Both the position numbers and the translations under genes were made by a program. Below, one piece after another: positions 1 through 64,000 of a DNA stretch of 64,000 nucleotides (the first letter of the stretch is position 1; every line of letters begins with the position of its first letter). The stretch is from the IMG/VR virus record IMGVR_UViG_3300046501_000132, positions 106,685-170,684 of that record; one strand, written 5' to 3'. Origin of the DNA: a virus. The notes under the pieces are model-generated. The model did not search any database. It saw only the letters and a list, made by a program, of their open reading frames with translations, and was not told where the DNA came from.

Positions 1-37
1 TACTGGAAGCCCTGCGTGATATGGGAGTAGAGCCGCT

Positions 38-469
38 GTGAGCAAATTTGAACATACCCGCAAGGCGTTTGAGGATCGTACATTCAACCGAAGATTCCTC
101 TGCGGCATCACGAAGGTTAGTGATAGTCAGTTCGCATTTGCAGTGAACTGCCCTCCGCAGCACGAGTTTGTGCAACGCGGTGATGATGGCGAATATCTGG
201 ATGAAACGCTCCGGATTATGTGGTGGGCCTGGAATGAGGCAATGGAAGAATCCACCAAGCTGAAACCGTTCTTCGCCAACTTCGAAGGTCGTTATCTAGG
301 CGCCACTGCGTTTGTGGTCGCTAAGAACAAAGAAGATGCGTTGTCGATTATTAATGATCATCGCGTATTGAACGGCATTTCGGATAAGACCGCCCCCTCG
401 CCTGACGAGGTTGAAGAAGTTGTCCTGACCGTCGAGGGATGTCCATATTTTGATAATGGAGATTATTGA
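38..469 (+). CDS. hypothetical phage protein
   Basis: 143-aa ORF, GTG start after GGGAG/AGAG, stop overlaps next start. Confidence 0.6.
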   Translation: MSKFEHTRKAFEDRTFNRRFLCGITKVSDSQFAFAVNCPPQHEFVQRGDDGEYLDETLRIMWWAWNEAMEESTKLKPFFANFEGRYLGATAFVVAKNKEDALSIINDHRVLNGISDKTAPSPDEVEEVVLTVEGCPYFDNGDY

Positions 470-696
470 TGCGGTTGAATACAACTTTTGAGGGAGAACC
501 TGAAGAACGTGGTTATCTAACCCGGAAGATCACAGTGGATCCATTCAAGGTGACTTCTGTTGAAACGAATGAATGTGGTAAGAATATCATCAGGCTGGAC
601 AATGGTGATGGATTCATTGTGAATTCCAAAGTTCCTGTGACCGAGATTCTTCAAAAGATCGAAGATGGTCGCAACGCTATCGTCCGTAGGCTGTAA
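469..696 (+). CDS. small protein, weak resemblance to FlbD-family fold
   Basis: TGATG overlap, GGAG RBS; pattern VDPFKVTSVE...IRLDNGDGFIV...VTEILQKI. Confidence 0.5.
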   Translation: MRLNTTFEGEPEERGYLTRKITVDPFKVTSVETNECGKNIIRLDNGDGFIVNSKVPVTEILQKIEDGRNAIVRRL

Positions 697-699
697 AGC

Positions 700-731
700 A
701 AAAATGACCGGGAGAAATCCCGGTCATTTTG
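700..731. terminator. bidirectional intrinsic terminator
   Basis: AAAATGACCGGGA-GAAA-TCCCGGTCATTTT between convergent genes. Confidence 0.85.
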
Positions 732-732
732 T

Positions 733-1503
733 TTAGATCATAGCAAGAACCCTGCCTGTGACAACCAGGTTGGGTAGCGTCGTTGTTACGACTAGATTGA
801 CGTTGTTTCCGCTAATCGAAGATGAAAGGCTGTAGAGGTTGGAGACATTCCCAACTTCATTGTATACGGAAATGTATGTGTCCGATCCGATCACAGTAAC
901 AATCGCTTCCTGGATCTGACGTTGAGAGCCAACTGAGTTCGAAACCGATACCAGAACCTTCATCGTATTGTAACGATCCTTGCGGAATGAGAATAAGTTG
1001 TTTGGTCCAGCAGAGACAATCGTTGTCGGAGTCGTTCCACCAGTATTATACAACCTGATCTTCGCCCAAGATGATGTTGTCGTGTCCCAACGCGAGAATT
1101 CTGATAGTCCATCCCCAGATCCATCGTCTTGGATAAACGTTACCTCATTTCCGGTATAGCCTGTATATTCAGAAGACAACGCCGCAGTACGTTCAGCTGC
1201 GTTCGTGAACACACCTCTAAATGAAGTGGAGCGAGTTAGATAATTGATCTTGCTATACTCAGCATCGGTTAGGACGTGGGTATTTGCATTCGAAAGCAAC
1301 TGAGTCTTAATGTTGGCTGGAAGGTTATTGGCGTCAACCATTCCCTTCAGAATCTTAGCCAACTCAGCGGATGCAACCTTCTGAGTTCCGCCTGAGAAGT
1401 CGTTCACGATAAGCGAAGCACTCAACGCTCCGCGCATTTCGGCAATCGCCTGGTCAATTTCTTGTCCAGTGAATACTGAGATATACTTTTGTGGTGTAGC
1501 CAT
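733..1503 (-). CDS. probable virion structural protein
   Basis: 256 aa, Ser/Thr/Gly/Asn-rich beta character, preceded by CTAAATA late-promoter motif. Confidence 0.6.
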   Translation of the reverse strand: MATPQKYISVFTGQEIDQAIAEMRGALSASLIVNDFSGGTQKVASAELAKILKGMVDANNLPANIKTQLLSNANTHVLTDAEYSKINYLTRSTSFRGVFTNAAERTAALSSEYTGYTGNEVTFIQDDGSGDGLSEFSRWDTTTSSWAKIRLYNTGGTTPTTIVSAGPNNLFSFRKDRYNTMKVLVSVSNSVGSQRQIQEAIVTVIGSDTYISVYNEVGNVSNLYSLSSSISGNNVNLVVTTTLPNLVVTGRVLAMI

Positions 1504-1566
1504 TATTGGTCCTTAAAGGTCTGACCCTTCATTTCCAGGCCATAAATTCATAGTGAGTGATATTAA

Positions 1567-1573
1567 TATTTAG
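1567..1573 (-). promoter_or_regulatory. T4-type late promoter CTAAATA
   Basis: same heptamer precedes other structural genes (12900-12906, 15089-15095). Confidence 0.65.
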
Positions 1574-1581
1574 TTTTTAGC

Positions 1582-1610
1582 TTTACTATGCTATGTAAAC
1601 GTAGTAGACT
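1582..1610 (+). promoter_or_regulatory. sigma70-like early/middle promoter
   Basis: TTTACT-N17-TAGACT, same class as more than 14 others in the window. Confidence 0.65.
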
Positions 1611-1638
1611 AGAGTTTAAGATATGGAGAATATGTAAT

Positions 1639-2865
1639 ATGAAAATTGCGGCTATCTATTGGCCCACTTCCTCGGTTGGAGGAATTAACTCGGTGCTCGT
1701 CGCTCTCCGGAAGGAAGCAGAGGCCAACGGAGACACTTTTGATGTGATCCGTTGTGGGAATCTGAAGACGATCAACCCGACCAAATTCGATGAACCGCAG
1801 CTGATTCGCGGCGGCGACACGTTCATCACCGTCCATGGCGAGTGCTCTCACCACCCGGACAAAGTTCAAGGCACGGTCAAGTTCTTGGAAGAGAACTATG
1901 ACGCGCTATACTTCGCATACATCTGTCCTCATGCCAATAAGGCTTATGGGGATGATCCGGTATTCTTGCCGATCTATACTGACACCAAACTCCCGAAGGT
2001 CGCATTCATCACGGATGCTTACTGGGACACATACAAAGACTGGGGCCTGATGTGCCTCCCTCACGTCAAGAAGACGTTGGTGACTCAACCCGCCTACGCG
2101 GAGCCGCTTCTGAAGTATGGACTGCCGGTTCAAGCAATTGATGCGCCGATCTTTCCTCAAGACGTAAGTCACATCAAGCGTTCGGAAGAACCGCTGGTGG
2201 TCTGGACTTCCCAATGGAAGAACATCAAGGGAATTACCAAGCTGATGCCGGTAATTCCCGAGATCACCAAGGTCGCCAAGATGGATATGTTCTCCAATGG
2301 TATCCTGTATTACCAGATGCGAGAAACCGATGAGTGGAAGGCGGCAATCGGTCGAGATCACTTCAAGGGATTCGATGGTCAAGGTGAAGCAGATTTCTTT
2401 GGCTATGTTCCCCTGGAGCAAATTCCTGAGATTCTGAAGCACTCGTGGTTCATGATTGACCTTCAGGGAATCGGCAATCCGAAATTCAAGGCATATACGC
2501 AAGGTGCGTATAATATCACGACAATCGAAGCGCTGTTGTATGGCTCGTGCCCGATCCTAGCCGATCAAGCCAAGCGTTCGATCATCCCTAATGAATTCTT
2601 CCTGACCGTTGAAGACGCGCGTCAGATTCCGGACCTGATCAAGAATAATCTGAAGTTCGCTCGCGATCAAGATCGTATCGCCGCTGCGCGGGAATGGGTT
2701 CTGGAACGCCATTCGTCCAGCAATATGTATAAGCAAGTGATCGATGCTCTGAACGGGCCGGACCCAGAACCGTTCGATCCAAGCAAGATCGTAGAAGCCG
2801 CGCCTGAACCGGAAAAGAAGCCGGAACCTGCCGCTGCTATGGATATGTTCAATATGTTTGTGTGA
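1639..2865 (+). CDS. GT-B fold glycosyltransferase, probably DNA-modifying
   Basis: N-terminal MKIAAIYW..VGGI, QWKNIKG, and YNITTIEALLYGSCPI acceptor/donor motifs; GGAG RBS before ATG 1639. Confidence 0.75.
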   Translation: MKIAAIYWPTSSVGGINSVLVALRKEAEANGDTFDVIRCGNLKTINPTKFDEPQLIRGGDTFITVHGECSHHPDKVQGTVKFLEENYDALYFAYICPHANKAYGDDPVFLPIYTDTKLPKVAFITDAYWDTYKDWGLMCLPHVKKTLVTQPAYAEPLLKYGLPVQAIDAPIFPQDVSHIKRSEEPLVVWTSQWKNIKGITKLMPVIPEITKVAKMDMFSNGILYYQMRETDEWKAAIGRDHFKGFDGQGEADFFGYVPLEQIPEILKHSWFMIDLQGIGNPKFKAYTQGAYNITTIEALLYGSCPILADQAKRSIIPNEFFLTVEDARQIPDLIKNNLKFARDQDRIAAAREWVLERHSSSNMYKQVIDALNGPDPEPFDPSKIVEAAPEPEKKPEPAAAMDMFNMFV

Positions 2866-2868
2866 TCT

Positions 2869-3432
2869 ATGACGACATTTTACGTGCTGGAAGCCCACAT
2901 TGACGATTCGTTCTTGTCGATGCACCGTCATATGACGGATTGGATCAAACAGGGCCATACCGTGATCATCGGTTCAGTCTACACCGGAGGTCGGAAACGC
3001 GACACGGAAATCAAGGCTTACGCTGAGCTCATAGGAGCCTCTACGCACTGCTATTTCCATGACCCTGAGCTAGACCCAGACCTGGGTGAGTTCACGCTCC
3101 CTAGCTCATTTATGCTGGGCCGTGAAGCACTCACAATCGTATGTCCTATCGCTATCCAGAACCACCAGCACGTGAAGCTGAGGGAATGGGTGGAGAAGTC
3201 GGTCAAGCCCGATCTGTATTACTTGGACATTCCGTACTACACCAAGGCCAAGAACGAAGACGAGGTCAACGAGAAGCTGAAAGGCTTCAAGATTGTGAGT
3301 GTGAAGAAGCCAACTCACATGAAGGGCAAGGACAAGTACTGGAAGTGCTTCAAAGGACAATCCAAGTATTTCTTCTATAACCCGCCTGAGAGTTGGGTTC
3401 AGATTCCGGAAATCCTATTGGAGAAAGAATGA
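2869..3432 (+). CDS. PIG-L/LmbE-family de-N-acetylase
   Basis: AHIDDS (HxDD metal motif), R..E motif, NHQH second His motif, YYLDIPY. Confidence 0.75.
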   Translation: MTTFYVLEAHIDDSFLSMHRHMTDWIKQGHTVIIGSVYTGGRKRDTEIKAYAELIGASTHCYFHDPELDPDLGEFTLPSSFMLGREALTIVCPIAIQNHQHVKLREWVEKSVKPDLYYLDIPYYTKAKNEDEVNEKLKGFKIVSVKKPTHMKGKDKYWKCFKGQSKYFFYNPPESWVQIPEILLEKE

Positions 3433-4664
3433 AGATCATTATCTATGATAACTTCGTTTGCTCTCCGATGGAAGGTCGTGGTGCGGCGGGTGGTCTGGAG
3501 AAGGTGGCGAAGGATGATGCTTTCAATCTGACTCGCGCTGGTCATGATGTGATCTTCTTGTATGCGGGACATCAATGCAAGTATGACTTCCCGTTCCGGA
3601 CGATGCAAGTTCACGAGAAGTCGAAAGAAGACGTCATCGAGCAAGACGGTAGCATCGTCGCTTGGCAGAATCGGGTCGTGGCGAATGTGATCAACATTAT
3701 CAAGCGTGAAGAGCCTGATATCATGTTGTATCATAGTCATACGACTTCCCCGGCCAAGAAGATCATCAAGGAAACTGGAATCCCGACGCTGATGACGATT
3801 CACGGGTTCCTGACGGGCAATCTGTTTATCGACACCGGGCGGATCACCGCCTATCGTGAACTTTGTGAAATGGGCGCGTATCTGGTCACCAATACAGAAG
3901 CCACCGGAAAGCGCATCTTCAAGCAGGCAAAGTTGGTTCGTGATCGCTACGTCAAGAACGAGCAGGATTATTGGAACTTCGTCCGAATCATTGATGATCA
4001 GCTTCCGTTCTATCATGACTTCCACCGGACATTCATGTTCGTGGAAGAAGAATTTGAGATCAAGGAATCGAGCGGGCGGGCGATCACCGCATCCCGCGCC
4101 GATCCTCTGAAGCTGACCCACAAGTTCAAGGACATCAAGCACCCGCTGGACATCTTCTGGAAGTCGTTCCCATCGACAAGTAAGACTTATCCCAAGTGGC
4201 TTGAAACCAACCGTGGATACTTCGGGGATAATCCTGATATCAAGTTCTATTGGAATTGGAAGTATAGCGGTATCATGGATACGTTCTCTCAAGCCAAGGC
4301 GTGTCTGATTACCTGGCCGGATGAGACTTTCGGATTGACTGCATTCGAAGCCGCACAAAAGGGCGTGCCGTCGATCTGTATGCATAAGGGTGAACTCAGT
4401 TGTACGGCTGAGTTCCTGTCGCGTGTTAGCAAGCCAGTTCTCATCGACTATCGGGACAAGAACTTCGTCGATCAAGTTGTAGATGCGCTCAATAATATCG
4501 ATGATAGTCTTCATACTCGTCAGGCTTTCGCAGAGGACTTCCGTACATACTTCAGCTATACTAGCTGGGTGAATGAGAAAGAGGAATTTATGCGCAGAGC
4601 GATCAATATGATGAAAGAGGTTGGTCGGCCTGAACCGAGTTCCCTGTTTAACGATTGGAGCTGA
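3429..4664 (+). CDS. GT4-like (GT-B) glycosyltransferase
   Basis: GGLEK N-terminal motif, TIHG, ETFGLTAFEA (E-X7-E); ATGA overlap with upstream gene. Confidence 0.85.
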   Translation: MKIIIYDNFVCSPMEGRGAAGGLEKVAKDDAFNLTRAGHDVIFLYAGHQCKYDFPFRTMQVHEKSKEDVIEQDGSIVAWQNRVVANVINIIKREEPDIMLYHSHTTSPAKKIIKETGIPTLMTIHGFLTGNLFIDTGRITAYRELCEMGAYLVTNTEATGKRIFKQAKLVRDRYVKNEQDYWNFVRIIDDQLPFYHDFHRTFMFVEEEFEIKESSGRAITASRADPLKLTHKFKDIKHPLDIFWKSFPSTSKTYPKWLETNRGYFGDNPDIKFYWNWKYSGIMDTFSQAKACLITWPDETFGLTAFEAAQKGVPSICMHKGELSCTAEFLSRVSKPVLIDYRDKNFVDQVVDALNNIDDSLHTRQAFAEDFRTYFSYTSWVNEKEEFMRRAINMMKEVGRPEPSSLFNDWS

Positions 4665-4665
4665 T

Positions 4666-5109
4666 GTGAGTGTTCTGAATGCAGTGAAGCGCGCCTATGG
4701 GGTCATGGAACAACGTGGGTGGGATACGGTCTATTGGGCTGTCGATCTCCACGGTGTATGTCTGGAATCCAACTACAAGCAGGGTGGTTACCAGTGGATC
4801 AACCAGACCGCGAAAGAGACGCTTCAGTTGATTTCGATGCTCCCCGAGAGCAAGATCATCCTCTGGTCGTCGGTACACGCCAATGAACAATACGATATTA
4901 TCAAGTTCTTTCGGGATGCAGATATTGCAGTTTTCGATTTCAATCAAAACCGATTCGAGAAAAGCAATCACTGTTCCAACTTCGATGAGAAGTTCTACTT
5001 CAGCGTTTTGCTGGATGATAAGGCTGGATTTGATCCGAAAACAGATTGGGCTGAGATTAACACGTATTTGACGTTGCAAGCGTATGGAAGAGGGTTGTTC
5101 AATGAATGA
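4666..5109 (+). CDS. HAD-superfamily phosphatase-like protein
   Basis: AVDLHG motif I variant, ILWSS motif II, LLDDKAG motif IV. Confidence 0.6.
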   Translation: MSVLNAVKRAYGVMEQRGWDTVYWAVDLHGVCLESNYKQGGYQWINQTAKETLQLISMLPESKIILWSSVHANEQYDIIKFFRDADIAVFDFNQNRFEKSNHCSNFDEKFYFSVLLDDKAGFDPKTDWAEINTYLTLQAYGRGLFNE

Positions 5110-5278
5110 ACATGAAGAAGAACTGAAGAAGCAACGCGAGTCGGTGGGTGAGATCATTGCCGACATCGTAGAAGGTGCGGTTGAAGTAGCAGGCGACGTG
5201 ATCGGTGGTTTCATCGAAGGCGTTGGTAATGTATGCGGCGCCATTTCTGAAGCCGCAAGTGAATGTACTTTGGACTAA
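5102..5278 (+). CDS. hypothetical protein
   Basis: overlapping operon member with GAGG RBS. Confidence 0.5.
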   Translation: MNEHEEELKKQRESVGEIIADIVEGAVEVAGDVIGGFIEGVGNVCGAISEAASECTLD

Positions 5279-5289
5279 GGAGTCAATCA

Positions 5290-5550
5290 ATGAGTATGAG
5301 TCAGTACGCGACAAAGGAAGAATACCAAGCGTCGCAAAACAATAAGCCGGTGGTGCATTTTCTCAATGAGGCCACTTTCGAAGACAACTGGATGGGAACC
5401 GGCTGTAAGGTTGCCCATTGTGTGGTGATCGATCACCCGCGTCTTGGTCAGAGTGATGTACGCACGAGTGCAGTCATCAAGATCAATGAGGATGGTTCGT
5501 TCGAAACTCGCAATAGCATCTACCAACCGATTCAACAACTGAACGGTTAA
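5290..5550 (+). CDS. hypothetical phage protein
   Basis: AAGGAG RBS; DHPRLG..VRTSAVIK..ETRNSIY pattern seen in small phage proteins. Confidence 0.6.
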   Translation: MSMSQYATKEEYQASQNNKPVVHFLNEATFEDNWMGTGCKVAHCVVIDHPRLGQSDVRTSAVIKINEDGSFETRNSIYQPIQQLNG

Positions 5551-6050
5551 TGGCTGGGCGGGTAGTTAAACCGCCAGTCAGACGAGAAAACGCTTACACA
5601 GAGGTGAGCGTTTTTCTTGCTGGCAGCATCGAAATGGGCAAGGCGGTCGATTGGCAGTACGCACTAGGCGAATCTCTGACCTACTTCCACGAAGTGGGTA
5701 ATATATACAATCCAAGGCGTGACGACTGGGACTCCAGTTGGGAACAGCGCAAGGATAATCCTCAGTTCAACGAACAAGTCACTTGGGAGTTGGATCATAT
5801 TGAGGATGCAGACATCGTATTCTTCAACTTTATCCCCGATACGCAATCCCCCATCACTCTCCTAGAGCTGGGATTTGCGCTGGGTCAGATGAAGGAAGTC
5901 ATCGTTTGTTGTCCTCCAGGCTTCTGGCGTAAGGGAAATATCGACATCCTTTGTGATCGTGAGTCGGTGACAGTTTATGATGACTACACGCAGGCAATCG
6001 CTGCACTATATAAGAGGATACACGGAATCTATGAGGAAATGAAACAATGA
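5550..6050 (+). CDS. nucleoside 2-deoxyribosyltransferase-like protein (NDT/DNPH1 fold)
   Basis: VFLAGSI, YNPRR, QVTWELDH, SPITLLELG motifs. Confidence 0.85.
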   Translation: MAGRVVKPPVRRENAYTEVSVFLAGSIEMGKAVDWQYALGESLTYFHEVGNIYNPRRDDWDSSWEQRKDNPQFNEQVTWELDHIEDADIVFFNFIPDTQSPITLLELGFALGQMKEVIVCCPPGFWRKGNIDILCDRESVTVYDDYTQAIAALYKRIHGIYEEMKQ

Positions 6051-6289
6051 ATATTGAAGTGCAAATCGCATTGCTAGAAAAACGCAAGCGTGAAATCGAA
6101 CTTGATTATGAGGCTGATGATAATCGCCTCCAAGGACTTCTGGCTGAAGGTCGGAAGATTGCCAAGATTGTAGACGCCAAGAAAGAAAAAGCCCAACATC
6201 TGGAATTCGCCATCACCAATCTTCGCGCTCTGCATGACATTGAGGTTGAGGAAGCGGTCCCTGAGGAAGACCCTTGGGGTGATGATTGA
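6047..6289 (+). CDS. coiled-coil hypothetical protein
   Basis: ATGA overlap, GAGG RBS. Confidence 0.55.
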   Translation: MNIEVQIALLEKRKREIELDYEADDNRLQGLLAEGRKIAKIVDAKKEKAQHLEFAITNLRALHDIEVEEAVPEEDPWGDD

Positions 6290-6653
6290 CATCACCAAGT
6301 TTCATAATCGGGCCAAACTGATATTCGACCGAGAGAATCTAGGCAACTACAAGCAGCGCGTAGTTGCTTTTGTCTTAGATTCCAAAGGTCGGATACTCAC
6401 AGAAGGATGGAATTCTTATACCAAGACGCATCCAGTCCAACAACAAGCTGCCTTGGCTCATGACGAGAAGAAGTGTTTTCTCCACGCTGAGATCCACGCT
6501 CTCACTCGACTGCGGTATAAGCAGTTGTCTAAGCAAGAAACAATTGTGGTGCTTCGGATGGACGTTAGTAAACGCTTACTTCCGGGCGCGCCCTGTAGCA
6601 TTTGTCAAGATGTTATCTCTCAGTTCGGGATCACGAACATCGTGCATTCCTAA
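6282..6653 (+). CDS. cytidine/deoxycytidylate deaminase-fold zinc protein
   Basis: HAE and PCSIC zinc motifs, GWNS. Confidence 0.8.
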   Translation: MIDITKFHNRAKLIFDRENLGNYKQRVVAFVLDSKGRILTEGWNSYTKTHPVQQQAALAHDEKKCFLHAEIHALTRLRYKQLSKQETIVVLRMDVSKRLLPGAPCSICQDVISQFGITNIVHS

Positions 6654-6677
6654 ATACAAGATATACTGGGAGAATCT

Positions 6678-6926
6678 ATGAAGACCGTCCAAGAATACCT
6701 AGAACTACTTGAAGTCAACCGGATCATTCAAGGTCTATCCAAGCGCAGTGGGAAGCCCGCCGACCATATCAATTCGATTTGGAAGGATACCGAGAAGGAA
6801 GTGCTGACTAAGCACAAATTCGGAGTTACGGATAAGTACAAAGAGATCGGTAAGCTAGTCCGTTCCAAGCTGGGCGTTGAGCCAAGCGATAAGGAAAAGG
6901 AAGACGAGGCAGATACAAAGAAGTAA
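6678..6926 (+). CDS. small late protein, possibly internal virion protein
   Basis: CTAAATA at 6650-6656 and GGAG RBS directly upstream. Confidence 0.6.
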   Translation: MKTVQEYLELLEVNRIIQGLSKRSGKPADHINSIWKDTEKEVLTKHKFGVTDKYKEIGKLVRSKLGVEPSDKEKEDEADTKK

Positions 6927-6961
6927 TCATAAAGAGTCCATATTTCTATGGACTCTTTTTC

Positions 6962-6989
6962 TTTACTTCTGCTATGTAAAGCGTATAAT
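6962..6989 (+). promoter_or_regulatory. sigma70-like promoter
   Basis: TTTACT-N16-TATAAT. Confidence 0.65.
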
Positions 6990-7041
6990 AGTCCCTATCG
7001 AAACGTTTTACATAGTACGAACTTCCTACCGGAGATATATC

Positions 7042-7266
7042 ATGAAGAACCTGCTCGCAACCCTGTGGTCGATGTTCACGCCGGAAGTCAAGACGACTCA
7101 CGTCAACAGCGTCTATGACTTGGGCTTCAAGGAAGAATCTGCCGAGTTGGCCGCCAAGCGCGCCGCTGCTCAAAAGAATCTGGAAACCTGGGGTCGGAAA
7201 CCGTTACTGAAGGGCGGTGCGTTCTCCCGTAATAATTCGGTTCTCCGCACTCAAGACCAATCGTAA
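7042..7266 (+). CDS. hypothetical protein
   Basis: GGAG RBS before ATG 7042, own promoter. Confidence 0.6.
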   Translation: MKNLLATLWSMFTPEVKTTHVNSVYDLGFKEESAELAAKRAAAQKNLETWGRKPLLKGGAFSRNNSVLRTQDQS

Positions 7267-7543
7267 GCGAATCTGTACTCACGTTAGGGTAAACCCTGAT
7301 CAGAAGTGACGTCATAAAATACGTCGCTTTTTTACTACGTTACGTTTAGTTACGCTTTTCTTTCGGAACTATAGGACGTATAATAGACCCTGTCGAATCG
7401 AGAAAACGAGCACTTACTTAATAGCGCGGTTTTCGCGGCGACGAAGCACTAAGTTTTAATCTGTATAGCTGGGGTCAAGGGTATAAGGCAATACCGCCGG
7501 TGTACCTATCTCATCAACCTTTTCAGGTAAAGGTATTAACAAC

Positions 7544-7927
7544 ATGTTCGCCGTTGAAGCCCAAGAAGTTGTGAATTCGGACGTTCAATCCCAAGCTGTA
7601 ACCGAAGTTTTTCTGTCGCACGGGTTCGGGGTATCGTTTCTGGATGACAATTCCGTTGCCCAGAACGGAGCGGTTCTTGAAGCGCTGGAGCGTATCGGCG
7701 CGGTAGAGCCGGGTGATATTGTGAAGGATAACGGCCTCACGTCCTTCACGGTCAATGCAGTTGAGCTGGCACAATTCCTCCACCTGGTGTATTGCAGCAC
7801 CCCGGAAGGAAAGAAACTGGTTGTGGAATTTGACGGACTTTTCCCGTTCCAATCCTACGATACCAGCGGCGTGTCGCGCAACTTCAATGCCCAGCTGATC
7901 ACCATCAGCGAGCAGACGGTACAATAA
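7544..7927 (+). CDS. hypothetical acidic protein
   Basis: AAGGT RBS, upstream TATAAT at 7379-7384, followed by terminator. Confidence 0.55.
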   Translation: MFAVEAQEVVNSDVQSQAVTEVFLSHGFGVSFLDDNSVAQNGAVLEALERIGAVEPGDIVKDNGLTSFTVNAVELAQFLHLVYCSTPEGKKLVVEFDGLFPFQSYDTSGVSRNFNAQLITISEQTVQ

Positions 7928-7956
7928 AGCCGTCCTCAAAAAGAGAGACAACATAC

Positions 7957-8017
7957 AAAAAGCCGCCCCTTTTGGGGCGGCTATTAAAAATGCCCGGTCG
8001 GTAAAACCGGGCATTTT
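7957..8017. terminator. two adjacent hairpin terminators between convergent genes
   Basis: AGCCGCCCC-TTTT-GGGGCGGCT and AAAATGCCCGGT...ACCGGGCATTTT. Confidence 0.8.
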
Positions 8018-8020
8018 GTA

Positions 8021-10114
8021 TTACCACAACTTCGGCTTATCGTCGTTGCGTGTGGTTAGCGGCTGACTGACGATGGTTGTAGAGTTCTGACGGACGCTGT
8101 TATCCGACACAACTTGCACATTCGACTTTCCGGCCTTAGACGCTTCAACATCATCCTTCAAGTTGTTCACTGCGGCGGTCTTATCGACCACAGCCGCCGC
8201 TTGACTTGCCTGATTCGGCTGAATTGATCCGGTCGGCGCGCTCGCGTATTCCTTCATGGACTTCGCTACACCGCCCATCCCCGGAATATACTTCAATAGA
8301 TCAGCGATTCCGCCCACCACACCTTTGAAGCAGTCGATGATCTTGTCGAACAGAGCCACCGCTTTCTGTTTGAATCCCCCAGCAAGATCAGTATCAAATC
8401 CCAACCATCCCGCTACCGTATCAAACAATCCCAGGATCGAACTCACCACATTAGTGAAGCCTGCGTAGACTCTTTTAGTGTAGTTGTCGTCTTCAACCTT
8501 CTCACCAAAGATGCTAGATGCGTCGTTGAATCCTTCCAAGAAGCTGAAGATACCGCCGATCACAGCAGATACTCCCGCGATCACCGGTAGGAATCGACCA
8601 ACTCCCATCACCAACGAACCTACCTTCCCGAAAGCCCCGACGATTCCGGAGAATAGCGAGCCGATCCCGGAGATAATACCTGAGACTCCAGGGATCATCC
8701 CCAGTAGCCCGCCGAACATGCCCCCTCCGGAGCTATTAGCAGCAGCAGGCGCGTTCGAAGCCCCGTTAGCTGGGGGAGGGGCTACCTTTCCGCTCGGAGC
8801 CGCCTTAGCGGTGCTATTCGAGTGCTGTAGCGTGTTGCGTTGCTTCTTGGCTTTATTCTGAGCAAGAAGTCCCTTAACACCCTTGAAGACTTCCACCCCA
8901 GCCGCTGCTACGGGATTCGCTTCGAAGAACCCGGACTTCAACGTGTCCTTGAACTTATCGGCGTCTCTATTTGACTTGGCTTCCTTCTTTGATTGATCTG
9001 CCAGTTGCTTTCTTAACGCCGCCTTACGGATGATTCCTTCGCCCTTGGCATCGTCTTCGATTTTCTTCAAACGAGCCTTATGTTCGATTCCGAGTTCACG
9101 AATCTTTTGGATCCGATCCTTGTTCCGTTGTAGTTGATCTGCCTTCTGTTGAGCAATATCAGACTTGTGCTTAGTCACCTTCAACTGGTAATCATTACGC
9201 AAATCGGACTTCAGCTGCTTGATCTTCCCTGCAGCAACTGCTCGATCAGTCCTCAGTTGATCCTGATCTTGTTGAACCTTAACCTTATGATCAACCTTGT
9301 CTTGATCCAACTTCTTCCTACGAATATCCGCTTGATCCTTTAATTGGGTCTTCAAATTATCGTAGTGTTGGGCCATTGCAACCGACTGGTCCTTAAGGTC
9401 TTGTTTTTTCTTCTCAAGCGTTACCTTATGATCGGCTTTATCTTGTTGAAGCTTCAGCTTAGCACGCTCAATCGTTTCCTTCTGGGCTTGCACTAGATTC
9501 TCAAGACGTTGCTTCTGCTCCATCTTGAGTTCTTTCAGCTTGCTAGACTTTTCCTCAAACAGCGCCTTGGATTTCAGCTTCGATTCATCCGTAATTTGGC
9601 GTGCCTTGGCTGTGGCCTCGGCAACCAAATTCTTATGAAAGGCGTCCGACTTTTCCTTAGTCATCTTGGCTTCGTTCTTAGCCGAATCCTTGATGAGCTG
9701 TGCTTGGTTCCGAGCGATACTGATCATCATCACAGCGGCATTCTTGGTATCCAAGTTGACACTATCAATCTGTCTCAGTAGTGAGGCACGGCGCGATTCC
9801 GTTACCTTCTGCGTTTGCTCAACGAAGTTACGGAATTCAACCAACGCCTTAGTCGCTTCCCGCTTAAAGGCGGCAGAATCCGACTTCTGGGATTTGGCGA
9901 CCATTCTGATCGTGTCCTTGGCGAAGGCAGTAATGTCCTTGGAAGTCTCAGGCGAGTTCTTGGCGTTCAGGGCTTGAGCCAGCGCACGTAAATCCTTCGC
10001 TTCTTGAGTTGCTGCCGCGTTAGTCTTCGGGGTCGCGGGTTCGCTGCGTGATGATTTCTTAGGCGATTCCTTCTTTGTATTAGACTTGGCGACTTGATTA
10101 GGTTCACGTGCCAT
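8021..10114 (-). CDS. baseplate hub / tail length determinant (T4 gp29-like tape measure)
   Basis: 697 aa, long Lys/Gln coiled coil then Gly-rich hydrophobic helices; position in baseplate operon. Confidence 0.7.
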   Translation of the reverse strand: MAREPNQVAKSNTKKESPKKSSRSEPATPKTNAAATQEAKDLRALAQALNAKNSPETSKDITAFAKDTIRMVAKSQKSDSAAFKREATKALVEFRNFVEQTQKVTESRRASLLRQIDSVNLDTKNAAVMMISIARNQAQLIKDSAKNEAKMTKEKSDAFHKNLVAEATAKARQITDESKLKSKALFEEKSSKLKELKMEQKQRLENLVQAQKETIERAKLKLQQDKADHKVTLEKKKQDLKDQSVAMAQHYDNLKTQLKDQADIRRKKLDQDKVDHKVKVQQDQDQLRTDRAVAAGKIKQLKSDLRNDYQLKVTKHKSDIAQQKADQLQRNKDRIQKIRELGIEHKARLKKIEDDAKGEGIIRKAALRKQLADQSKKEAKSNRDADKFKDTLKSGFFEANPVAAAGVEVFKGVKGLLAQNKAKKQRNTLQHSNSTAKAAPSGKVAPPPANGASNAPAAANSSGGGMFGGLLGMIPGVSGIISGIGSLFSGIVGAFGKVGSLVMGVGRFLPVIAGVSAVIGGIFSFLEGFNDASSIFGEKVEDDNYTKRVYAGFTNVVSSILGLFDTVAGWLGFDTDLAGGFKQKAVALFDKIIDCFKGVVGGIADLLKYIPGMGGVAKSMKEYASAPTGSIQPNQASQAAAVVDKTAAVNNLKDDVEASKAGKSNVQVVSDNSVRQNSTTIVSQPLTTRNDDKPKLW

Positions 10115-10115
10115 A

Positions 10116-11330
10116 TTATGCTCCCATTGTATTCACATCTACGTCGAACGAATCCTTGGTCAATTCGCACACCATAGAGTATGTTGTCTTTGTAATTAGA
10201 TGCTTGATAGACCGAACCAACCACTTTCCTGAAGAGAATTTCTCAGAGTCAACGCCTAGACCCGAGCGGGAAGGAATCTCCATCCAAACGATCTTACCGC
10301 TAGTCAAATTGCTATCACCGGGCAGACTCACTAGGACTCTGAGGTTATCCATCAAAGTCATAGAAGACAAGCGATTAAAGGCAGATAGATGAGACTGATC
10401 AGTGCGGTAAGGAATATACCCATCAATATTACGGATGCTTTTTGCTTCGTCATTCAGCGCATACTTATTCAACTTAATATCTGCTCTACTGAACAAATCA
10501 TCATATGAATTCGTTGTCTTAGTGATCCGCTTGTTAGTCAGGTCCATCGAGAAGAAACCCCCGCCAAAGGCTTCCGCCTCATATTGCGTTAGGCGGTCGT
10601 TCCCTTCCTTATATTCAAAATCATATGCGGTATTGAATAGTCGGTCGCCTGAGTCACCACCTACCATATTGCGACTACCTATGTAGATGTACTTGTCATA
10701 TGCAGTCCGGTAGATTTCCTTCAGACTCTTGAAATGATAGCCATCCGTACTTTCCCAAAAGAACATTGGAGATAGTGTCTTGCTATTTGCACGAGAAGCG
10801 CAAAACTTAATGGCCTGGAATAGACCGCAAGACGGAGTAACATAGTTGACGATTCCAACTGATTCCTCTGCTGATACTTTCTTCTTGGATTTACTCTCAG
10901 CCAGCAACTTCTGAATGATGTCGCTGTAGGTGCCGGTGTAAGCCGCACTCATATCATTGTTCGCCGCCCACCAGACTTCCGGGGTGCAGAGAGACAACTC
11001 ATTGATTTGAATGTTTTCGGTGCTATTGCTTAGACCGCGATCACCTATCTTGTATACAACAAAGTCCAGAGTGCGCGTGTCGGCGTAGATCGGTGTTTTG
11101 AATGTAATGCTCACTTGTTCACCGCCCGTGATCGGAAACGTACCAACCAAGTTAATCTGATCCCGAATCAGTAACTTGGCGGACAACGCACCTTGGAACA
11201 TATCCTCATAGATGATGAATTGTTCCATGATCGGGAAGATATCAAGAATTGTGTTCTTTGAAGGTTTCTTGATTGTGAGCATCTGAACTTCAATCGGTTG
11301 ATTGATGTCGTAGTTATCGGATGCGCTCAT
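10116..11330 (-). CDS. baseplate hub subunit (gp27-like)
   Basis: IYEDMF..LSAKLLIRD, FPITGGE, MFFWES.DGYHFKSL, SGKWLVRSIKH motifs. Confidence 0.75.
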   Translation of the reverse strand: MSASDNYDINQPIEVQMLTIKKPSKNTILDIFPIMEQFIIYEDMFQGALSAKLLIRDQINLVGTFPITGGEQVSITFKTPIYADTRTLDFVVYKIGDRGLSNSTENIQINELSLCTPEVWWAANNDMSAAYTGTYSDIIQKLLAESKSKKKVSAEESVGIVNYVTPSCGLFQAIKFCASRANSKTLSPMFFWESTDGYHFKSLKEIYRTAYDKYIYIGSRNMVGGDSGDRLFNTAYDFEYKEGNDRLTQYEAEAFGGGFFSMDLTNKRITKTTNSYDDLFSRADIKLNKYALNDEAKSIRNIDGYIPYRTDQSHLSAFNRLSSMTLMDNLRVLVSLPGDSNLTSGKIVWMEIPSRSGLGVDSEKFSSGKWLVRSIKHLITKTTYSMVCELTKDSFDVDVNTMGA

Positions 11331-11878
11331 TATGTCTCCGGGTTCATGGCGGTCTCAAACTGAGTCTGGACCGAAGCGATATAGTCAGGATCAATAAGAA
11401 TGATCTTACGTTTCGATTCGTTTAATCCAATCTCAAATTCCTCAATTGAAACGGTTTCCAGTTCAGCTTGATCAATTACATCATCGTCAACGGTCAGGTC
11501 AAGTTCGATTCTCAGAGAAAGAAGATCAGCGATTAGACCGTTAGGATTGATATAGTGATGAACATCGGTTAGATTCTTGCCTGGATACTTCCGTTCAATA
11601 TAGTCATTTAGTTGTGATGGGTTGCGAGGCCACTGATTGTCGAAGTCGTAGATGTTGTTCATCATCAAGATCGTCCACCAGTAGTCTACCGTCCCATACA
11701 AACGGTAGGAGATCATATGTGGAAGCTCACCATCACGGATTTCATAAGGAATCTGGACACGAGCATCCTTCTTCCATTCATCCGTGATATTTGCGTAAGC
11801 TGTAATATCATTGATCAGAGTAGTAGAGCCATCAGGAAACGTATACCAGACGTTTCCCAAGTGTGTGAAGAATGCCAT
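11330..11878 (-). CDS. baseplate wedge subunit (T4 gp53-like)
   Basis: YEIRDGELPHMISYRLYG..DYWWTILMMNNIYD..QWP LysM-like signature. Confidence 0.9.
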   Translation of the reverse strand: MAFFTHLGNVWYTFPDGSTTLINDITAYANITDEWKKDARVQIPYEIRDGELPHMISYRLYGTVDYWWTILMMNNIYDFDNQWPRNPSQLNDYIERKYPGKNLTDVHHYINPNGLIADLLSLRIELDLTVDDDVIDQAELETVSIEEFEIGLNESKRKIILIDPDYIASVQTQFETAMNPET

Positions 11879-11887
11879 TTGTTATCC

Positions 11888-12862
11888 TTAGAATGTAGTT
11901 CCAGTATTGTTGGAGTCAGAACCAACCAAATCTTTGTGTAGAATACTCAATTCGCGGAACGTCAAGCTCAGCTGATATGATTGAGGAGATCCACTAACAG
12001 TCTTGATATAGCTTCCGCCTGGAGTGTAATTTGTCGACATGTTCGTCAGCGCACAAGTGCTAATACGAGGAATGTAGCGATTTGGAGACCCATCCTGCCA
12101 GAATACGATATCAAAGCTAGACGGATACAACAAGTAAGCATTCCCGTTTCCGATGTCGCTGCGGAATTCCGGCAGCATGTGGAAACGTAGCAAACGAAGC
12201 ATATTATCCAAAGTCTCAGCTTCCTTCGCATTACGCGGGGTAAGAGTCCAAGACCAGTTGAATGTACGATTATCCACACTCTTGAATAGCGTCTCAGCAT
12301 ACTGATTTTCAACCGTAGCCGTAGCCAATGATGCAAGTTCCTTAGCTTTCAATGCCCCGCCGGCCAGCTTAGAAGCCATAGAGCCAACTGTGCTCAAGGC
12401 TAAGTATCCAGCCAACTTAGCACCAGAGGCGGCGTTCATCTTACTCAAATCGGAGCCTTGGTCAATGGCCATACCAACTTGACCGAAGTCGGTCTGAGTC
12501 CATTGAGCCGCTTGACTGAAAGATAGACCTGCAGGCAGCGGCAGGGTGATCGACTGATTAGAGCGTTCAAACGTATTAGAGAAAACCTTGACTCCACCGT
12601 TGTCCTTCTGAAGTCCGGTAGAGACTTGATGTACTACAGGCATTTCCCCGTATGCAGAGGTCAATGCGTTCTTAGGAGTAGACAACCCGCCGTTGAAAGT
12701 GATCTGAGCTTTGCTGTTCTTAATCGTGTTGATAAAGAAGGTCATGCAAGATAGGTCTTGACCAGGGTTCAGCAGGTCGGCTGGGAACATCAAGTTGCTT
12801 GACTTAGAATCAAATTCTTGTCCCTTTAGTTTGTCCACCTTAGATTGTGTAGAAGTAGCCAT
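11888..12862 (-). CDS. baseplate tail-tube cap (T4 gp48-like)
   Basis: RTFNWSWTLTPRNAKEA, YPSSFDI, CALTNMSTNYTP, LSLTFRE. Confidence 0.85.
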   Translation of the reverse strand: MATSTQSKVDKLKGQEFDSKSSNLMFPADLLNPGQDLSCMTFFINTIKNSKAQITFNGGLSTPKNALTSAYGEMPVVHQVSTGLQKDNGGVKVFSNTFERSNQSITLPLPAGLSFSQAAQWTQTDFGQVGMAIDQGSDLSKMNAASGAKLAGYLALSTVGSMASKLAGGALKAKELASLATATVENQYAETLFKSVDNRTFNWSWTLTPRNAKEAETLDNMLRLLRFHMLPEFRSDIGNGNAYLLYPSSFDIVFWQDGSPNRYIPRISTCALTNMSTNYTPGGSYIKTVSGSPQSYQLSLTFRELSILHKDLVGSDSNNTGTTF

Positions 12863-12882
12863 ATATGACCCCTGTTAAATTA

Positions 12883-12906
12883 GTAAATAGACATACAATT
12901 ATTTAG
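12883..12906. promoter_or_regulatory. face-to-face pair of late promoters (GTAAATA on +, CTAAATA on -)
   Basis: 12883-12889 on + and 12900-12906 on - between divergent late genes. Confidence 0.6.
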
Positions 12907-12921
12907 TAAAGGACAAGCAAA

Positions 12922-13410
12922 ATGAGTAATAATCGTTGGCTCAAGGGGCGCTATCGTCCCCAGAACCCTAACAAGTATAAGGGTGATATTGATAAGATTG
13001 TTTATCGCTCCAGCTGGGAGAGAACGTTCATGGTTTGGGCAGATACCGATGAAGACATCTTAGCCTGGTCGTCTGAGGAAACTAAGATTCAATACTTCGA
13101 TCCGGTAAAGAAATGCGGTCGCATATATGTTGTAGATTTCAAGATTCTAACCCGCAAGCCGGATGGCGGATACCAAGTCATCCTCATCGAGATCAAGCCT
13201 GAGAAGCAGACGAAGAAGCCGCGCGATAGTCGCAATAAGGCTGAGAAGACGCTGCTGCTGGAACAAGCCACTTATCAGACGAATGTGGCTAAGTGGAGGG
13301 CCGCAATTAAATTCTGTGATGATCGGGGATGGAAATTCAAGATTCTGACTGAAGTGGACCTGTTTGGAGGGATCGACCGAGGCTATAAGCCGCAGAAGCC
13401 TGCTAGATGA
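12922..13410 (+). CDS. head completion nuclease (T4 gp4-like)
   Basis: GRYRPQNPNKYKGD..IVYRSSWE, WSSEE, YVVDF, IEIKP, NVAKW. Confidence 0.92.
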   Translation: MSNNRWLKGRYRPQNPNKYKGDIDKIVYRSSWERTFMVWADTDEDILAWSSEETKIQYFDPVKKCGRIYVVDFKILTRKPDGGYQVILIEIKPEKQTKKPRDSRNKAEKTLLLEQATYQTNVAKWRAAIKFCDDRGWKFKILTEVDLFGGIDRGYKPQKPAR

Positions 13411-13426
13411 GCGTAGGAACGAAAGA

Positions 13427-13457
13427 AAAGGGCAGGAGCTATACGCCCCTGCCCTTT
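13427..13457. terminator. intrinsic terminator
   Basis: AAAGGGCAGG...CCTGCCCTTT between convergent genes. Confidence 0.7.
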
Positions 13458-13493
13458 CGCTAAACATCGCTTATATCACATTTAAACTGGTGA

Positions 13494-14027
13494 TCAGTCA
13501 TTCACTTCTTTCTGAAGGTTCATGTAGAACTCTTGTAGTCCGTCAAGACGGCGGGCGCACTCGTAGTAGGATTGGTAATTACGGGTGATGACGCCGATGG
13601 CTTGACCCGCAGTAACTCCAGATTCACCGGCTTCACCATCAGGTCCGCTGGCGCGTCCGGCAATCGTATCCTGATCGTTGGCTCTGGCTGCAGCGTCGTG
13701 CAGGCGGATAAACTCAGGATCAAGAAACTCACTAGCAACAGGAGTCGTTTCATATTTGATGACCTCTTTCGTGATGGTGTTGTACTTCGTTATGATTCTG
13801 TCCTTGTAGATGACTTGTTGTTCATCTTGTTTATCGGACACTTCTTGTAGTTTATCGTTCTTCTCAACAACCTTTTCATTGGCCTTCAGTTGAGCTTCGA
13901 TATAGATTTGCTTCTGATGATCAACACCTTTGTTGTAGGCGTAGAATCCCACACCAACCAGCGCCGCGCCTGAAATGATAGCGACCAAAAGCCACTTTTG
14001 AATAAATGCTATAATACTTGCGATCAT
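13494..14027 (-). CDS. i-spanin (Rz-like)
   Basis: N-terminal transmembrane helix, periplasmic coiled coil, C-terminal Cys. Confidence 0.8.
   Translation of the reverse strand: MIASIIAFIQKWLLVAIISGAALVGVGFYAYNKGVDHQKQIYIEAQLKANEKVVEKNDKLQEVSDKQDEQQVIYKDRIITKYNTITKEVIKYETTPVASEFLDPEFIRLHDAAARANDQDTIAGRASGPDGEAGESGVTAGQAIGVITRNYQSYYECARRLDGLQEFYMNLQKEVND
13520..13753 (-). CDS. o-spanin lipoprotein (Rz1-like), fully embedded in Rz
   Basis: MKR + hydrophobic core + LSAC lipobox, Pro-rich mature part, GAGG upstream, alternate frame inside i-spanin. Confidence 0.8.
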   Translation of the reverse strand: MKRLLLLVSFLILSLSACTTLQPEPTIRIRLPDAPADLMVKPVNLELLRVKPSASSPVITNPTTSAPAVLTDYKSST

Positions 14028-14029
14028 GA

Positions 14030-15052
14030 TTATCTCTGTGGGTAATTCTTGAAGTTGTTTATCTCGCCTTTTAGGCTTCCTAGTTGTGACTTAGTATCAT
14101 TGACGACTGCAACAACTTCCTTCTTGACATCATTGGGGATGTTCTTGATGGCCTTAACATCCTTCACTACTCCCTGAAGAACCTTGACGCCGTCTAGGGC
14201 TTGCATCTTCGCATCACGGACTTGTTCCCGAACGTCACGAGCGACGGCCAGAACTCCATCCAGTTGACCCTTGAATTCCTTAACAGTATTTACTGTCTCT
14301 TTTACAGCGTCACTAAACGAATCTAGCCCTGGAATCGGCAATAGACGATTCTTACCAGAACCAACTCCAGGAATCGCAACAGGCGGAATGCCGTTACCAG
14401 CGAGTTTGCCTAGGGAACCCGAATCTGGTTCAGCGCCATAGGTGACTTTGTGAAAGGCCCAGTTGACGTCAATAACCATTTGTTGATTCTGAGCGGTGCG
14501 ATCTAGACGAATTGCTCCAACAGCAGACGGCCAAGCTTCAGTCAAGGTGAACTGATATACTGTCTTGTCTTGACTATCAAGACATTCTACAATGATACTG
14601 GAAATGTAATCATCATAGAAGTTGACCGCATGTTGGGATTCATCAACGATGAGGTTGTGCCATTGATCAAATAACGTCTTTTCTGCATAGTTGCCTGTAA
14701 CTAGAAACGTTGTATTAACGTCACTATATTGACGACCGTTGGCAATCTTACGTGTATAGTTGCCGTATGAGATTTCAGTATTCGTTTCTTGAACCGCAGG
14801 AATATCGACCATCAGACACGTTAAGGAAATCGTCTTAGAGACATCAGTGGTGCTGTTGATCGCAGAGGCGATGTCTTCCGCAGACGCAAACTGCGATGAG
14901 ATAGCATTGGTCTGATCGGTATTGTTCGCCCGATTTGAAGCCTTTGCTCCTAATCCAGCAGGTAGGTTGAATGTAATCTTGAATCGGTTAACGCGGGCAA
15001 TGTTCTGCTTCTTAACAAGAGCCAGAAAATCCCCAAGAGCAGTCTTAGCCAT
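14030..15052 (-). CDS. baseplate tail-tube initiator (T4 gp54-like)
   Basis: IARVNRFKI, LFDQWHNLI, NFYDDY, LTEAWPSAVG motifs. Confidence 0.8.
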   Translation of the reverse strand: MAKTALGDFLALVKKQNIARVNRFKITFNLPAGLGAKASNRANNTDQTNAISSQFASAEDIASAINSTTDVSKTISLTCLMVDIPAVQETNTEISYGNYTRKIANGRQYSDVNTTFLVTGNYAEKTLFDQWHNLIVDESQHAVNFYDDYISSIIVECLDSQDKTVYQFTLTEAWPSAVGAIRLDRTAQNQQMVIDVNWAFHKVTYGAEPDSGSLGKLAGNGIPPVAIPGVGSGKNRLLPIPGLDSFSDAVKETVNTVKEFKGQLDGVLAVARDVREQVRDAKMQALDGVKVLQGVVKDVKAIKNIPNDVKKEVVAVVNDTKSQLGSLKGEINNFKNYPQR

Positions 15053-15064
15053 GTTCTCTCCGAG

Positions 15065-15095
15065 TTAAATAGTTGTGAGTGTACTTAATATTTAG
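15065..15095. promoter_or_regulatory. face-to-face pair of late promoters (TTAAATA on +, CTAAATA on -)
   Basis: 15065-15071 on + and 15089-15095 on -. Confidence 0.6.
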
Positions 15096-15105
15096 GGATC
15101 AGACT

Positions 15106-15804
15106 ATGGCAGCTATTGACGTCGATGAAGACGACTTCATGAGACCGGAGATCATCCAGTCCTATATCGACAAGTTTCAGAAGGCGACTAGCAGCGGCGC
15201 GACTATGGAACGGCACAGCCGTGAGAGCCTAGACTGGTTTCGCAAGCGGGTGGGTAAGGACTTGAAGTACAACCGTAGGCGTCTGATCAAGGACAACGGT
15301 GACTACAAGATTCGGAAAGGTCGTGAGAACAAGACCCTAGTGGGAAGACTATATTACTTTGAATATGATGCTAAGGAAGCGGGGGACCGTGAACTAGGCG
15401 TCTATGACCGATTCCCAATGGTATTTGTGTTTAACACTTCGATCTCCAATGATGGAGCGAAGCTGATCCACGCTATCAATATGCACTATCTGGTTCCGCG
15501 CGAACGGATGCTTGTATATCTGAAGCTAATGAAGCTACGAAACAAGAAGGGTTGGACTCATGCAACGAAACTCAGGGCCAGCTGGGCCCTGTTGAAGTCG
15601 GTCGCAGAACACAATCTATTGAAGCGTGCAGTTCATACTTACCGCGTTGATCGTGTGGTCGGTTCCAGAATGGTAGAGATTCACGCAGCAGATTGGGAAA
15701 TCGCTACATTCCTACGATTGGAAGACTGGCGCAAGCCCGACTCTACGGCAGCTAACCAAAAGAGCGTTCGTAGGTCACATCTGGCTAAGTCGAAAGGTAA
15801 ATAA
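15106..15804 (+). CDS. DNA end protector protein (T4 gp2-like)
   Basis: SLDWFR, GRLYYFEYDAK, YDRFPMV, INMHYL..RER motifs. Confidence 0.88.
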   Translation: MAAIDVDEDDFMRPEIIQSYIDKFQKATSSGATMERHSRESLDWFRKRVGKDLKYNRRRLIKDNGDYKIRKGRENKTLVGRLYYFEYDAKEAGDRELGVYDRFPMVFVFNTSISNDGAKLIHAINMHYLVPRERMLVYLKLMKLRNKKGWTHATKLRASWALLKSVAEHNLLKRAVHTYRVDRVVGSRMVEIHAADWEIATFLRLEDWRKPDSTAANQKSVRRSHLAKSKGK

Positions 15805-15806
15805 AC

Positions 15807-15839
15807 AAAAGCCCCTCAGAGAAATCTGAGGGGCTTTTT
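15807..15839. terminator. bidirectional terminator
   Basis: AAAAGCCCCTCAGA-GAAA-TCTGAGGGGCTTTT. Confidence 0.85.
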
Positions 15840-16280
15840 CATTGGTACATCGGCTCAACGTGGATCATCCGGACTTCCACATCTTTGTGTCTCAACATAA
15901 TGGCCCGGAAGTACACAGTATAATCCACGGTTTTCCAGTCGTGAGTCGGACCCCACTTTACTTGATATATCACGTGCATGTTTCCTCACACAGCAATCGG
16001 ATAGGGACATACTTCTTGCAGTTCTTCAACCCAGCGCAAATAGTCGGCTTGTTGCATATCACATCCTCAAATGTTCGATGGGTCGGGAACCGTAGGACTG
16101 CGCCAGGAGAACCAGCTTGTACGCTAGCAATGCTTCTTGTACATCCCCAACATACATCCCACTCTCTTGAGCCGTATACAGCAACTCGTTGAGATGTGTA
16201 GGTTCGGCTACTTCAATCTTTTTCAGTTCCTCACGGAGACGATCACCGGGTTGTATATCATCTTCGCGCGCCCAGATACT

Positions 16281-16883
16281 TCACTTTTTGTTCTTGATCC
16301 AATTTTCCATCCTTTCAAAAACCTTAGCAGGAGCACCCATCGCCTCCAGAATATCCTCAGCCGACATATTAGCTATTGGCTTGAGACCTTCAGCCAACAG
16401 TGCATTGTAGGCACGCGGGCGAATCCGTTGGAGCAGGTCCGGATTGGTCACAAACAGACGGAAGATTTCAGCAAACCATTCCATCGTGTTCGGAGCATAG
16501 GACGTGATCGGCTTCTCACCAGAGATCGCCCGGATACGGTCTGAGAAGAAGGAACCAGCGCGGGTTCGGTAGACGTTCACGCCAGACTTGACTTCATCGA
16601 CGTGGTGACCGAGTTCATGTTGGATGACGCCAAGCGGCGTCCGATCAGATATGAACGTTGGCCAGCTATACGAAGGATTGGGATGAGCGCAGAGCGGGAC
16701 CGCAACCGTGATCTTGTTCGAGCGGTAATAGCCACAGGTACCAATGCGCTGGATGAGAGCGCACTCTTTATCGGTCTTATCGTAGATGATATTGAGGACC
16801 GGCTGGGGAATCTCGTTGACATCGCAAAACTTCTGGCAGATCAAGATTCCCAGCTTGGTCTGCCCGATTCGTTCCTGGTTCAT
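16281..16883 (-). CDS. zincin metallopeptidase (lethal-factor-like active site)
   Basis: HELGH plus downstream SYA.N..EWFAE..RLF; own promoter TAGACT-N17-TATAAT at 16911-16939. Confidence 0.7.
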   Translation of the reverse strand: MNQERIGQTKLGILICQKFCDVNEIPQPVLNIIYDKTDKECALIQRIGTCGYYRSNKITVAVPLCAHPNPSYSWPTFISDRTPLGVIQHELGHHVDEVKSGVNVYRTRAGSFFSDRIRAISGEKPITSYAPNTMEWFAEIFRLFVTNPDLLQRIRPRAYNALLAEGLKPIANMSAEDILEAMGAPAKVFERMENWIKNKK

Positions 16884-17126
16884 TTCCGGCTCCGTTTAAT
16901 CCATAACTCTATTATACCTGAGCTATGTGATGAAGTCTAGAACTTTCTTTCGATGGAACCTATGGACAGATAGAAGTCAAACGCCTCATGGATCATAGTC
17001 TGAGTACCGAGCATGATGAATTTGGTGCCCAAGATATTATAGGAAAAAGCCGGGGCTGAGCACCCGGCTCTCAGAACGGTTTGAGGAATATCCTTAACAA
17101 CTCGATACTCCGCAATCTCGTAAGCG

Positions 17127-17420
17127 TTACACAACCACTTCAACATTGGGTTCAAACTCCATAACGGGGAACATCAGAGCAGCAGTCGCATTCGCTTGTT
17201 CGGAGGTACGGGAGGTTTCAACCGTTTCCTGACCGTATAGGTATCGCTTGCGCTTTACCACTTGTAGAGTCACACCATTGGTCGTCTCACGCACCGCACG
17301 ACCGATGGTGACATAAATCCAACCGGACTTCGACACCGAGTAGCCATACAGCTTGCCTTCGATGATCGGATTGCCTATGGCATCCAGCTTCTCAAACTTA
17401 TTCACGGAAGACGTATCCAT
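17127..17420 (-). CDS. hypothetical phage protein
   Basis: member of overlapping minus-strand gene run. Confidence 0.5.
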   Translation of the reverse strand: MDTSSVNKFEKLDAIGNPIIEGKLYGYSVSKSGWIYVTIGRAVRETTNGVTLQVVKRKRYLYGQETVETSRTSEQANATAALMFPVMEFEPNVEVVV

Positions 17421-17676
17421 ATTGATACTTCGTTGCGTTTTCTTCAAGCCAAATCTGAGCAGTGTTCAGCTTCTGGATCAGTTCAGGCAACCAGTAGGTC
17501 GATATGCCACCGCCTGCTTTATCAAACCAACCCCCGTCATCTTCAACGAGGATATGGAAGCAGACGTGTTGATCATCCGTTAGACCCATCCCGCCACGAG
17601 GACGCAGGCCGACTCCCAAACACTTCCCCAGGAACACAACCTTGAAGTCTTTATTTACATCCACAAGCTTGCTCAT
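17398..17676 (-). CDS. hypothetical phage protein
   Basis: GAGG RBS, overlapping run. Confidence 0.55.
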   Translation of the reverse strand: MSKLVDVNKDFKVVFLGKCLGVGLRPRGGMGLTDDQHVCFHILVEDDGGWFDKAGGGISTYWLPELIQKLNTAQIWLEENATKYQYGYVFRE

Positions 17677-17975
17677 CCAAACCTCTTCACTACGTTACCC
17701 GACACCAGGTATGTCTTTCCAAAGAAATTCACAACCGTCTTGCCGGTGATCACACTTTGTAGAATGATCAGGTGGTACTTAATCGTGTTCACGGCACTAC
17801 TACCCTCAAATTTGAACCGGCTTCCTTGATCATGTCGTAGGCGCGGGCAGTAGCACAACTGAAGGCCACCGGGTGTTCTTTACCTTGGTGATGACAACGT
17901 TCGCTCATCCCACACTCTACGAGAAAGGGACATTCCGTTTGTGCCGGAATTTTGCCCGCGACTAGTTGGCTCATG

Positions 17976-18203
17976 TCAGTCCCAGCTTCCGCCGCAGCTA
18001 CCAGAGTCCGAAGAACTGGACGAATCACACGACGATGAATAACCACTATCACCGCCGCCACTGAACGAATCGTTCAGAATTGCAAAGGCGCTGACTGGAT
18101 CGGTATCGCTGCTATGCGAACTACCGTTGGTGCCTGAAAACCGCGAAGCCGGACGACCTTGGATCTTTTGCCCCGGCTTTTTCTTGTTTGCGTTATAACT
18201 CAT
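17976..18203 (-). CDS. Ser/Gly/Asp-rich low-complexity small protein
   Basis: GGAG RBS; C-terminal SGGGDSGYSSSCDSSSS. Confidence 0.55.
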   Translation of the reverse strand: MSYNANKKKPGQKIQGRPASRFSGTNGSSHSSDTDPVSAFAILNDSFSGGGDSGYSSSCDSSSSSDSGSCGGSWD

Positions 18204-18253
18204 ATCAATCACTCCATTTGATGAGGAAAGTAGATCTGAAATTACCGACAACT

Positions 18254-18556
18254 TCAGTCGCCCCACTTTCCATAAAATAGAACCCCTTCGGGTTCATCTT
18301 GAGTCAGTACAGTCAATCGGTTGATATACTCACGACCGGAGAGAACTGTAATGGCTTCCGATCCCAATTGCTCCGGCTTGGTGCCAATCCAGCTAACGTC
18401 TTCAGCACCTTCCGAGATTTCCTTGATTGCCGCCTCTCGGGTTGTGTAACCTTCAAAGCTGCCAGCAAGAAACCCACTATCACCGAACCCGTAGAACATC
18501 GCCTCGTAAATCTTGGCTCCGGTGGGTTCATCGTGAAAAGGCCAGTTTCCTTCCAT
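18254..18556 (-). CDS. hypothetical protein
   Basis: 100-aa ORF in minus-strand run. Confidence 0.5.
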   Translation of the reverse strand: MEGNWPFHDEPTGAKIYEAMFYGFGDSGFLAGSFEGYTTREAAIKEISEGAEDVSWIGTKPEQLGSEAITVLSGREYINRLTVLTQDEPEGVLFYGKWGD

Positions 18557-18922
18557 CGATCACCAGAATTTTGCGATGAAATGAACAGCTACATAAATAG
18601 CACTGCCGATCAGACTCAGAAGGAACAGGAACCAAAACGTCAGCAAAAGTTCAATCAGGGTAAACCCGCCTTGTTGTTTGCTTTTCATACCTTCACCTTG
18701 GCTTGTTCTTCCTCCCAGGCGACGTATTCTTCATACGACTGGAAAGAGGGATACTGCTTTTGTTGCTTTTCGAAGTTTGTATTGGCCAACATTGCCACGT
18801 TCTTGCTCATCGTGACTCGTCCAACCGGAGTTTGACGAATCCAACCACCACTTACACGACTGATAACCATTTGGGCCTCGAATTGAACTACAAAGAAAGC
18901 GCCTCGAAGGGCGCCCTATTAC

Positions 18923-19501
18923 TTACACAGCCGAAGCAGCGGCAATAGCTTGCTTCGCGGCGGTACGAGCTTTGAATGCATTGCTCTTCACAGCCAGATT
19001 TGCGTTGTCCAATGCGACCTGACACGATTTCGCATACAAGCGGAAGTCTTCAACGTCGGCTTCCGGACGATATTCCACACGATTGTCACCGAACATCAGA
19101 CGAGTACGCACTTGTTCTTCGTACCAGTTGGAACCCATGACTTCCGTCAGGTCTTGATCATAGGTCAGTTCGCAGAACTTTTCGGTCAGTTCGGCGCGAG
19201 CGAACGGCGTCAGCGTCGGGAAGTTCATCACCACGATGCCGGCCGAGGCAGCGACATTCCGCAGGTTCTGCTTCGGAATGTAGAAATATGCCGGCTTGTT
19301 TTCCAGATTTTCCAGGGCTTGGTCACGACCATACGACTTGACGAAGCGTTCATCTTCGCGGCAGCGAGCAGCTTGGCCCACGACGATGTTGCCTTCGTCG
19401 TCCACCTTCCAAGCGATGGTGACGCCACCCAGGTGATTGAACTGGCCGGTCACCGGGTCTTGTTCACGAGCGTGGATGTAGTAGACTTTGTTCTTGATCA
19501 T
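18923..19501 (-). CDS. hypothetical phage protein
   Basis: 192 aa, strong codon bias, GGVTIAW...ARC..DERFVK..GR pattern, followed by hairpin. Confidence 0.7.
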   Translation of the reverse strand: MIKNKVYYIHAREQDPVTGQFNHLGGVTIAWKVDDEGNIVVGQAARCREDERFVKSYGRDQALENLENKPAYFYIPKQNLRNVAASAGIVVMNFPTLTPFARAELTEKFCELTYDQDLTEVMGSNWYEEQVRTRLMFGDNRVEYRPEADVEDFRLYAKSCQVALDNANLAVKSNAFKARTAAKQAIAAASAV

Positions 19502-19601
19502 TTGAAAACTTTCCAGTTAGTTAAGAAACATTCGATTTCCTATCGAATAGAGGATATTTTACCTATGTAAATGTGTTTCGTCTAGCTATGGAGTATGACT
19601 T

Positions 19602-20102
19602 TCAGTCCGAACCGATGAGTGCGCGGGCCTTCAAATACGCAGCCCAATTAACGCCATCATAGACATCACACTTCACAAAATAATCTTCGAAGGGAGCAAT
19701 ATCCGAGTCATCATCCAAGATAATGAACATGCGGGTCCATAGATCATACTTCCGCAGCCATTCCTTAATCTCTGACCCGCGCCGGTTCTTTTCGTCGGGA
19801 TAAACATCCAAGCTGGGTGTTCTCCAACCAATATCATCATAGAAGATGTAATTACCAAGGTTGGGGCATGCGGCGTTCAGAACCATCTTGAAAGACTCAA
19901 GCGTCATTCCGTAACGCCAAGTGGACGATATCACCAATTGGCAATCAAAGTCTTCACAGAGATTCCTGACCAACATACAAGAAATGGGGTCAAGGTAACT
20001 TGCGCCACCTTCATTCCCCATTGCGATACAGGCACGGGGTGTACAAAGCACCCCGTCCATATCCAAGAAGATGATATTAGATTTTCTCAACGTTTCAGCC
20101 AA
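19602..20102 (-). CDS. HAD-family (Swiss-army-knife RNA-repair type) phosphatase
   Basis: IFLDMDGVL, VISSTWR, RGSEIKEWL, IILDDDSD. Confidence 0.85.
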   Translation of the reverse strand: MAETLRKSNIIFLDMDGVLCTPRACIAMGNEGGASYLDPISCMLVRNLCEDFDCQLVISSTWRYGMTLESFKMVLNAACPNLGNYIFYDDIGWRTPSLDVYPDEKNRRGSEIKEWLRKYDLWTRMFIILDDDSDIAPFEDYFVKCDVYDGVNWAAYLKARALIGSD

Positions 20103-20512
20103 TCCTTCATCTGCTCATCCGTCAGCGAGTTCATATGATTGAGAATGTTCTCAATGGGCAACCCAGGCATGACTCCAAGGTCTTTCGTCTTGCCGGTTTC
20201 CTTATCCTCAATCGTAACCCACTCCCGATACACGGAATGCGATTCTTCGGACGGCGGACAGTGATATCGGAACAAATATCGATCAGAATGCAACCGCATA
20301 GTTGTCTTCCTCATAATCCCCTGTGGGATCGTTGTCTTCCACTTGGAAGGTTACGTGACGATAGTTACTCTTGGTCTGATGTGATTTCAGGTGGGTCAAC
20401 AATCCCAACTGAATCCGATCAATACCAAAATACACGATAGTCAGAAAAGCGAGCTCACCACTATTTTCCGGGTAATGCGCCGGCTTGATACCATACTGCT
20501 TAATTGCTTCAA

Positions 20513-20791
20513 TCATGGCTTAAAGAACCAAAAGAAAACGTCACTAATCGTGGTGTTGTTGACACGGTCGTAATAGGCGAAGTAATAAAGCAAATCACCT
20601 ATTCCGATAAGAATGAAGAAGTATATGATGAGCACCAGATACATCGGTGCTTCGATGTCCACCAATAACCTCTTTGATACTGCACACTTATATACCCATA
20701 GTCCCAGAATCGCAATTGCTGCGGATAGCTGTAGCCAAAGCGGCGTTTTAATTGCTATAATTACGCAGATGATTATGTGAATGATGGGCAT
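20513..20791 (-). CDS. membrane protein
   Basis: several hydrophobic segments. Confidence 0.5.
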   Translation of the reverse strand: MPIIHIIICVIIAIKTPLWLQLSAAIAILGLWVYKCAVSKRLLVDIEAPMYLVLIIYFFILIGIGDLLYYFAYYDRVNNTTISDVFFWFFKP

Positions 20792-21216
20792 TGATAATTA
20801 TGAACCTCAAATTTATAAATACGATCCTTAGCACGTAGATTATTCACATTAGGAACCGTCACGCCGTTCTTCATCGCATCTTTCCAATCTTCATTGTAAA
20901 GAACATCTGTCCAGAATAAAGCCAGTGCTCCATCCCAAAACTCGATGATAAAGGATCGGCCAATCAGACTCTTACGGCTGATCTGCTTGTATGAACTATA
21001 GCTGGTCGAACCGCCTGTGCCCAATAAACCACAACTCATAGTCTTATACTTCCACAGAGTCGCATCCGCCTCGTTCAAAACAAATTCAAGCGCGGCGGAT
21101 GGACTTTGGAGAAATAGATCATAAATCCGAATTCTTGGCCTTACTACCAAATCGCTGGGAAGGGTCAAGGTAGTCCCTCCACTCGTATCTTCCCAATCGA
21201 GAATTCCCAACCCCAA
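20773..21216 (-). CDS. hypothetical protein
   Basis: 147-aa ORF in run; start uncertain. Confidence 0.5.
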   Translation of the reverse strand: MGLGILDWEDTSGGTTLTLPSDLVVRPRIRIYDLFLQSPSAALEFVLNEADATLWKYKTMSCGLLGTGGSTSYSSYKQISRKSLIGRSFIIEFWDGALALFWTDVLYNEDWKDAMKNGVTVPNVNNLRAKDRIYKFEVHNYQCPSFT

Positions 21217-21298
21217 GAGTTGCGAATATCCTCAAGTCTGATGGATTCATGATAGACAGCATATACATTACTACCCGCTGTTACGACCCAGACATGCA

Positions 21299-22468
21299 TT
21301 ACTTGCTCCAGCTCAACATTTCCGTCTTCATCTGCTCGCGCAGTTGATCGATCTTGGTCGAAGCGGCGGCGCGTTCCTGGCGTCCAGCTTCCTGGATCTG
21401 CTTCACTTGCTTGACCGAGTCGATCAGCTTGTTCTGGCAGTATTCCAGAGTCTCGACATCAACCACCGAGCGTTCGGATGCCTTTGCCACTGCAATTGCG
21501 TTCATATTATTCAAATCTGCCGCCTTCTTGAAGAATTCGTTTGTTTTATCGTCCATAGCGGACCCGATCTCAGCGTTTTCCTTCTGCTTCAGCTTGATGA
21601 TCGTGAGGCTGATCTGCTTCTTCCAGGCCGGAATCGTCGTATTGATCAGATCGTTGAACTTCTCCACCATCGCCACATTGCCGGTCTGAATCTGACGGAT
21701 TTCCGGCGCGGTCAGAAGAGCAATCTGCTGCATTCGCTTCAGACGGTCGATCTGCTTTTCCCACAGCTTGATCCGCTGCTCGAATTCGTTGACCGCCTGA
21801 ATCTCAAACTGATCGGTCGAACTCTCCGCGTGTGCTTTCTGAACCGCATAGTCTTGGTTCATTTCGACCAGGAGCGCCTGAGCCGCTTCGATGGAGTTAC
21901 CCAAGTCGTGGTATTCCTGGAGATTCTTCTCATACAGGTCTTCCAGGAACTTGTTGTCGGAGCGCATCGCGTCTTGACGCTTCTCCAGATCGGACACGAC
22001 CTTACCAATGGAAGTGCTCGTGTCTTCGAACTTCGCCAGGACTTCAACCTTTTTCTTCTTGGCCGAGCCAATCAGCTTGCTCAGGAAGCCCTTATTCTTG
22101 TCCATGTTCAGATCATCGACTTTGACCTGGCTCGTCAGCGCGAGAATCTGGGTGATGCCATCACCAAACTCGCCCATCTTGCCAGTTGTCGTTCTCTGAA
22201 GGATGACGTCCGAAAGGCGCGCGACTTCCTTACCGGCTTCAGTGCCAAACTCGCTGATGGTCATCTGATCCTTGACGCCCCGCGCTTTGGACAGTTTCTG
22301 CCCGACCTGGGCATTCAGAATTGGAACCGTTGCCGGGAGATTCCGAACCGGGTCAATTCCATCAGTGTAATTGCCCAACACCTTCATCGGAGCGACTTGC
22401 GGGGCCTCGGCCATCATGACCTTGTTTTCGACTTTCGGCTCATTACCGAACATACTTGCATAAGACAT
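21299..22468 (-). CDS. telA: toxic anion resistance protein (TelA family)
   Basis: helical coiled-coil; APEIRQIQTGN..MVEK....INTTIPAWKKQ and VVDVETL motifs; AAGG RBS. Confidence 0.85.
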   Translation of the reverse strand: MSYASMFGNEPKVENKVMMAEAPQVAPMKVLGNYTDGIDPVRNLPATVPILNAQVGQKLSKARGVKDQMTISEFGTEAGKEVARLSDVILQRTTTGKMGEFGDGITQILALTSQVKVDDLNMDKNKGFLSKLIGSAKKKKVEVLAKFEDTSTSIGKVVSDLEKRQDAMRSDNKFLEDLYEKNLQEYHDLGNSIEAAQALLVEMNQDYAVQKAHAESSTDQFEIQAVNEFEQRIKLWEKQIDRLKRMQQIALLTAPEIRQIQTGNVAMVEKFNDLINTTIPAWKKQISLTIIKLKQKENAEIGSAMDDKTNEFFKKAADLNNMNAIAVAKASERSVVDVETLEYCQNKLIDSVKQVKQIQEAGRQERAAASTKIDQLREQMKTEMLSWSK

Positions 22469-22716
22469 TTTGTTTCCTTTATTGATAGTAGGGTGTAGAA
22501 ACACAGCCGACGACCGAATATTTCAGCGACCTCTTGGGAGGAAGCTCATCGATGTATTGGTGGTCAAACAACCAATTCCGAATCAGTTCCGCCGCGACTT
22601 CATCCTTGGCGTAGAACAGCGCAGGCCATTGGATGCATGGGATATAGTCATTAATGAACCGCTGCCCAAGACGCTGGTGATCCTCTTTCTTGCGTTCATG
22701 GATCTCCAACAGGATA

Positions 22717-23067
22717 TCAAGACTCTGCATCGACAATCCCCAACTTGTTACGAACCCAGGCAAGACGCTTTTCGTTCGTATGGGCCTTATGCTTCGTTCC
22801 CTCTTGAATATAGTGGATCATATCTTCATTGAATGGATAGGATTGGCTCAGACCATCATCCTTGAGCATGTCCTGAAGTTCCGTCCCCACTCGACCATAG
22901 TGCCAATCACCCAAGTTGGCTTGGTTTGACCAAAAATAAAGATTAGAACACAGACCGTAGCCACGAGAGAAATTCTTGGATTTCAATCCATAATCTCCCG
23001 CCAAGGGCGCGCCGGACTCCACCCATGTAATGTAGGCCGTCAGAAACTGCTTCATCAAATCAGACAT
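22717..23067 (-). CDS. hypothetical phage protein
   Basis: GLCSNL, YPFN, RLAWV pattern of small phage proteins. Confidence 0.55.
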   Translation of the reverse strand: MSDLMKQFLTAYITWVESGAPLAGDYGLKSKNFSRGYGLCSNLYFWSNQANLGDWHYGRVGTELQDMLKDDGLSQSYPFNEDMIHYIQEGTKHKAHTNEKRLAWVRNKLGIVDAES

Positions 23068-23284
23068 CAGAATACACCCTTCCCGGAACCGGCTCAAAGC
23101 CAGCAAGTTGTACATGAGTTCCCCAGAAAGTCCGATAACCTTGACCGATCACGCAATAATAGCAGATCGCATGGTCTACGAACTCCGGAAACCGTTTCAG
23201 AAACTCAGCTGAATGTACATCATTCAGTTGAATCTTGTAAGCGTCACCCGCCTTTGTGTTAGCGAGGATTTCATCCAGCGTCAT
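23060..23284 (-). CDS. hypothetical protein
   Basis: overlapping run. Confidence 0.45.
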   Translation of the reverse strand: MTLDEILANTKAGDAYKIQLNDVHSAEFLKRFPEFVDHAICYYCVIGQGYRTFWGTHVQLAGFEPVPGRVYSDV

Positions 23285-24108
23285 AGAATCCCCTTGAGAG
23301 CCTTGGAAATATCCTCCAGCCCATCCTTCCCGCTGATCATGGAGTTACGAATCACGTTCTCCACGAGAGGGATGATAGTCATCCCGAGTTCATCGGCAAA
23401 CGTATCACTATCGGACAGCGACTTCTCCATCTGTTCCAACTGGCTCTTGTTAAGAACCATCAGAGACAGAGATTTGGCAAACATTTCCTTGCGCTTCAGA
23501 GCCAAGTCCTTGACCATCTGATCCGGATTCTTCACCGCAACGTAGTTCAGAGTATTGACGGTGTTATCCAAATCCACATACAATCGGTTCAGAATCAACT
23601 TGGCACCAGAGAGTCCGTCCAGGAAAGGCTTAATATGAATTTTGGCCAGTTCCTGATATTTCCTCATCGCCGCGTCTAGCTTCGATTTTACCTCGTTTCG
23701 CACCTGAGCGGGGTCGGTCTTAGATGAGCGTAGGAAGCCGAAAATACCCGCGCCCTTACCGGAGGACTCGATTAGCTGTAGCGCCTCCAGGATGAGCGTT
23801 TTAGGCTCATTTAGCATAGTCTTCAGCTGAGCGAACTCGGTAACGACGTTATCAACACAGCGGTTCGCTTCGGTCGCTTCGGAGACGTGCCAATCGCCAA
23901 CGTCGCTGATGTCGGTGACTGCCAGTTTGGCGACTTCTTTCCCATTGAGAATAAAGTCAACTCGCGTCGAAGTGGTTGTGAGATTATTTTCCTTCAACCA
24001 GGCTTCGATGTCATCAAACCGGGAGTTGCTTTGCTTCGTTTCACCAAACAGATTCATTTTCTTGTCCACCACCCCGTTGGAATCTCCGAACAGGTTCTTG
24101 TAGCTCAT
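23281..24108 (-). CDS. coiled-coil protein, possibly divergent TelA paralogue/partner
   Basis: N-terminus MSYKNLFG resembles TelA ORF MSYASMFG; GIFGFL motif; helical. Confidence 0.55.
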   Translation of the reverse strand: MSYKNLFGDSNGVVDKKMNLFGETKQSNSRFDDIEAWLKENNLTTTSTRVDFILNGKEVAKLAVTDISDVGDWHVSEATEANRCVDNVVTEFAQLKTMLNEPKTLILEALQLIESSGKGAGIFGFLRSSKTDPAQVRNEVKSKLDAAMRKYQELAKIHIKPFLDGLSGAKLILNRLYVDLDNTVNTLNYVAVKNPDQMVKDLALKRKEMFAKSLSLMVLNKSQLEQMEKSLSDSDTFADELGMTIIPLVENVIRNSMISGKDGLEDISKALKGIL

Positions 24109-24305
24109 CAGTATCTCTGAGTTGTTACTTCGTTACCGCAAGGAGGGCACTTGATGAACTTGTGGACGTCGGCCCCTCCACCAATATCCCTCGAAGTATG
24201 AGTTTGGATATCAGCCGGAACATATTCCAACGTTGCTCCACAATTACGACAGATGATCTCTTTGACCACAGACGGATGCGGAGTTGCATTAACTACACGG
24301 ACCAT
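24108..24305 (-). CDS. zinc-ribbon protein
   Basis: CRNC...CPPC; GAGG RBS. Confidence 0.65.
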   Translation of the reverse strand: MVRVVNATPHPSVVKEIICRNCGATLEYVPADIQTHTSRDIGGGADVHKFIKCPPCGNEVTTQRY

Positions 24306-24312
24306 TATTTCC

Positions 24313-24663
24313 TCACTTGCACTTACGTTCGATTTCAGCCACAACGCGGTCGATCACGCCTTGCGGATCGGGAGTCAGAACCCGGACGCTGTTATAGCGA
24401 CCAAAGTAATAGGTCACACCCGAATCACCGTCCACTTCACGCTTCCCGCCGCTGATGTAGGAAAGAGTATTGGCGTTGATGTACGTGCCAGAAGCCGTCA
24501 CCTTGATCAGACATGGGCGACCACCACCTTCAGTGCGCGGCGTATATTCGTCTTGCGGGTGGGAAATACCCTTACCAAAAGCGGGAGCAACCATCGTGAA
24601 GAACACGAGAGTTAGAGCAGCGGTCCAGATGATGAGTTTGCGGAGAGCTTGGTCCATATTCAA
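24313..24663 (-). CDS. exported protein with signal peptide
   Basis: N-terminal hydrophobic segment ending in APAFG. Confidence 0.55.
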   Translation of the reverse strand: MNMDQALRKLIIWTAALTLVFFTMVAPAFGKGISHPQDEYTPRTEGGGRPCLIKVTASGTYINANTLSYISGGKREVDGDSGVTYYFGRYNSVRVLTPDPQGVIDRVVAEIERKCK

Positions 24664-25103
24664 TCCTCGTAATAGTCAAAGAAATCATCAAGATCATCCG
24701 GATCATCATAGAAACGATCCGGATTTTCCGCATTCCAGGCCAACGCGGCCTTATGATATTTCACAGCGGCTTCGCGGGTCAGACAGAGACGGTTGGTGTT
24801 ATGGTTCGTACCAATTCCGCAGTCACCTAACGAGCGCCAACAATCGGAGTGACGGCCGTGATGATCATACTCGCGGGCGTAGACCCAGTTGCTACGTAGA
24901 TCAAAGTCGCTGTGCCCCATCGGATTTCCTTTAGCGAACCGATGATTCCGATAGCTTTGTGGAATCTGGAGAATCTTCACTTTTTGGGGTTCACCCCACA
25001 GGTGTCCATAGACGTGCCAAAGCACTACGCCAGGCTTGATATCATCATATTTGGCGATACCCTTGCAAACAGTATCCGGATGGGGCAGCAACTTATTATC
25101 CAT
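24660..25103 (-). CDS. hypothetical phage protein
   Basis: 147 aa, acidic tail, promoter-like TATAAT upstream. Confidence 0.55.
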   Translation of the reverse strand: MDNKLLPHPDTVCKGIAKYDDIKPGVVLWHVYGHLWGEPQKVKILQIPQSYRNHRFAKGNPMGHSDFDLRSNWVYAREYDHHGRHSDCWRSLGDCGIGTNHNTNRLCLTREAAVKYHKAALAWNAENPDRFYDDPDDLDDFFDYYED

Positions 25104-25288
25104 TATACATTCTCGTTTAGTCGATAGGTCTATTATACTATGGATCCATACTTACGGGGATAATAACCCTAAAAGAAAAAGGGGGAATGTCTATGACGAC
25201 ATTCCCCTTTTTCTTGATACATTTACTTCTTCACCCAACCATACCACACAAGTGCTGCACCACAGATAAATCCGATAATGAACATTAC

Positions 25289-26320
25289 TTAAACTCCGTT
25301 AGGCCAATAGAGAACAGCCGAACCTTCAAAGAGTTTCCGATTTGTGGATGTCGACTGAACATAAATCACAAACGAACCGTGATCACCAGGATTGATCTTG
25401 CAATCGCCATAGTGAGGCAGACCCATCAGATCACGAGCAGCGGCACCTTCATACACAGCGCCGGACTTCTTGTCCTGGATGATGATCTTCTTGTAGTCCT
25501 GAACCTTCCGTTCGGGCTTCACCAGTTCATAGAAACCAGCGCCCTTGGTATAACTACCCTTGATGCGACGTTCACAGAAGTCCTTGATCTGATCGCCATC
25601 TTCATCTTCGGACACCGGCCAGATAGACACTTCCTTGGAAATATCGGTCAACACCTTCTTGACGTCAGAAGCCTTCACTTGGGACATATCGGTGTAGAAA
25701 CTGGAAACCGACTTCGCACCCGAAGCCCGCGCCGCGTAGAAGCCCTTCATAGCGGTCGTGGTCGCTTGGGTGGCAACTTCCATACCACGAGCCGAATTGG
25801 TATCCCATTCCAGCACATTCCCTTCCGGTAGGCCAAGATCGCGCATCAAGCGAGACTTATAGCCGCGCGGAACCCGGAACACGAAGGTCCAGCGGTCGGT
25901 AGATTGCAGCTGTCGAATCAGACGACCCAGCGACGCGCCGGTGTATTTACGCGAAGAATTGTCTTCCCCATCGGTCGTCACCATGATCAGAAACGAAGTG
26001 GTTTCATCGTTCACGTCCGGGACATCGTTAAATTGCTCGATCAGAACACCAACCGAGTCGTATAGCGGAGTGCTCGAACCATCGGCAGCATAGCTGGACA
26101 GCGGAGTCAGGGCGGTCACGCTCGACAGTTTGGTTTCAAAGACATTCCCAGCCGGACGGCCAGTACCACACTTCACCACTGATACAATCGTATCCTGGTT
26201 ATGGGCAATCGCTTCTTCCTTGATCGAAGACACGTTTGCATTATAGTCACGCATCGCCGCCGTGGTAATATGACCCATCGAAGCCGAGTGATCCCGGCTC
26301 AAACCAATATAATTACGCAT
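25289..26320 (-). CDS. von Willebrand factor A domain protein
   Basis: DHSASM MIDAS, TPLYD, VTTDGEDNSS. Confidence 0.85.
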   Translation of the reverse strand: MRNYIGLSRDHSASMGHITTAAMRDYNANVSSIKEEAIAHNQDTIVSVVKCGTGRPAGNVFETKLSSVTALTPLSSYAADGSSTPLYDSVGVLIEQFNDVPDVNDETTSFLIMVTTDGEDNSSRKYTGASLGRLIRQLQSTDRWTFVFRVPRGYKSRLMRDLGLPEGNVLEWDTNSARGMEVATQATTTAMKGFYAARASGAKSVSSFYTDMSQVKASDVKKVLTDISKEVSIWPVSEDEDGDQIKDFCERRIKGSYTKGAGFYELVKPERKVQDYKKIIIQDKKSGAVYEGAAARDLMGLPHYGDCKINPGDHGSFVIYVQSTSTNRKLFEGSAVLYWPNGV

Positions 26321-26459
26321 GTTGCTTATTTTCCTTATTCAATACTAACAACTCACACAAAGAGAAAGCCGCTCGACAGGAGCGGCTTTTTGTTTTACAT
26401 CTTCATGATGGCGTATACAAAGATCAGCGCCATGATGATAATGAAGACTTCGTTGGACA

Positions 26460-27065
26460 TTAGTAGCCCGGAACCTTGTAGGCCTGGAAGAAGTCTTGCA
26501 GACCCTTGTTGAAGCCCTCACCAACCGCTTGCATCACCCACTCGCCGCTGCTGTTCTTCTTGAATTCCACGAACATCATAGCGGTGGCTGTCGATGCGTT
26601 CTCGTCCAGATCGTACTCCGCGAGGCACGTATTGTTCACGTCGTAAATCTTGGCGTAGGCGTCATCCACCTGGCCGAAGTTTTGACGGCGATTGACTGCG
26701 TCGTGGATCGTCACGATCACGGTAGCCCGCGAGGCTTCAGCCGGCATCTTGCTGAAGTCGACCACGATCTGTTCATCGTCGCCATCGCCATTACCCGAGC
26801 GATTGTCGCCGCTGTGCTTCGCCACGCCACCAGGCAGTTCCTTTTGACCGTAGAAGCAGACCCAGCCATCGTCAGCGGTCGGCAGAGTCAGCACACGGCC
26901 GAACGGGGTTCCATCTTCCTTGAGGATGAACAGCGTTGCGTCCAGGTCGAAGTCTTGTTGCGTGTCGAACTTCTTGGGAGTCCAACCCAGACCAATGGTT
27001 GCAACCTTCAGACCGAATTCCTTGCTGAGATTCAGCTTACCACCTTTTTCAAGCGAGAGAGGCAT
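26460..27065 (-). CDS. terD: TerD-family stress/tellurium resistance protein
   Basis: IGLGW, FDLDA, HSGDNRSGNGDGDDEQI, NFGQV. Confidence 0.92.
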   Translation of the reverse strand: MPLSLEKGGKLNLSKEFGLKVATIGLGWTPKKFDTQQDFDLDATLFILKEDGTPFGRVLTLPTADDGWVCFYGQKELPGGVAKHSGDNRSGNGDGDDEQIVVDFSKMPAEASRATVIVTIHDAVNRRQNFGQVDDAYAKIYDVNNTCLAEYDLDENASTATAMMFVEFKKNSSGEWVMQAVGEGFNKGLQDFFQAYKVPGY

Positions 27066-27137
27066 TTCCAATTCCTTGTTACGTTTCGAGAAACGGGCGG
27101 GTTATCCGCCCATTACATAATTATACTGCGTTTCTAC

Positions 27138-28148
27138 TTACGCCGCTACTGCATTCGTATGACGATTAGCGATGAAGCTATGAACTACGGACACCGCCAG
27201 AATCGCCGCAGCAACCCCACCCGTCAGGATTTCGTGGATTTCGAACTTGGTTGCCAGGATCATCATCAGAGCCAGCGAACCGATGGACCAGAAGGCACCG
27301 TGTTCCAGGAACTTGAGCGAACCAAGCGTACCAGCATCGACCATATGAATCGTCATCGACCGGACGAACATTGCACCAATCGCCAGACCGAGGGTAACGA
27401 TGATGATCTGGTCGGAGATTGCAAAGGCGCCAATCACACCATCGAAAGAGAACGAAGCATCGAGCACGTTCAGGTAGCAGAACATACCAAAGCCATTCGC
27501 AGCGGCGCCGGCAGTATTCTTGCTTTCGAGGACATGTTGCAGCAAATGCACGAGCATCCAGGTCACCACACCAGCAATCGCCGCGTATTGGAATTCCATG
27601 ATATGGTCGGTCGGCACGATCATGATCGACAGGATCGCCAGAATGCCCATACCCACGAGTACCAGACCGAGCGTGCCAGCCTTACCCAAGAAGGTCATCA
27701 GCGGTTCGATACCAGGGATCCAGTGATGTTCCTTTTCTTGATCCATGAAGAAAGCCAGGAATACCATTAGCAGGAAGGCACCGCCATAGCCGGCAATCTT
27801 CGTATGTGCCGCTTGTACCGTGGCAGCATAGTTGGCCGCATCCTGGAACGGTAGAGCGAAGGATTGTCCCAGACTCAGAGAACTCGTGGCGTACACGATC
27901 AGGATCGGGAACAGGAAGCGAACCGCGAACACGGAGAACAACATACCCCACGTCAGGAACCGCTTTCGCCACTTATCGTCCATATCCTTCAGAATTTTGG
28001 CGTTCACTACAGCGTTGTCGAGGGACACCGAGACTTCCAGCAGACCGAGAATCGCAGCGGTCAGTGCGCCGACCGGACCATAGAACCAACCGCATACCGC
28101 GATTGCAACGACCGTGAAGATCGCACTTGCTTTGTAATACTTGAACAT
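27138..28148 (-). CDS. TerC-like integral membrane protein (DUF475 type)
   Basis: LEVSVSLDNAVVNA, DASFSFDGVIGAFAI, LEHGAFW. Confidence 0.88.
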   Translation of the reverse strand: MFKYYKASAIFTVVAIAVCGWFYGPVGALTAAILGLLEVSVSLDNAVVNAKILKDMDDKWRKRFLTWGMLFSVFAVRFLFPILIVYATSSLSLGQSFALPFQDAANYAATVQAAHTKIAGYGGAFLLMVFLAFFMDQEKEHHWIPGIEPLMTFLGKAGTLGLVLVGMGILAILSIMIVPTDHIMEFQYAAIAGVVTWMLVHLLQHVLESKNTAGAAANGFGMFCYLNVLDASFSFDGVIGAFAISDQIIIVTLGLAIGAMFVRSMTIHMVDAGTLGSLKFLEHGAFWSIGSLALMMILATKFEIHEILTGGVAAAILAVSVVHSFIANRHTNAVAA

Positions 28149-28175
28149 TTCAGTTACCTTTGATGATTGAAGGGT

Positions 28176-28859
28176 TTACTTCTTGATCCAGTTGCAGAAT
28201 TCCTCGCACAGCAGGGCTTCGTACATCACATCGTCGCTCGTTGCTTCCAGATCGGGGAAGGTCACGAAGCCCACGTGATCATACTTGTCGGCCATACGCT
28301 TCAGGAAATCGAAACGCTCACGACCGATGCCGATCAGTTGCACGTAGGTATTCGCTTCACCCAGGAGCACGATCTGCTTTTCGGCTTCGATGGAGGAACC
28401 TTGATCTTCACCATCCGTAATGAACATCAGGTATGACGGTGCATCAACGGTCTTCTTGCCGAACAGACCGCCGAGGAAACCCGACTTCTTGGCGCTGCTG
28501 TCCTTGCGAATCTGGTTCATCGCAATGGCGTATTCCGTACCGGACCACAACACCCCACCGGCTTCACGGAGGAACTTGTTGCTCACGTAGGAACCGAAGT
28601 CATCCGGCGTCACATCGTTCATCTTTTGGATGGACGAACCGAATGCGTAGGATTCGATGGATTGGTTATCATCGAAGCGCATTGCAACCGGAATCAGACG
28701 GTCCACCAGTTCCGACATCACACCGCTGCGATATAACGGGCGCGCCGAACCGGACACATCCAGCGCCATCTTGACAGCCAGCTTGATGTCGGTCGGAACC
28801 TTGCGCTTTTCCAGGCAGAGGCGAACCAGTTCTTGTTTCTTTTCGAGATTGAGAGGCAT
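28176..28859 (-). CDS. vWA domain protein (TerF-associated type)
   Basis: LDVSGS, FDDNQ, GTEY, FITDG, QLIGIG, FDFLKRM. Confidence 0.85.
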   Translation of the reverse strand: MPLNLEKKQELVRLCLEKRKVPTDIKLAVKMALDVSGSARPLYRSGVMSELVDRLIPVAMRFDDNQSIESYAFGSSIQKMNDVTPDDFGSYVSNKFLREAGGVLWSGTEYAIAMNQIRKDSSAKKSGFLGGLFGKKTVDAPSYLMFITDGEDQGSSIEAEKQIVLLGEANTYVQLIGIGRERFDFLKRMADKYDHVGFVTFPDLEATSDDVMYEALLCEEFCNWIKK

Positions 28860-29201
28860 TTACTTCTTTCCTTTGATTTCGCGGATCATATCCTTGATCC
28901 AGAGTTGGCGGTAGATGCGAGCGTTTTTGCTGCCGATCTGTTTGATGCCTTGCTTTTCCAGCCAGTCGGTTACGTATTCAAACGGACCACCGATGCGGTT
29001 TGCGATTTCTTCTTTGATTTCGTCGTAAACATGCATATATTGGCAGTGCCTCACACCGCGAGCACCCACGAGTTCATACACCGAGGATAGCAGAGCGCCA
29101 CACACCGCCGGATTGCGATCTTCCTTAATGCGTTTCTTTGCATTTTCGAGAAGAGCAATTGCAATTTCTTGTTGTTTCTTCGTTTTGATGTCCGAGAACA
29201 T
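28860..29201 (-). CDS. hypothetical phage protein
   Basis: first gene after promoter 29231-29259. Confidence 0.6.
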   Translation of the reverse strand: MFSDIKTKKQQEIAIALLENAKKRIKEDRNPAVCGALLSSVYELVGARGVRHCQYMHVYDEIKEEIANRIGGPFEYVTDWLEKQGIKQIGSKNARIYRQLWIKDMIREIKGKK

Positions 29202-29230
29202 TTTATTTCCATCGGTTAGTCGATAGAAAG

Positions 29231-29259
29231 ATTATACCTATATGTTCTATGGAAGTAAA
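29231..29259 (-). promoter_or_regulatory. sigma70-like promoter, representative of a class
   Basis: TTTACT-N17-TATAAT; same class at 36196, 37243, 38295, 40248, 41945, 43295, 44866, 49596, 51550, 51657, 52691, 53380, 54101 (all minus strand). Confidence 0.8.
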
Positions 29260-29308
29260 TACCATTTCAGAAATAAAAATGCCCCGGCTATGAACCGGGG
29301 CAAATCAA

Positions 29309-29548
29309 TTATGTTTCCAACTTACTCAGCTTCAGGGGAATTCCCTTGTATGAATAATAAGACTTGCTAAAACTATGATATACATTAGCCAATCCATCTT
29401 CCATCAGCCCGGAGAACTCTTCAAGGAAAGCCCTTGTCTCTTGTATATCCAACTCTATACACTCAACAGGATGATCTCTCATCCTCTGGACCATCTCATA
29501 CTCTTTTGCTAATTCTTTAGCAATGTCAATCTTGTAGATAATACGCAT
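29309..29548 (-). CDS. hypothetical protein
   Basis: TAATG coupling with helicase stop, followed by hairpin 29277-29303. Confidence 0.5.
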   Translation of the reverse strand: MRIIYKIDIAKELAKEYEMVQRMRDHPVECIELDIQETRAFLEEFSGLMEDGLANVYHSFSKSYYSYKGIPLKLSKLET

Positions 29549-30963
29549 TATCCAAAATCCCATCCGCCCGTACTAGGCGCAGCATCGTCACCAGCGCGAC
29601 GACTAATCATTTGACCCGCCGACTGAGGTTTGATCTCGTTAGGAAGACCAAGTTCAGCCAGTTCCTCTTCAGACAACCCTGCCGCCTGACTATCTACTTC
29701 ATAGAACTTCTGTTTATCCGGATTCAACCCTAGAACAAACTTACCCTTATAGCTGCTATATCGGTTCTTGATGATCTTACCGATTACCATCCCTCGCGCC
29801 GCCATTTCTTCCGGAGTAAGAATTGCGAACATAAAGTCAGCAGTAGCAGCAATACCAATAGCCAGAGAGATATTGCCCATACCCGCATCTGATGCACCTT
29901 GAGTCGCTCGATCAAACTGTACCGCAGTCCAGATCGGCACACCGGCTTCTTGAGCAAAGGCGCGAATCTCTTCAGCCACGCTCGTGAAGTACGTATTCGT
30001 GTTACCCTTGGCGCTTGCCGGCAGCTTCGAACTTGCACAGATCGTCAGATAGTCGATACAGATCATATCTGGAACGAACTTCTTCTTGATCTTCAGTTCT
30101 TGTAGAAGATGTCGGAAGTGACCCACGTGGGCCGTGCCTGCCGGGAATTCCTTAACAACCAAACGTCCTGCGGACTTACGCTTGAGCTCATTGATTCGGT
30201 TCATATATTGAACCTTCTGCAATGAGAAGACTTGGTCGAAAGTCATATCCATGTTACATACGTCAATTCGCTCACGACAAGTCATCTCATCCATTTCCAT
30301 AGAAATGTACAAGACGTTCTTACCGCGCATCAACCATTCAGACGATTGCTGAATTAGGTGAATCGACTTACCACCATTGATCGGGGCGAGTACAACGTTC
30401 AGAGTCTTATCCTTGATACCGTTCTTGGTAACTCGGTTCAGAATCTCTAGGGCGAAGGGGTGACGTGCATGCTCAGAGTGCAACGTATCATAATGAGTCT
30501 CAGAGTCTTCCCAGTAATCGTGACCGATATGACTATCAAAACTAACCGATAGCGCCTCCATCAACATACCAGGAATAATATTAGGGTCGGCTTCCTTATT
30601 GTTACCTTCTGCAATATCAATAGCTTTATACATTGCATTGAACAATGCCGAGCGTTTACAATGCTGTTCGGTCTCATCAACCAACCATTGGAACGAGGGT
30701 TCATCCGGGTCTTTATCCATCCCCTTGATTACGCACAGAACTTCCTCAAAGAATCCCTCATGGAGATTCGAATTCGTGACCCCAATAGCTAATGCCTCCT
30801 TAGTTGGAGGTACGGTATACTTCGAGACAAACTCTTTGATCTGCTTGAAGACAAACTTATCAGCTTCGCCACTGAAGTAATCTTCTTGCAAGAACGGCAG
30901 AACGGTTCTTAGATATGATTCATTATGAAGCAAGTTGGTGAGGATAACTCTCTCGATGGCCAT
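29548..30963 (-). CDS. replicative DNA helicase (T4 gp41-like)
   Basis: APINGGKS Walker A, VLYISMEM, VVKEFP, IDYLTI, IWTAVQ, KNRY. Confidence 0.95.
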   Translation of the reverse strand: MAIERVILTNLLHNESYLRTVLPFLQEDYFSGEADKFVFKQIKEFVSKYTVPPTKEALAIGVTNSNLHEGFFEEVLCVIKGMDKDPDEPSFQWLVDETEQHCKRSALFNAMYKAIDIAEGNNKEADPNIIPGMLMEALSVSFDSHIGHDYWEDSETHYDTLHSEHARHPFALEILNRVTKNGIKDKTLNVVLAPINGGKSIHLIQQSSEWLMRGKNVLYISMEMDEMTCRERIDVCNMDMTFDQVFSLQKVQYMNRINELKRKSAGRLVVKEFPAGTAHVGHFRHLLQELKIKKKFVPDMICIDYLTICASSKLPASAKGNTNTYFTSVAEEIRAFAQEAGVPIWTAVQFDRATQGASDAGMGNISLAIGIAATADFMFAILTPEEMAARGMVIGKIIKNRYSSYKGKFVLGLNPDKQKFYEVDSQAAGLSEEELAELGLPNEIKPQSAGQMISRRAGDDAAPSTGGWDFG

Positions 30964-31457
30964 TAAATGTGTCTCCACGTCTTTCGATTAACGATAGCAG
31001 AGATTGCATCTTGTCCAACCCCATACTTACTTGCTAGGTGCGTTTGCTTAGCCCCATCTTTATATTGTTCACGAATTTCTAGAACGTCCGCTTCAGTCAA
31101 TTTTGCCCTACCATTCTTTGAACCATTTCCAGGATTTGTGTAATATTCGCCCCGTCTATCTCTACCGCGAAAGAACATATCATCCACATTATCCTGTTGA
31201 GTTCCCCAAACCAAATGTCTCGGATTACAACAAGCAGGGTTATCACAACTATGTCTAGCCACCAACCCTTGAATATTGGAAGCTAGAAACAACGAAACCC
31301 GGTGGGCCGGGTAATTGCGATTTTGAATCCGTATCGAACCATAGCCGTTGATTTTTCCGGAGGTCCAATTCCAACATTCATTATCTGTTTTGATGTTTAC
31401 CTTCTCCCAGAACCGCTTGATATCATTCTGAGTCAGTTCTGGTATAGGATTAGCCAT
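30963..31457 (-). CDS. HNH homing endonuclease with C-terminal HTH
   Basis: ECWNW, AHRVS, RHSCDNPACCNPRHL..GTQQDN, AKLTEADVLEIR. Confidence 0.92.
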   Translation of the reverse strand: MANPIPELTQNDIKRFWEKVNIKTDNECWNWTSGKINGYGSIRIQNRNYPAHRVSLFLASNIQGLVARHSCDNPACCNPRHLVWGTQQDNVDDMFFRGRDRRGEYYTNPGNGSKNGRAKLTEADVLEIREQYKDGAKQTHLASKYGVGQDAISAIVNRKTWRHI

Positions 31458-31773
31458 CTTGCTCCTTAACCTTCGTTACTGAATTATACAGCAATAGCTC
31501 AGACAGATTCGTCATGAGGATATTACCGATGTAATCTACAAACTTTTCTGATCGGGTGTCGAGATTATTGCGATTCTCGAAAACCTCATAATCAAACTTT
31601 ACTCTCAGAGAATCGTTTTCCTCCGAGAGATTAACCTTACCAAACTGAAAGAGCACACCAGGGTATGGTGACCGCTTAGTCAGTTTAATTTGATGGAACA
31701 TTTCGTCCCCACGATCAATGATCTCATAATCATCGTCGTCTACTCTATCCAACCTTGCCATTCGTTTCTCCAT
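31450..31773 (-). CDS. head vertex assembly chaperone (T4 gp40-like)
   Basis: position between uvsX and 41; YPGVLFQFGKV..LRVKFDY. Confidence 0.65.
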   Translation of the reverse strand: MEKRMARLDRVDDDDYEIIDRGDEMFHQIKLTKRSPYPGVLFQFGKVNLSEENDSLRVKFDYEVFENRNNLDTRSEKFVDYIGNILMTNLSELLLYNSVTKVKEQDG

Positions 31774-31820
31774 AGGACAGCCGGGGATTATACCCCGGCA
31801 TTACATATTCAGAATTACGA

Positions 31821-32924
31821 TCAGCTGAGGATTTCGCCCGTTTCCGAATCTACCTCTTGATAGTCTGGCTTACGACCAACATCCTCTTCAACCGCAGTAT
31901 TAGCCAGATCGTACTTGAATCGCACGTATTCCTTGAACTCTGCGTTCTTTACTAGGGCATCAAAGAAGTCCTGACGGTTTTCTTCAATATCCTTACGACG
32001 ATACGACTTACCGTCAATGAAGCCATCTAGGTTAAACTGATAGAAACCTTGTTTCTCAGACTTCAGATGTCCCGACTCCATAGCCCAATCGAACAGACCA
32101 GAATTCTGATAGATACCGCCTTCATAGGTAACGATCAAGCTGAACTTAGACTTCTCACGCACATAGCGGGACTTGAAAGCTGTGTAGTTGAAACTCCAAC
32201 CCTTCAGTTCCTTATCATCCTTTACTTGAGCGCGGGTAACCATCAACACCACGTCAGAAGAAAGGAATACTTGTTTACCGCCCTTGATAGTCGGTTCGGC
32301 GTATTGATTAACCATACTATCGTAGTATGAGTTGATCGCAAAGCACGGAATCTTCTTCAGCATCAGCTTAGGGGTGATGATACGGAAGAAAGAGTTGAGC
32401 TCACGAGCACGAGTCAAGTCGGCGGCTGCGTTTTCGTTCAATGCATTTTCCACTTCCTTCTTGGAAGCGATTTGAGAAATCGAGTCGATGAACACGAATA
32501 CCTTACCGGCAGAGGATTCGTCAATTTCATCTAGAGCCTGAGTCATCTTGAACTTCAGGTCTTCGATATTCTCTAGAGCGTAGTGGATAACCCGGCTTTG
32601 ATCAATACCGCGAGCTTCAAAGCACTTCTTCGCGCCGAACTCAGAGTCAAAGAACAAAGCGATGTTCTCTGGATCTTCATCCAGGAAGTCGCCCATCAGG
32701 TCTACGCAGAAGTTGGTCTTGAAGGTACGCGAGTCCCCCACGACCAGATAGATACCGGGACGAACACCGCCGTCAATATAACCAGATAGCATCTGATTAA
32801 TCAGCGGAGTCTTCGAACGGAACACGATGTCCTTATCAAAGAAAGACGAACTGTCCAGAACCGTTACCTTGTTGTCCTTAGCGGCCTTCTTCAGAAGCCT
32901 GGACATGAGACTATTTGCTGCCAT
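31821..32924 (-). CDS. uvsX: RecA-like recombinase UvsX
   Basis: GDSRTFKT, LFFDSEFG, FIDSI, ADLTRARELNSFFR. Confidence 0.95.
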   Translation of the reverse strand: MAANSLMSRLLKKAAKDNKVTVLDSSSFFDKDIVFRSKTPLINQMLSGYIDGGVRPGIYLVVGDSRTFKTNFCVDLMGDFLDEDPENIALFFDSEFGAKKCFEARGIDQSRVIHYALENIEDLKFKMTQALDEIDESSAGKVFVFIDSISQIASKKEVENALNENAAADLTRARELNSFFRIITPKLMLKKIPCFAINSYYDSMVNQYAEPTIKGGKQVFLSSDVVLMVTRAQVKDDKELKGWSFNYTAFKSRYVREKSKFSLIVTYEGGIYQNSGLFDWAMESGHLKSEKQGFYQFNLDGFIDGKSYRRKDIEENRQDFFDALVKNAEFKEYVRFKYDLANTAVEEDVGRKPDYQEVDSETGEILS

Positions 32925-32968
32925 TTTAATTCCTTTTGTTTAAGTTTTCATTTTCATTTTCTTAGTGC

Positions 32969-33562
32969 TTAATGAATTGTATGCAGCGTGAGATCTTCAA
33001 GCAGGTCTGGGTCTACCGCCTCAGCGAGTTGTTGAACGGTCTTGACTAGACCATTAACATTCACGTAAGAATGTAGATACGTTTGGAGCATTTCATAACG
33101 ACGTTGAACAGCTTGTACGGCCATCGTATTGGTACCCACCGCGTCAAGCACCCCATTGAACTGAGAAAGCGTAATTGAATAATTACGATTCTGTTCTTGA
33201 ATCTTGTTATGGAGATAGAGATTTTGTTGCTTGAGTACGGCAATTTCATTACCTTCCTCGACAACCACCTCAACTCTCGCATCACCAAAAATCATATCAA
33301 GGACATCTTCTTCATCCTCGACACAACCATCATTCACGGCATCAATCTGCACTAGACAAGTATTTAACTTATCGGTTTCGACACGTAGAGTCACCCGGCC
33401 CACCGCATAGGAACCATTCGGGCCTTCAGTCGTCTCGACTTGCTTCTCACTTGCGTCGCAGTCCCAAGATTCGATATCAACATTGGCAGCTAGGAGTTCA
33501 GCATATTTCTGGACCCCCTCCAAATTCACGGCAGACAGATCTACGAAAAGTGTGGTCAACAT
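32969..33562 (-). CDS. hypothetical acidic protein with coiled coil
   Basis: 197 aa, AAGG RBS, between uvsX and dUTPase. Confidence 0.65.
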   Translation of the reverse strand: MLTTLFVDLSAVNLEGVQKYAELLAANVDIESWDCDASEKQVETTEGPNGSYAVGRVTLRVETDKLNTCLVQIDAVNDGCVEDEEDVLDMIFGDARVEVVVEEGNEIAVLKQQNLYLHNKIQEQNRNYSITLSQFNGVLDAVGTNTMAVQAVQRRYEMLQTYLHSYVNVNGLVKTVQQLAEAVDPDLLEDLTLHTIH

Positions 33563-33570
33563 ATTTGTCC

Positions 33571-34161
33571 TTAATTCAGGGTCAGCGGAGTTTCCTTGGA
33601 CTTATCATAAGTCCCAGCTTGTTGTCCGCCTTCAACACGCTTTTGATTCTGAGCATTCTTGAGATAGTATGCCTTGGTGATATCGCCTTCATTCAGTCCG
33701 ATCAGAACCGCGCCAGTCTCAATCAGATTGAGTAGGCTAATCAGCGCCCGGAATTCATTCTCATTATAGATTGATTCGATGAAGTTGTATTGGGCCTTAG
33801 CAAAGTACAGATGTTTATCCTCATACTTCCCATACATAGTCGTTTCGACTTGTTCGTTTTTCAACAAGTCTTTGATATACGATAGATCGTTGTTCAGAAG
33901 GACAAGAAGCATCGCAAAATGCACAGCATCGATCAGTTCGAATGCCGCTTTGTCTTTGTCGATAGGGACAGCAAGCGCCTTGCCGGACCACCACTTCCAG
34001 GTCGAACGGATTTCCTCAGCGAACTCAGCAACTTCCGTTTGGAAGGCAAAGATCGCCTGTCCCTTCATCACAGTCTTACGCCATTCTGGACCGTTATACT
34101 TGATATTCAGAGCCTCTTGGGCTTCGAACATCTCAATCAGGTCCATCTTATCGAAAATCAT
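33571..34161 (-). CDS. dimeric (all-alpha) dUTPase
   Basis: EVAEFAEE, WKWW, ELIDAVHF, YYLKNAQNQKR. Confidence 0.88.
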   Translation of the reverse strand: MIFDKMDLIEMFEAQEALNIKYNGPEWRKTVMKGQAIFAFQTEVAEFAEEIRSTWKWWSGKALAVPIDKDKAAFELIDAVHFAMLLVLLNNDLSYIKDLLKNEQVETTMYGKYEDKHLYFAKAQYNFIESIYNENEFRALISLLNLIETGAVLIGLNEGDITKAYYLKNAQNQKRVEGGQQAGTYDKSKETPLTLN

Positions 34162-34715
34162 AGCGCTCCTTCTTGATGTATGAAGGAATAGAAGAAACGA
34201 TCAAACTCAGCCGTCCCATTCATTCGATTAATGAATAGTTGATCATAATCCTTGAACTCACGAACATACTGTTCGAAGTCCGAAGGGGGCAGGCCATCCC
34301 GGCTTTCACGTTCGATCTTCAGAACCGGGATACCAACGTCCTGAATGAATTCCCATTCCTGTGGAGTCCGGAAGTCCGTAATGATAAACAGCTTATCAGG
34401 ATTATAGCACTCGTCCAGAGCGTTCCAGTTGTTATCTTCGAACTTATGAACAAAGAAGTGCGGATCAACGTCACGAACCTTACCGACCGTCAACCAGATT
34501 TGGCGTGGAGTTAGGTTATTCGGGTTCTGTGGATGTACAAACGGCAAATCCTTCTGCTCCGGGGTGATATCCATCGGGAGCCAAGGGAAGATTTGAGATG
34601 CAAGACGGCGCACCTCATCCGAAAAAGAAAGGCGCACCGCGCCCCGAGTTGCTACCAGATGATCACAAAAGAAGTCCTTGCCGCTTTTGTATTCACCCAT
34701 AAATGCTACGATCAT
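34158..34715 (-). CDS. deoxynucleoside monophosphate kinase (T4 gp1-like)
   Basis: GEYKSGKD P-loop, LSFSD, TPRQ, IITDFRTPQE; own AGAGG RBS before ATG 34715. Confidence 0.88.
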   Translation of the reverse strand: MIVAFMGEYKSGKDFFCDHLVATRGAVRLSFSDEVRRLASQIFPWLPMDITPEQKDLPFVHPQNPNNLTPRQIWLTVGKVRDVDPHFFVHKFEDNNWNALDECYNPDKLFIITDFRTPQEWEFIQDVGIPVLKIERESRDGLPPSDFEQYVREFKDYDQLFINRMNGTAEFDRFFYSFIHQEGAL

Positions 34716-35069
34716 TTTGCCTCTTTTAACTTGATAACTCTCATCGTAGATCCATCGTTCCCTCAGGTTTTGCTCCTTGGTGATAAATCTACAATTTCCC
34801 ACACGATAAACGCCTTCATCCCGATACCTTCCGAGTTGGTAAGAATCGGGTTCCAATCCAATTTGGTTCGCTCGCGTCAACCCGGCATCTACAGCTAACC
34901 GGGTGTACTGCTCAAACGTCAACTCACATTGTCTCTGGAGCCTAACTGCTCGTGCCTTTAGGTTTTGCCAATTCTTTAACCAGGCACGCAGTTCGCTAGG
35001 ATCCAGTCCAATGACTTTTAGATAGTTTTCACGAGCATCCATCAACGCCTTGACCTCAGCCCGTTTCAA
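34716..35069 (-). CDS. HNH-like nuclease domain reading in frame into the dNMP kinase
   Basis: LTFEQY, LGRYRDEGVYRVGNCRFITKEQN; TTG start after GAGGTG; no stop before kinase. Confidence 0.55.
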
Positions 35070-35070
35070 C

Positions 35071-36156
35071 TTACACCTCGATGTCGAATTTGCGGAATGA
35101 AGACAACTCGATGGCTCGAACCAATTCAACCGGGGCTTCAGTCAGATCAACAACCGCACTCAACTCAACACCCCGCTTCGCGGCGATATAATGAGCAACG
35201 AGTTGTGCATACACCCACATCAGGTTATTTTCAAGCGGAACGTTGTATTCCAAGAAGGTATGACCCAGATGAGAGATAATCGTGCTCAGAATGAACTCAG
35301 GCTCATCGGTCGTGATCGCTTCGATATATTGAGCAACCAGATCGCTGAAGAAAGCCTTCCATAGTCGAATCTCAGGGCCGATTAGCGGAACATCACTCTC
35401 ATCATACGAATTCGTATAGTTGGCGGAGATTTCGGTTGCATCATCCGCTTGACCCCGCGAAAAGTCGTATAGGTGGGCATTCGTCACGTGCCAGCGATAT
35501 GGGCCCAGCTTCAGTTGAGGGCTGCTCTTCTTGATCTCGTTGTACATCAACTCGTGAAGGAACGAGAACTCAAATGGATTGATCGAGCCGGTACCAAAGA
35601 TGATGTCGCCACTTCGCTGAATCACCTTAGTACAGAATTGATCTTCGCCTTCAACGTAGAAGTTGATACCCAAGTTACAGGGTCGATCCTTACCCAGTTC
35701 TCCGAAGCCGAACCGCTCTTCAATTGCCTTGGTCGAATCCTTATGAAGATCATGAATCGTCACATACGCACGGCGGGTATATAGACTATCTCGGATGAAC
35801 AGATCGGGGATAGACACCAACTGATTCTCATCATAGAATCGCGGGCCATAGGCACCGCTCCAAGTCTCACCATCATCCGAATACTGAGGCGCACGCGGGA
35901 GGAAGAAAGACAAGTAAGGATTCACACGATCATCACCGGCCATAACCCAGAAAGTCTCCGCGATTAGAGCGAAGATATTGGATTTGCGACCTTCAAGGTG
36001 TAGATGTCGGGATCGGGGATTGCCTAGCTCAAACGTTACGTCAAAGATAGACGTGCAACCACCGTTACGGGAAGGGCGATAATGGCCCTCATTGATAATT
36101 GTATTGAATGCTTCTAGAACAACTTGTGAAACGGTCCTGCCTCTTACCAGGTGCAT
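35071..36156 (-). CDS. thymidylate-synthase-superfamily enzyme, probably dUMP hydroxymethylase
   Basis: GAYGPR, KDRPCN catalytic Cys, QRSGDIIFGTGSIN (Asn specificity residue with 1-aa insertion), NAHLY. Confidence 0.8.
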   Translation of the reverse strand: MHLVRGRTVSQVVLEAFNTIINEGHYRPSRNGGCTSIFDVTFELGNPRSRHLHLEGRKSNIFALIAETFWVMAGDDRVNPYLSFFLPRAPQYSDDGETWSGAYGPRFYDENQLVSIPDLFIRDSLYTRRAYVTIHDLHKDSTKAIEERFGFGELGKDRPCNLGINFYVEGEDQFCTKVIQRSGDIIFGTGSINPFEFSFLHELMYNEIKKSSPQLKLGPYRWHVTNAHLYDFSRGQADDATEISANYTNSYDESDVPLIGPEIRLWKAFFSDLVAQYIEAITTDEPEFILSTIISHLGHTFLEYNVPLENNLMWVYAQLVAHYIAAKRGVELSAVVDLTEAPVELVRAIELSSFRKFDIEV

Positions 36157-36231
36157 CTTGAACTACTAGCCTCTATGGAAAATTAAAGAACGACTATTCT
36201 ATATGGATTTTACATCGAAGTAAAATGAAAC

Positions 36232-36501
36232 TCACTCCACCGTAACAGTCAACGTATCACCGGGTTCGTACATGCGAATCACTTCATAGTCACCTTTGTC
36301 TATAAAATTATCACGAGTCGAATGGAGGATTGATCCATCAGATTCAAACCAAATTACAATATCTCCCTGAATAATAACGGTAGATATACGACCACCTTCT
36401 CCAGCATCACGCACCAGAATCGGGGTACGAGACGGCAAGTCAGACTTACTTGAAGTAAATTTTGAAACGGTAGGCATAGAAATCTTGTAATTCATTATCA
36501 A
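36232..36501 (-). CDS. hypothetical protein
   Basis: 89-aa ORF in run. Confidence 0.5.
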   Translation of the reverse strand: MIMNYKISMPTVSKFTSSKSDLPSRTPILVRDAGEGGRISTVIIQGDIVIWFESDGSILHSTRDNFIDKGDYEVIRMYEPGDTLTVTVE

Positions 36502-36677
36502 AAATCCTGTAGATAAAATTCGATGAAGTCATCCTCTTCCAATTCGAGGATTTGTTTTTGATGGAGGGTATCAACATAATCCCCACCTTCGTCATAAAGG
36601 TTCAGCTCATAAGCTAGACCCTCGTTGAGACGTTTACCATATTGTACTGCCAACTGCTTTGCTCGATCAACCTGCAT
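36498..36677 (-). CDS. 59-aa hypothetical protein (below ORF-track cutoff)
   Basis: hand translation MQVDRAKQLAVQY...FYLQDF, fills gap. Confidence 0.5.
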   Translation of the reverse strand: MQVDRAKQLAVQYGKRLNEGLAYELNLYDEGGDYVDTLHQKQILELEEDDFIEFYLQDF

Positions 36678-36755
36678 GCCACTCTATTGAAAATTACAGA
36701 CAAAAAGAAAGGCGCATTAAGCGCCTTTTTGTAAACCACCTAACTACAACCAGAA

Positions 36756-37178
36756 CTACTTCGGTACTGCCGATGCGTCGATCCAGGCGCAGAACTTCGC
36801 CCAGAGTGCAAATCCTTGATCAACAAGGGCCAGCCACATGTCCCAGAAGGAACCGTGGATCACGTGAGCCGTTTCTGGAAACTTTTGGCTGAAGACCATC
36901 CATAGCACGAAGAACGCACCCATGTATAAGAAAAACTTGAGCATCTTGACTTCCGTTCTGAGATCCACACCACCGCCTACGATGTCGGAAACCGAGCTGT
37001 CTTGACTACCTTGCCGTTGAAACGAACCGGGGATCAGGCCATTGCTGATATACAGTTCCCTGATCTGTGCCGCCTTGACGTCTTGAGGCAACCCCGGAGT
37101 CTGGATGATCTTCATCTCAGCATCGCGGATTCGCACTTGTTCGTCGGGGGCGAGGGTATCACCAATGAAATAGGCCAT
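36756..37178 (-). CDS. membrane protein
   Basis: GGAG RBS, internal hydrophobic helix, own promoter. Confidence 0.6.
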   Translation of the reverse strand: MAYFIGDTLAPDEQVRIRDAEMKIIQTPGLPQDVKAAQIRELYISNGLIPGSFQRQGSQDSSVSDIVGGGVDLRTEVKMLKFFLYMGAFFVLWMVFSQKFPETAHVIHGSFWDMWLALVDQGFALWAKFCAWIDASAVPK

Positions 37179-37477
37179 GATATATCTCCGATTAGGTAAG
37201 AGTCTTACATTCGGCGGTGTCTCCGCGTTTAACTATGTCTCTATTATAGGGTATTATGGAACAGAAGTAAAGCCCATTTTCTGTTTCTCAGCCTCTAATT
37301 CTCTGATTTTCTCTTGAATCGCCTTACCTGTCTCAACAACCGCCTTTAAATTGAGTTTCAACTGGTCAATCGTCTGTTGACGCGGGTATTCGGGGATAAC
37401 CCCAGAGCCATACTTAATCATATTCACCAAAAATAAAAGGGGCCGAATTCGGCCCCTTGTTAATCCGCCTGAGAGTA

Positions 37478-38224
37478 TCAGGTCGTCGCCAACCAGGACT
37501 TGATCGAGTGCTTCATCGCACTCGTACCCTTACCGGCAACCCTTCGGTATTGTCCCCACACCGGCATCTTCTTCAAGACGTTCTCCGCTGCATGGGACAT
37601 CTTCTGGGTCAGACCGAAGACAGCATCCATATTGGCCATCTTGGCCCGGACTTCTTCAGATCGGCTGGAGTTTTCCACAAACTCAAAGTCGAACTGAGGA
37701 AACTCGGACTTGACCGATTCGGCCTGGATCGGGAGCAAGCCGATCACCCCCACGCGGAGCTTCTTGGGTGTTGCGGCCTTATGAGCCAACGCCGATTGAA
37801 CTGCAACCTGTGACGGTATCAGGTTACTCACCGCTTGCTGAATGTAGCCGTCGATCATCGGCTTCAGATGTTCAAACATCTGCTTCGCCAGAAGTTGAGC
37901 CAGGGGTTCCAAGGCATTCTTCGCCTTGTCTTCTTCCTGAGCATACTCCGCTTTCTCTTGCTCTTGACGGTCGTGTTCCAACTGGTTCAGGCGCTTACGC
38001 AGACGCTTGAACCCTGCGAGTAGAATCGGTCGCGTTTGAGTCATGTTCATCGAAATACGATGTCGCGACTCCGGGAGCACTTTCCGCATTGCTCCAAATA
38101 CATCATCGGACTTGATCCCCATCAGCGTGGAGGAATGGGTCTCAGCCGGGAACCGACGATGCAGTTCAAAGCAGACCTTATCCCATTCTTCTTGCGTCCA
38201 ACGGGTCTTCGTACCTTGCGTCAT
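37478..38224 (-). CDS. hypothetical protein, C-terminal DUF2325-like domain
   Basis: VGVIG...ANMDAVFGLTQKMSH; own promoter and terminator. Confidence 0.6.
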   Translation of the reverse strand: MTQGTKTRWTQEEWDKVCFELHRRFPAETHSSTLMGIKSDDVFGAMRKVLPESRHRISMNMTQTRPILLAGFKRLRKRLNQLEHDRQEQEKAEYAQEEDKAKNALEPLAQLLAKQMFEHLKPMIDGYIQQAVSNLIPSQVAVQSALAHKAATPKKLRVGVIGLLPIQAESVKSEFPQFDFEFVENSSRSEEVRAKMANMDAVFGLTQKMSHAAENVLKKMPVWGQYRRVAGKGTSAMKHSIKSWLATT

Positions 38225-38339
38225 GATGTTAGCCTCAGATTTTGTTAAAGATCGTTCTTTGCGGTATCGGGTCTAACTAAGCCCCGATATAAGAATTATA
38301 CTCTTTTCTGAGGATAAGGTAAAGCCTTAACTACGTTTT

Positions 38340-38771
38340 TTAGTCTCCGTTAGTCTCGCCCCACCAGTAATCCTGGTTTGCGATATTAAACAGATCGTGA
38401 TACACATGATCCGTCCGGAAAACGAAACTACGCTTTTCCAACTTCTTCATGTAGTTGATCATATGCTTCGTCCCTCCCGAGACTCCATCCCAAACGGCAA
38501 TCAGAGCGTCAGCATAATCACCCATAGATTCGTTCCGCTCGAATCCGGCTAACTTATTGTAATGTCCATTAATATACCAATCGGCAGGACAGGACTTAAC
38601 TGCGACACCATTCGCAATTGCCCATTTCTTCCCAAGTCGGTCTGGACCTTCGGCTTCACCGCAAACAACTTCAGCAATAGAAAAGCCCGATAGTTCAACA
38701 GCTTGAACGACCAGGCCATATTGCTTCACGCTGCGGCTTCCGGCAATAATTACCTTCAGCCCTTCGGTCAC
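38340..38771 (-). CDS. SLOG-family (YspA/DUF2493-like) protein
   Basis: VIIAGSR, CGEAEGPD, AGFERNESM, WDGVSGGTKHMI. Confidence 0.85.
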   Translation of the reverse strand: MTEGLKVIIAGSRSVKQYGLVVQAVELSGFSIAEVVCGEAEGPDRLGKKWAIANGVAVKSCPADWYINGHYNKLAGFERNESMGDYADALIAVWDGVSGGTKHMINYMKKLEKRSFVFRTDHVYHDLFNIANQDYWWGETNGD

Positions 38772-40219
38772 TTCTTCGCTTTTGCCTTCTTGCGAGTTGC
38801 CTTCGATTCAGCAAAGGATTCCTGCTCGATTGCGGCCTGCTGAATCGCCTTCATCTGTTCCAGTGTATCAGCCTTGGTCTTGTCCAGCCGTTCTTCGATG
38901 AAGCGGGGGAGGAAGCCAGACCAATAACCTTCGGTGTCTTGGCTCGGTTCCATCAGGCCGTTGATCGTGATCGTGATGATCCGCTTACCCAGAAGTTCAT
39001 CACGACGATTGTAGATGTCCAACCGCTCCGCATCCGAAAGCCCCGCCGCGTTACACCGGAACTTCCCGCACTCCGATTCGCACATCAGGGAACCGAACAA
39101 ATCCTTGTTCTTGGACTTGGTGTCTGCAGCCTTGAGTCCGACCAGGCGAACGTCAATGTCCATCTGGAGCTTAATCTTGACTTGATCCTTGGATCCGTCC
39201 GAATCTTGCCAAATGCCATCCGGGTGCTTGACTACGGTTCCTTCCAGCCCGCGCTCCATTGCGTTCTTAGCATGCAGGCGAGCTTCCTTGACCGAATAGA
39301 CAAGCTTGTATTCGATCAGCTTGACCGCGCTTTGCCCCGCTGCGCCGATGAAGGCTTCCAGCTGTGCGATACGCTTCACGCGCGGTACGTTGTACTTGTT
39401 CTTCGGCTTGAACTCATCAATTGGGATGATGTCCCAGGCGTGATACTCGATTCGATAGCCCGGTTCCAGTTCACCGTCTTGGAGCAGAGAGTTGAATTTA
39501 CCATTGCCTTCTTGCCGGGGAAGCATCTTGCCGTCCTTGAACAGCAGAAGTTCTCCGTGGAGCACGAAGCCTTCGGGGACGTGGTGCTTCACTACCGTCA
39601 CGACATCACCGAAGTAATCCAACGGCATCGGTGAACCGTTGCGGCTTTCGATAGAGACGGCGCCGCCCTTGTGATGGTAGACGTTGGCGAACTGACCATC
39701 AGCCTTGATTTCAGAGTATACCCCACGTTCCCACGGCCAAGCGTCCAGATTTGCTTCGGCGGGAAGCGTACACCGCATGTACGGGATATTGGTGATCAGA
39801 CCAGGCCAGACCTTGTTAATCGATCCGGTGGAGACCCCTGCCTTGACGTCGCGCTGAATCAGCAGTTGTAGTAGTTCCTTAGACCAATCACTGTCCATAT
39901 CGGCGTAGAGATTCGTCAACCATGTCTTGGCCGCGTTACCGGTCAGATCACGCTTGGCGAGGGTGTCGTACACTTCCGCCATAACGTCAAACGTAAATTC
40001 GTTCGGCTCACCAGTCAGGTTGTCGAAATACGCGACTTTGCCTTTGGCAACCTTGGTATCCACCTTCCTCTGATAGAAGTTGATACGAGGTTCATAGGCC
40101 ATCCGGAGATACGCTTTCAGGTCGGCGTCGTCCTTGTTGGCCTGGAGGATCGCCAACTTGTCGTTACTACTGTTCGTTGCACGCAGTTGCGTGAGTACGT
40201 CAAATACTTGTTTCATCAT
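38768..40219 (-). CDS. ATP-dependent DNA ligase (T4 gp30-like)
   Basis: EIKADG adenylation motif, LHGEL, EGTVVK, QVKIK, FLPRF..RLDK. Confidence 0.95.
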   Translation of the reverse strand: MMKQVFDVLTQLRATNSSNDKLAILQANKDDADLKAYLRMAYEPRINFYQRKVDTKVAKGKVAYFDNLTGEPNEFTFDVMAEVYDTLAKRDLTGNAAKTWLTNLYADMDSDWSKELLQLLIQRDVKAGVSTGSINKVWPGLITNIPYMRCTLPAEANLDAWPWERGVYSEIKADGQFANVYHHKGGAVSIESRNGSPMPLDYFGDVVTVVKHHVPEGFVLHGELLLFKDGKMLPRQEGNGKFNSLLQDGELEPGYRIEYHAWDIIPIDEFKPKNKYNVPRVKRIAQLEAFIGAAGQSAVKLIEYKLVYSVKEARLHAKNAMERGLEGTVVKHPDGIWQDSDGSKDQVKIKLQMDIDVRLVGLKAADTKSKNKDLFGSLMCESECGKFRCNAAGLSDAERLDIYNRRDELLGKRIITITINGLMEPSQDTEGYWSGFLPRFIEERLDKTKADTLEQMKAIQQAAIEQESFAESKATRKKAKAKK

Positions 40220-40464
40220 TTTCCTAGTATGAGAATCCCTTACCGATATTATAGATGGATTCTCAGATGAAGTAAAGGGATCGTCAGAGGCTATATGCAG
40301 GGTATTTGAAATCCGGACATTCCTCTTGAGTATTTCCACGAACCTCACTGCAAGTGGGGAAGTCGGATACAGGAATGGTCGCCTTTTGGGTCACAGGATG
40401 GTATACCTGCGCTTGAGTACAACGCGCCTCACTAATCAAACCGCGCTTGCGAAAAGCACACTCA

Positions 40465-40818
40465 TTACAATAGTTCATACGCCTTCATTTTATCAAGCCA
40501 GTGATAATTCCATTCAAGAATTGCCTGACGGAAATTGTCGAAAGCCTTGTCGCGTTTCTCATTAGTTCCAAATACCATAGAACCGGAGCGGAATGCCCGG
40601 TCCTCTTGGGAGGCGCCCAGCAACCATACACGTTCAGTTTGAATATCCATCACCGAACGGGAGATCACCTCATAACCGTTTGAGGCTTTGAATATATAGT
40701 ATTCTCCGTCATCATCCCCATACCATTTGGTTTCAGGATGTTGCCAGATGATATCAAACGTCAGACGTTTCGTGGTGCGGATGAGTCGATAATGAATTAG
40801 TTCAAGTTCAGCTTCCAT
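40465..40818 (-). CDS. hypothetical protein
   Basis: AAGG RBS, 117 aa. Confidence 0.55.
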   Translation of the reverse strand: MEAELELIHYRLIRTTKRLTFDIIWQHPETKWYGDDDGEYYIFKASNGYEVISRSVMDIQTERVWLLGASQEDRAFRSGSMVFGTNEKRDKAFDNFRQAILEWNYHWLDKMKAYELL

Positions 40819-41614
40819 TTCCTTTAGACATAAAAAAAGCCCTCAAGACTTCTGAGGGCAAGGGACGACGATCTTGGAATTACCAGCGCCGGTCAATTTC
40901 GATCACGCGGCTATCCCAATATACAGTTACATTATACAAGCGATACTTTCCCCGCTTCCAGAAGTGCCAAGTGCCTTCGGTGGGTGCATTTTCGATCCAA
41001 CCCCACTTAGGATTACCAAGCCTGCGTAATGCGCGAATGAATTTATCGTCTCTCATGATTCCACCCGTTTGAAGTTCCTGTCGAGAATAAGCACTTCAAT
41101 TTCGTCCGGAATCTCGTAAGTCAACTCCGGATACCAACGATCCAACATTTGGAACAACTGGTCCCACTCCGGATATTCCACAACCAAAGAGAACCTGCCT
41201 TCCCTGATGACCGCTCTGGCTTGTTCGCGTGCGGGCCGATAAGCCCGGTATACAACAGACGCGAAGCTAACTGTTTTCATGAGTTCTCTCCACCCTAGGT
41301 GAGCCGTAGAGCGTTAGAAACGCTTCGGGGCTACCGGAGTATAGGCGAGTCGTTTTAAGCCCGCCTATACTCCGTTTATACGGGAAGCCGCGCCAGCTTC
41401 ACCTCACAAGGAATTGCGCCGTTTCCAGAATCAAATTGGTTCATGCGTTCCAACAGGACCGAGACGCTGATCCTGGAGGTATTGTTGATTGACACATCCA
41501 ACAACACAAATTCCTCTATGTTTGGCGCGCAAACAATGATGTAATCTCGGTCCTTCATCTTGAAGGCGGTGCCAATGGCTAGATCACTCTTTTCCCAAAG
41601 ATACTTGATCTTCA

Positions 41615-41920
41615 TTATTCGATCCTGAAGTTGCCGGATTCGAGCAGAAGTGCGAATTCAGCGCGCGTGTACATTGCTGTAGGATTGCCAACTTCACGCA
41701 GATGTTGGATCACTTGGCTGTATTCCAGGTCTTGATAGACGTGGCTCTCATCGTAATACAGCGGACAAGAATCACGAGTCAGCGTAATACGAATACCACC
41801 ATAGTTGTCTCCGCATCGCAGGACTTCCATCTTGGAGGTTTCCGGATTTCTCAAGACGAATCGGTCACCATCATTAGCTTTCATTACCGACTGTGGAGTC
41901 AGTTCAATCAATTGACGCAT
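41615..41920 (-). CDS. hypothetical protein
   Basis: first gene after promoter 41945-41973; coupled to 41376-41615. Confidence 0.55.
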   Translation of the reverse strand: MRQLIELTPQSVMKANDGDRFVLRNPETSKMEVLRCGDNYGGIRITLTRDSCPLYYDESHVYQDLEYSQVIQHLREVGNPTAMYTRAEFALLLESGNFRIE

Positions 41921-41976
41921 TTCTTTCCCCTATGGATTACAGCGATTATAGATCCATAGTATGGGAAAGTAAAGTC

Positions 41977-42519
41977 CTATTCTATGAACCATTCTGGTGG
42001 ATCACAATTAGTCCAGGTTGCTATTTCTCGCTTCTCACCCCGATAATAGGCGCGGTAGGATAACACCACATTGGCCTGATGATATTTGAGAGGCATACAT
42101 CTTGGAGGAACAGTGAAACCGATGTCAGGAAGATTCTTGGGGGCTTTGGCTAATAACTTACCCAATTTGATGATCGTCGCGTGATCCTTATCTTTGTTAT
42201 ATCGCCTCACGAACTCACGGTTGAGTTCCATCATTAACTCATATACCCAAAAGTAATTCTGAGTTGACTCCCTCACCCAAATCGCGCAAGGGTGATTGAT
42301 GTGCGTTGCAGAATAGAGAAACGTCTCATATCGAATATCGGGATGCACCCATGACTTGGTCTTACCACCATCGATCGTCCGGATAATCTGAGTTCCATCA
42401 AGAACTCGGTGTGCCGTACAGAGTAGTTGAGCCGACTCCAGTATCATCTTGATCACGTGACGATCGCAATGATACCGGGCCGCTTCTATTGGAGCACTTG
42501 CTAGGAAGAATATGTTCAC
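41977..42519 (-). CDS. pyrimidine-dimer DNA glycosylase / endonuclease V-like protein
   Basis: MNIFFL..P..AA..HCDRHVIKMILESAQLL, HINHPC..W, YRAYY...K. Confidence 0.8.
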   Translation of the reverse strand: MNIFFLASAPIEAARYHCDRHVIKMILESAQLLCTAHRVLDGTQIIRTIDGGKTKSWVHPDIRYETFLYSATHINHPCAIWVRESTQNYFWVYELMMELNREFVRRYNKDKDHATIIKLGKLLAKAPKNLPDIGFTVPPRCMPLKYHQANVVLSYRAYYRGEKREIATWTNCDPPEWFIE

Positions 42520-42893
42520 ATTGAGTTACGCACATCAATAATGCGTCCCTCTTTATTGATGATCATATTGAAATGGGACTCAGCTACTTCAAGTCCCAGA
42601 CCATCCATTGCCTTTTTGTGAACATGGATGCGGAGCTTCACAATGCGAGCGGATTGCTCCATACACAAAATCACTTCAGGCTCTAAGACGAATTGACCAA
42701 TTATAAGCAACTCCTCATGTGGAGTCACATACTGACGCGCGTAACCTAATATAAGGGCCAGACGCGCCATTATCCCCTTGAAAGTCCGGGTAGAGCTACT
42801 GCGGCGGACAATTTCAATTGCCCGCTCGTTCATCAAAGGCAAGGGAAACTTATTTGAGTCACCCAGCAACTCCCAGAAGTTACCTTCATTCAT
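42516..42893 (-). CDS. hypothetical protein
   Basis: 125-aa ORF overlapping next gene. Confidence 0.5.
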   Translation of the reverse strand: MNEGNFWELLGDSNKFPLPLMNERAIEIVRRSSSTRTFKGIMARLALILGYARQYVTPHEELLIIGQFVLEPEVILCMEQSARIVKLRIHVHKKAMDGLGLEVAESHFNMIINKEGRIIDVRNSM

Positions 42894-42997
42894 GTCTCAC
42901 CCCATTTGGTTTCGATAGACAAAAAAGAAGGGTGACGCCTCCGCCCTGGAAACGTCACCCGTCAAAATGGCCTAACACAGCCGCAAAGAAAACGATC

Positions 42998-43267
42998 TTA
43001 CTTGATGGCCCTGAGAACCTTCTTGGCCCAGCGGGCTTCTTCCCCGTTCCAGCGTTTGAGATTTAGCATCAAGTATATGATGTTAGTCTTCACGCCTTCT
43101 ACCCCATATTCACTATACGCGCGCTCCATGCCTAAGGCATAGGATTGAGCGTATATATCGACCTTGGAGCTCACCATCGCAGCCGTAAGGGCTTTGATTT
43201 GATCTGCTGTGAATCCGTCGCGCAATAGATTCTGAGCGAGGGGTTGGGTCAACAGAACGCCATCCAT
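42998..43267 (-). CDS. hypothetical phage protein
   Basis: own promoter, GGAG RBS; YLMLNLKRWNGEEARWAK. Confidence 0.65.
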   Translation of the reverse strand: MDGVLLTQPLAQNLLRDGFTADQIKALTAAMVSSKVDIYAQSYALGMERAYSEYGVEGVKTNIIYLMLNLKRWNGEEARWAKKVLRAIK

Positions 43268-43673
43268 GTAAAAACTCTCCCTGAGCGTAAGACTATTCTA
43301 GTCCGGTTCCTATCGGAAGTAAACCCTAGATTTCCGACAGATCATACCAATCTTCTTGCGCCTCGCGCCGCTTTTTCTTGTCCTTCTTGCCGGTGTTATG
43401 CCGACCTGGTTTCACATGCAGAAGGGTTTCGAACAATTCTCGATTACGCGGGCTGGGTGCTTTCTTTTTGCGCTTGCTCATACAATTTCTCATTCAAATA
43501 AACTGCGTGGAACGCGGCGCGGTCACGTGCTTCACGCACCACCTTGGTATTTGGCTTGGATACTTGCTCCACGCGCCAGATTCCGCCTTTGAAGTAGATG
43601 CGGGGTCGTTGTTCAATCGTCAGGGGCCAGCGATACGCTCCCATCATAATTACTTGTGCCATGCTCATTCCCC

Positions 43674-44822
43674 TTAATAGACCCGGCAGCGGGTCAGTAC
43701 GGTTTGTTTGGTGCCCCGGAACTCATCATGCTTCTTGACGGTTCCGGTCAGGTTCACCACGGCGTCAATCTCACCGATATTCCGGGAAGCGAACCAGGTG
43801 AACTTGTTACCTTTCTCGTCCGCCAGCCCGTAGATATAAGTATAACCGTAAGCCCCCTCAGAAACCGTCAGGCGTGTGATACGCAGGCCTTTCAGGTCCA
43901 GCCTAGCCCCTACGGTCCCCTGATGCTCTGAGGCGCTCTGCTGAGCTTCCCGCGCGTCAGCCAAGTCCTTCATCCAAACCATCACAGCCGCCGCGATATA
44001 GCCGAACAGCTTGGGACGGCAGATTTCAGATTGGAGAGCCAGTTGGACGTTGTGGATGAAGTCGTTGCCGACCGAAGACTTGGCTAGCATGTGGGGGATA
44101 AAACCTGAGAGTTCAACCCGCAGGTTGTCCATATCAATCCCCTTATACATTTCCGCCTCGCGTTTGCGACCAGGATTGATATCGCTGGATGTCGGCGGCG
44201 TACCTGTTTCTTCGGACTTAGATTTGGACACAAATCCGCATTGCTTGATGGACACGTAGGCATCCATGATCGCGCGGTCGGTATAATAAACGTGCCATTG
44301 GGCAGGAATATCGCCGTCAAACTCATCATCGCCGCTGAGCTCTGCGATTTTGTTCATGTAGGCGATCAGCGACTCCACATCCACCGAAGGGAGGAAGTCT
44401 TTGAGGCAGGTCGCGCCGACCATCATTTGGCGCCCATCCTCGTGAACGATCCAATAGGCATTCTTCTTGAGGCGGCGGGATTGGCAGTGGTCGCAGTAGA
44501 GCGGCTGCACGCGCAGCCCTTCCTTGAGTTCGTGTCCGGGCGTCGTGAATACGTAATTCTGACCGGCGATGTCCGAAGGTTGAACCTTGGAGTGGATCGA
44601 CCAACCGGCCAGGCGCGGCACGTCGCCTTGAATCTCAAGCTTGACGTACTCCACTTTGATCATGATGGCGCGGCCTTCCTCATCCACACCAACCGCACGC
44701 TCTTCAACGCCTTCCTCAGTTACCTGATATGTGATCAGGGGGAGGTTCCACTTGGCTGCCTTCTTATTGAACTTAGCAACCTTAGCCTCAAACTCAGGGA
44801 GACGGAAAGCCAGGATTTTCAT
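43674..44822 (-). CDS. conserved phage protein with Zn ribbon and C-terminal OB-like domain
   Basis: CDHC...VGATC; GTVKKHDEFRG.KQTVLTR; own promoter. Confidence 0.75.
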   Translation of the reverse strand: MKILAFRLPEFEAKVAKFNKKAAKWNLPLITYQVTEEGVEERAVGVDEEGRAIMIKVEYVKLEIQGDVPRLAGWSIHSKVQPSDIAGQNYVFTTPGHELKEGLRVQPLYCDHCQSRRLKKNAYWIVHEDGRQMMVGATCLKDFLPSVDVESLIAYMNKIAELSGDDEFDGDIPAQWHVYYTDRAIMDAYVSIKQCGFVSKSKSEETGTPPTSSDINPGRKREAEMYKGIDMDNLRVELSGFIPHMLAKSSVGNDFIHNVQLALQSEICRPKLFGYIAAAVMVWMKDLADAREAQQSASEHQGTVGARLDLKGLRITRLTVSEGAYGYTYIYGLADEKGNKFTWFASRNIGEIDAVVNLTGTVKKHDEFRGTKQTVLTRCRVY

Positions 44823-44898
44823 TTCAGAGTCCTATCGAGTTAGTGTTGTATCGAACTATGAATCTATTATACGATAGGACTCTGAAAAAGTAAAGCCC

Positions 44899-45393
44899 TT
44901 ATGAGGAAATATTTTCAACACCCAGCAGCGCAATTTCCCGCTCACCAATTTCTGCTGCACGTTTGGCGAGTCGGCGGGCGCGGGCTAAGGCTTCCTCACG
45001 TTCCGCTTTGACCATACAATGGTGGTTGAACCCTTTGAGCACCTGCTCCGACAATTTCTCGTGGAGCCACCACTCTCCCTCCAGCCGATAGGTAGCCCGA
45101 ACGGTTTGAGGGCGACCATCAAGTGCATCGCCGTCCCAAACGACAAGTAGGATATAATCCGGGCTGTCGTCATCAGCAGGATGCAGCGAGACTTCGATGC
45201 AATCCTGGTAGGTGCTCGTTGAATTCGGGTTCTTGAAGTCTTCAATCAGCCGCCAGTCATTGGGCCTGTCGTAGTTGGTGACATCCATCAACTTGCCCTT
45301 GAGAACAAGTTCCCGGAAGACACGAGCGTGATGATAGCCGGTGAGATAGGCGGAACCGATAACGGCCAAACGCTTCTGAATATCGTTCCTCAC
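44899..45393 (-). CDS. hypothetical protein
   Basis: GTGA overlap, GGAGG RBS. Confidence 0.55.
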   Translation of the reverse strand: MRNDIQKRLAVIGSAYLTGYHHARVFRELVLKGKLMDVTNYDRPNDWRLIEDFKNPNSTSTYQDCIEVSLHPADDDSPDYILLVVWDGDALDGRPQTVRATYRLEGEWWLHEKLSEQVLKGFNHHCMVKAEREEALARARRLAKRAAEIGEREIALLGVENISS

Positions 45394-45845
45394 CGGACCT
45401 CCAATACCCAGGCTTCCGCTGCATCCAGAGCAGCGGCGGACGACTCGTGACGGGTGGTCGGCTTTCCTTCGCCTTCCACAGCAGCGAGATAGTAGTGGAC
45501 GTTGTATACGTCGCTTTCCACGTTGTGAAGATCGAGCATGACCAATGCAGAGCGGTCACACGACATCACCATCCAATCGGTTCCTCGTTCCTCCACCACC
45601 AACCTATCCTTCAGAATTTTGGTCTTCAGGACGTTGATACGCTTGGTCAGCTCATCAATGAAAGCCTGATGAGAGGCGCGGGGCGATAGACCCATTTCTC
45701 CCGCGATCAGGGCGCGGGTAGAGCGACCCTTAGAGCGTAACCCCTGCGCCTCCAGCTTGATACGTCCCTTGAAGGAAGCGAGTCGATACAATTCGATACC
45801 ATCCGGGGTATCGAACACCAACTCAGTCTTTCCGTTTGCGCTCAT
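45390..45845 (-). CDS. hypothetical protein
   Basis: ATGA overlap, GGAG RBS. Confidence 0.6.
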   Translation of the reverse strand: MSANGKTELVFDTPDGIELYRLASFKGRIKLEAQGLRSKGRSTRALIAGEMGLSPRASHQAFIDELTKRINVLKTKILKDRLVVEERGTDWMVMSCDRSALVMLDLHNVESDVYNVHYYLAAVEGEGKPTTRHESSAAALDAAEAWVLEVR

Positions 45846-46041
45846 TTGCTTCTCCGAAGCGCCGGATCAAAGTCCGGCTTACACTTGTAGACTTCGTAAT
45901 CGCCGTTGGTGAGCTTGCCGTTGACAAACTCCCCGAACAAGCGACATTCTTTGGCGACGACTGACACGCCGTATTCGTGACCGATCAAGAATGAAGTAAT
46001 AATCAATACTACGGTCAGTACCTTCATCGCCATTCTCCCGA

Positions 46042-46809
46042 TCAATTGCCGATTTTCGGCGCCGGTGCATTCGTGCCGACCTGCTTCGACAGGTTGACCT
46101 TATCACCGTATTCCAGGCCCTGGCTCAGCGCGTTGTTGGACTTGTTCACCACATTGAGCTTTTTCTTCTTGACCTGGATACCAAGAACCTTTTCGATGAA
46201 GGAATCGTTGGCGTCAGCTTCAGTCTGGTAGACGTTGGATAGCACCAGGGCGGTTCCGGTCGACACCGGGGAGGGTTCGTCATCCTCCACGTCCTTCAGG
46301 TAATCTTCCGTCTTGGTTTCCTCTGCTTCCTTTCGCAGAGCAAAGCAGCGCTGGCTGATCTTCAGGGCCGCGCCGTTGCGGAAAGTGGTTCCCCAACCGG
46401 CATTGCCACCGGCGTCGCGTTGAGCCCGGTTCGATTCATCCGAAACGCTCTTGATCGCGTAGAGCGTCATTTCACGAGCGGTGATCGCGTTGCTTTCCAG
46501 GCCCACGAAGTGGAAGTTGTACTTCTGCTTCCCTGGAACCTTCGTGCGAAAGAACTTGCAGAAGAACAGTTCGGCAATCGCGTGTCCGATCATCGTGCGA
46601 TACGGATCAGGGAATTGCTCCAGGAGCAACTCGTCACGATCCTCCTTGTTCTCGATGCTGACCTTGTCCATCGACAGATTGTGCTTGGTCATCAACTTCA
46701 GGGCCATCCGCATCGCGGTATCACGTTCAGCTTCCGCGCCAGCAGCGCCATCCTTGGCGTGGTTCAGCAGCTTTTGGATCTTTGCGATGATTTTGTTTTG
46801 GTCCGACAT
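46042..46809 (-). CDS. DUF2786-domain protein
   Basis: KIIAKIQKLL..A....EAERDTAMRMALKLMTKHNL. Confidence 0.8.
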   Translation of the reverse strand: MSDQNKIIAKIQKLLNHAKDGAAGAEAERDTAMRMALKLMTKHNLSMDKVSIENKEDRDELLLEQFPDPYRTMIGHAIAELFFCKFFRTKVPGKQKYNFHFVGLESNAITAREMTLYAIKSVSDESNRAQRDAGGNAGWGTTFRNGAALKISQRCFALRKEAEETKTEDYLKDVEDDEPSPVSTGTALVLSNVYQTEADANDSFIEKVLGIQVKKKKLNVVNKSNNALSQGLEYGDKVNLSKQVGTNAPAPKIGN

Positions 46810-46942
46810 TTTTATTACCCTTTCGCGGTCTGTTGTGTTAGGTTATCGCCTTACTATGTTTCGTTCAGCGATGTAATAATTATAGTCGCGTATTCATGAT
46901 TCGTCTAGTTCTTTTCTGACGAAACTTTCAGACTTTTACCTA

Positions 46943-46971
46943 TAGACTTTTCTGCAGGATGGGTATATAAT
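46943..46971 (+). promoter_or_regulatory. promoter for ORF-free transcript
   Basis: TAGACT-N17-TATAAT, divergent from the DUF2786 gene. Confidence 0.75.
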
Positions 46972-46976
46972 AAAGG

Positions 46977-47297
46977 GTTCATGGTGGTCGGTATTCAGAC
47001 GGTAGCATCATGAAGGTTGTTTCGGCTTACTATGGGATCGGATTAGGCCAAACCCGCAATCTAGGGCAATATGCTCGGTGTGACTCAGGGTATCCGACTG
47101 ACCAGACGTTTGGTTAGCGTAAGTGAGTGTGACTTGTAGAGAACAACGTTTGTAATCTCTACGCCTGACTGGCTCCGATACTGGGACCTGAGGCTTGATG
47201 AGCTACTGCCTTTGCTGGCAGGGCCATCTTTCGCCTTTCCTTCACCGTCCAGGGGATAAAAGAATAAAGCCCCTAGCGGATTAGGCTTAGGGGCTTC
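46977..47297 (+). ncRNA. putative large structured non-coding RNA (~280-320 nt), family unknown
   Basis: promoter, no ORF, at least eight nested stems with G-U pairs, ends at hairpin AAGCCCCTA...TAGGGGCTT. Confidence 0.65.
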
Positions 47298-47398
47298 TCA
47301 GAGAATCAGGGTTATTAGAAAGGCTACCAGACGTTCAGATAGCGTAGGAAAGGCTAGATAGACCGCTAGAGCGAGTCCCGCCAGTAGACCAACAACGC

Positions 47399-47746
47399 TC
47401 AAGCCGGAACCCTCCGACGATGATAACCTGAGCTAGTAGCGGCTTGTTCAGACTGAAACTTTAAGTCGGCCAAGCGAATCTTATCCCGCTCGATAACCCG
47501 GAACATTTCCTTGATCTCCGCGATACGAGGCTCACCAAAGAGTAATTCCTCAATATCGTAATACGCGATCACTTGGGAATAGTTCATGATCGCTTCGGGG
47601 TAGACGGAAAAGGCTGTCTTGTAATTTCCCTTTCGGATAGCCTCTTCAAACTGTTCTTGGTAGAGTTTCCCGCTCTCCAAGTGGTCAGCTATTCGCTGCT
47701 TGAGTTGGTCCCTGACGGAACCGATAAGATTTGATATTTCAGACAT
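47399..47746 (-). CDS. hypothetical protein
   Basis: GGAG RBS, TATACT upstream. Confidence 0.6.
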   Translation of the reverse strand: MSEISNLIGSVRDQLKQRIADHLESGKLYQEQFEEAIRKGNYKTAFSVYPEAIMNYSQVIAYYDIEELLFGEPRIAEIKEMFRVIERDKIRLADLKFQSEQAATSSGYHRRRVPA

Positions 47747-47856
47747 GGTATATCTCCGCGCTGCTGGGCGCGTTTAGTATAGCCCTGAAAGCTCATGAGA
47801 GTCTATACGTAAAAACCCCTAGCGGGTTAGGCTAGGGGCGTCGTGACTTGGTGAGA

Positions 47857-48123
47857 TCAGTCGGAGTTCAGGACGTGCAACGGGAGTTGGAAGTCACCGT
47901 ATTGTCCTTGTTCGTTGTCGACAAGGACCATATTCGTGCTCAGAGAACCGGGCTGCACGTCGGTCATATCCATCTTGAGAAACACGACGTGTGGATTGTC
48001 CATCGCCATCTGCAGGGTTTCGCGGTTGGCTTCGTAGAACGATACGTCAGGGTCGGAAACCTGGTGAGCCTGGGAGAGTTGCTCCATGCAGGCGACGATC
48101 TCTTTCAGTTGGCTGAGCTTCAT
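47857..48123 (-). CDS. hypothetical protein
   Basis: ATGA overlap, GGAG RBS. Confidence 0.55.
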   Translation of the reverse strand: MKLSQLKEIVACMEQLSQAHQVSDPDVSFYEANRETLQMAMDNPHVVFLKMDMTDVQPGSLSTNMVLVDNEQGQYGDFQLPLHVLNSD

Positions 48124-48332
48124 TCTGCGCTCTCCAGATTGCGTTGTGTGACACGATTGGGCTCGGATTCCTTCGCAGGGCCGCCATATTTGTACAGATA
48201 GCCCAGACCCCCGAACGACAGCAGGAACACGAGCGATGACCATTCGTATTGGCCTGCTCCTGCCAGGAAAGTTGCGATTGCCAGCAGAATCGCAGCGCCG
48301 ATCAGGATGGTGAAGAACTTGATAGAGTTCAT
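48120..48332 (-). CDS. small two-TM membrane protein
   Basis: AAGGA RBS, two hydrophobic helices. Confidence 0.6.
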   Translation of the reverse strand: MNSIKFFTILIGAAILLAIATFLAGAGQYEWSSLVFLLSFGGLGYLYKYGGPAKESEPNRVTQRNLESAE

Positions 48333-48510
48333 TTGGGTTTCCTTGTTGGCCATGATTATACCTTTTGGAGATATTCAACAGCACGCGAGCCGGACAGAAC
48401 CGCGTCGATGTCCGCTTTGCTTTACGAACAACAAACAGCGCCCCCTGTTGGCGTAAGGGGATTATAACCGCGAACCCCTCTGAATTTCTATCAGAGGGGG
48501 TCCAGCCGGA

Positions 48511-49524
48511 TTAGTTGACCAGAGCGTCCAGAGCTTCAACCGTGAATCCGTTATTGCGGACCATCGTGGCCTCTGCAATATCCTCCCAGCCGTTCGGATC
48601 GCCCTTCATGAACGCCGCCAGCTTGAGAATCGAGCGGAGCGAAAGCTCACGCAGATTTTCATAGTTGGCTTCCATCCATGCCATCATCATCGCCTTCTGC
48701 TCGTTGTCGATGCCGTGCACGTCGAGCATCGTCGTGTTGTTGACGACTTGCTTGATGCGCGTCATGATCTCTTTGTTCGTGTGGATGCCCAGATCCAGGT
48801 AGATCGAACGGGAGATCAGAGCCTTGAAGTGGGGTGCCAGGTTGGTCCCCTTCTCCATCAGGCGGTCAAAGTCCAGGTTGGTGATGAACACGCAGGCGCC
48901 TTCAAAATCAAACGCTTGGTCCACGCCTTGATCAGCAAGCCACTCGGATGCCGTCAGCCACGACAGATGGCGGACGTCGCCCGTATCCAGCGCCCCCTTC
49001 AGAAGATTGAGAGACGTCTCATCTTGAAAGATGACGTCGATGTCGTCCAGGACCAGGATGTCCCCTTTGTTCCGGTGCTCGAACAACTGCTGGAACAGGG
49101 CGATGGCGCTGATCTTACCTTTGAGGATCGTGAATTGGCCGATCTCATTTCGGTCGATAGCCTGATTCAAACGCTTCTCCAGGCTATACGATTTGCCGAT
49201 GCCGGCCGCGCCGGAAATGATCAGCGACCGCACCGCACCTTGGATCACAAACTCTGTGAGTTTGGCCATGATGTCGAAGCGGCGTTCAATCCGAATGCTC
49301 AGCTCACACTCAGCCGGCGCGTGGACTGGCGTCTTGCTCGTGTCCTCTACAATATGGAAGTCAGCCCGATTCGCGTGGACGTTGATTTCCTTCCCGTTGT
49401 GAACGATGCGCAAGTACAATTCTCGCTTGCATCCAACATCGCCTTGTCGTTGAGCAACCAGCGGGAATTGGCCATAGAGACTCTTGCCCCGGTACAGGCT
49501 ATCTTTGATCGATACGATTTGCAT
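48511..49524 (-). CDS. AAA+ ATPase (T4 NrdC.10-like)
   Basis: GAAGIGKS Walker A, LVLDDID Walker B, LLKGALD, FITN, ALISRS. Confidence 0.85.
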   Translation of the reverse strand: MQIVSIKDSLYRGKSLYGQFPLVAQRQGDVGCKRELYLRIVHNGKEINVHANRADFHIVEDTSKTPVHAPAECELSIRIERRFDIMAKLTEFVIQGAVRSLIISGAAGIGKSYSLEKRLNQAIDRNEIGQFTILKGKISAIALFQQLFEHRNKGDILVLDDIDVIFQDETSLNLLKGALDTGDVRHLSWLTASEWLADQGVDQAFDFEGACVFITNLDFDRLMEKGTNLAPHFKALISRSIYLDLGIHTNKEIMTRIKQVVNNTTMLDVHGIDNEQKAMMMAWMEANYENLRELSLRSILKLAAFMKGDPNGWEDIAEATMVRNNGFTVEALDALVN

Positions 49525-49768
49525 TCTTATTCTCTCCAACGATTGTGTTAGGTTATCGTTGCAGCGTTATTCGTTCGTTGCATCCGATACAGGTAATTCT
49601 ACGCCGATTCCTATGAAAGTAAAGACTTTTTATGAATATTTTTAGGCGTGAATAGCAGTGCTTAGATCGCCTAGAATCGTTCGGGCTAGGGTATCCAGGG
49701 CCAGAGCCCTAAACGCGCCTAGCCAGCTAAAAAGCCCCGCGATTCTCATCAACGGGGCTTTCCTAGGT

Positions 49769-50359
49769 CTATTCGGTATCGTCAGCCTTCGCTTCGCTTT
49801 CGGCTTTCGCTTCCTGCGCCGCTTGTAACTGTTTCTTAACAAATTTAATCGTCTTGAGCGTTTCGATAGCGGGAATTAATTCTGCCTGTCCTTTGTTTTC
49901 CAATATCGCCTTATCACGGTTCAAATACCCCTGGAACCGTTTTTCGGGTGAGGCTTCCCGGAATTTCCCGATTAATTGGCGCTCCATTTCCGCTCTCAAA
50001 TCCTCCGGGGTTTTAATATCCGGATTCTTCAAAAAGCGCATAATAGACTTATCCGCCTGATGGTGCCTAGCGACGCCTAGAACTTGGAGATACTTCTTGA
50101 TGAAGAATCCCTTATATTGTAATCCAATCATCGTTTCTAGACGGTCTACGTACCGCTGCACCAACGCGTCAATATCCGTATCGGGGTGTCGGCATTCCAC
50201 AAAATACCTTTCCAATTGGACTTCGGTAATCTCCGGATGATGCCGGCTGACGTGCGTTCTCAAATCCTTAGAAGCCCGCATGACGCCTTGACACGCGGGG
50301 CACGCATATTTGCGCGATACCTTTTTGCCGTTAATATCCCTCAAAATCCACCGCCTCAT
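49769..50359 (-). CDS. C2H2 zinc-finger protein
   Basis: Y-A-C-x2-C-x12-H-x3-H. Confidence 0.6.
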   Translation of the reverse strand: MRRWILRDINGKKVSRKYACPACQGVMRASKDLRTHVSRHHPEITEVQLERYFVECRHPDTDIDALVQRYVDRLETMIGLQYKGFFIKKYLQVLGVARHHQADKSIMRFLKNPDIKTPEDLRAEMERQLIGKFREASPEKRFQGYLNRDKAILENKGQAELIPAIETLKTIKFVKKQLQAAQEAKAESEAKADDTE

Positions 50360-50476
50360 TATTAGTTAATATACAAAAATTTAGGGCGGCGGAAACGTAA
50401 AACCCCCTGCTAGATTCTAGCAGGGGTTGGGGGTAAATCGCCCAGAGCGAGGGGGCGAACCCCCTGAACTTGTCGC

Positions 50477-51466
50477 TTAGGCCGTCGCTTGCTGGCGCTT
50501 GTTCGAGCGGCGGGTCACCGTACCGGCACCGGCGCCAACCGGGGCATCCTTCGGCACCTTGACCGGTGCCTTCGGGGTCGCTTCGGGCTTCGCCTTGGCT
50601 TCTGCCTTCGGGGCTGCGTCCGGGGTAGGCTCGTTTTCACCGGCAGCTTGCTTCACCGCCTTGACGGCATCCTTTTCCGCCTTGATCTGAGCGAACTTGT
50701 CGCGCATTTCCTGCGGACGCACCAGGCGCTTGTCGGTCGTCAGAATTTCTTCCGGAGTGTAGCGGCGCCCCGTGCCGATTTCCGACACGTAGTAGGCCAT
50801 CGCGCCGTCATCGCGCTTCATCTTGTTCAGGAAGTACCCCTTGGCTTTCGGTTCCCAGTGGATCACCCCGGCCAGGCCGCCAGCCGACCAGCCGAACTCG
50901 TCCATCAGTTCCTTCTTGGTCGCGCCGTTCGGATCGCAGAGGCGCACCAGCAGCTTGTGGATCTTGGAGTCCGTCTTAACTTCGACAGGCGTTTGCGGGA
51001 GCACCACCGTCCAGTCGGTGCCGCGAACCACGGCGCGCTTGTCTTGCGTCGGCAGCGCCTTTTCGACATCAGCGGCCAGCTTCGCTTGCTCCGGGGTCAG
51101 GGTCTTGCCCTTACCCTTCGCGCCGGCAGCCGGCTTGTTGCCCCAGGCCGATGCTGCCGCTTCTTGTTCCTTCGTCATCTTGCCTTCCATCTTGACGTCG
51201 TCGGTCTTGACTTCGTCCGCCGGGGCTTCGGTCTTGGCCTTCGCAGCCTTCGCCTTGGCGGCGGCGCCCTTCGGGGTCGGCGCGGCTTCGGACTTCACCA
51301 CGAAGTCACCGGCTTCAGTCTTGGAACCGTTCATCAGAGCGGCCAGGGACTTTTGGCCCAGGGTGAAGCCAGCGGCTTTGATCGCTTCCACGATCTTGGC
51401 TTGCGACAGGCCTTCGGTCGACAGGTTGAAATCGGCGGTCTTGTGGGCGATAACGATTGCGGTCAT
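50477..51466 (-). CDS. Ala/Lys/Pro-rich DNA-binding protein with DUF3489-like winged helix
   Basis: SKIHKLLVRLCDPNGATKKELMDEFGW; AGGAG RBS, tandem promoters, strong codon bias. Confidence 0.7.
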   Translation of the reverse strand: MTAIVIAHKTADFNLSTEGLSQAKIVEAIKAAGFTLGQKSLAALMNGSKTEAGDFVVKSEAAPTPKGAAAKAKAAKAKTEAPADEVKTDDVKMEGKMTKEQEAAASAWGNKPAAGAKGKGKTLTPEQAKLAADVEKALPTQDKRAVVRGTDWTVVLPQTPVEVKTDSKIHKLLVRLCDPNGATKKELMDEFGWSAGGLAGVIHWEPKAKGYFLNKMKRDDGAMAYYVSEIGTGRRYTPEEILTTDKRLVRPQEMRDKFAQIKAEKDAVKAVKQAAGENEPTPDAAPKAEAKAKPEATPKAPVKVPKDAPVGAGAGTVTRRSNKRQQATA

Positions 51467-51933
51467 GGTAATTCTCCTGAAAGGATGGATTGTGTTAGGT
51501 TTCTTTACTTCCGATTCGTCGGTCGTTTTTTGTATCGACCGTAGAATCTATTCTAGTCTTGATTCAACCGGAAGTAAAGAGAAATTTTAACTTTTTCGCT
51601 TTCAACTTCCGCTTCGGTATCGCGCCGCTTTCGCGTTTCGTCCTACCGATGATTAAATTCTAGTGGTCTCACGTATGGAAGTAAAGAACTATTTTCGTGA
51701 TTTTTGTAGGTACAAACCCTAACAGCAACCCTTATTCGCGCCTATATAGAACGGGGCGATTTACCCCGAATCGTCATAGAGCGGTCTAGCAGCTCATAGG
51801 ATCGATTCTGTGTCTAGTCGATAGGGAAGGATAGACCACTTCCAGATCATCGATCCTAGGCTCATCTAGGCAGTACTATCGGAAACGCGCGCCGATAGAT
51901 TTATCCATATCTGACGCGCAGGGGCGGATTAAC

Positions 51934-51991
51934 TAACCGGAATAACCGCTAGTGATATAATCATATATGAACTTCAGAAAAAAGAAAAGCC
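51934..51991. repeat. dispersed repeat, second copy ~55677-55734
   Basis: CTAACCGGAATAACCGCTAGTGAT exact in both, followed by GAACT..AGAAAAA..GAAAAGCC. Confidence 0.85.
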
Positions 51992-52028
51992 TAGGGCAAA
52001 CCCTAGGCTTCGGTTGATATCTGGTATA

Positions 52029-52658
52029 TCACATTGACCAGCGGGCACGCTTCCAACCGTAGCCATATTGGTCAGTAAACACATTTCCCAGCTCAAGAAC
52101 CCAGATGCGTTCCGTAGCGGCGATGGCCTCTTCAACCGTCATCTTCGGGGCGTTTATGGGCTTGTAAAACACGTGTACGCCGCCAGCGGTCAGATTCGCC
52201 ACCCGACGCACCGGGTCAATCCGAAGCGTGCACTTGTGGAGGGTATGACCGCCCGAAGCGTTGGACATGATCGCGAATATCAAACGAGCGCATTCCTCCG
52301 GCTTTTCAAAATCAAAAGTTTCCGGCAGCGGCAAAGTCTCGTTTCGCTCCACCGGATAGGCGCTTGAACCGTAGTAGAGTCGGGCGAAGTCCAACGACGC
52401 GGGTTCCGCAGCGGAAACGTAGTTGGTGACGTTCCCCATGGAGGTCGGCGTACCGTTGATGGGCGGGCGGGCTTCGCGTCCAATCATAGCATCGTTCGGC
52501 AACTCGCGTCCTTCCCATACAACGCGGTCTACGCGGATAACGTAGCAATCGCAGTTGCTATTATCCTTCGAATAGTCGATCAAAACACCTTCCACGTAGC
52601 AGTCCGTGCGAGTCGGAAACTCCAGCGAGCGCACGCGATATCCAATCGGGAAGTCCAT
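52029..52658 (-). CDS. hypothetical early protein
   Basis: promoter module plus CCGGAG RBS. Confidence 0.7.
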   Translation of the reverse strand: MDFPIGYRVRSLEFPTRTDCYVEGVLIDYSKDNSNCDCYVIRVDRVVWEGRELPNDAMIGREARPPINGTPTSMGNVTNYVSAAEPASLDFARLYYGSSAYPVERNETLPLPETFDFEKPEECARLIFAIMSNASGGHTLHKCTLRIDPVRRVANLTAGGVHVFYKPINAPKMTVEEAIAATERIWVLELGNVFTDQYGYGWKRARWSM

Positions 52659-52743
52659 TTGTTTCTCCGGTATTTGTCTTAGGTGTTCTTAGTATAGCGA
52701 ACTTGGTCCAAGAAGTAAAGACAAATTCGCTAGGTAAAAACCC

Positions 52744-52932
52744 TTAGCAACCAGCCGGGGATGGATAGGTTGTCCCACAGACGGTCGGCTTGGGCGGCGC
52801 GACCGGGTTTGGGTCGTTGACGTGCTTGGTGGGCGCTTCATCCTCGCCTTCGCCACCGCCACAAGCGGTCAGGGAGAGTAGAAGCGCCATGGCCACTGCC
52901 AACAGGATGATCTTGTTCAGGTTCGTACTCAT
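52744..52932 (-). CDS. small lipoprotein
   Basis: hydrophobic signal with LTAC lipobox, Pro-rich tail. Confidence 0.7.
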   Translation of the reverse strand: MSTNLNKIILLAVAMALLLSLTACGGGEGEDEAPTKHVNDPNPVAPPKPTVCGTTYPSPAGC

Positions 52933-53020
52933 TTGGAGCTCCATTCTATGGATTCAAGGTAGTTCTATCATAGCTGACTTCCATATGGAAAGTCTAGAGA
53001 AATCAGCTAGGTAGAAACCC

Positions 53021-53350
53021 TTAGTTGCGCCCGAAGTTCGTGCCGGCCACGACGCCATCGGCCCAGATCACGACGCAGCGCCGTTCGCTATCGGTAATCT
53101 GCCACGCTTCCGCGCCGGTATCGAGAACTACACCGCCTTCGCAATCGCGTATTGTTTCGATGAAATACCGGGAAACGAATTGTCCCAACGGGTCATACTT
53201 GGTCACGTACCGGCCGTCAAAGAACTCGACCATCGGCGGGTTCTGGTCATGCACGAGGCAATTCCCACGGCCATACCGCTCACCCTTTTGGATTACACGA
53301 ACCAGGAAGGTCACGCCGGACTTCGCCTTGAAACTCATCAACGTCGTCAT
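53021..53350 (-). CDS. hypothetical phage protein
   Basis: promoter module; GERYG..NCLVHD..PMVEFFD, GQFVSRY. Confidence 0.75.
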   Translation of the reverse strand: MTTLMSFKAKSGVTFLVRVIQKGERYGRGNCLVHDQNPPMVEFFDGRYVTKYDPLGQFVSRYFIETIRDCEGGVVLDTGAEAWQITDSERRCVVIWADGVVAGTNFGRN

Positions 53351-53378
53351 TTCAAACTCCGAATTGTTTAAGTGATTC

Positions 53379-53440
53379 TATTCTAGCGGACTCCGGTTTG
53401 AAAGTAAACCAAAATCCGCTAGGTAGAAACCCTAATCAGG
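53379..53440. repeat. 62-bp direct repeat (box + hairpin + promoter), second copy 54100-54160
   Basis: identical except a 1-nt indel. Confidence 0.95.
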
Positions 53441-53657
53441 GCTTTCCGGCCCAGGTACGCGGGTGCTCCGGATATAGCTTGGAAGTTTGCTCCAGTATAT
53501 CGGTATAATCCCGGATAGCGGATTCATACATTCCGCCGCAAGCGTCACGATCCAGCGGCGGCATATCCGCCAGGATTTGCTTGTAGCGGTTCAGCGATTC
53601 CGTCAGCGCCGTTTCAATTCGGACGACTTCAAAATATTGCAGATCAATGGTGGCCAT
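53436..53657 (-). CDS. hypothetical early protein
   Basis: follows 53664-54068 closely. Confidence 0.55.
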   Translation of the reverse strand: MATIDLQYFEVVRIETALTESLNRYKQILADMPPLDRDACGGMYESAIRDYTDILEQTSKLYPEHPRTWAGKP

Positions 53658-53663
53658 GATATA

Positions 53664-54068
53664 TCAGTCGCCCAGGTAGAAATCAAAATCTTGCTTATCA
53701 GAGAAAGGCTTAAAGACTCCGCGCCCCAGGCCCATTCCGAATTGCTGAACGTCCTTGTAATACTTGCTGTTAGCCCAGTCGGACGTGAAGCGATAGGACA
53801 CCATATAGATTTTGTCGCAACGGCGTAGAGCCATGAATTCCACTACCGGCCAGCCGTTACCATCCTTCACCAACGCCAGTTCTGCGAGGCGATTCACCAC
53901 GGACTCAAATTGGTCGATGGACCGTTGGTCCAACGGTTGGTTAACCGGGTCGTGAGTATTGGTGAAATACGTGGAAGCGCTGGTGCTCGCCTCGCTGTTA
54001 CCGTACCACTTCACCTTGGTCCCTTCGGACTTCTTCAGATACTCCATCCAATCGGCTGGGTCTCTCAT
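53664..54068 (-). CDS. hypothetical early protein
   Basis: promoter module plus CCGGAG RBS. Confidence 0.7.
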   Translation of the reverse strand: MRDPADWMEYLKKSEGTKVKWYGNSEASTSASTYFTNTHDPVNQPLDQRSIDQFESVVNRLAELALVKDGNGWPVVEFMALRRCDKIYMVSYRFTSDWANSKYYKDVQQFGMGLGRGVFKPFSDKQDFDFYLGD

Positions 54069-54155
54069 TTTGTTCTCCGGTTATTCGTCTAGGTGTTCTT
54101 ATTCTAGCGGACTCCGGTTTGAAAGTAAACCAAAATCCGCTAGGTAAAACCCTAA

Positions 54156-54377
54156 TCAGGCCTTAGCGCGTTTGTAGTGATCGTGGAAAATCCCTACGGA
54201 ATAGCTCAGGGAATCAACCGCGCGTTTCTGCGCTTGCGGATAGGCTCCCGCCGCGTAGAGTCGCTCAGAATCGTTCAGACACAACGCGGCGCTGGTCTGC
54301 ATCGACCTCGGGTCGTTGACGTGTTCCTTCGCTGCGGCGATTGCTTGCTCAGCCTTTTCCTTATCGGTCAGGACCAT
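54156..54377 (-). CDS. hypothetical phage protein
   Basis: GGGAG RBS; SAALCL.D...SLSYSVGIFH. Confidence 0.7.
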   Translation of the reverse strand: MVLTDKEKAEQAIAAAKEHVNDPRSMQTSAALCLNDSERLYAAGAYPQAQKRAVDSLSYSVGIFHDHYKRAKA

Positions 54378-54567
54378 TTGTTACTCCCGGTTAATTGTCG
54401 ATATAGGTATCATAGGCGATTCCCCTCAAAAAGTCTAGTAGGCAACCGCTAAAAATTTCTATCAGACCCACCCACCGATAACTTCTGACTATCACCATCC
54501 AATAAAAAAGGCGCGCTAGTCCGGGGTAGAGCCTAGCGCGCCGAAAGTCCTGCGGAAGCAGGGTTGT

Positions 54568-54960
54568 TTACCGCAGGGTAAGGGTTTTCGCCACGAGCCA
54601 AAAACCGCGGTTGCGATCATCGTTGCGGAAAGTCTTGATATGAATTCGGGTTCCGGGAGGAAGGGCAGCCAACTTCTTTTCGAGTCTCGCGCCACTACGC
54701 TCCCATTTTTCCTGGAGAATTGAGGAAATCGTCGGTTCGTATAGCCCCGAACGATTGCCCAGGCCTGGCCACAGATTCTTTCCGTCAGCCACAATACGGT
54801 CGCCTTCATCCTTCGCCCAATAGACGATTTCCTTCAGGACTTTCGCGTTGTGTGCCTGCCGTTCCTTCTCCGGGTCGATAGGCGGCGGCGCTGGCGGCGC
54901 CACGTAGAATTGGTCCACAGCTGGTAGGGCCAGCGAGGTGGGTTGAGTCACGTGCTGCAT
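54568..54960 (-). CDS. hypothetical early protein
   Basis: GGAG RBS before ATG 54960. Confidence 0.6.
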   Translation of the reverse strand: MQHVTQPTSLALPAVDQFYVAPPAPPPIDPEKERQAHNAKVLKEIVYWAKDEGDRIVADGKNLWPGLGNRSGLYEPTISSILQEKWERSGARLEKKLAALPPGTRIHIKTFRNDDRNRGFWLVAKTLTLR

Positions 54961-55091
54961 TGATTCACTCCGATAGGTGATGAAGATGACCTTCGTGGAT
55001 CTTGCTGTCTTTTTATTCTGGACACTCAAGGATTAATTCTAAGGGACTTTCGATTAAAAGTCCCTAGGGGTTAACCCTAATAGACGCGGAA

Positions 55092-55352
55092 TCAGTAAAG
55101 CGTTTCCGCGTGGAATTCGTCCGCCGATTGGAACTGGCGATAGTCGTTCCAAACTTCGAATCCCTCCGGATTATCCGTCCGACGAAGCGAAACACCAAAG
55201 TATTCGCCATCACCACGGAACAGGATAGCAGCAAATTCCTTGCCTTCCCGATAGGCCAGCGCGGTCTCCAGTTTCTTGGTGAAACCGTATTCTTGGTACG
55301 CGGTCTTGACGGCCGCTGGGATCTTGGATTCCACCGAGTGGGGGCGAGGCAT
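55092..55352 (-). CDS. hypothetical early protein
   Basis: CCGGAGTTTGAAATG RBS. Confidence 0.65.
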   Translation of the reverse strand: MPRPHSVESKIPAAVKTAYQEYGFTKKLETALAYREGKEFAAILFRGDGEYFGVSLRRTDNPEGFEVWNDYRQFQSADEFHAETLY

Positions 55353-55863
55353 TTCAAACTCCGGGTTAGTTATCAGTAAGAGAATCATAAAGGAAAACCC
55401 TGACAATTCAAACGATTCGATTATTATCATAGGCGAAACTATGAGACGGTTTCCGTATATAGCGCGCTATCGGGGTCCGTAGAGCCTAGCGGGTGAGGGT
55501 GGGTTGAGCGTCTATGCGTCTAGGTGAGCCTGAGAGCGATTCTGAATATGGGCCTTGGCTAGTATAGCCTCACTATAGCGCAGCGCCTATAGCTCATTCT
55601 AGTTGGTAATAGGCTTTGGCTATCGTCTATTGATCTTGATAGGTAAAAACGATTGGTTCACCCAGGATCGAATTAGCTAACCGGAATAACCGCTAGTGAT
55701 TAAAGTATAGTTGAACTATGAGAAAAAGAAAAGCCCCTTTCGGGCTTTTTGTGCGAGGGGAAACCCTTATAGACTTGCGGACAATCTCCGTAGTATAATA
55801 AACCAAACCACCTCCATTTCAGCTATGCGGAAATAAAAATTGCCCCCGAAGGGGCGAGCGCGT

Positions 55864-56187
55864 TTAGAGCGAACCGGAGAACGAAAACCGCTGGTCAAGC
55901 GAAAGGAAATAGATCACCTCAAAAAGCGAATTTGAGGCGTTGATAGCGCGGGTAGCGTCCTCCACGGTTCCCGCGTTCCATTCCGCACCGTAAATAAGGG
56001 TTTTCCCGCTATAGTCGGTAATATCAACCGAAACGGCGTTAGAATCTTCGTGGGCGTCCGCTACTACCGTAACCGTACCGCAGCCGGGAATTTCCCGCGA
56101 AGCGATACGGGCAAATTCGGACGCGCCTGCGTAGTTACGTTGTTCGTTCGCGTCCAGCGGGTTGAACGTCAGAAGGGTATTTTGCAT
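55864..56187 (-). CDS. hypothetical early protein
   Basis: TATACTAGAGTCTAG module plus CCGGAG RBS. Confidence 0.7.
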   Translation of the reverse strand: MQNTLLTFNPLDANEQRNYAGASEFARIASREIPGCGTVTVVADAHEDSNAVSVDITDYSGKTLIYGAEWNAGTVEDATRAINASNSLFEVIYFLSLDQRFSFSGSL

Positions 56188-56274
56188 TTCGTTCTCCGGT
56201 AGGAATTGTTTAACTAGACTCTAGTATAAACTAAAAAGCCCCAAACGGGGCTTTTATTTTGTAGGGAGAAACCC

Positions 56275-56670
56275 CTATAGACGAATCCACAGATCAATAA
56301 TTTCCGCCTCAGCCGTAACGCGATTAACGTAACGGATATAGCGCGCGTTATCATCCGCCATTTCTTCAGGCGTCGCGCTAAAATCAGGCATCGCTTCCAC
56401 GAAACCCAACTGTGCCTCCACCTTTTCCCGAAACGACATTTCAGCGAACGGAACCGCATCAGCCGCCCAGCGACGATAGCGTTCCAGTCGAACTTTCAGG
56501 TCCGCTACGTAACCCGGATACGCCGCGTTTTCCTCAATATCCTTTTCGATACGCGCCGGCATCGCCTTCAGATCATAGATATTAGCGTCAATCGCGTCGA
56601 TTAGGTCCGCATCGAACAGGCGACGACCAAACTCAGCGTCAATAATCGGAAACAGAAATTCAAAGGTCAT
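56275..56670 (-). CDS. hypothetical early protein
   Basis: promoter module upstream. Confidence 0.7.
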   Translation of the reverse strand: MTFEFLFPIIDAEFGRRLFDADLIDAIDANIYDLKAMPARIEKDIEENAAYPGYVADLKVRLERYRRWAADAVPFAEMSFREKVEAQLGFVEAMPDFSATPEEMADDNARYIRYVNRVTAEAEIIDLWIRL

Positions 56671-56746
56671 TTTTATACTCTGTTATTAATTTCGATCTAG
56701 ACTCTAGTATAGTCGATTGGCTAGAAACAACTATTAGGGGAAACCC

Positions 56747-57076
56747 TTATTCCGCATCCTCAAATATCAGATCCAGGATTTTCGCCGTCACCAGGCTAAT
56801 CGTCACCGTTCCGGAATCGCTTTGAAATTCCGTCCCTTCGTCGTTCAAGCGGCATCCGCCCACGACGGCGTCATAGGACTCATCATCCAACCCCTCCAGC
56901 TCAGAGTTAGCAATCGCCAGTTCCTCAGCGGAGAATCGCTTGGAGACCCTTTTCATCGCTTCAGCAGCGGGAGTAAAGGCGGTTGAAACCGAATCGCCCG
57001 CGTCCACAAAAATGTCGATAGCGGTTTGATAGAGCTTACCCAGGTAATTGCGCGGGTCGGTATAATCGGGGTGCAT
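56747..57076 (-). CDS. acidic hypothetical early protein
   Basis: promoter module plus CCGGAG RBS. Confidence 0.7.
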   Translation of the reverse strand: MHPDYTDPRNYLGKLYQTAIDIFVDAGDSVSTAFTPAAEAMKRVSKRFSAEELAIANSELEGLDDESYDAVVGGCRLNDEGTEFQSDSGTVTISLVTAKILDLIFEDAE

Positions 57077-57174
57077 TTTCAATCTCCGGTTTTGTTTACT
57101 AGCCTCTAGTATAGTCGATCCCCGCAAAAAAGAAAAGCCCCTTTCGGGGGATTTATTTTGGTAGGTAGAAACCC

Positions 57175-57393
57175 TTAGAACAGGCAATTCAGGATTTCAA
57201 ACACGTACTCCCCACCCTTCCGACCGTTCCGGAGTTTATCACGGTATTCGATCGCATCCGCCTTATCCGTAAAAGCGCAAGCCCGTTCGGAGTCGTCGGA
57301 GATAAACCCCGCGACCGTGACGAATTGGAATTCGCGTTGGTCAACTTCCGCCAGGGTCGGATAGCGAGGGGCGGCGATTACGGTATAGGACAT
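57175..57393 (-). CDS. hypothetical early protein
   Basis: CGGAG RBS before ATG 57393. Confidence 0.65.
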   Translation of the reverse strand: MSYTVIAAPRYPTLAEVDQREFQFVTVAGFISDDSERACAFTDKADAIEYRDKLRNGRKGGEYVFEILNCLF

Positions 57394-57406
57394 TTCAGGA
57401 CTCCGA

Positions 57407-57493
57407 TTAGAAGCAAGCCAGCGCGAACAGCGAACCAACGCACAGGACGCAGATCAGGGTACCAAACGCATTCACAAAGTCATTTCCGAACAT
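57407..57493 (-). CDS. 28-aa hydrophobic peptide
   Basis: MFGNDFVNAFGTLICVLCVGSLFALACF; promoter module and CCGGAG RBS. Confidence 0.6.
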   Translation of the reverse strand: MFGNDFVNAFGTLICVLCVGSLFALACF

Positions 57494-57580
57494 TTTCAAA
57501 CTCCGGGGTTAATTCGATCTAGACTCTAGTATAGCCGATAAATTGCGGCTTAGAGAATTGTCGACCAAACTATAGGGTTA

Positions 57581-57655
57581 TTAGGCGCGGGTAACGAAAG
57601 CGTAAATCGCCAGGATCAGGGCGGGCGAAAGGCAGATCAGCGTCGTCAGGGTCAT
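57581..57655 (-). CDS. 24-aa hydrophobic peptide
   Basis: MTLTTLICLSPALILAIYAFVTRA; promoter module and CCGGAG RBS. Confidence 0.6.
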   Translation of the reverse strand: MTLTTLICLSPALILAIYAFVTRA

Positions 57656-57698
57656 TTCGTTACTCCGGTATAAGAATTGAACTAGACTCTAGTATAAC
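57653..57698. repeat. exact 46-bp direct repeat (promoter-RBS-ATG), second copy 58041-58086
   Basis: CATTTCGTTACTCCGGTATAAGAATTGAACTAGACTCTAGTATAAC. Confidence 0.95.
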
Positions 57699-57830
57699 CG
57701 ATATTTCAAATTCACGTACTAGGGGAATACCCTATAGACGCAAAACCAAGTTTCAAGTTATACTAACCCAAACAGATTAATTTTCCGTGGACTTGGAAAT
57801 AAAAATCACGCCCCGAAGGGCGGATTCTTC

Positions 57831-58043
57831 TTAGAAATCGAGCGAATCAATCTCCGCTCCATCCGCACGAGCGAACTTAGCGAGGGTTTCGAACGAAGTA
57901 ACGAGACTTTCAAAAGCCAGCCGATAATCATTCGGAAACCGATAATTAGGCCGGCACGTGCCAATATAGACCGTATCCGATTGCAGGGCTTCAATCGCTT
58001 CCTTCAGAGCCTTCATCGAATTAGCAGTATTCACCAGGGACAT
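57831..58043 (-). CDS. hypothetical early protein
   Basis: starts in the 46-bp repeat. Confidence 0.7.
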   Translation of the reverse strand: MSLVNTANSMKALKEAIEALQSDTVYIGTCRPNYRFPNDYRLAFESLVTSFETLAKFARADGAEIDSLDF

Positions 58044-58152
58044 TTCGTTACTCCGGTATAAGAATTGAACTAGACTCTAGTATAACGGAAATTCGCCAAC
58101 CGCGTACTAGGGCAAACCCTACTTCCCGTAACCACCTCCTATGTGAACCGGA

Positions 58153-58262
58153 GGTGTTTGGTCTAGTATAACTGAGTTTTCAAAATAACGCGAGGGTTTC
58201 CAGGATCAAGACCGATAGACTAGGGAGCAAAGAAAAAGCCCCGTTCGCGCGGGGCTTCGGAG
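58153..58262. repeat. ~110-bp degenerate repeat (terminator + orphan promoter), second copy ~58843-58951
   Basis: shared GGTGTTTGG, TAGTATAACTGAG, AGGGTTTCCAGGATCAAGACCG, AAGAAAAAGCCCCG..CGGGGCTTC. Confidence 0.85.
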
Positions 58263-58280
58263 TGATTCCGGGGGAGGGGC

Positions 58281-58736
58281 TTAGACTTCGAACTGATCCG
58301 CGTAATCGGTTTTGGCGATAAAATCTTCCACGGTCACATAGGTCGAATCGGCTTTATGCACGCCGACACAGATTTCGTCGGAGTATACCGCGATCACCGA
58401 GCCGTTCGAACCACGAGCCACGAAAACCGTCACGCCGTTAGCCAGTACCTTCACGCCCCCGGCCGGCAGACCCACATCAGCCGCCGCCGCCGCGAGAATT
58501 TGAAAGAATTCCGAACGGTTGATTTTGTGGGCGATAGCCGGGAATTCGGCATAGAGTCGGTTAGCCTCATCAGCGGCGCGGGCGGCCCAGGCTAGTTCAC
58601 CCCGCGTATAGAAACCGTTCATCGACACGGCCCACTCGCCTTCGTCGCGGATGTAGGTGAACGGCGAGTGGTCTTCTTGGAGGCGGGCGATACCGGCGTT
58701 GGAGAGGATTTGTTCGATAGTACGGTTGGCTTTCAT
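58281..58736 (-). CDS. hypothetical early protein
   Basis: CCGGA RBS, module variant upstream. Confidence 0.7.
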   Translation of the reverse strand: MKANRTIEQILSNAGIARLQEDHSPFTYIRDEGEWAVSMNGFYTRGELAWAARAADEANRLYAEFPAIAHKINRSEFFQILAAAAADVGLPAGGVKVLANGVTVFVARGSNGSVIAVYSDEICVGVHKADSTYVTVEDFIAKTDYADQFEV

Positions 58737-58967
58737 TTTCGTTATCCGGTAGTAAGTTGTAGTAGAGTCTCTAGAATAGGCGGAATCGGCAAATTCGTCT
58801 ACTAGGGACAAACCCTAACAGGGGAACCCAGCTGTTTTGAAAGGTGTTTGGGGTAGTATAACTGAGATTTCAAGTTAGGGGAAGGGTTTCCAGGATCAAG
58901 ACCGCTAGGCGTCTAGAAAAAGAAAAAGCCCCGTTTCCGGGGCTTCAGGAGGGGGAGAACCGCGCGT

Positions 58968-59234
58968 TTAGCCGATTACGTTAATCCCCGCGCCTAGGGC
59001 GATACTGAGGACTTCCGACTGAACTTGATGACGAATCGCGTAGATGACCGGGAAGAACCGACCGTCTTTCCCCGCGAGGATAGCGAGGCAGAAGCCAATA
59101 TTCCCCGCGTTTTCGAGCGAGATTCCGACGGCGGCGAGGCGCTTATACGCGGCTTTCTCCGCATTCTCATAGGTCGCGTAGGTCTTCACAGCTTCAATAT
59201 CGCGGCGGATAAAGGTAGCAACGGTCATTTTCAT
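58968..59234 (-). CDS. hypothetical early protein
   Basis: CCGGAG RBS; KTYATYENAEKA, GRFFPV. Confidence 0.7.
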   Translation of the reverse strand: MKMTVATFIRRDIEAVKTYATYENAEKAAYKRLAAVGISLENAGNIGFCLAILAGKDGRFFPVIYAIRHQVQSEVLSIALGAGINVIG

Positions 59235-59266
59235 TTTCTCCGGTAGTAGGGTATTAGGAGGGGATT

Positions 59267-59416
59267 TTAGAGATAGCCGCGAGAAAAGGCGAACGAGCGG
59301 ACGCGGGAATCGTCCGACTCAATCCACCCATTCGAGCCGCCCTCATCGCGTTCAATCCGACCGTCCCAGGTCACGCGGTATTTCCGGCCAGCGTACATAA
59401 ATTCAATCGCGTTCAT
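59267..59416 (-). CDS. 49-aa hypothetical protein, first gene of the early array
   Basis: MNAIEFMYAGRKYRVTWDG...; GGAG RBS and promoter module. Confidence 0.6.
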   Translation of the reverse strand: MNAIEFMYAGRKYRVTWDGRIERDEGGSNGWIESDDSRVRSFAFSRGYL

Positions 59417-59459
59417 CCCCAATCTCCAATAACGTTTTAGCTAGACTCTAGTATAGCCC

Positions 59460-61200
59460 GGATTACAAGATTCAGGGGCGATTACTATAACTTTTTTTAT
59501 TAGGACAAACCCTAATACATACCGGACTTTAACCCGCGAATCTATGCTAATGCGTCTAGAATGTGATCTAAGCGATTTTCGGCCCTAGACGTATCTACCC
59601 TTGAGGTGCCTGTTTATATCCTTATCTATGAGCTAATAGAGCCTATACGACGATTAACCCTAGAGAACCCGTAGAACCGTATAGGACGAGAAAGAACCGT
59701 GCTCTATAGGGCTTCGCTATATAAGAAAGCCGATAGGTTCAAGACACTCCCGCTTCCCGTAAAGCCTATTAGAGTCCTACCGGCCTATAGGGGGAATTCG
59801 GGGCGTGGAATAACAGAGTAAGTGCGTACTAACTTTGTTCGGTGATATATAACCGTATAGGATCGCGCTATCATTCGCCTAAATATGATATGTTTTGCCT
59901 ATATGTGTAGTGATAGATTTTGACGATGCGAGCACGATTGTGATAGGCAAAACCTTGATAGGACGTGGCTATGCTCTCTTATTTGCTATAGGATGAGCCT
60001 ATGAATAGATTGTGACTATGAGACTTGTGTTGTTGATAGGCAATAGTGAGCATCTATCACACCTATTGTGCAATAGGATATGCCTATGAATAGCAAAATT
60101 CTATCGGAACACATCAGCAATAGTGTTTAGCCTAGGGCTATTGTCTAGTCCTCCGTATAGGGAATGACTATGAACACACGATAGCGAAAACCTTTCAATT
60201 GGGCTCTAGGGATAGACACATGGCCTATGGCCGGTCGTCTCCCGATAACCATTGCCTATTAGGGAAAAGCTATGGGATCTGCATTGGGATAGCCTAGAGC
60301 TATATTGAACCATCTACTATAGATCGCAAGAAAAGTAAAGGGTTTCACAAAAATATTCCTATATACCGAATCCCTATAGAAAACGTGAATCCTTATCCTC
60401 CATGGAAATAGCTCATTTAAGCTGTTTTTCACGTTTTAGCTACTACCCCCTAGACCACGGTGCGTTTGTCGAGCTACTGGGTTCTGGTCATAGGACCGTG
60501 CTAGCAGTGCTCTAAGCCTAGGCAGAGTCATTCCCCATAGGGGTATAGCCTCGCCTAGCGAACTTCGCCCCGTAGCTCATCCTATAGGGTTATAGCTCAT
60601 TATTGTCCCTGCCTATAGGGAAGCGTATGTGATAGGGAGAATTATCTTTACTTTCCTATAGGGATAGGCTTGTGTATAATACCCATATACCCGAAGGGGA
60701 TATGGATCAATGTACCCTAGTACGATGCAAGGTTATTCTAAAGTCTAATCGTATCATTCTATCAAGTCATTCGTCCTATAGGGGAAAGCTATGGGAGGGT
60801 CATTAGTATTACCTATAGGGAGAACCAATGCAATAGTCAGGCACGATCACCTGGGCTGTGTAGAGCAGTGGATACATCTATCAAGATCGTGTGGGGAATA
60901 GGCAATGTTAATGCAGGGCGTGAAGCGGGGATAGCTTTGGCCTATGGGGCTGTGGGATGCGATTGGAAAATGTAACTAGACTTTTGGTTGAATGTCGTAT
61001 AGGGAGAATTGCGGGCTCCCGAAGGGGGTGGGCGTAACCATCACAGTTTATGTTTAATCACCATCAATCAGGATAACCTTGGAAAATAAATTGTGTGGGG
61101 GGGGGTATATGTGGAAAAAATTTGGACCCCCACCCCCTATGAAATAAAAACACCAGGCCGGGGGTATATGTGCAAAAATTCTGAGGGGTGGGTACTACAG
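59460..61200. other. long non-coding region, candidate replication origin or packaging/entry site
   Basis: no ORF of 60 aa or more on either strand; repeated CCTATAGG palindromes; G/C tracts at right end. Confidence 0.55.
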
Positions 61201-61371
61201 GCATCTACAGATGTCGTTGTTTATTATACAAGATACCATCACTCTTTCTATACCAAATAAATGGGCCGTCTGGATCTTCTCTATCTACGACAAACACTGA
61301 TTTATATGTCAATAACGCACTATGTCCTTCCCTCGTCTTGAAATATCCTAGATCATCAAAGATATGCTCAA

Positions 61372-61668
61372 TCAATTCAACCCCTCTAGAACCTCTTTCA
61401 ATCCTGTAGTGTCAATATACCAAGTTCCATATTGTAGTCGATACAATACTGCTTCCTTGGAAGTTTCTTCCTCGCTCCACTGTCCCTCTAGACCGTAACA
61501 AGAACAATGTGATCCGTTACACTCATACAACTGACCGTCTTTGAGATAGAGAGTGAATGCATGCCCCTCATATTTGGCATACTCATAGCAATGGAACAAG
61601 ACCGTAATCCCTTCCACCTGCTCGTCCGTCAATACCCAATCACTCTTTACCTGTTCCAATAGATTCAT
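61372..61668 (-). CDS. hypothetical phage protein
   Basis: YEG.AF.L..KDGQLYECNGSHCSCYGLEGQW pattern. Confidence 0.7.
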   Translation of the reverse strand: MNLLEQVKSDWVLTDEQVEGITVLFHCYEYAKYEGHAFTLYLKDGQLYECNGSHCSCYGLEGQWSEEETSKEAVLYRLQYGTWYIDTTGLKEVLEGLN

Positions 61669-61846
61669 ATTCCCTCTCTAATCTGATCCTATGATTCAAT
61701 ACTCTCCGAGCGTGACGATGCTCTATCTTCTTATCCCTTGAACGCGCTCTCTTACTACGATTGTTCCTATAGGTCTCATTGGGGTAAATATCATGCCCGG
61801 GACAACACCAACCTGGCTCTGTTACCGTTAGAATCTCACGTCTCAT
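61640..61846 (-). CDS. basic hypothetical protein
   Basis: Arg-rich, CCPGH. Confidence 0.5.
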   Translation of the reverse strand: MRREILTVTEPGWCCPGHDIYPNETYRNNRSKRARSRDKKIEHRHARRVLNHRIRLEREYESIGTGKE

Positions 61847-61898
61847 ATTCGTGTCTCAGGATACTCGCACACCCCATATCGGGTGGTATAGACGATCT

Positions 61899-62075
61899 TC
61901 ACTTTGCCATTTCTCCGATCTCACGCGCGCACGGAAGACAAATATGTATGTTCATTCCCCGATTCCGATAGCTATACCAAGACACCATAGTCTGTCCCTT
62001 CTCAATCGGCTTATCACAACACCGACAAAAAGCAACTCGTTCGGCGGCTCGAACCTCTGCACCAAATGTGTCCAT
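61899..62075 (-). CDS. zinc-finger small protein
   Basis: CRCC...HICLPC; TAATG coupling. Confidence 0.55.
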   Translation of the reverse strand: MDTFGAEVRAAERVAFCRCCDKPIEKGQTMVSWYSYRNRGMNIHICLPCAREIGEMAK

Positions 62076-62560
62076 TATAGTGTCGCGTAACGAATCTTGA
62101 AACACCACATAGGATTGAACGAGTCTTTACCAATACTTCGATACCGTTCCACCTTCATAAATGCAACCGCCTTTGGTTTGAACTTACTGAAGTTGTCATA
62201 GAATTGTTCATAGTATCCATTGGCAGTCGCTTCCTCACCACCCGGTCCTAGGCGATACTTCTCACCCGGAGTGTAAAGACCGCGAGATACAGCAGTCAGC
62301 TGCCCTTCTTCACGATTCTCTACCGGAAGTTTCATATCATCCAAAAGATGGATGCCGAGATTCTTCACAGCCAACTTGAACGCTCGTTCCACGTCCGTCT
62401 GGGTGTAGTCGTAAACGGTTGGATCAGATTGAAGTGCATGAACAACCTGATGCTCAATGGATTGTGCGAACTTCAGTAGTTCATTTTCATTCAGCAAGGT
62501 CACTACAATCCCAGCGGCCTGGGCCGTCGACATAATGCTGTGTTTCTCAAAAATACTCAT
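62075..62560 (-). CDS. hypothetical protein
   Basis: 161 aa, ATGA overlap. Confidence 0.6.
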   Translation of the reverse strand: MSIFEKHSIMSTAQAAGIVVTLLNENELLKFAQSIEHQVVHALQSDPTVYDYTQTDVERAFKLAVKNLGIHLLDDMKLPVENREEGQLTAVSRGLYTPGEKYRLGPGGEEATANGYYEQFYDNFSKFKPKAVAFMKVERYRSIGKDSFNPMWCFKIRYATL

Positions 62561-62740
62561 TCCATATCCTCCGGCTTGGGGTACTCATACCCCTCTGCTG
62601 TGTTCAGCAAATAACAAATCCGTTGTGCGTCTTTAGGACTATCACAACGACAAATCTCACGGCCCTGTCCTTCAAATGATGTGTCGATGATGAGATTCCA
62701 CAGAGGCGACCTCACCGGCATATACTTGACCGGGACGGCA

Positions 62741-62959
62741 TCAGTCATCATCTTCCTCACGATACATACGTTGGGCTTCTTCAATACCTTCCCAATTATC
62801 AACACCTGCGTCCTCTAGACAAGAGAGCCAATGTAGCTGATCTTCATTCTTGTCCAACTTATCTGCTGCCTCTTGCAGCAGTGGAATAATATTGGCCAGA
62901 TGCATCGGTGTGCGACGCAGTTCCTGAATTACATCACGTAGTTTTTCTTGAATCGACAT
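62741..62959 (-). CDS. hypothetical phage protein
   Basis: WLSCLEDAGVDNWEG motif common in small phage proteins. Confidence 0.7.
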   Translation of the reverse strand: MSIQEKLRDVIQELRRTPMHLANIIPLLQEAADKLDKNEDQLHWLSCLEDAGVDNWEGIEEAQRMYREEDDD

Positions 62960-62965
62960 ATCTGG

Positions 62966-63484
62966 TTAGTTTCCTTCAAAATCATTAATCCAAAATTGAT
63001 GACGAATGTGCATTAGCGCTTTACCCAGGAGATTCAGACCTCTCCAATTCTTACGGTTAAGCGCACGTTCATCATCCGGTGCAAGACCAATGCCCCAGAC
63101 CTTATCCACAGGCGAGGCTTCAACAATCTCGTTAGGATATGTGGCGATCAGTGCATCCTTAAGTCTCTGGCACTGTTCAAACTTTGCTTGAACAGCTTCA
63201 ATCATACACCAATAGCGTTTCTGTTCCCAAACCTTTTCATCAAAATTTGGAATACCAGCACGGCCAAATCGCTTGGCATGATAGGGAGACATCTTCGAAA
63301 TCTCACGCAAAATCTCCGGGCCTGTCCCGAAAGTCTTTGCCTTCAATGCGATAAACAATCCCTCACTATGGTCGTACTCTAGGCCATCCGCCGTCCGAAT
63401 CTTCAGATCATCATCCTCATACCAATTGGAGTAGATACTATCATTCTGCCAAAACAGAATCATTCCATTCTTTTCAACTTGCAT
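62966..63484 (-). CDS. NADAR-family hydrolase
   Basis: YSNWY, AKRFGR, AKFEQ, IVEASPVDKVWGIG, WRGLNLLGKALM. Confidence 0.92.
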   Translation of the reverse strand: MQVEKNGMILFWQNDSIYSNWYEDDDLKIRTADGLEYDHSEGLFIALKAKTFGTGPEILREISKMSPYHAKRFGRAGIPNFDEKVWEQKRYWCMIEAVQAKFEQCQRLKDALIATYPNEIVEASPVDKVWGIGLAPDDERALNRKNWRGLNLLGKALMHIRHQFWINDFEGN

Positions 63485-63707
63485 CGTATTCGATATACAT
63501 ATTATTGTCTTCAACAATCGTCATTACGACTGTCGCGCCACCAACACGATCTGCAATCAAATCTACAGCCTCATCTTGCGTATCTCGATTCCCAAGAAAC
63601 TTGTCCATTCCTAGGGAATTCGCCGCGCGCTGTACGGCATCAAACGATCCATCGTGTCTTTTATACAAACGGAAAAACATTGGTATATCCTTTGCGCTGG
63701 CGCGCAT
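63474..63707 (-). CDS. hypothetical protein
   Basis: coupled run. Confidence 0.45.
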   Translation of the reverse strand: MRASAKDIPMFFRLYKRHDGSFDAVQRAANSLGMDKFLGNRDTQDEAVDLIADRVGGATVVMTIVEDNNMYIEYDAS

Positions 63708-63940
63708 TAAAACCGACTAGTCAAACGAATGCCTAGATCAACAAAGTCATCAGCCTTCAGCTTTTTCTCAGCAAAAGGATCAATAAAGACGTTATCAAGA
63801 CGCTTGCCAATCAGACCGATTCTCATATTTGTCATGGTCAGGAAATAGACCTTACAGCCATTTTTGAATCGAATCATATCCTTCAGAACCTGATCAACTT
63901 CCGTATACAGATCCAGAGAATCAAGAATCTCGCGGAACAA
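63707..63940 (-). CDS. hypothetical protein
   Basis: coupled run, start uncertain. Confidence 0.45.
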   Translation of the reverse strand: MFREILDSLDLYTEVDQVLKDMIRFKNGCKVYFLTMTNMRIGLIGKRLDNVFIDPFAEKKLKADDFVDLGIRLTSRF

Positions 63941-64000
63941 CTCACGCGGATGACCGCTTTCTGGAGCATAGATGTAGGCCAGGGTTCCATTCGGCAGTAG

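Follow-up and report, generated by a model that had tools for sequence, protein, structure and literature searches.

Three coupled genes of an uncultured soil phage, designated A, B and C, are predicted to direct a kinase-independent, post-replicative modification of thymidine. In this reading the product of A would add an N-acetylhexosamine (HexNAc) to hmU in DNA, that of B would free the amine and that of C would extend the sugar. From sequence comparison and structure modelling we assign it a probability of roughly 65%.

Genome context, operon and hmU supply

The analyzed window is the final 64 kb of a virus record (here G000; 170,684 bp, rated 100% complete). The phage, detected in rhizosphere metagenomes, is T4-like: 61 of its ORFs match Salmonella phage ViI, with a median identity of 35%.

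Gene A (positions 1639–2865, plus strand; 408 aa), preceded by GGAG at 1625–1628, encodes a GT-B glycosyltransferase. It is followed, with a gap of 3 nt, by gene B (2869–3432, plus strand; 187 aa), encoding a PIG-L/LmbE-fold de-N-acetylase, whose stop codon overlaps (ATGA) the start of gene C (3429–4664, plus strand; 411 aa), encoding an accessory GT4-like glycosyltransferase. The ORFs and their tight coupling (1639–4664) are thus as described in a preliminary description of this DNA. That description had also treated the three genes as a single unit, which is true of G000, but comparison of homologous loci (see below) revealed that the conserved unit is A plus B, with aGPT-Pplase1 (Pplase1) and dUMP hydroxymethylase, and that C is exchangeable. 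A separate rhizosphere contig, possibly from the source sample itself, matches positions 1400–4603 with zero differences.

A predicted early-type promoter (TTTACT-N17-TAGACT; 1582–1610, plus strand) is located upstream of A-B-C. A generic sigma-70 scan did not pick it up. It belongs to a motif family (TTTACT-N16/18-TANANT) with 25 copies in G000 versus 0.5 expected from Markov shuffles, which upholds the promoter originally proposed for the operon. Another predicted promoter of this family (36196–36224, minus strand) precedes the hydroxymethylase cassette.

This cassette, encoded on the minus strand, contains genes for (i) a dUTPase_2-family pyrophosphohydrolase, a probable dUTPase/dTTPase (33571–34161; PF08761, E 1e-19; syntenic with phiW-14 gp232), (ii) a dNMP kinase (34158–35129; phrog_139, E 4e-31; syntenic with phiW-14 gp231), with its domain at residues of about 138–313 and an uncertain start, and (iii) a thymidylate-synthase (TS) homologue, the dUMP hydroxymethylase (35071–36156; phrog_3676, E 1e-85), with Cys160 and Asn193. 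The presence at 33.5–36.2 kb of a dUTPase, a dNMP kinase and an Asn-type TS homologue was therefore confirmed, Asn193 occupying the specificity position. The hydroxymethylase shares 42% identity with phiW-14 gp230 and 40% with the dUMP hydroxymethylase of SH-Ab 15599, and its Cys/Asn motif is nearly identical to that of gp230. The order of the genes for hydroxymethylase, dNMP kinase, dUTPase and UvsX is as in phiW-14 and ViI. Neither ThyA nor ThyX was found in G000 (controls positive), and the TS homologue, carrying Asn193, does not match a dCMP hydroxymethylase, which has Asp as its specificity residue.

Considering the homology of the hydroxymethylase, its Cys/Asn motifs, the synteny and the absence of ThyA and ThyX, hmU synthesis is very likely. 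The sequence data strongly support the view that G000 makes hmU for use in place of T, and the earlier designation as a probable hmU phage gains from the identification of its TS homologue as a phiW-14-type dUMP hydroxymethylase.

Predicted enzymes and the exchangeable third slot

The structure model of A (pLDDT 93) has a GT-B retaining fold. In a VIA search of 48,161 chains, the top match was T4 alpha-glucosyltransferase (AGT; 1y6f; Z 26.9, rmsd 3.9, 342 residues aligned), which led the second match, BshA (Z 25.6), by 1.3 Z units. When a 97-sequence profile of A was compared with the PDB, AGT was again first, at full length (E 1.6e-15, 60.5 bits; next match 50.6 bits), and hhalign of A with AGT gave 98%. 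A search of PHROG with the A family returned alpha-glucosyltransferase as its sole match. The deeper profile was needed, as a shallow one found no PDB match and merely a weak AGT match. In the tree of A, T4 AGT forms a long branch, and its placement was not used. AGT is thus the nearest solved relative of A by both fold and profile, which substantiates the GT-B assignment and the comparison with T4 suggested in the preliminary description.

Sequence identity between the two proteins is just 11–14%. In the sequence alignment, AGT residues D115 and E311 match D126 and E297 of A; H114 and E306 fall opposite T125 and N292 and are not conserved. Since the AGT active-site residues are partly changed in A, the donor or the acceptor may differ. 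We propose, from sequence and model, that A is a T4 AGT-like GT-B enzyme and the first transferase of the pathway, predicted to place HexNAc onto hmU.

Residues H10, D12, D13 and H101 of B, forming the HxDD motif and the distal His metal ligand, are invariant among 19 homologues. The structure search identified seven LmbE-family structures (Z 13.1–18.6), including Dbv21 (Z 18.6), BC1534 (15.6) and MshB (13.1), the next, unrelated structure having a Z of 8.0. The LmbE fold and the intact metal triad establish the enzyme class named for B in the preliminary description (PIG-L/LmbE HxDD deacetylase), and with these four invariant residues B should be an active metal-dependent deacetylase. The subfamily is divergent and short; B scores 15.7 bits against PF02585 (E 0.02), below the gathering score of 28.2. 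As the Pfam match of A is also weak (E 0.09), the class labels of both proteins rest on folds and deep profiles. In tblastn searches of cultured phages, neither A nor B found a match.

As a counterpoint to a DNA-directed model, a GT-B enzyme paired with a PIG-L enzyme is also the arrangement of the small-molecule systems MshA/B and BshA/B. No MshC/BshC cysteine ligase was recognised in the G000 ORF list.

Gene C contains a GT4 domain (PF13439, E 4e-8) with the motif E299-X7-E307, in keeping with its earlier GT4-like label. The best PDB match of its profile, homologous over the length of C, was 9IQZ (E 1e-7; next match 5e-4), the HY126 orthologue of RB69 gp3. The latter is proposed, though not shown singly, to be the second DNA arabinosyltransferase (PMC13326640). 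With a proposed chain-extending DNA glycosyltransferase as its closest relative, C may itself be a chain extender, predicted from its sequence to add a second sugar to the DNA glycan.

Comparison of loci revealed that the slot following A-B is occupied by C in G000, L008 and L086, by a TAGT (JGT-like) transferase in L090, by PglD/E/F-like genes for N-acetylated sugar-nucleotide synthesis in L058 and L088, and by Pplase1 in L023, while it is empty in L056. In L020 and L091 the hydroxymethylase cassette is located a few genes past A-B. The TAGT-bearing L090 and the C-bearing L008 are sister phages (support 100/100). Gene C is therefore outside the conserved core, an accessory swapped with TAGT or with N-acetyl-sugar synthesis genes, and the presence of the PglD/E/F-like genes fits an N-acetylated donor for A. 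In one complete genome (G013), B is paired with a TAGT and A is absent. Among cultured phages, Acinetobacter phage vB_AbaM_3098 has both a homologue of C and a PIG-L gene.

AGT acts on duplex DNA, which argues against a different thymidine chemistry, in which A would act on a mononucleotide before replication, the sugar would go beyond a simple HexNAc, or the freed amine would be capped, leaving a non-cationic final base. A glycosylated dNTP would also be expected to burden a standard gp43 polymerase, and no capping enzyme was recognised in the G000 operon. Such a chemistry is unlikely in our estimation, even though the tailoring genes vary among loci (sulfotransferase-like genes with or without APS kinase, methyltransferases, radical SAM, PglD/E/F) and PMC13326640 leaves undecided whether the first arabinosylation takes place on the nucleotide.

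Known hypermodification genes and distribution of the A-B module

The 5-hmU DNA kinases of phiW-14, YuA, SP10, ViI (both) and L010 found no homologue in G000, although a very divergent kinase would escape such searches; the best match was an AAA_33 kinase adjoining an RNA ligase. Direct searches of four near-complete relatives also detected no 5-hmU kinase. Since PF18748 failed the phiW-14 control, the negative result for the kinase is based on these direct searches with known kinases. Two P-loop ORFs considered as hmU kinases, G000:61621–62109 (AAA_33, beside the RNA ligase) and G000:2135–2698 (AAA_28), were rejected as not HMUDK-like.

Three ADDTs (aGPT-Pplase2) found no homologue in G000 (phiW-14 control positive), nor did the ViI ORF taken as a PLP decarboxylase, and the positions of the ViI kinase and ADDT genes are empty in G000. 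Searches of G000 with PF12851 (JBP/TET; run without a positive control) and with a local TAGT profile gave no match. The replicase is a gp43 homologous to that of ViI, as opposed to a UDG-fused family A polymerase. The lack of an hmU kinase and an amino-acid transferase, first reported for the window, consequently extends to the whole genome, with controls.

Outside the window, the rest of the genome proved to contain an aGPT-Pplase1 gene (G000:77575–78642; PF18723, E 3e-65), alongside the absence of kinase and ADDT. PF18723 (HMUDK_hel) had been considered as an indicator of the kinase itself and was rejected, because this helical domain is that of aGPT-Pplase1, the kinase being of the P-loop type. 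With hmU supply and Pplase1 present and kinase and ADDT absent, G000 has the entry step and the marker of thymidine hypermodification without its known route.

PF18723 is present in 11/11 whole viral records with A; ADDT was found in 0/11 and a kinase in 1/11 (the direct kinase search covered five). This constant association, together with the alignment of Pplase1 C308 to the ADDT catalytic Cys (PMC8989533), the occurrence in SP10 of the clade-1 domain only (PMC5889632) and the rank of BshA among the structural matches of A, would suit a pathway in which the product of A and B is a soluble amino sugar that the Pplase1 Cys attaches to hmU in DNA via an exocyclic-methylene intermediate, yielding an N- or O-linked base. 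However, ADDT chemistry requires phospho-hmU, for which G000 and the four near-complete relatives have no kinase, the closest relatives of A and of C are both transferases that act on DNA, and M6 lysates hypermodify without Pplase1 (PMC8989533). We consider this pathway decidedly unlikely. It may be added that Pplase1, with the ADDT Cys retained, is not accounted for by the proposed direct glycosylation of hmU. Since they keep Pplase1 without kinase or ADDT, these phages constitute a clean test of its role.

Gene A has 117 close homologues, and 44 A loci (a few near-duplicates included) were compared. B lies beside A in 36 of them; seven of the eight exceptions end within 345 bp, so that the pairing holds in 36/37 untruncated loci, L029 being the sole genuine A locus without B. 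Of the 44 loci, 23 contain Pplase1 and 17 the hydroxymethylase, and all full-length TS homologues neighbouring A carry Asn. The carriers comprise T4-like and PolA-type phages with GC contents of 32–64%. Next to genes for nucleotide metabolism and polymerase, the PolA-type phages have A and B in one compact cluster with Pplase1 and the hydroxymethylase. Distant relatives of A pair with methyltransferases beside the hydroxymethylase, in one case also with Pplase1. The co-occurrence considered informative in the preliminary description is thus real: A plus B recurs with Pplase1 and the hydroxymethylase in unrelated phages.

Some loci have neither TS nor Pplase1 within 10 kb of A-B, namely L022 and L060, which are prophage-like, and L046, L047 and L102, which represent a second T4-like group; about 80 kb of a partial record of this group (G015) contained neither gene. 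The prophage-like loci without nearby hmU genes, the promiscuity of GT4 folds and the existence of phage glycosyltransferase clusters for surface polysaccharides (PMC7824862) are compatible with a target other than DNA, i.e. host LPS or capsule (superinfection exclusion), virion proteins or a conflict metabolite, with hmU left untouched or reduced to T. We judge this very unlikely, given that unrelated phages have the module tightly clustered with Pplase1, dUMP hydroxymethylase, HD nucleotidase and DNA polymerase, that the operon and the hmU cassette share a promoter class, and that the third slot can instead be filled by TAGT, a family of transferases acting on DNA bases.

G000 avoids six-base palindromes (mean 0.65); as this applies overall to those containing T, any protection is not blanket. 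TG-containing palindromes are less avoided (0.83 versus 0.59, p 0.004 uncorrected). ViI displays the same trend (1.00 for TG palindromes versus 0.65) and the unmodified phage RB49 shows no such difference. TG/TC is the protected context in M6, ViI and phiW-14 (PMC6449724), with which the G000 signal agrees, but with one control each and possible ancestral inheritance it is only a hint.

Proposed pathway and relation to known systems

In the proposed pathway, dCMP deaminase, dUMP hydroxymethylase, dNMP kinase and dUTPase/dTTPase would generate hmdUTP, and hmU would replace T at replication. The AGT-like retaining enzyme A would then glycosylate hmU in DNA at its 5-hydroxymethyl oxygen with an N-acetylhexosamine, in the simplest case GlcNAc supplied by host UDP-GlcNAc. 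B, acting on this presumed substrate, would strip the acetyl group, so that the major groove would hold a cationic amino sugar, and C, judging from its relative and from the slot exchange, may put a second sugar on part of the sites. We infer the identity of the sugar, its linkage and DNA as the acceptor. The likely purpose of the modification would be to block host nucleases. The unlinked Pplase1 probably belongs to the shared machinery of T-hypermodifying phages; speculatively, it might convert leftover hmU to T. In known hypermodifying phages, the sites of virion DNA left unmodified carry T, not hmU (PMC8989533), and in the literature searched no paper assigns the hmU-to-T step at such sites.

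A broader version of this pathway is put forward tentatively, as something we would not bet on: the AGT-derived enzyme and the PIG-L deacetylase would be widespread and would place a free amino sugar straight on hmU, making the DNA cationic, the third slot would diversify the product (disaccharide, bacillosamine-type sugar, sulfate, methyl), and Pplase1 would turn leftover hmU into T at the polymer level without phosphorylation, a step that has long lacked an explanation.

If the direct glycosylation of hmU is true, amino-sugar-hmU would be a new DNA base, a charged cousin of base J, uniting the two strategies known from phages, the attachment of sugars to hmC and of amines to hmU. B would then be, to our knowledge, the first PIG-L deacetylase on DNA. 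In the literature searched, no case was found of hmU carrying a directly attached amino sugar or of a PIG-L enzyme with DNA as its substrate, although an earlier computational prediction of a glycosyltransferase and a deacetylase acting on DNA is possible. The enzymes could also serve to tag hmU selectively.

Several known systems resemble parts of this pathway. T4 AGT, which forms glucosyl-hmC, is like A a GT-B retaining enzyme acting after a TS-family hydroxymethylase, but here the base is of the U type (Asn), a deacetylase follows and the donor is probably N-acetylated. In the arabinosyl-hydroxycytosine pathway of RB69, HY126 and DLP3, two GT-B enzymes build a DNA glycan in two steps, as proposed here, yet on hydroxycytosine, with arabinose and with no deacetylase.

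MshA/MshB and BshA/BshB likewise combine a GT-B GlcNAc transferase with a subsequent PIG-L/LmbE deacetylase; their acceptors are small molecules, whereas A is closer to AGT and the genomic context of A-B is that of DNA modification.

ViI, M6, phiW-14, SP10 and SH-Ab 15599 (5-HMUDK plus ADDT) share with G000 the dUMP hydroxymethylase cassette, synteny, Pplase1, a predicted cationic C5 group and a similar TG-palindrome signal. They differ in that G000 lacks the kinase, ADDT and PLP decarboxylase, and its amine would derive from the sugar. The preliminary description held that characterised hmU phages do without sugars; the kinase/amine route is indeed usual, but SP-15, YerA41 and Carin-5 carry sugars, including HexNAc, on their thymidine via a linker and phosphate (PMC12686479). 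Carin-5 even encodes glycosyltransferases and a deacetylase, although the latter is of the polysaccharide-deacetylase family and the polymerase of these phages is PolA-type (PMC12686479).

Base J (beta-glucosyl-hmU) and the products of phage TAGT/GT-A hmC glycosyltransferases also arise when a hydroxymethylpyrimidine in DNA is O-glycosylated directly (bioRxiv 2023.12.21.572611). These systems use the GT-A fold, neutral sugars and a JBP/TET-made precursor, in contrast to the GT-B fold, pre-replicative hmU and deacetylation predicted here. The nearest known bases are glucosyl- and HexNAc-hmC, base J, linker-borne oligosaccharide thymidines and amine thymidines.

aGPT-Pplase1 and its partners

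A stand-alone aGPT-Pplase1 gene is located outside the window (L005:4575–5642, corresponding to G000:77575–78642 of the whole genome). Residues C308-E309 of its product are invariant and align with the catalytic Cys of the amino-acid:DNA transferase ADDT. aGPT-Pplase1, found in all 11 viral records having gene A (GT-B glycosyltransferase), is a candidate enzyme for hmU-to-T conversion. One phage (L010:9869–16814) combines A, a methyltransferase-like gene, gene B (PIG-L/LmbE deacetylase), a true 5-hmU kinase, Pplase1 and the thymidylate-synthase homolog (TS); ADDT was not found with this set.

Tailoring genes and other contexts of A and B

In two close T4-like relatives, A-B is directly followed by PglD-, DegT- and PglF-like genes (L058:11805–14762; L088:9768–12663), which suggests that these phages make a bacillosamine-type donor sugar. 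A sulfotransferase-like gene lies within A-B-Pplase1-TS clusters (L018:2031–3022; also L013, L031 and L032), in one case accompanied by an APS-kinase-like gene, and a sulfated base is possible in such phages.

B is also paired with TAGT (DNA-base glycosyltransferase) genes, and without A nearby, in L106 (4193–10000), where radical SAM genes are present too, and in L100 (4689–11626), whose genome is complete and has no A. The A-B pair was identified in prophage-like loci L060 (10001–11649; terminase close by) and L022 (10001–11720), where no hmU genes were found within 10 kb of it.

Other features of the window

Gene C (GT4-like glycosyltransferase) is followed by a small ORF (4666–5109; weak phrog_1238 match, E 3e-4), kept in the same place by close relatives whether C is present or absent. 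Further downstream, on the same strand, are nucleoside 2-deoxyribosyltransferase-like (5550–6050; PF15891) and short deaminase-like (6234–6653; PF00383) genes; a second dCMP deaminase motif set, this one typical, is located outside the window at L005:7373–7894. The dNMP kinase ORF (34158–35129) is extended at its N terminus by a stretch that faintly resembles HNH proteins (phrog_374, E 0.03) and may represent a separate or decayed endonuclease.

Several six-base palindromes (CTCGAG, CCCGGG, CCGCGG and AGATCT) are strongly avoided in the window (1–64000) and the whole genome, the avoidance being milder for palindromes with TG.

A cultured relative

Cultured Acinetobacter phage vB_AbaM_3098 (PV081573) offers a tractable relative. 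Its cluster of three GT-like genes, one homologous to gene C (E 1e-20), and a PIG-L-like gene (L113:2446–7798), all annotated as hypothetical, adjoins a topoisomerase-like gene.

Follow-up and report, generated by a model that had tools for sequence, protein, structure and literature searches.

On the minus strand of the phage DNA, a DUF2786/DUF7168 gene and a gene for a 115-aa protein flank a locus that is most likely a plus-strand gene for a ∼285-nt, heavily knotted noncoding RNA, called copy A here. The features of the locus are as follows.

46042-46809, minus strand: DUF2786/DUF7168 gene, flanking copy A on one side
46879..46907, minus strand: divergent early promoter of the DUF2786/DUF7168 gene (promoter scan)
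46943..46971, plus strand: sigma70-type early promoter, TAGACT-17-TATAAT (-35 TAGACT, 17 nt, -10 TATAAT; promoter scan)
46976..47260, plus strand: RNA gene, copy A, ∼285 nt, with ends inferred from alignments A2/A3/A5 and model R1
47257..47297, minus strand: terminator hairpin and U-tract of the convergent gene 47399-47746 (sequence, repeat comparison)
47399-47746, minus strand: 115-aa gene, convergent to copy A and flanking it on the other side

The window, the whole stretch of DNA analyzed, is 64,000 nt long and corresponds to C1:106685-170684 of a 170,684-bp virus record; the genome has 25 tRNA genes. The UvsY of the source phage shares 38–41% identity with its counterparts in Delftia phage PhiW-14, Acinetobacter nACB2, and Vibrio VAP7-like phages, from which we infer an uncultured, large, lytic, Ackermannviridae-like phage. 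The last ∼175 bases of the contig nearly repeat its first bases, suggesting a circularly complete genome, though it is classed as linear. Among the tRNA genes, the listing at C1:52280-52355 holds one with a CUA anticodon, which may suppress amber codons, and two calls of Ser type whose anticodons are unusual. Outside the window, on the minus strand at C1 ∼55.7–56.0 kb (L057) and downstream of a coiled-coil-like gene, is a second, unrelated ORF-free structured element with A-rich short repeats and no match to Rfam or to models R1 and R2. A search of DNA runs found DNA of the phage in rhizosphere metagenomes; one metagenome contig from a DNA run is identical across 47001-47392 and may stem from the source campaign. 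Among RNA runs, none was listed as holding the phage, and the match in the single one tried fell outside copy A.

The copy A promoter is the near-consensus plus-strand promoter already noticed in the initial annotation, and is one of 33 sites in the genome that fit the early-promoter pattern of the phage. The annotation had also reported no ORF, and the only ones found to overlap copy A encode 22–35 aa; these were rejected as the product, being this small and having indels between copies. No Rfam family reaches its gathering score. As had been proposed, the RNA is neither a tRNA nor a tmRNA: these, including two-piece tmRNA, and Y-RNA were rejected, with no ARAGORN call, Rfam match, acceptor stem, or T arm and with T-loop-like letters that are a strand of a pseudoknot (PK1, below). 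Rfam models of ROOL, GOLLD, OLE, raiA, HEARO, SRP, and RNase P, whose hallmarks the annotation had likewise found missing, do not match copy A RNA. The hairpin at 47268-47297, previously taken as the last part of the RNA, is mainly the terminator of gene 47399-47746, because its U-tract is on the minus strand and its sequence matches another minus-strand terminator, at 47815-47839, with 87.5% identity. The terminator hairpin (47257..47297) may also weakly end copy A RNA.

Copy A was correctly described as stand-alone but it is not unique, as two paralogues are found elsewhere in the genome (blastn of the genome, model R1).

C1 ∼64.4–64.7 kb, minus strand: copy B
C1 ∼15.5–15.8 kb, plus strand: copy C

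Model R1 has exactly three matches in the phage genome, and these are copies A, B, and C (pairwise identity of 53–59%; A-B 59%, A-C 56%, B-C 53%). In related uncultured phages, six further copies occupy the loci of A, B, and C; L006, L015, L020, L022, and L052 come from motif scans, and L046 is the second family copy on a 117-kb fragment (G003). Outside its training set, R1 matches L046 at 100.7 bits and L052 at 94.2 bits. The A-type locus is beside the DUF2786 gene and an AAA-ATPase cluster, the B-type locus is between uvsW and antirepressor/uvsY, and the C-type locus is divergent from rnh (RNase HI) and a gp55-like gene, each syntenic in related phages. Identity across phages is 77% for A-L022, 72% for C-L046, and 69% for B-L006, and a tree of the copies sets the B-type apart at a support of 0.97 and the C-type at 0.997, with weak A-type grouping for L020. 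The three copies are long-diverged and kept at fixed loci across related phages, implying that their role is under selection. Eight of the first 15 motif matches and eight of nine genome matches had nothing else in common with the family and were set aside as chance; protein-seeded locus searches found no new copies, and blastn of cultured phages with copies A, B, and the Bilophila element described below gave chance matches only.

An early-class promoter equivalent to that of copy A is upstream of the other copies, and a CTAAGTA resembling a late promoter is present in the leader of copy B as well. No terminator ends the B-type copies, which continue into downstream genes. Copies A and C each have their own promoter followed by a convergent terminator and no downstream sense gene, and a riboswitch or leader role is therefore rejected for both. 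Convergent hairpins similar to that of copy A are also downstream of copy C, L022, L046, and L052.

Covariation was measured on seven sequences and 71 pairs, with the fold derived from the same sequences and L046 and L052 held out. Across the seven, 92% of cells are paired, 40 of the 71 pairs have double changes, and the covariation score is 0.605 versus 0.248 when shuffled and ∼0.1 when slid (reached in 0 of 500 shuffles). Both held-out copies retain every core helix, PK1 again being perfect, and an unbiased column scan recovered PK0, PK1, P4, Px, P5, and P6, each perfectly paired and covarying. The elements of the fold, all on the plus strand, are listed with the evidence for each.

46978-46986/47006-47014, plus strand: P1 hairpin, double changes in 7 of 9 pairs
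46987-47005, plus strand: L1, the 19-nt loop of P1, near-invariant in the alignment
47002-47005 (in L1) with 47030-47033 (in the P2 loop), plus strand: PK0 kissing helix, 100% paired
47024..47049, plus strand: P2 hairpin, whose loop gives PK0 and PK1 strands
47038-47043 with 47092-47097, plus strand: PK1, 6 bp, perfect in 7 of 7 with three compensatory columns
47053-47055/47088-47090, plus strand: P3, invariant in the family, enclosing the invariant CCCGCAAUCUA segment and P4
47064-47076, plus strand: P4 hairpin inside P3 (covariation)
47083-47087/47124-47128, plus strand: Px, 5 bp, crossing P3, 100% paired, double changes in 4 of 5 pairs
47098-47117, plus strand: P5 hairpin inside Px (covariation)
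47118-47123, plus strand: linker CGUAAG inside Px (covariation analysis)
47136-47162, plus strand: P6 hairpin, then a short hairpin P6b, GGCUCCG, and UAY, to 47181
47171-47177, plus strand: invariant GGCUCCG (alignment), followed by UAY
47191-47236, plus strand: P7 long hairpin, weaker on the automatic alignment (65–86% of cells paired)
to 47255, plus strand: terminal element with invariant CACC (47243-47246), the terminal hairpin read by eye

As covariation shows, the compact core is a pair of kissing hairpins, P1 and P2, locked to an H-type pseudoknot, with P4–P7 and the CACC tail added. The ∼300-nt structured RNA of the initial annotation is thus real, at ∼285 nt, but its fold was wrong in the center: none of the three pseudoknots was in it, and they replace its long-range arm, which is not conserved (61% of AGGGCA/TGCCTT and 67% of GCTC/GAGC pairs kept, as a mean over six homologues). 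All the stems that it quoted exist where it placed them. By the same measure, TTCATGGTG/CATCATGAA (91%), GGCTT/AGGCC (87%), CTGACCA/TGGTTAG (93%), and GTAGAGA/TCTCTAC (98%) are well kept, whereas GGTTG/CAATC (10%) and CTCAGG/CCTGAG (28%) are not conserved. GTATC/GATAC keeps 80% of its pairs, but PK1 (6 bp, 100% paired) uses the letters of its 5′ strand.

Folding energy separates the full interval only modestly from shuffled controls (z of −2.5 with the terminal hairpin, −2.2 on the opposite strand) but is no better than shuffled once the terminal hairpin is removed (z of −0.6); for that reason, the case for the structure is made by covariation and not by folding energy. Tetraloops are sparse in a census meant to tell RNA from single-stranded DNA. 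Across the family alignment, helix letters vary freely and loops are invariant, which fits a binding surface and not a guide or coding sequence. A guide RNA was rejected, as copy A has hardly any 5′ leader and none of the classes showed a loop of its own. Hetero-oligomer pairing between copies was also rejected, as pseudoknot strands are complementary within each copy.

The RNA was called uncharacterized, and its paralogues, homologues, promoters, and compensatory changes uphold a plus-strand phage RNA, but one with a distant catalogued relative. Betaproteobacteria-1 RNA (RF02932) is the only weak Rfam match, over the 5′ part, at 21.8 bits against a gathering cut-off of 49.4. Homologues also score below the cut-off (22.6 bits; L022, 25.7 bits), and RF02932 is the top Rfam match at the homologous places in G000 and G003. 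True members, taken as L035, L053, L054, and L063 at 65–100 bits and L055 by blastn, were compared with the family. P1, PK0, P2, PK1, P3, and Px are in the same crossing order in four of them when checked by hand, and the three helices of the RF02932 model are present in order in the copy A family as P1, P2, and Px. Covariation for PK0, PK1, and Px is also found among 68 viral RF02932-type sequences, whose consensus extends ∼100 nt past the Rfam model. In this 3′ extension, 46 of the 68 have GGCTCC followed by YCACC (shuffled mean of 0.04); GGCUCC and CACC are the two invariants in the 3′ half of the triplicated family. Member L063 has the CGUAAG linker and a GUGG/CCAC kiss, as do C-type copies. 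A single topology descriptor detects all nine family copies and two of four RF02932 members, one of which was unseen when it was written, and its shuffled control, 4.2 Mb of DNA, gave one match. The other two members and the Bilophila element escape it. An extra descriptor match at C1:102540 was rejected because it looks like coding sequence.

Copy A RNA was nevertheless not filed inside RF02932, on account of its score, the missing invariants, and failed reciprocal profiles. The RF02932 invariants GGCGAAG and GAACG are absent from the triplicated family, which has GCAAUCUA and P4 in place of the first and P5 and CGYAAG in place of the second. Against RF02932 members, R1 gives an E of only 1.6, at P1 of two members, and the 3′-domain model R2 gives an E of 4 in L055, with no crossing between subfamilies; an nhmmer profile of the 68 sequences does not detect the triplicated family.

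An uncatalogued element in Bilophila prophages (L005, L014, L016-L018, and L028) is a further homologue. It has a near-identical L1, all core helices plus P5, the motifs GGCUCC and CACC in the same order, and an R1 match at 27–28 bits, and its sequence after L1 aligns to the family at z of 2.6–3.3. It differs in having a longer 5′ region, in being missed by R2, and in being a single copy that heads the early rightward operon of a temperate phage and adjoins the repressor. Over 151 genomes of the family of the Bilophila genome, R1 found only the known copy. A HEARO RNA (137 bits) is at L005:3373-3587 in the Bilophila phage, ∼1 kb from the homologous element. Adjoining Bilophila prophage tRNA genes, at L028:4747-4823 and L016:471-537, are CACC-loop hairpins like the terminal element of the family; these are weak (E of 0.1–0.2) and may be chance.

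Topology and motif order suggest that the triplicated family, the Bilophila element, and RF02932 very probably form one superfamily. The triplicated RNA is best read as a new, large subfamily, a distant and longer relative of the function-less Betaproteobacteria-1 RNA that would link RF02932 and the Bilophila element. The Betaproteobacteria-1 motif was reportedly described in the survey of Weinberg et al. 2017, although the main text of that paper (PMC5737381) leaves it unmentioned, and a literature search returned no papers on either the motif or RF02932.

Most RF02932-type relatives lie within early operons; 39 of the 68 are just downstream of a same-strand primase gene, many within 10–30 nt, and some precede nin-like genes. 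For bench work, an RF02932 member is available in a cultured phage, AP1 of Acidovorax. Across loci L064-L143, two direct repeats in the 3′ extension covary with identical letters (columns 129/154/177, 132/180, and 136/183), which suggests alternative pairings. At L055:1945-2165, an RF02932-type RNA is on a Burkholderia chromid, and none of the neighboring ORFs is a phage gene; that record also has a second place. At L054:1678-2250, upstream of an RF02932 member, are a cluster of five tRNAs and a Sec-like tRNA call, and a GenBank ORF is annotated over the RNA itself. Other stretches occupy the post-primase slot. L186:1050-1440 (minus strand) is ORF-poor, stem-rich, and without RF02932, immediately after a primase gene; a 12-nt word and a P7-like stem are common to it and the Bilophila element, with an overall z of only 1.7. 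L187 and L190 also have uncatalogued noncoding stretches in this slot, and L190 aligns to copy A at a z of 3.3.

The explanation that we favor, with somewhat less than even confidence, is that the RNA acts in trans, as a shaped ligand whose partner early in infection would be a conserved machine of the host. Conservation of the promoter suggests that host sigma70 polymerase would transcribe the RNA from the phage early promoter. The invariant unpaired surfaces L1, CCCGCAAUCUA, GGCUCCG, and CACC would bind the host machine, with RNA polymerase or a nucleic-acid-sensing defense protein as leading candidates, and the three ancient paralogues may give dose or cover target variants. The stand-alone copy on the Burkholderia chromid, outside an evident phage context, counts for action in trans. 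The source phage, the Bilophila phage, and the examined parts of two RF02932 phages have no partner gene in common, a result that favors either a host partner or no partner at all; within the genome, blastn detected no extended complementarity to phage mRNAs. An antitoxin mimic, as initially suggested, finds no support, with neither repeats nor an Rfam antitoxin match. Against action in trans, the position of RF02932-type sequences just downstream of primase genes suits a cis role, as do the unterminated B-type copies. Function may differ between subfamilies, as their profiles do not cross-detect. A bolder proposal, which we regard as doubtful, is that the superfamily of three-pseudoknot phage RNAs has one conserved job; in its strongest form, the RNA would be a replication priming or licensing RNA or a new large ribozyme, with the lytic phage using three specialized versions.

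The placement of RF02932-type copies beside primase genes also speaks for a rival reading, in which each copy would be a promoter-driven origin, with a transcript that primes or loads the replisome through an R-loop and three dispersed origins in the genome. The promoters at the copies, the divergence of copy C from RNase HI, and the location of copy B between uvsW and uvsY fit such a role. However, RF02932-type RNA is absent downstream in four loci picked by primase similarity (41–50%) and is therefore not needed by the primase module. None of copies A, B, and C adjoins a primase gene; a Toprim_2 search of the phage genome was blank, and its own primase gene was not located. There is no AT-rich unwinding element, weak G-skew (0.01–0.17) and a pyrimidine-rich 3′ end disfavor R-loops, no skew switch falls at copy A, and one RF02932-type copy is on a chromid, making priming an unlikely role. 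We consider quite unlikely a cis element, either a put-like antiterminator acting on its own polymerase or a nuclease-blocking knot that stabilizes downstream RNA. The Bilophila homologue heading an early operon beside the repressor, RF02932-type copies preceding nin-like genes, the alternative pairings hinted at in the 3′ extension, and B-type copies leading into downstream genes all suit it. Yet the downstream sense genes or terminators expected of a put-type element are present for B-type copies and temperate relatives and absent for A and C, from which read-through would give antisense RNA, and the ∼70-nt, two-stem put RNA of HK022 is far simpler.

The order PK1a-P3a-[P4]-Pxa-P3b-PK1b-P5-linker-Pxb is similar to that in the core of the lariat-capping ribozyme, P15-P3-P7-P8, and together with many invariant unpaired bases could indicate a self-cleaving or RNA-processing ribozyme with a nested double-pseudoknot core. 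This is improbable: Px runs for 5 bp without interruption and covaries freely, and it has neither the bulge nor the G-C pair of a P7 that binds guanosine; none of the Rfam families of ribozymes or introns comes even to an E of 10; and there are no exons or interrupted gene. Several scattered copies and the lack of a partner gene would also be expected of a selfish or neutral dispersed repeat, a nonautonomous mobile element. But positions are conserved between phages though copies are only 56–77% identical, no terminal repeats are seen by eye, and strict compensatory change implies long selection, so that such a repeat is extremely improbable.

Phages are known to carry only a few classes of large multi-pseudoknot RNA, most of them without a function. 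The covariation-supported fold connects a lytic T4-like lineage with two orphan motifs of temperate phages, and the copies that stand alone behind a promoter of their own allow a direct test of action in trans against action in cis. Relative to Betaproteobacteria-1 RNA, loop-end motifs are similar, but that RNA has a 120-nt model (∼220 nt with the extension) versus ∼285 nt in the phage family, lacks the extra hairpins P4, P5, and P6, has the reverse P3 polarity among its members, and occurs as one copy after primase versus three stand-alone units in a lytic phage. T4 replicates from dispersed R-loop origins, and ColE1 RNA II folds during transcription and stays hybridized as an R-loop that primes replication. 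The phage RNA is likewise promoter-dependent, dispersed, and near rnh and uvsW/uvsY, but it lacks an AT-rich unwinding element or G-rich clamp, is rich in pseudoknots, and often has a terminator hairpin at its 3′ side. The lariat-capping (GIR1) and group I core, for which a P15/P8/P3 junction has been described (PMC4436661), has similar nesting, with three helices around a pseudoknot; the phage RNA differs by having no guanosine-site helix, P4-P6 domain, exons, or Rfam match. ROOL, GOLLD, and OLE are large multi-pseudoknot RNAs of bacteria and phages, the first two phage-borne and without a known function or protein partner (PMC12286853). The phage RNA is half to a third their size, has no Rfam match, is triplicated, and is outside the tRNA cluster (C1 50–58.6 kb). 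It is like them in being large and multi-pseudoknotted, and they provide a precedent for large phage RNAs of unknown function that build RNA-only assemblies (PMC12286853).
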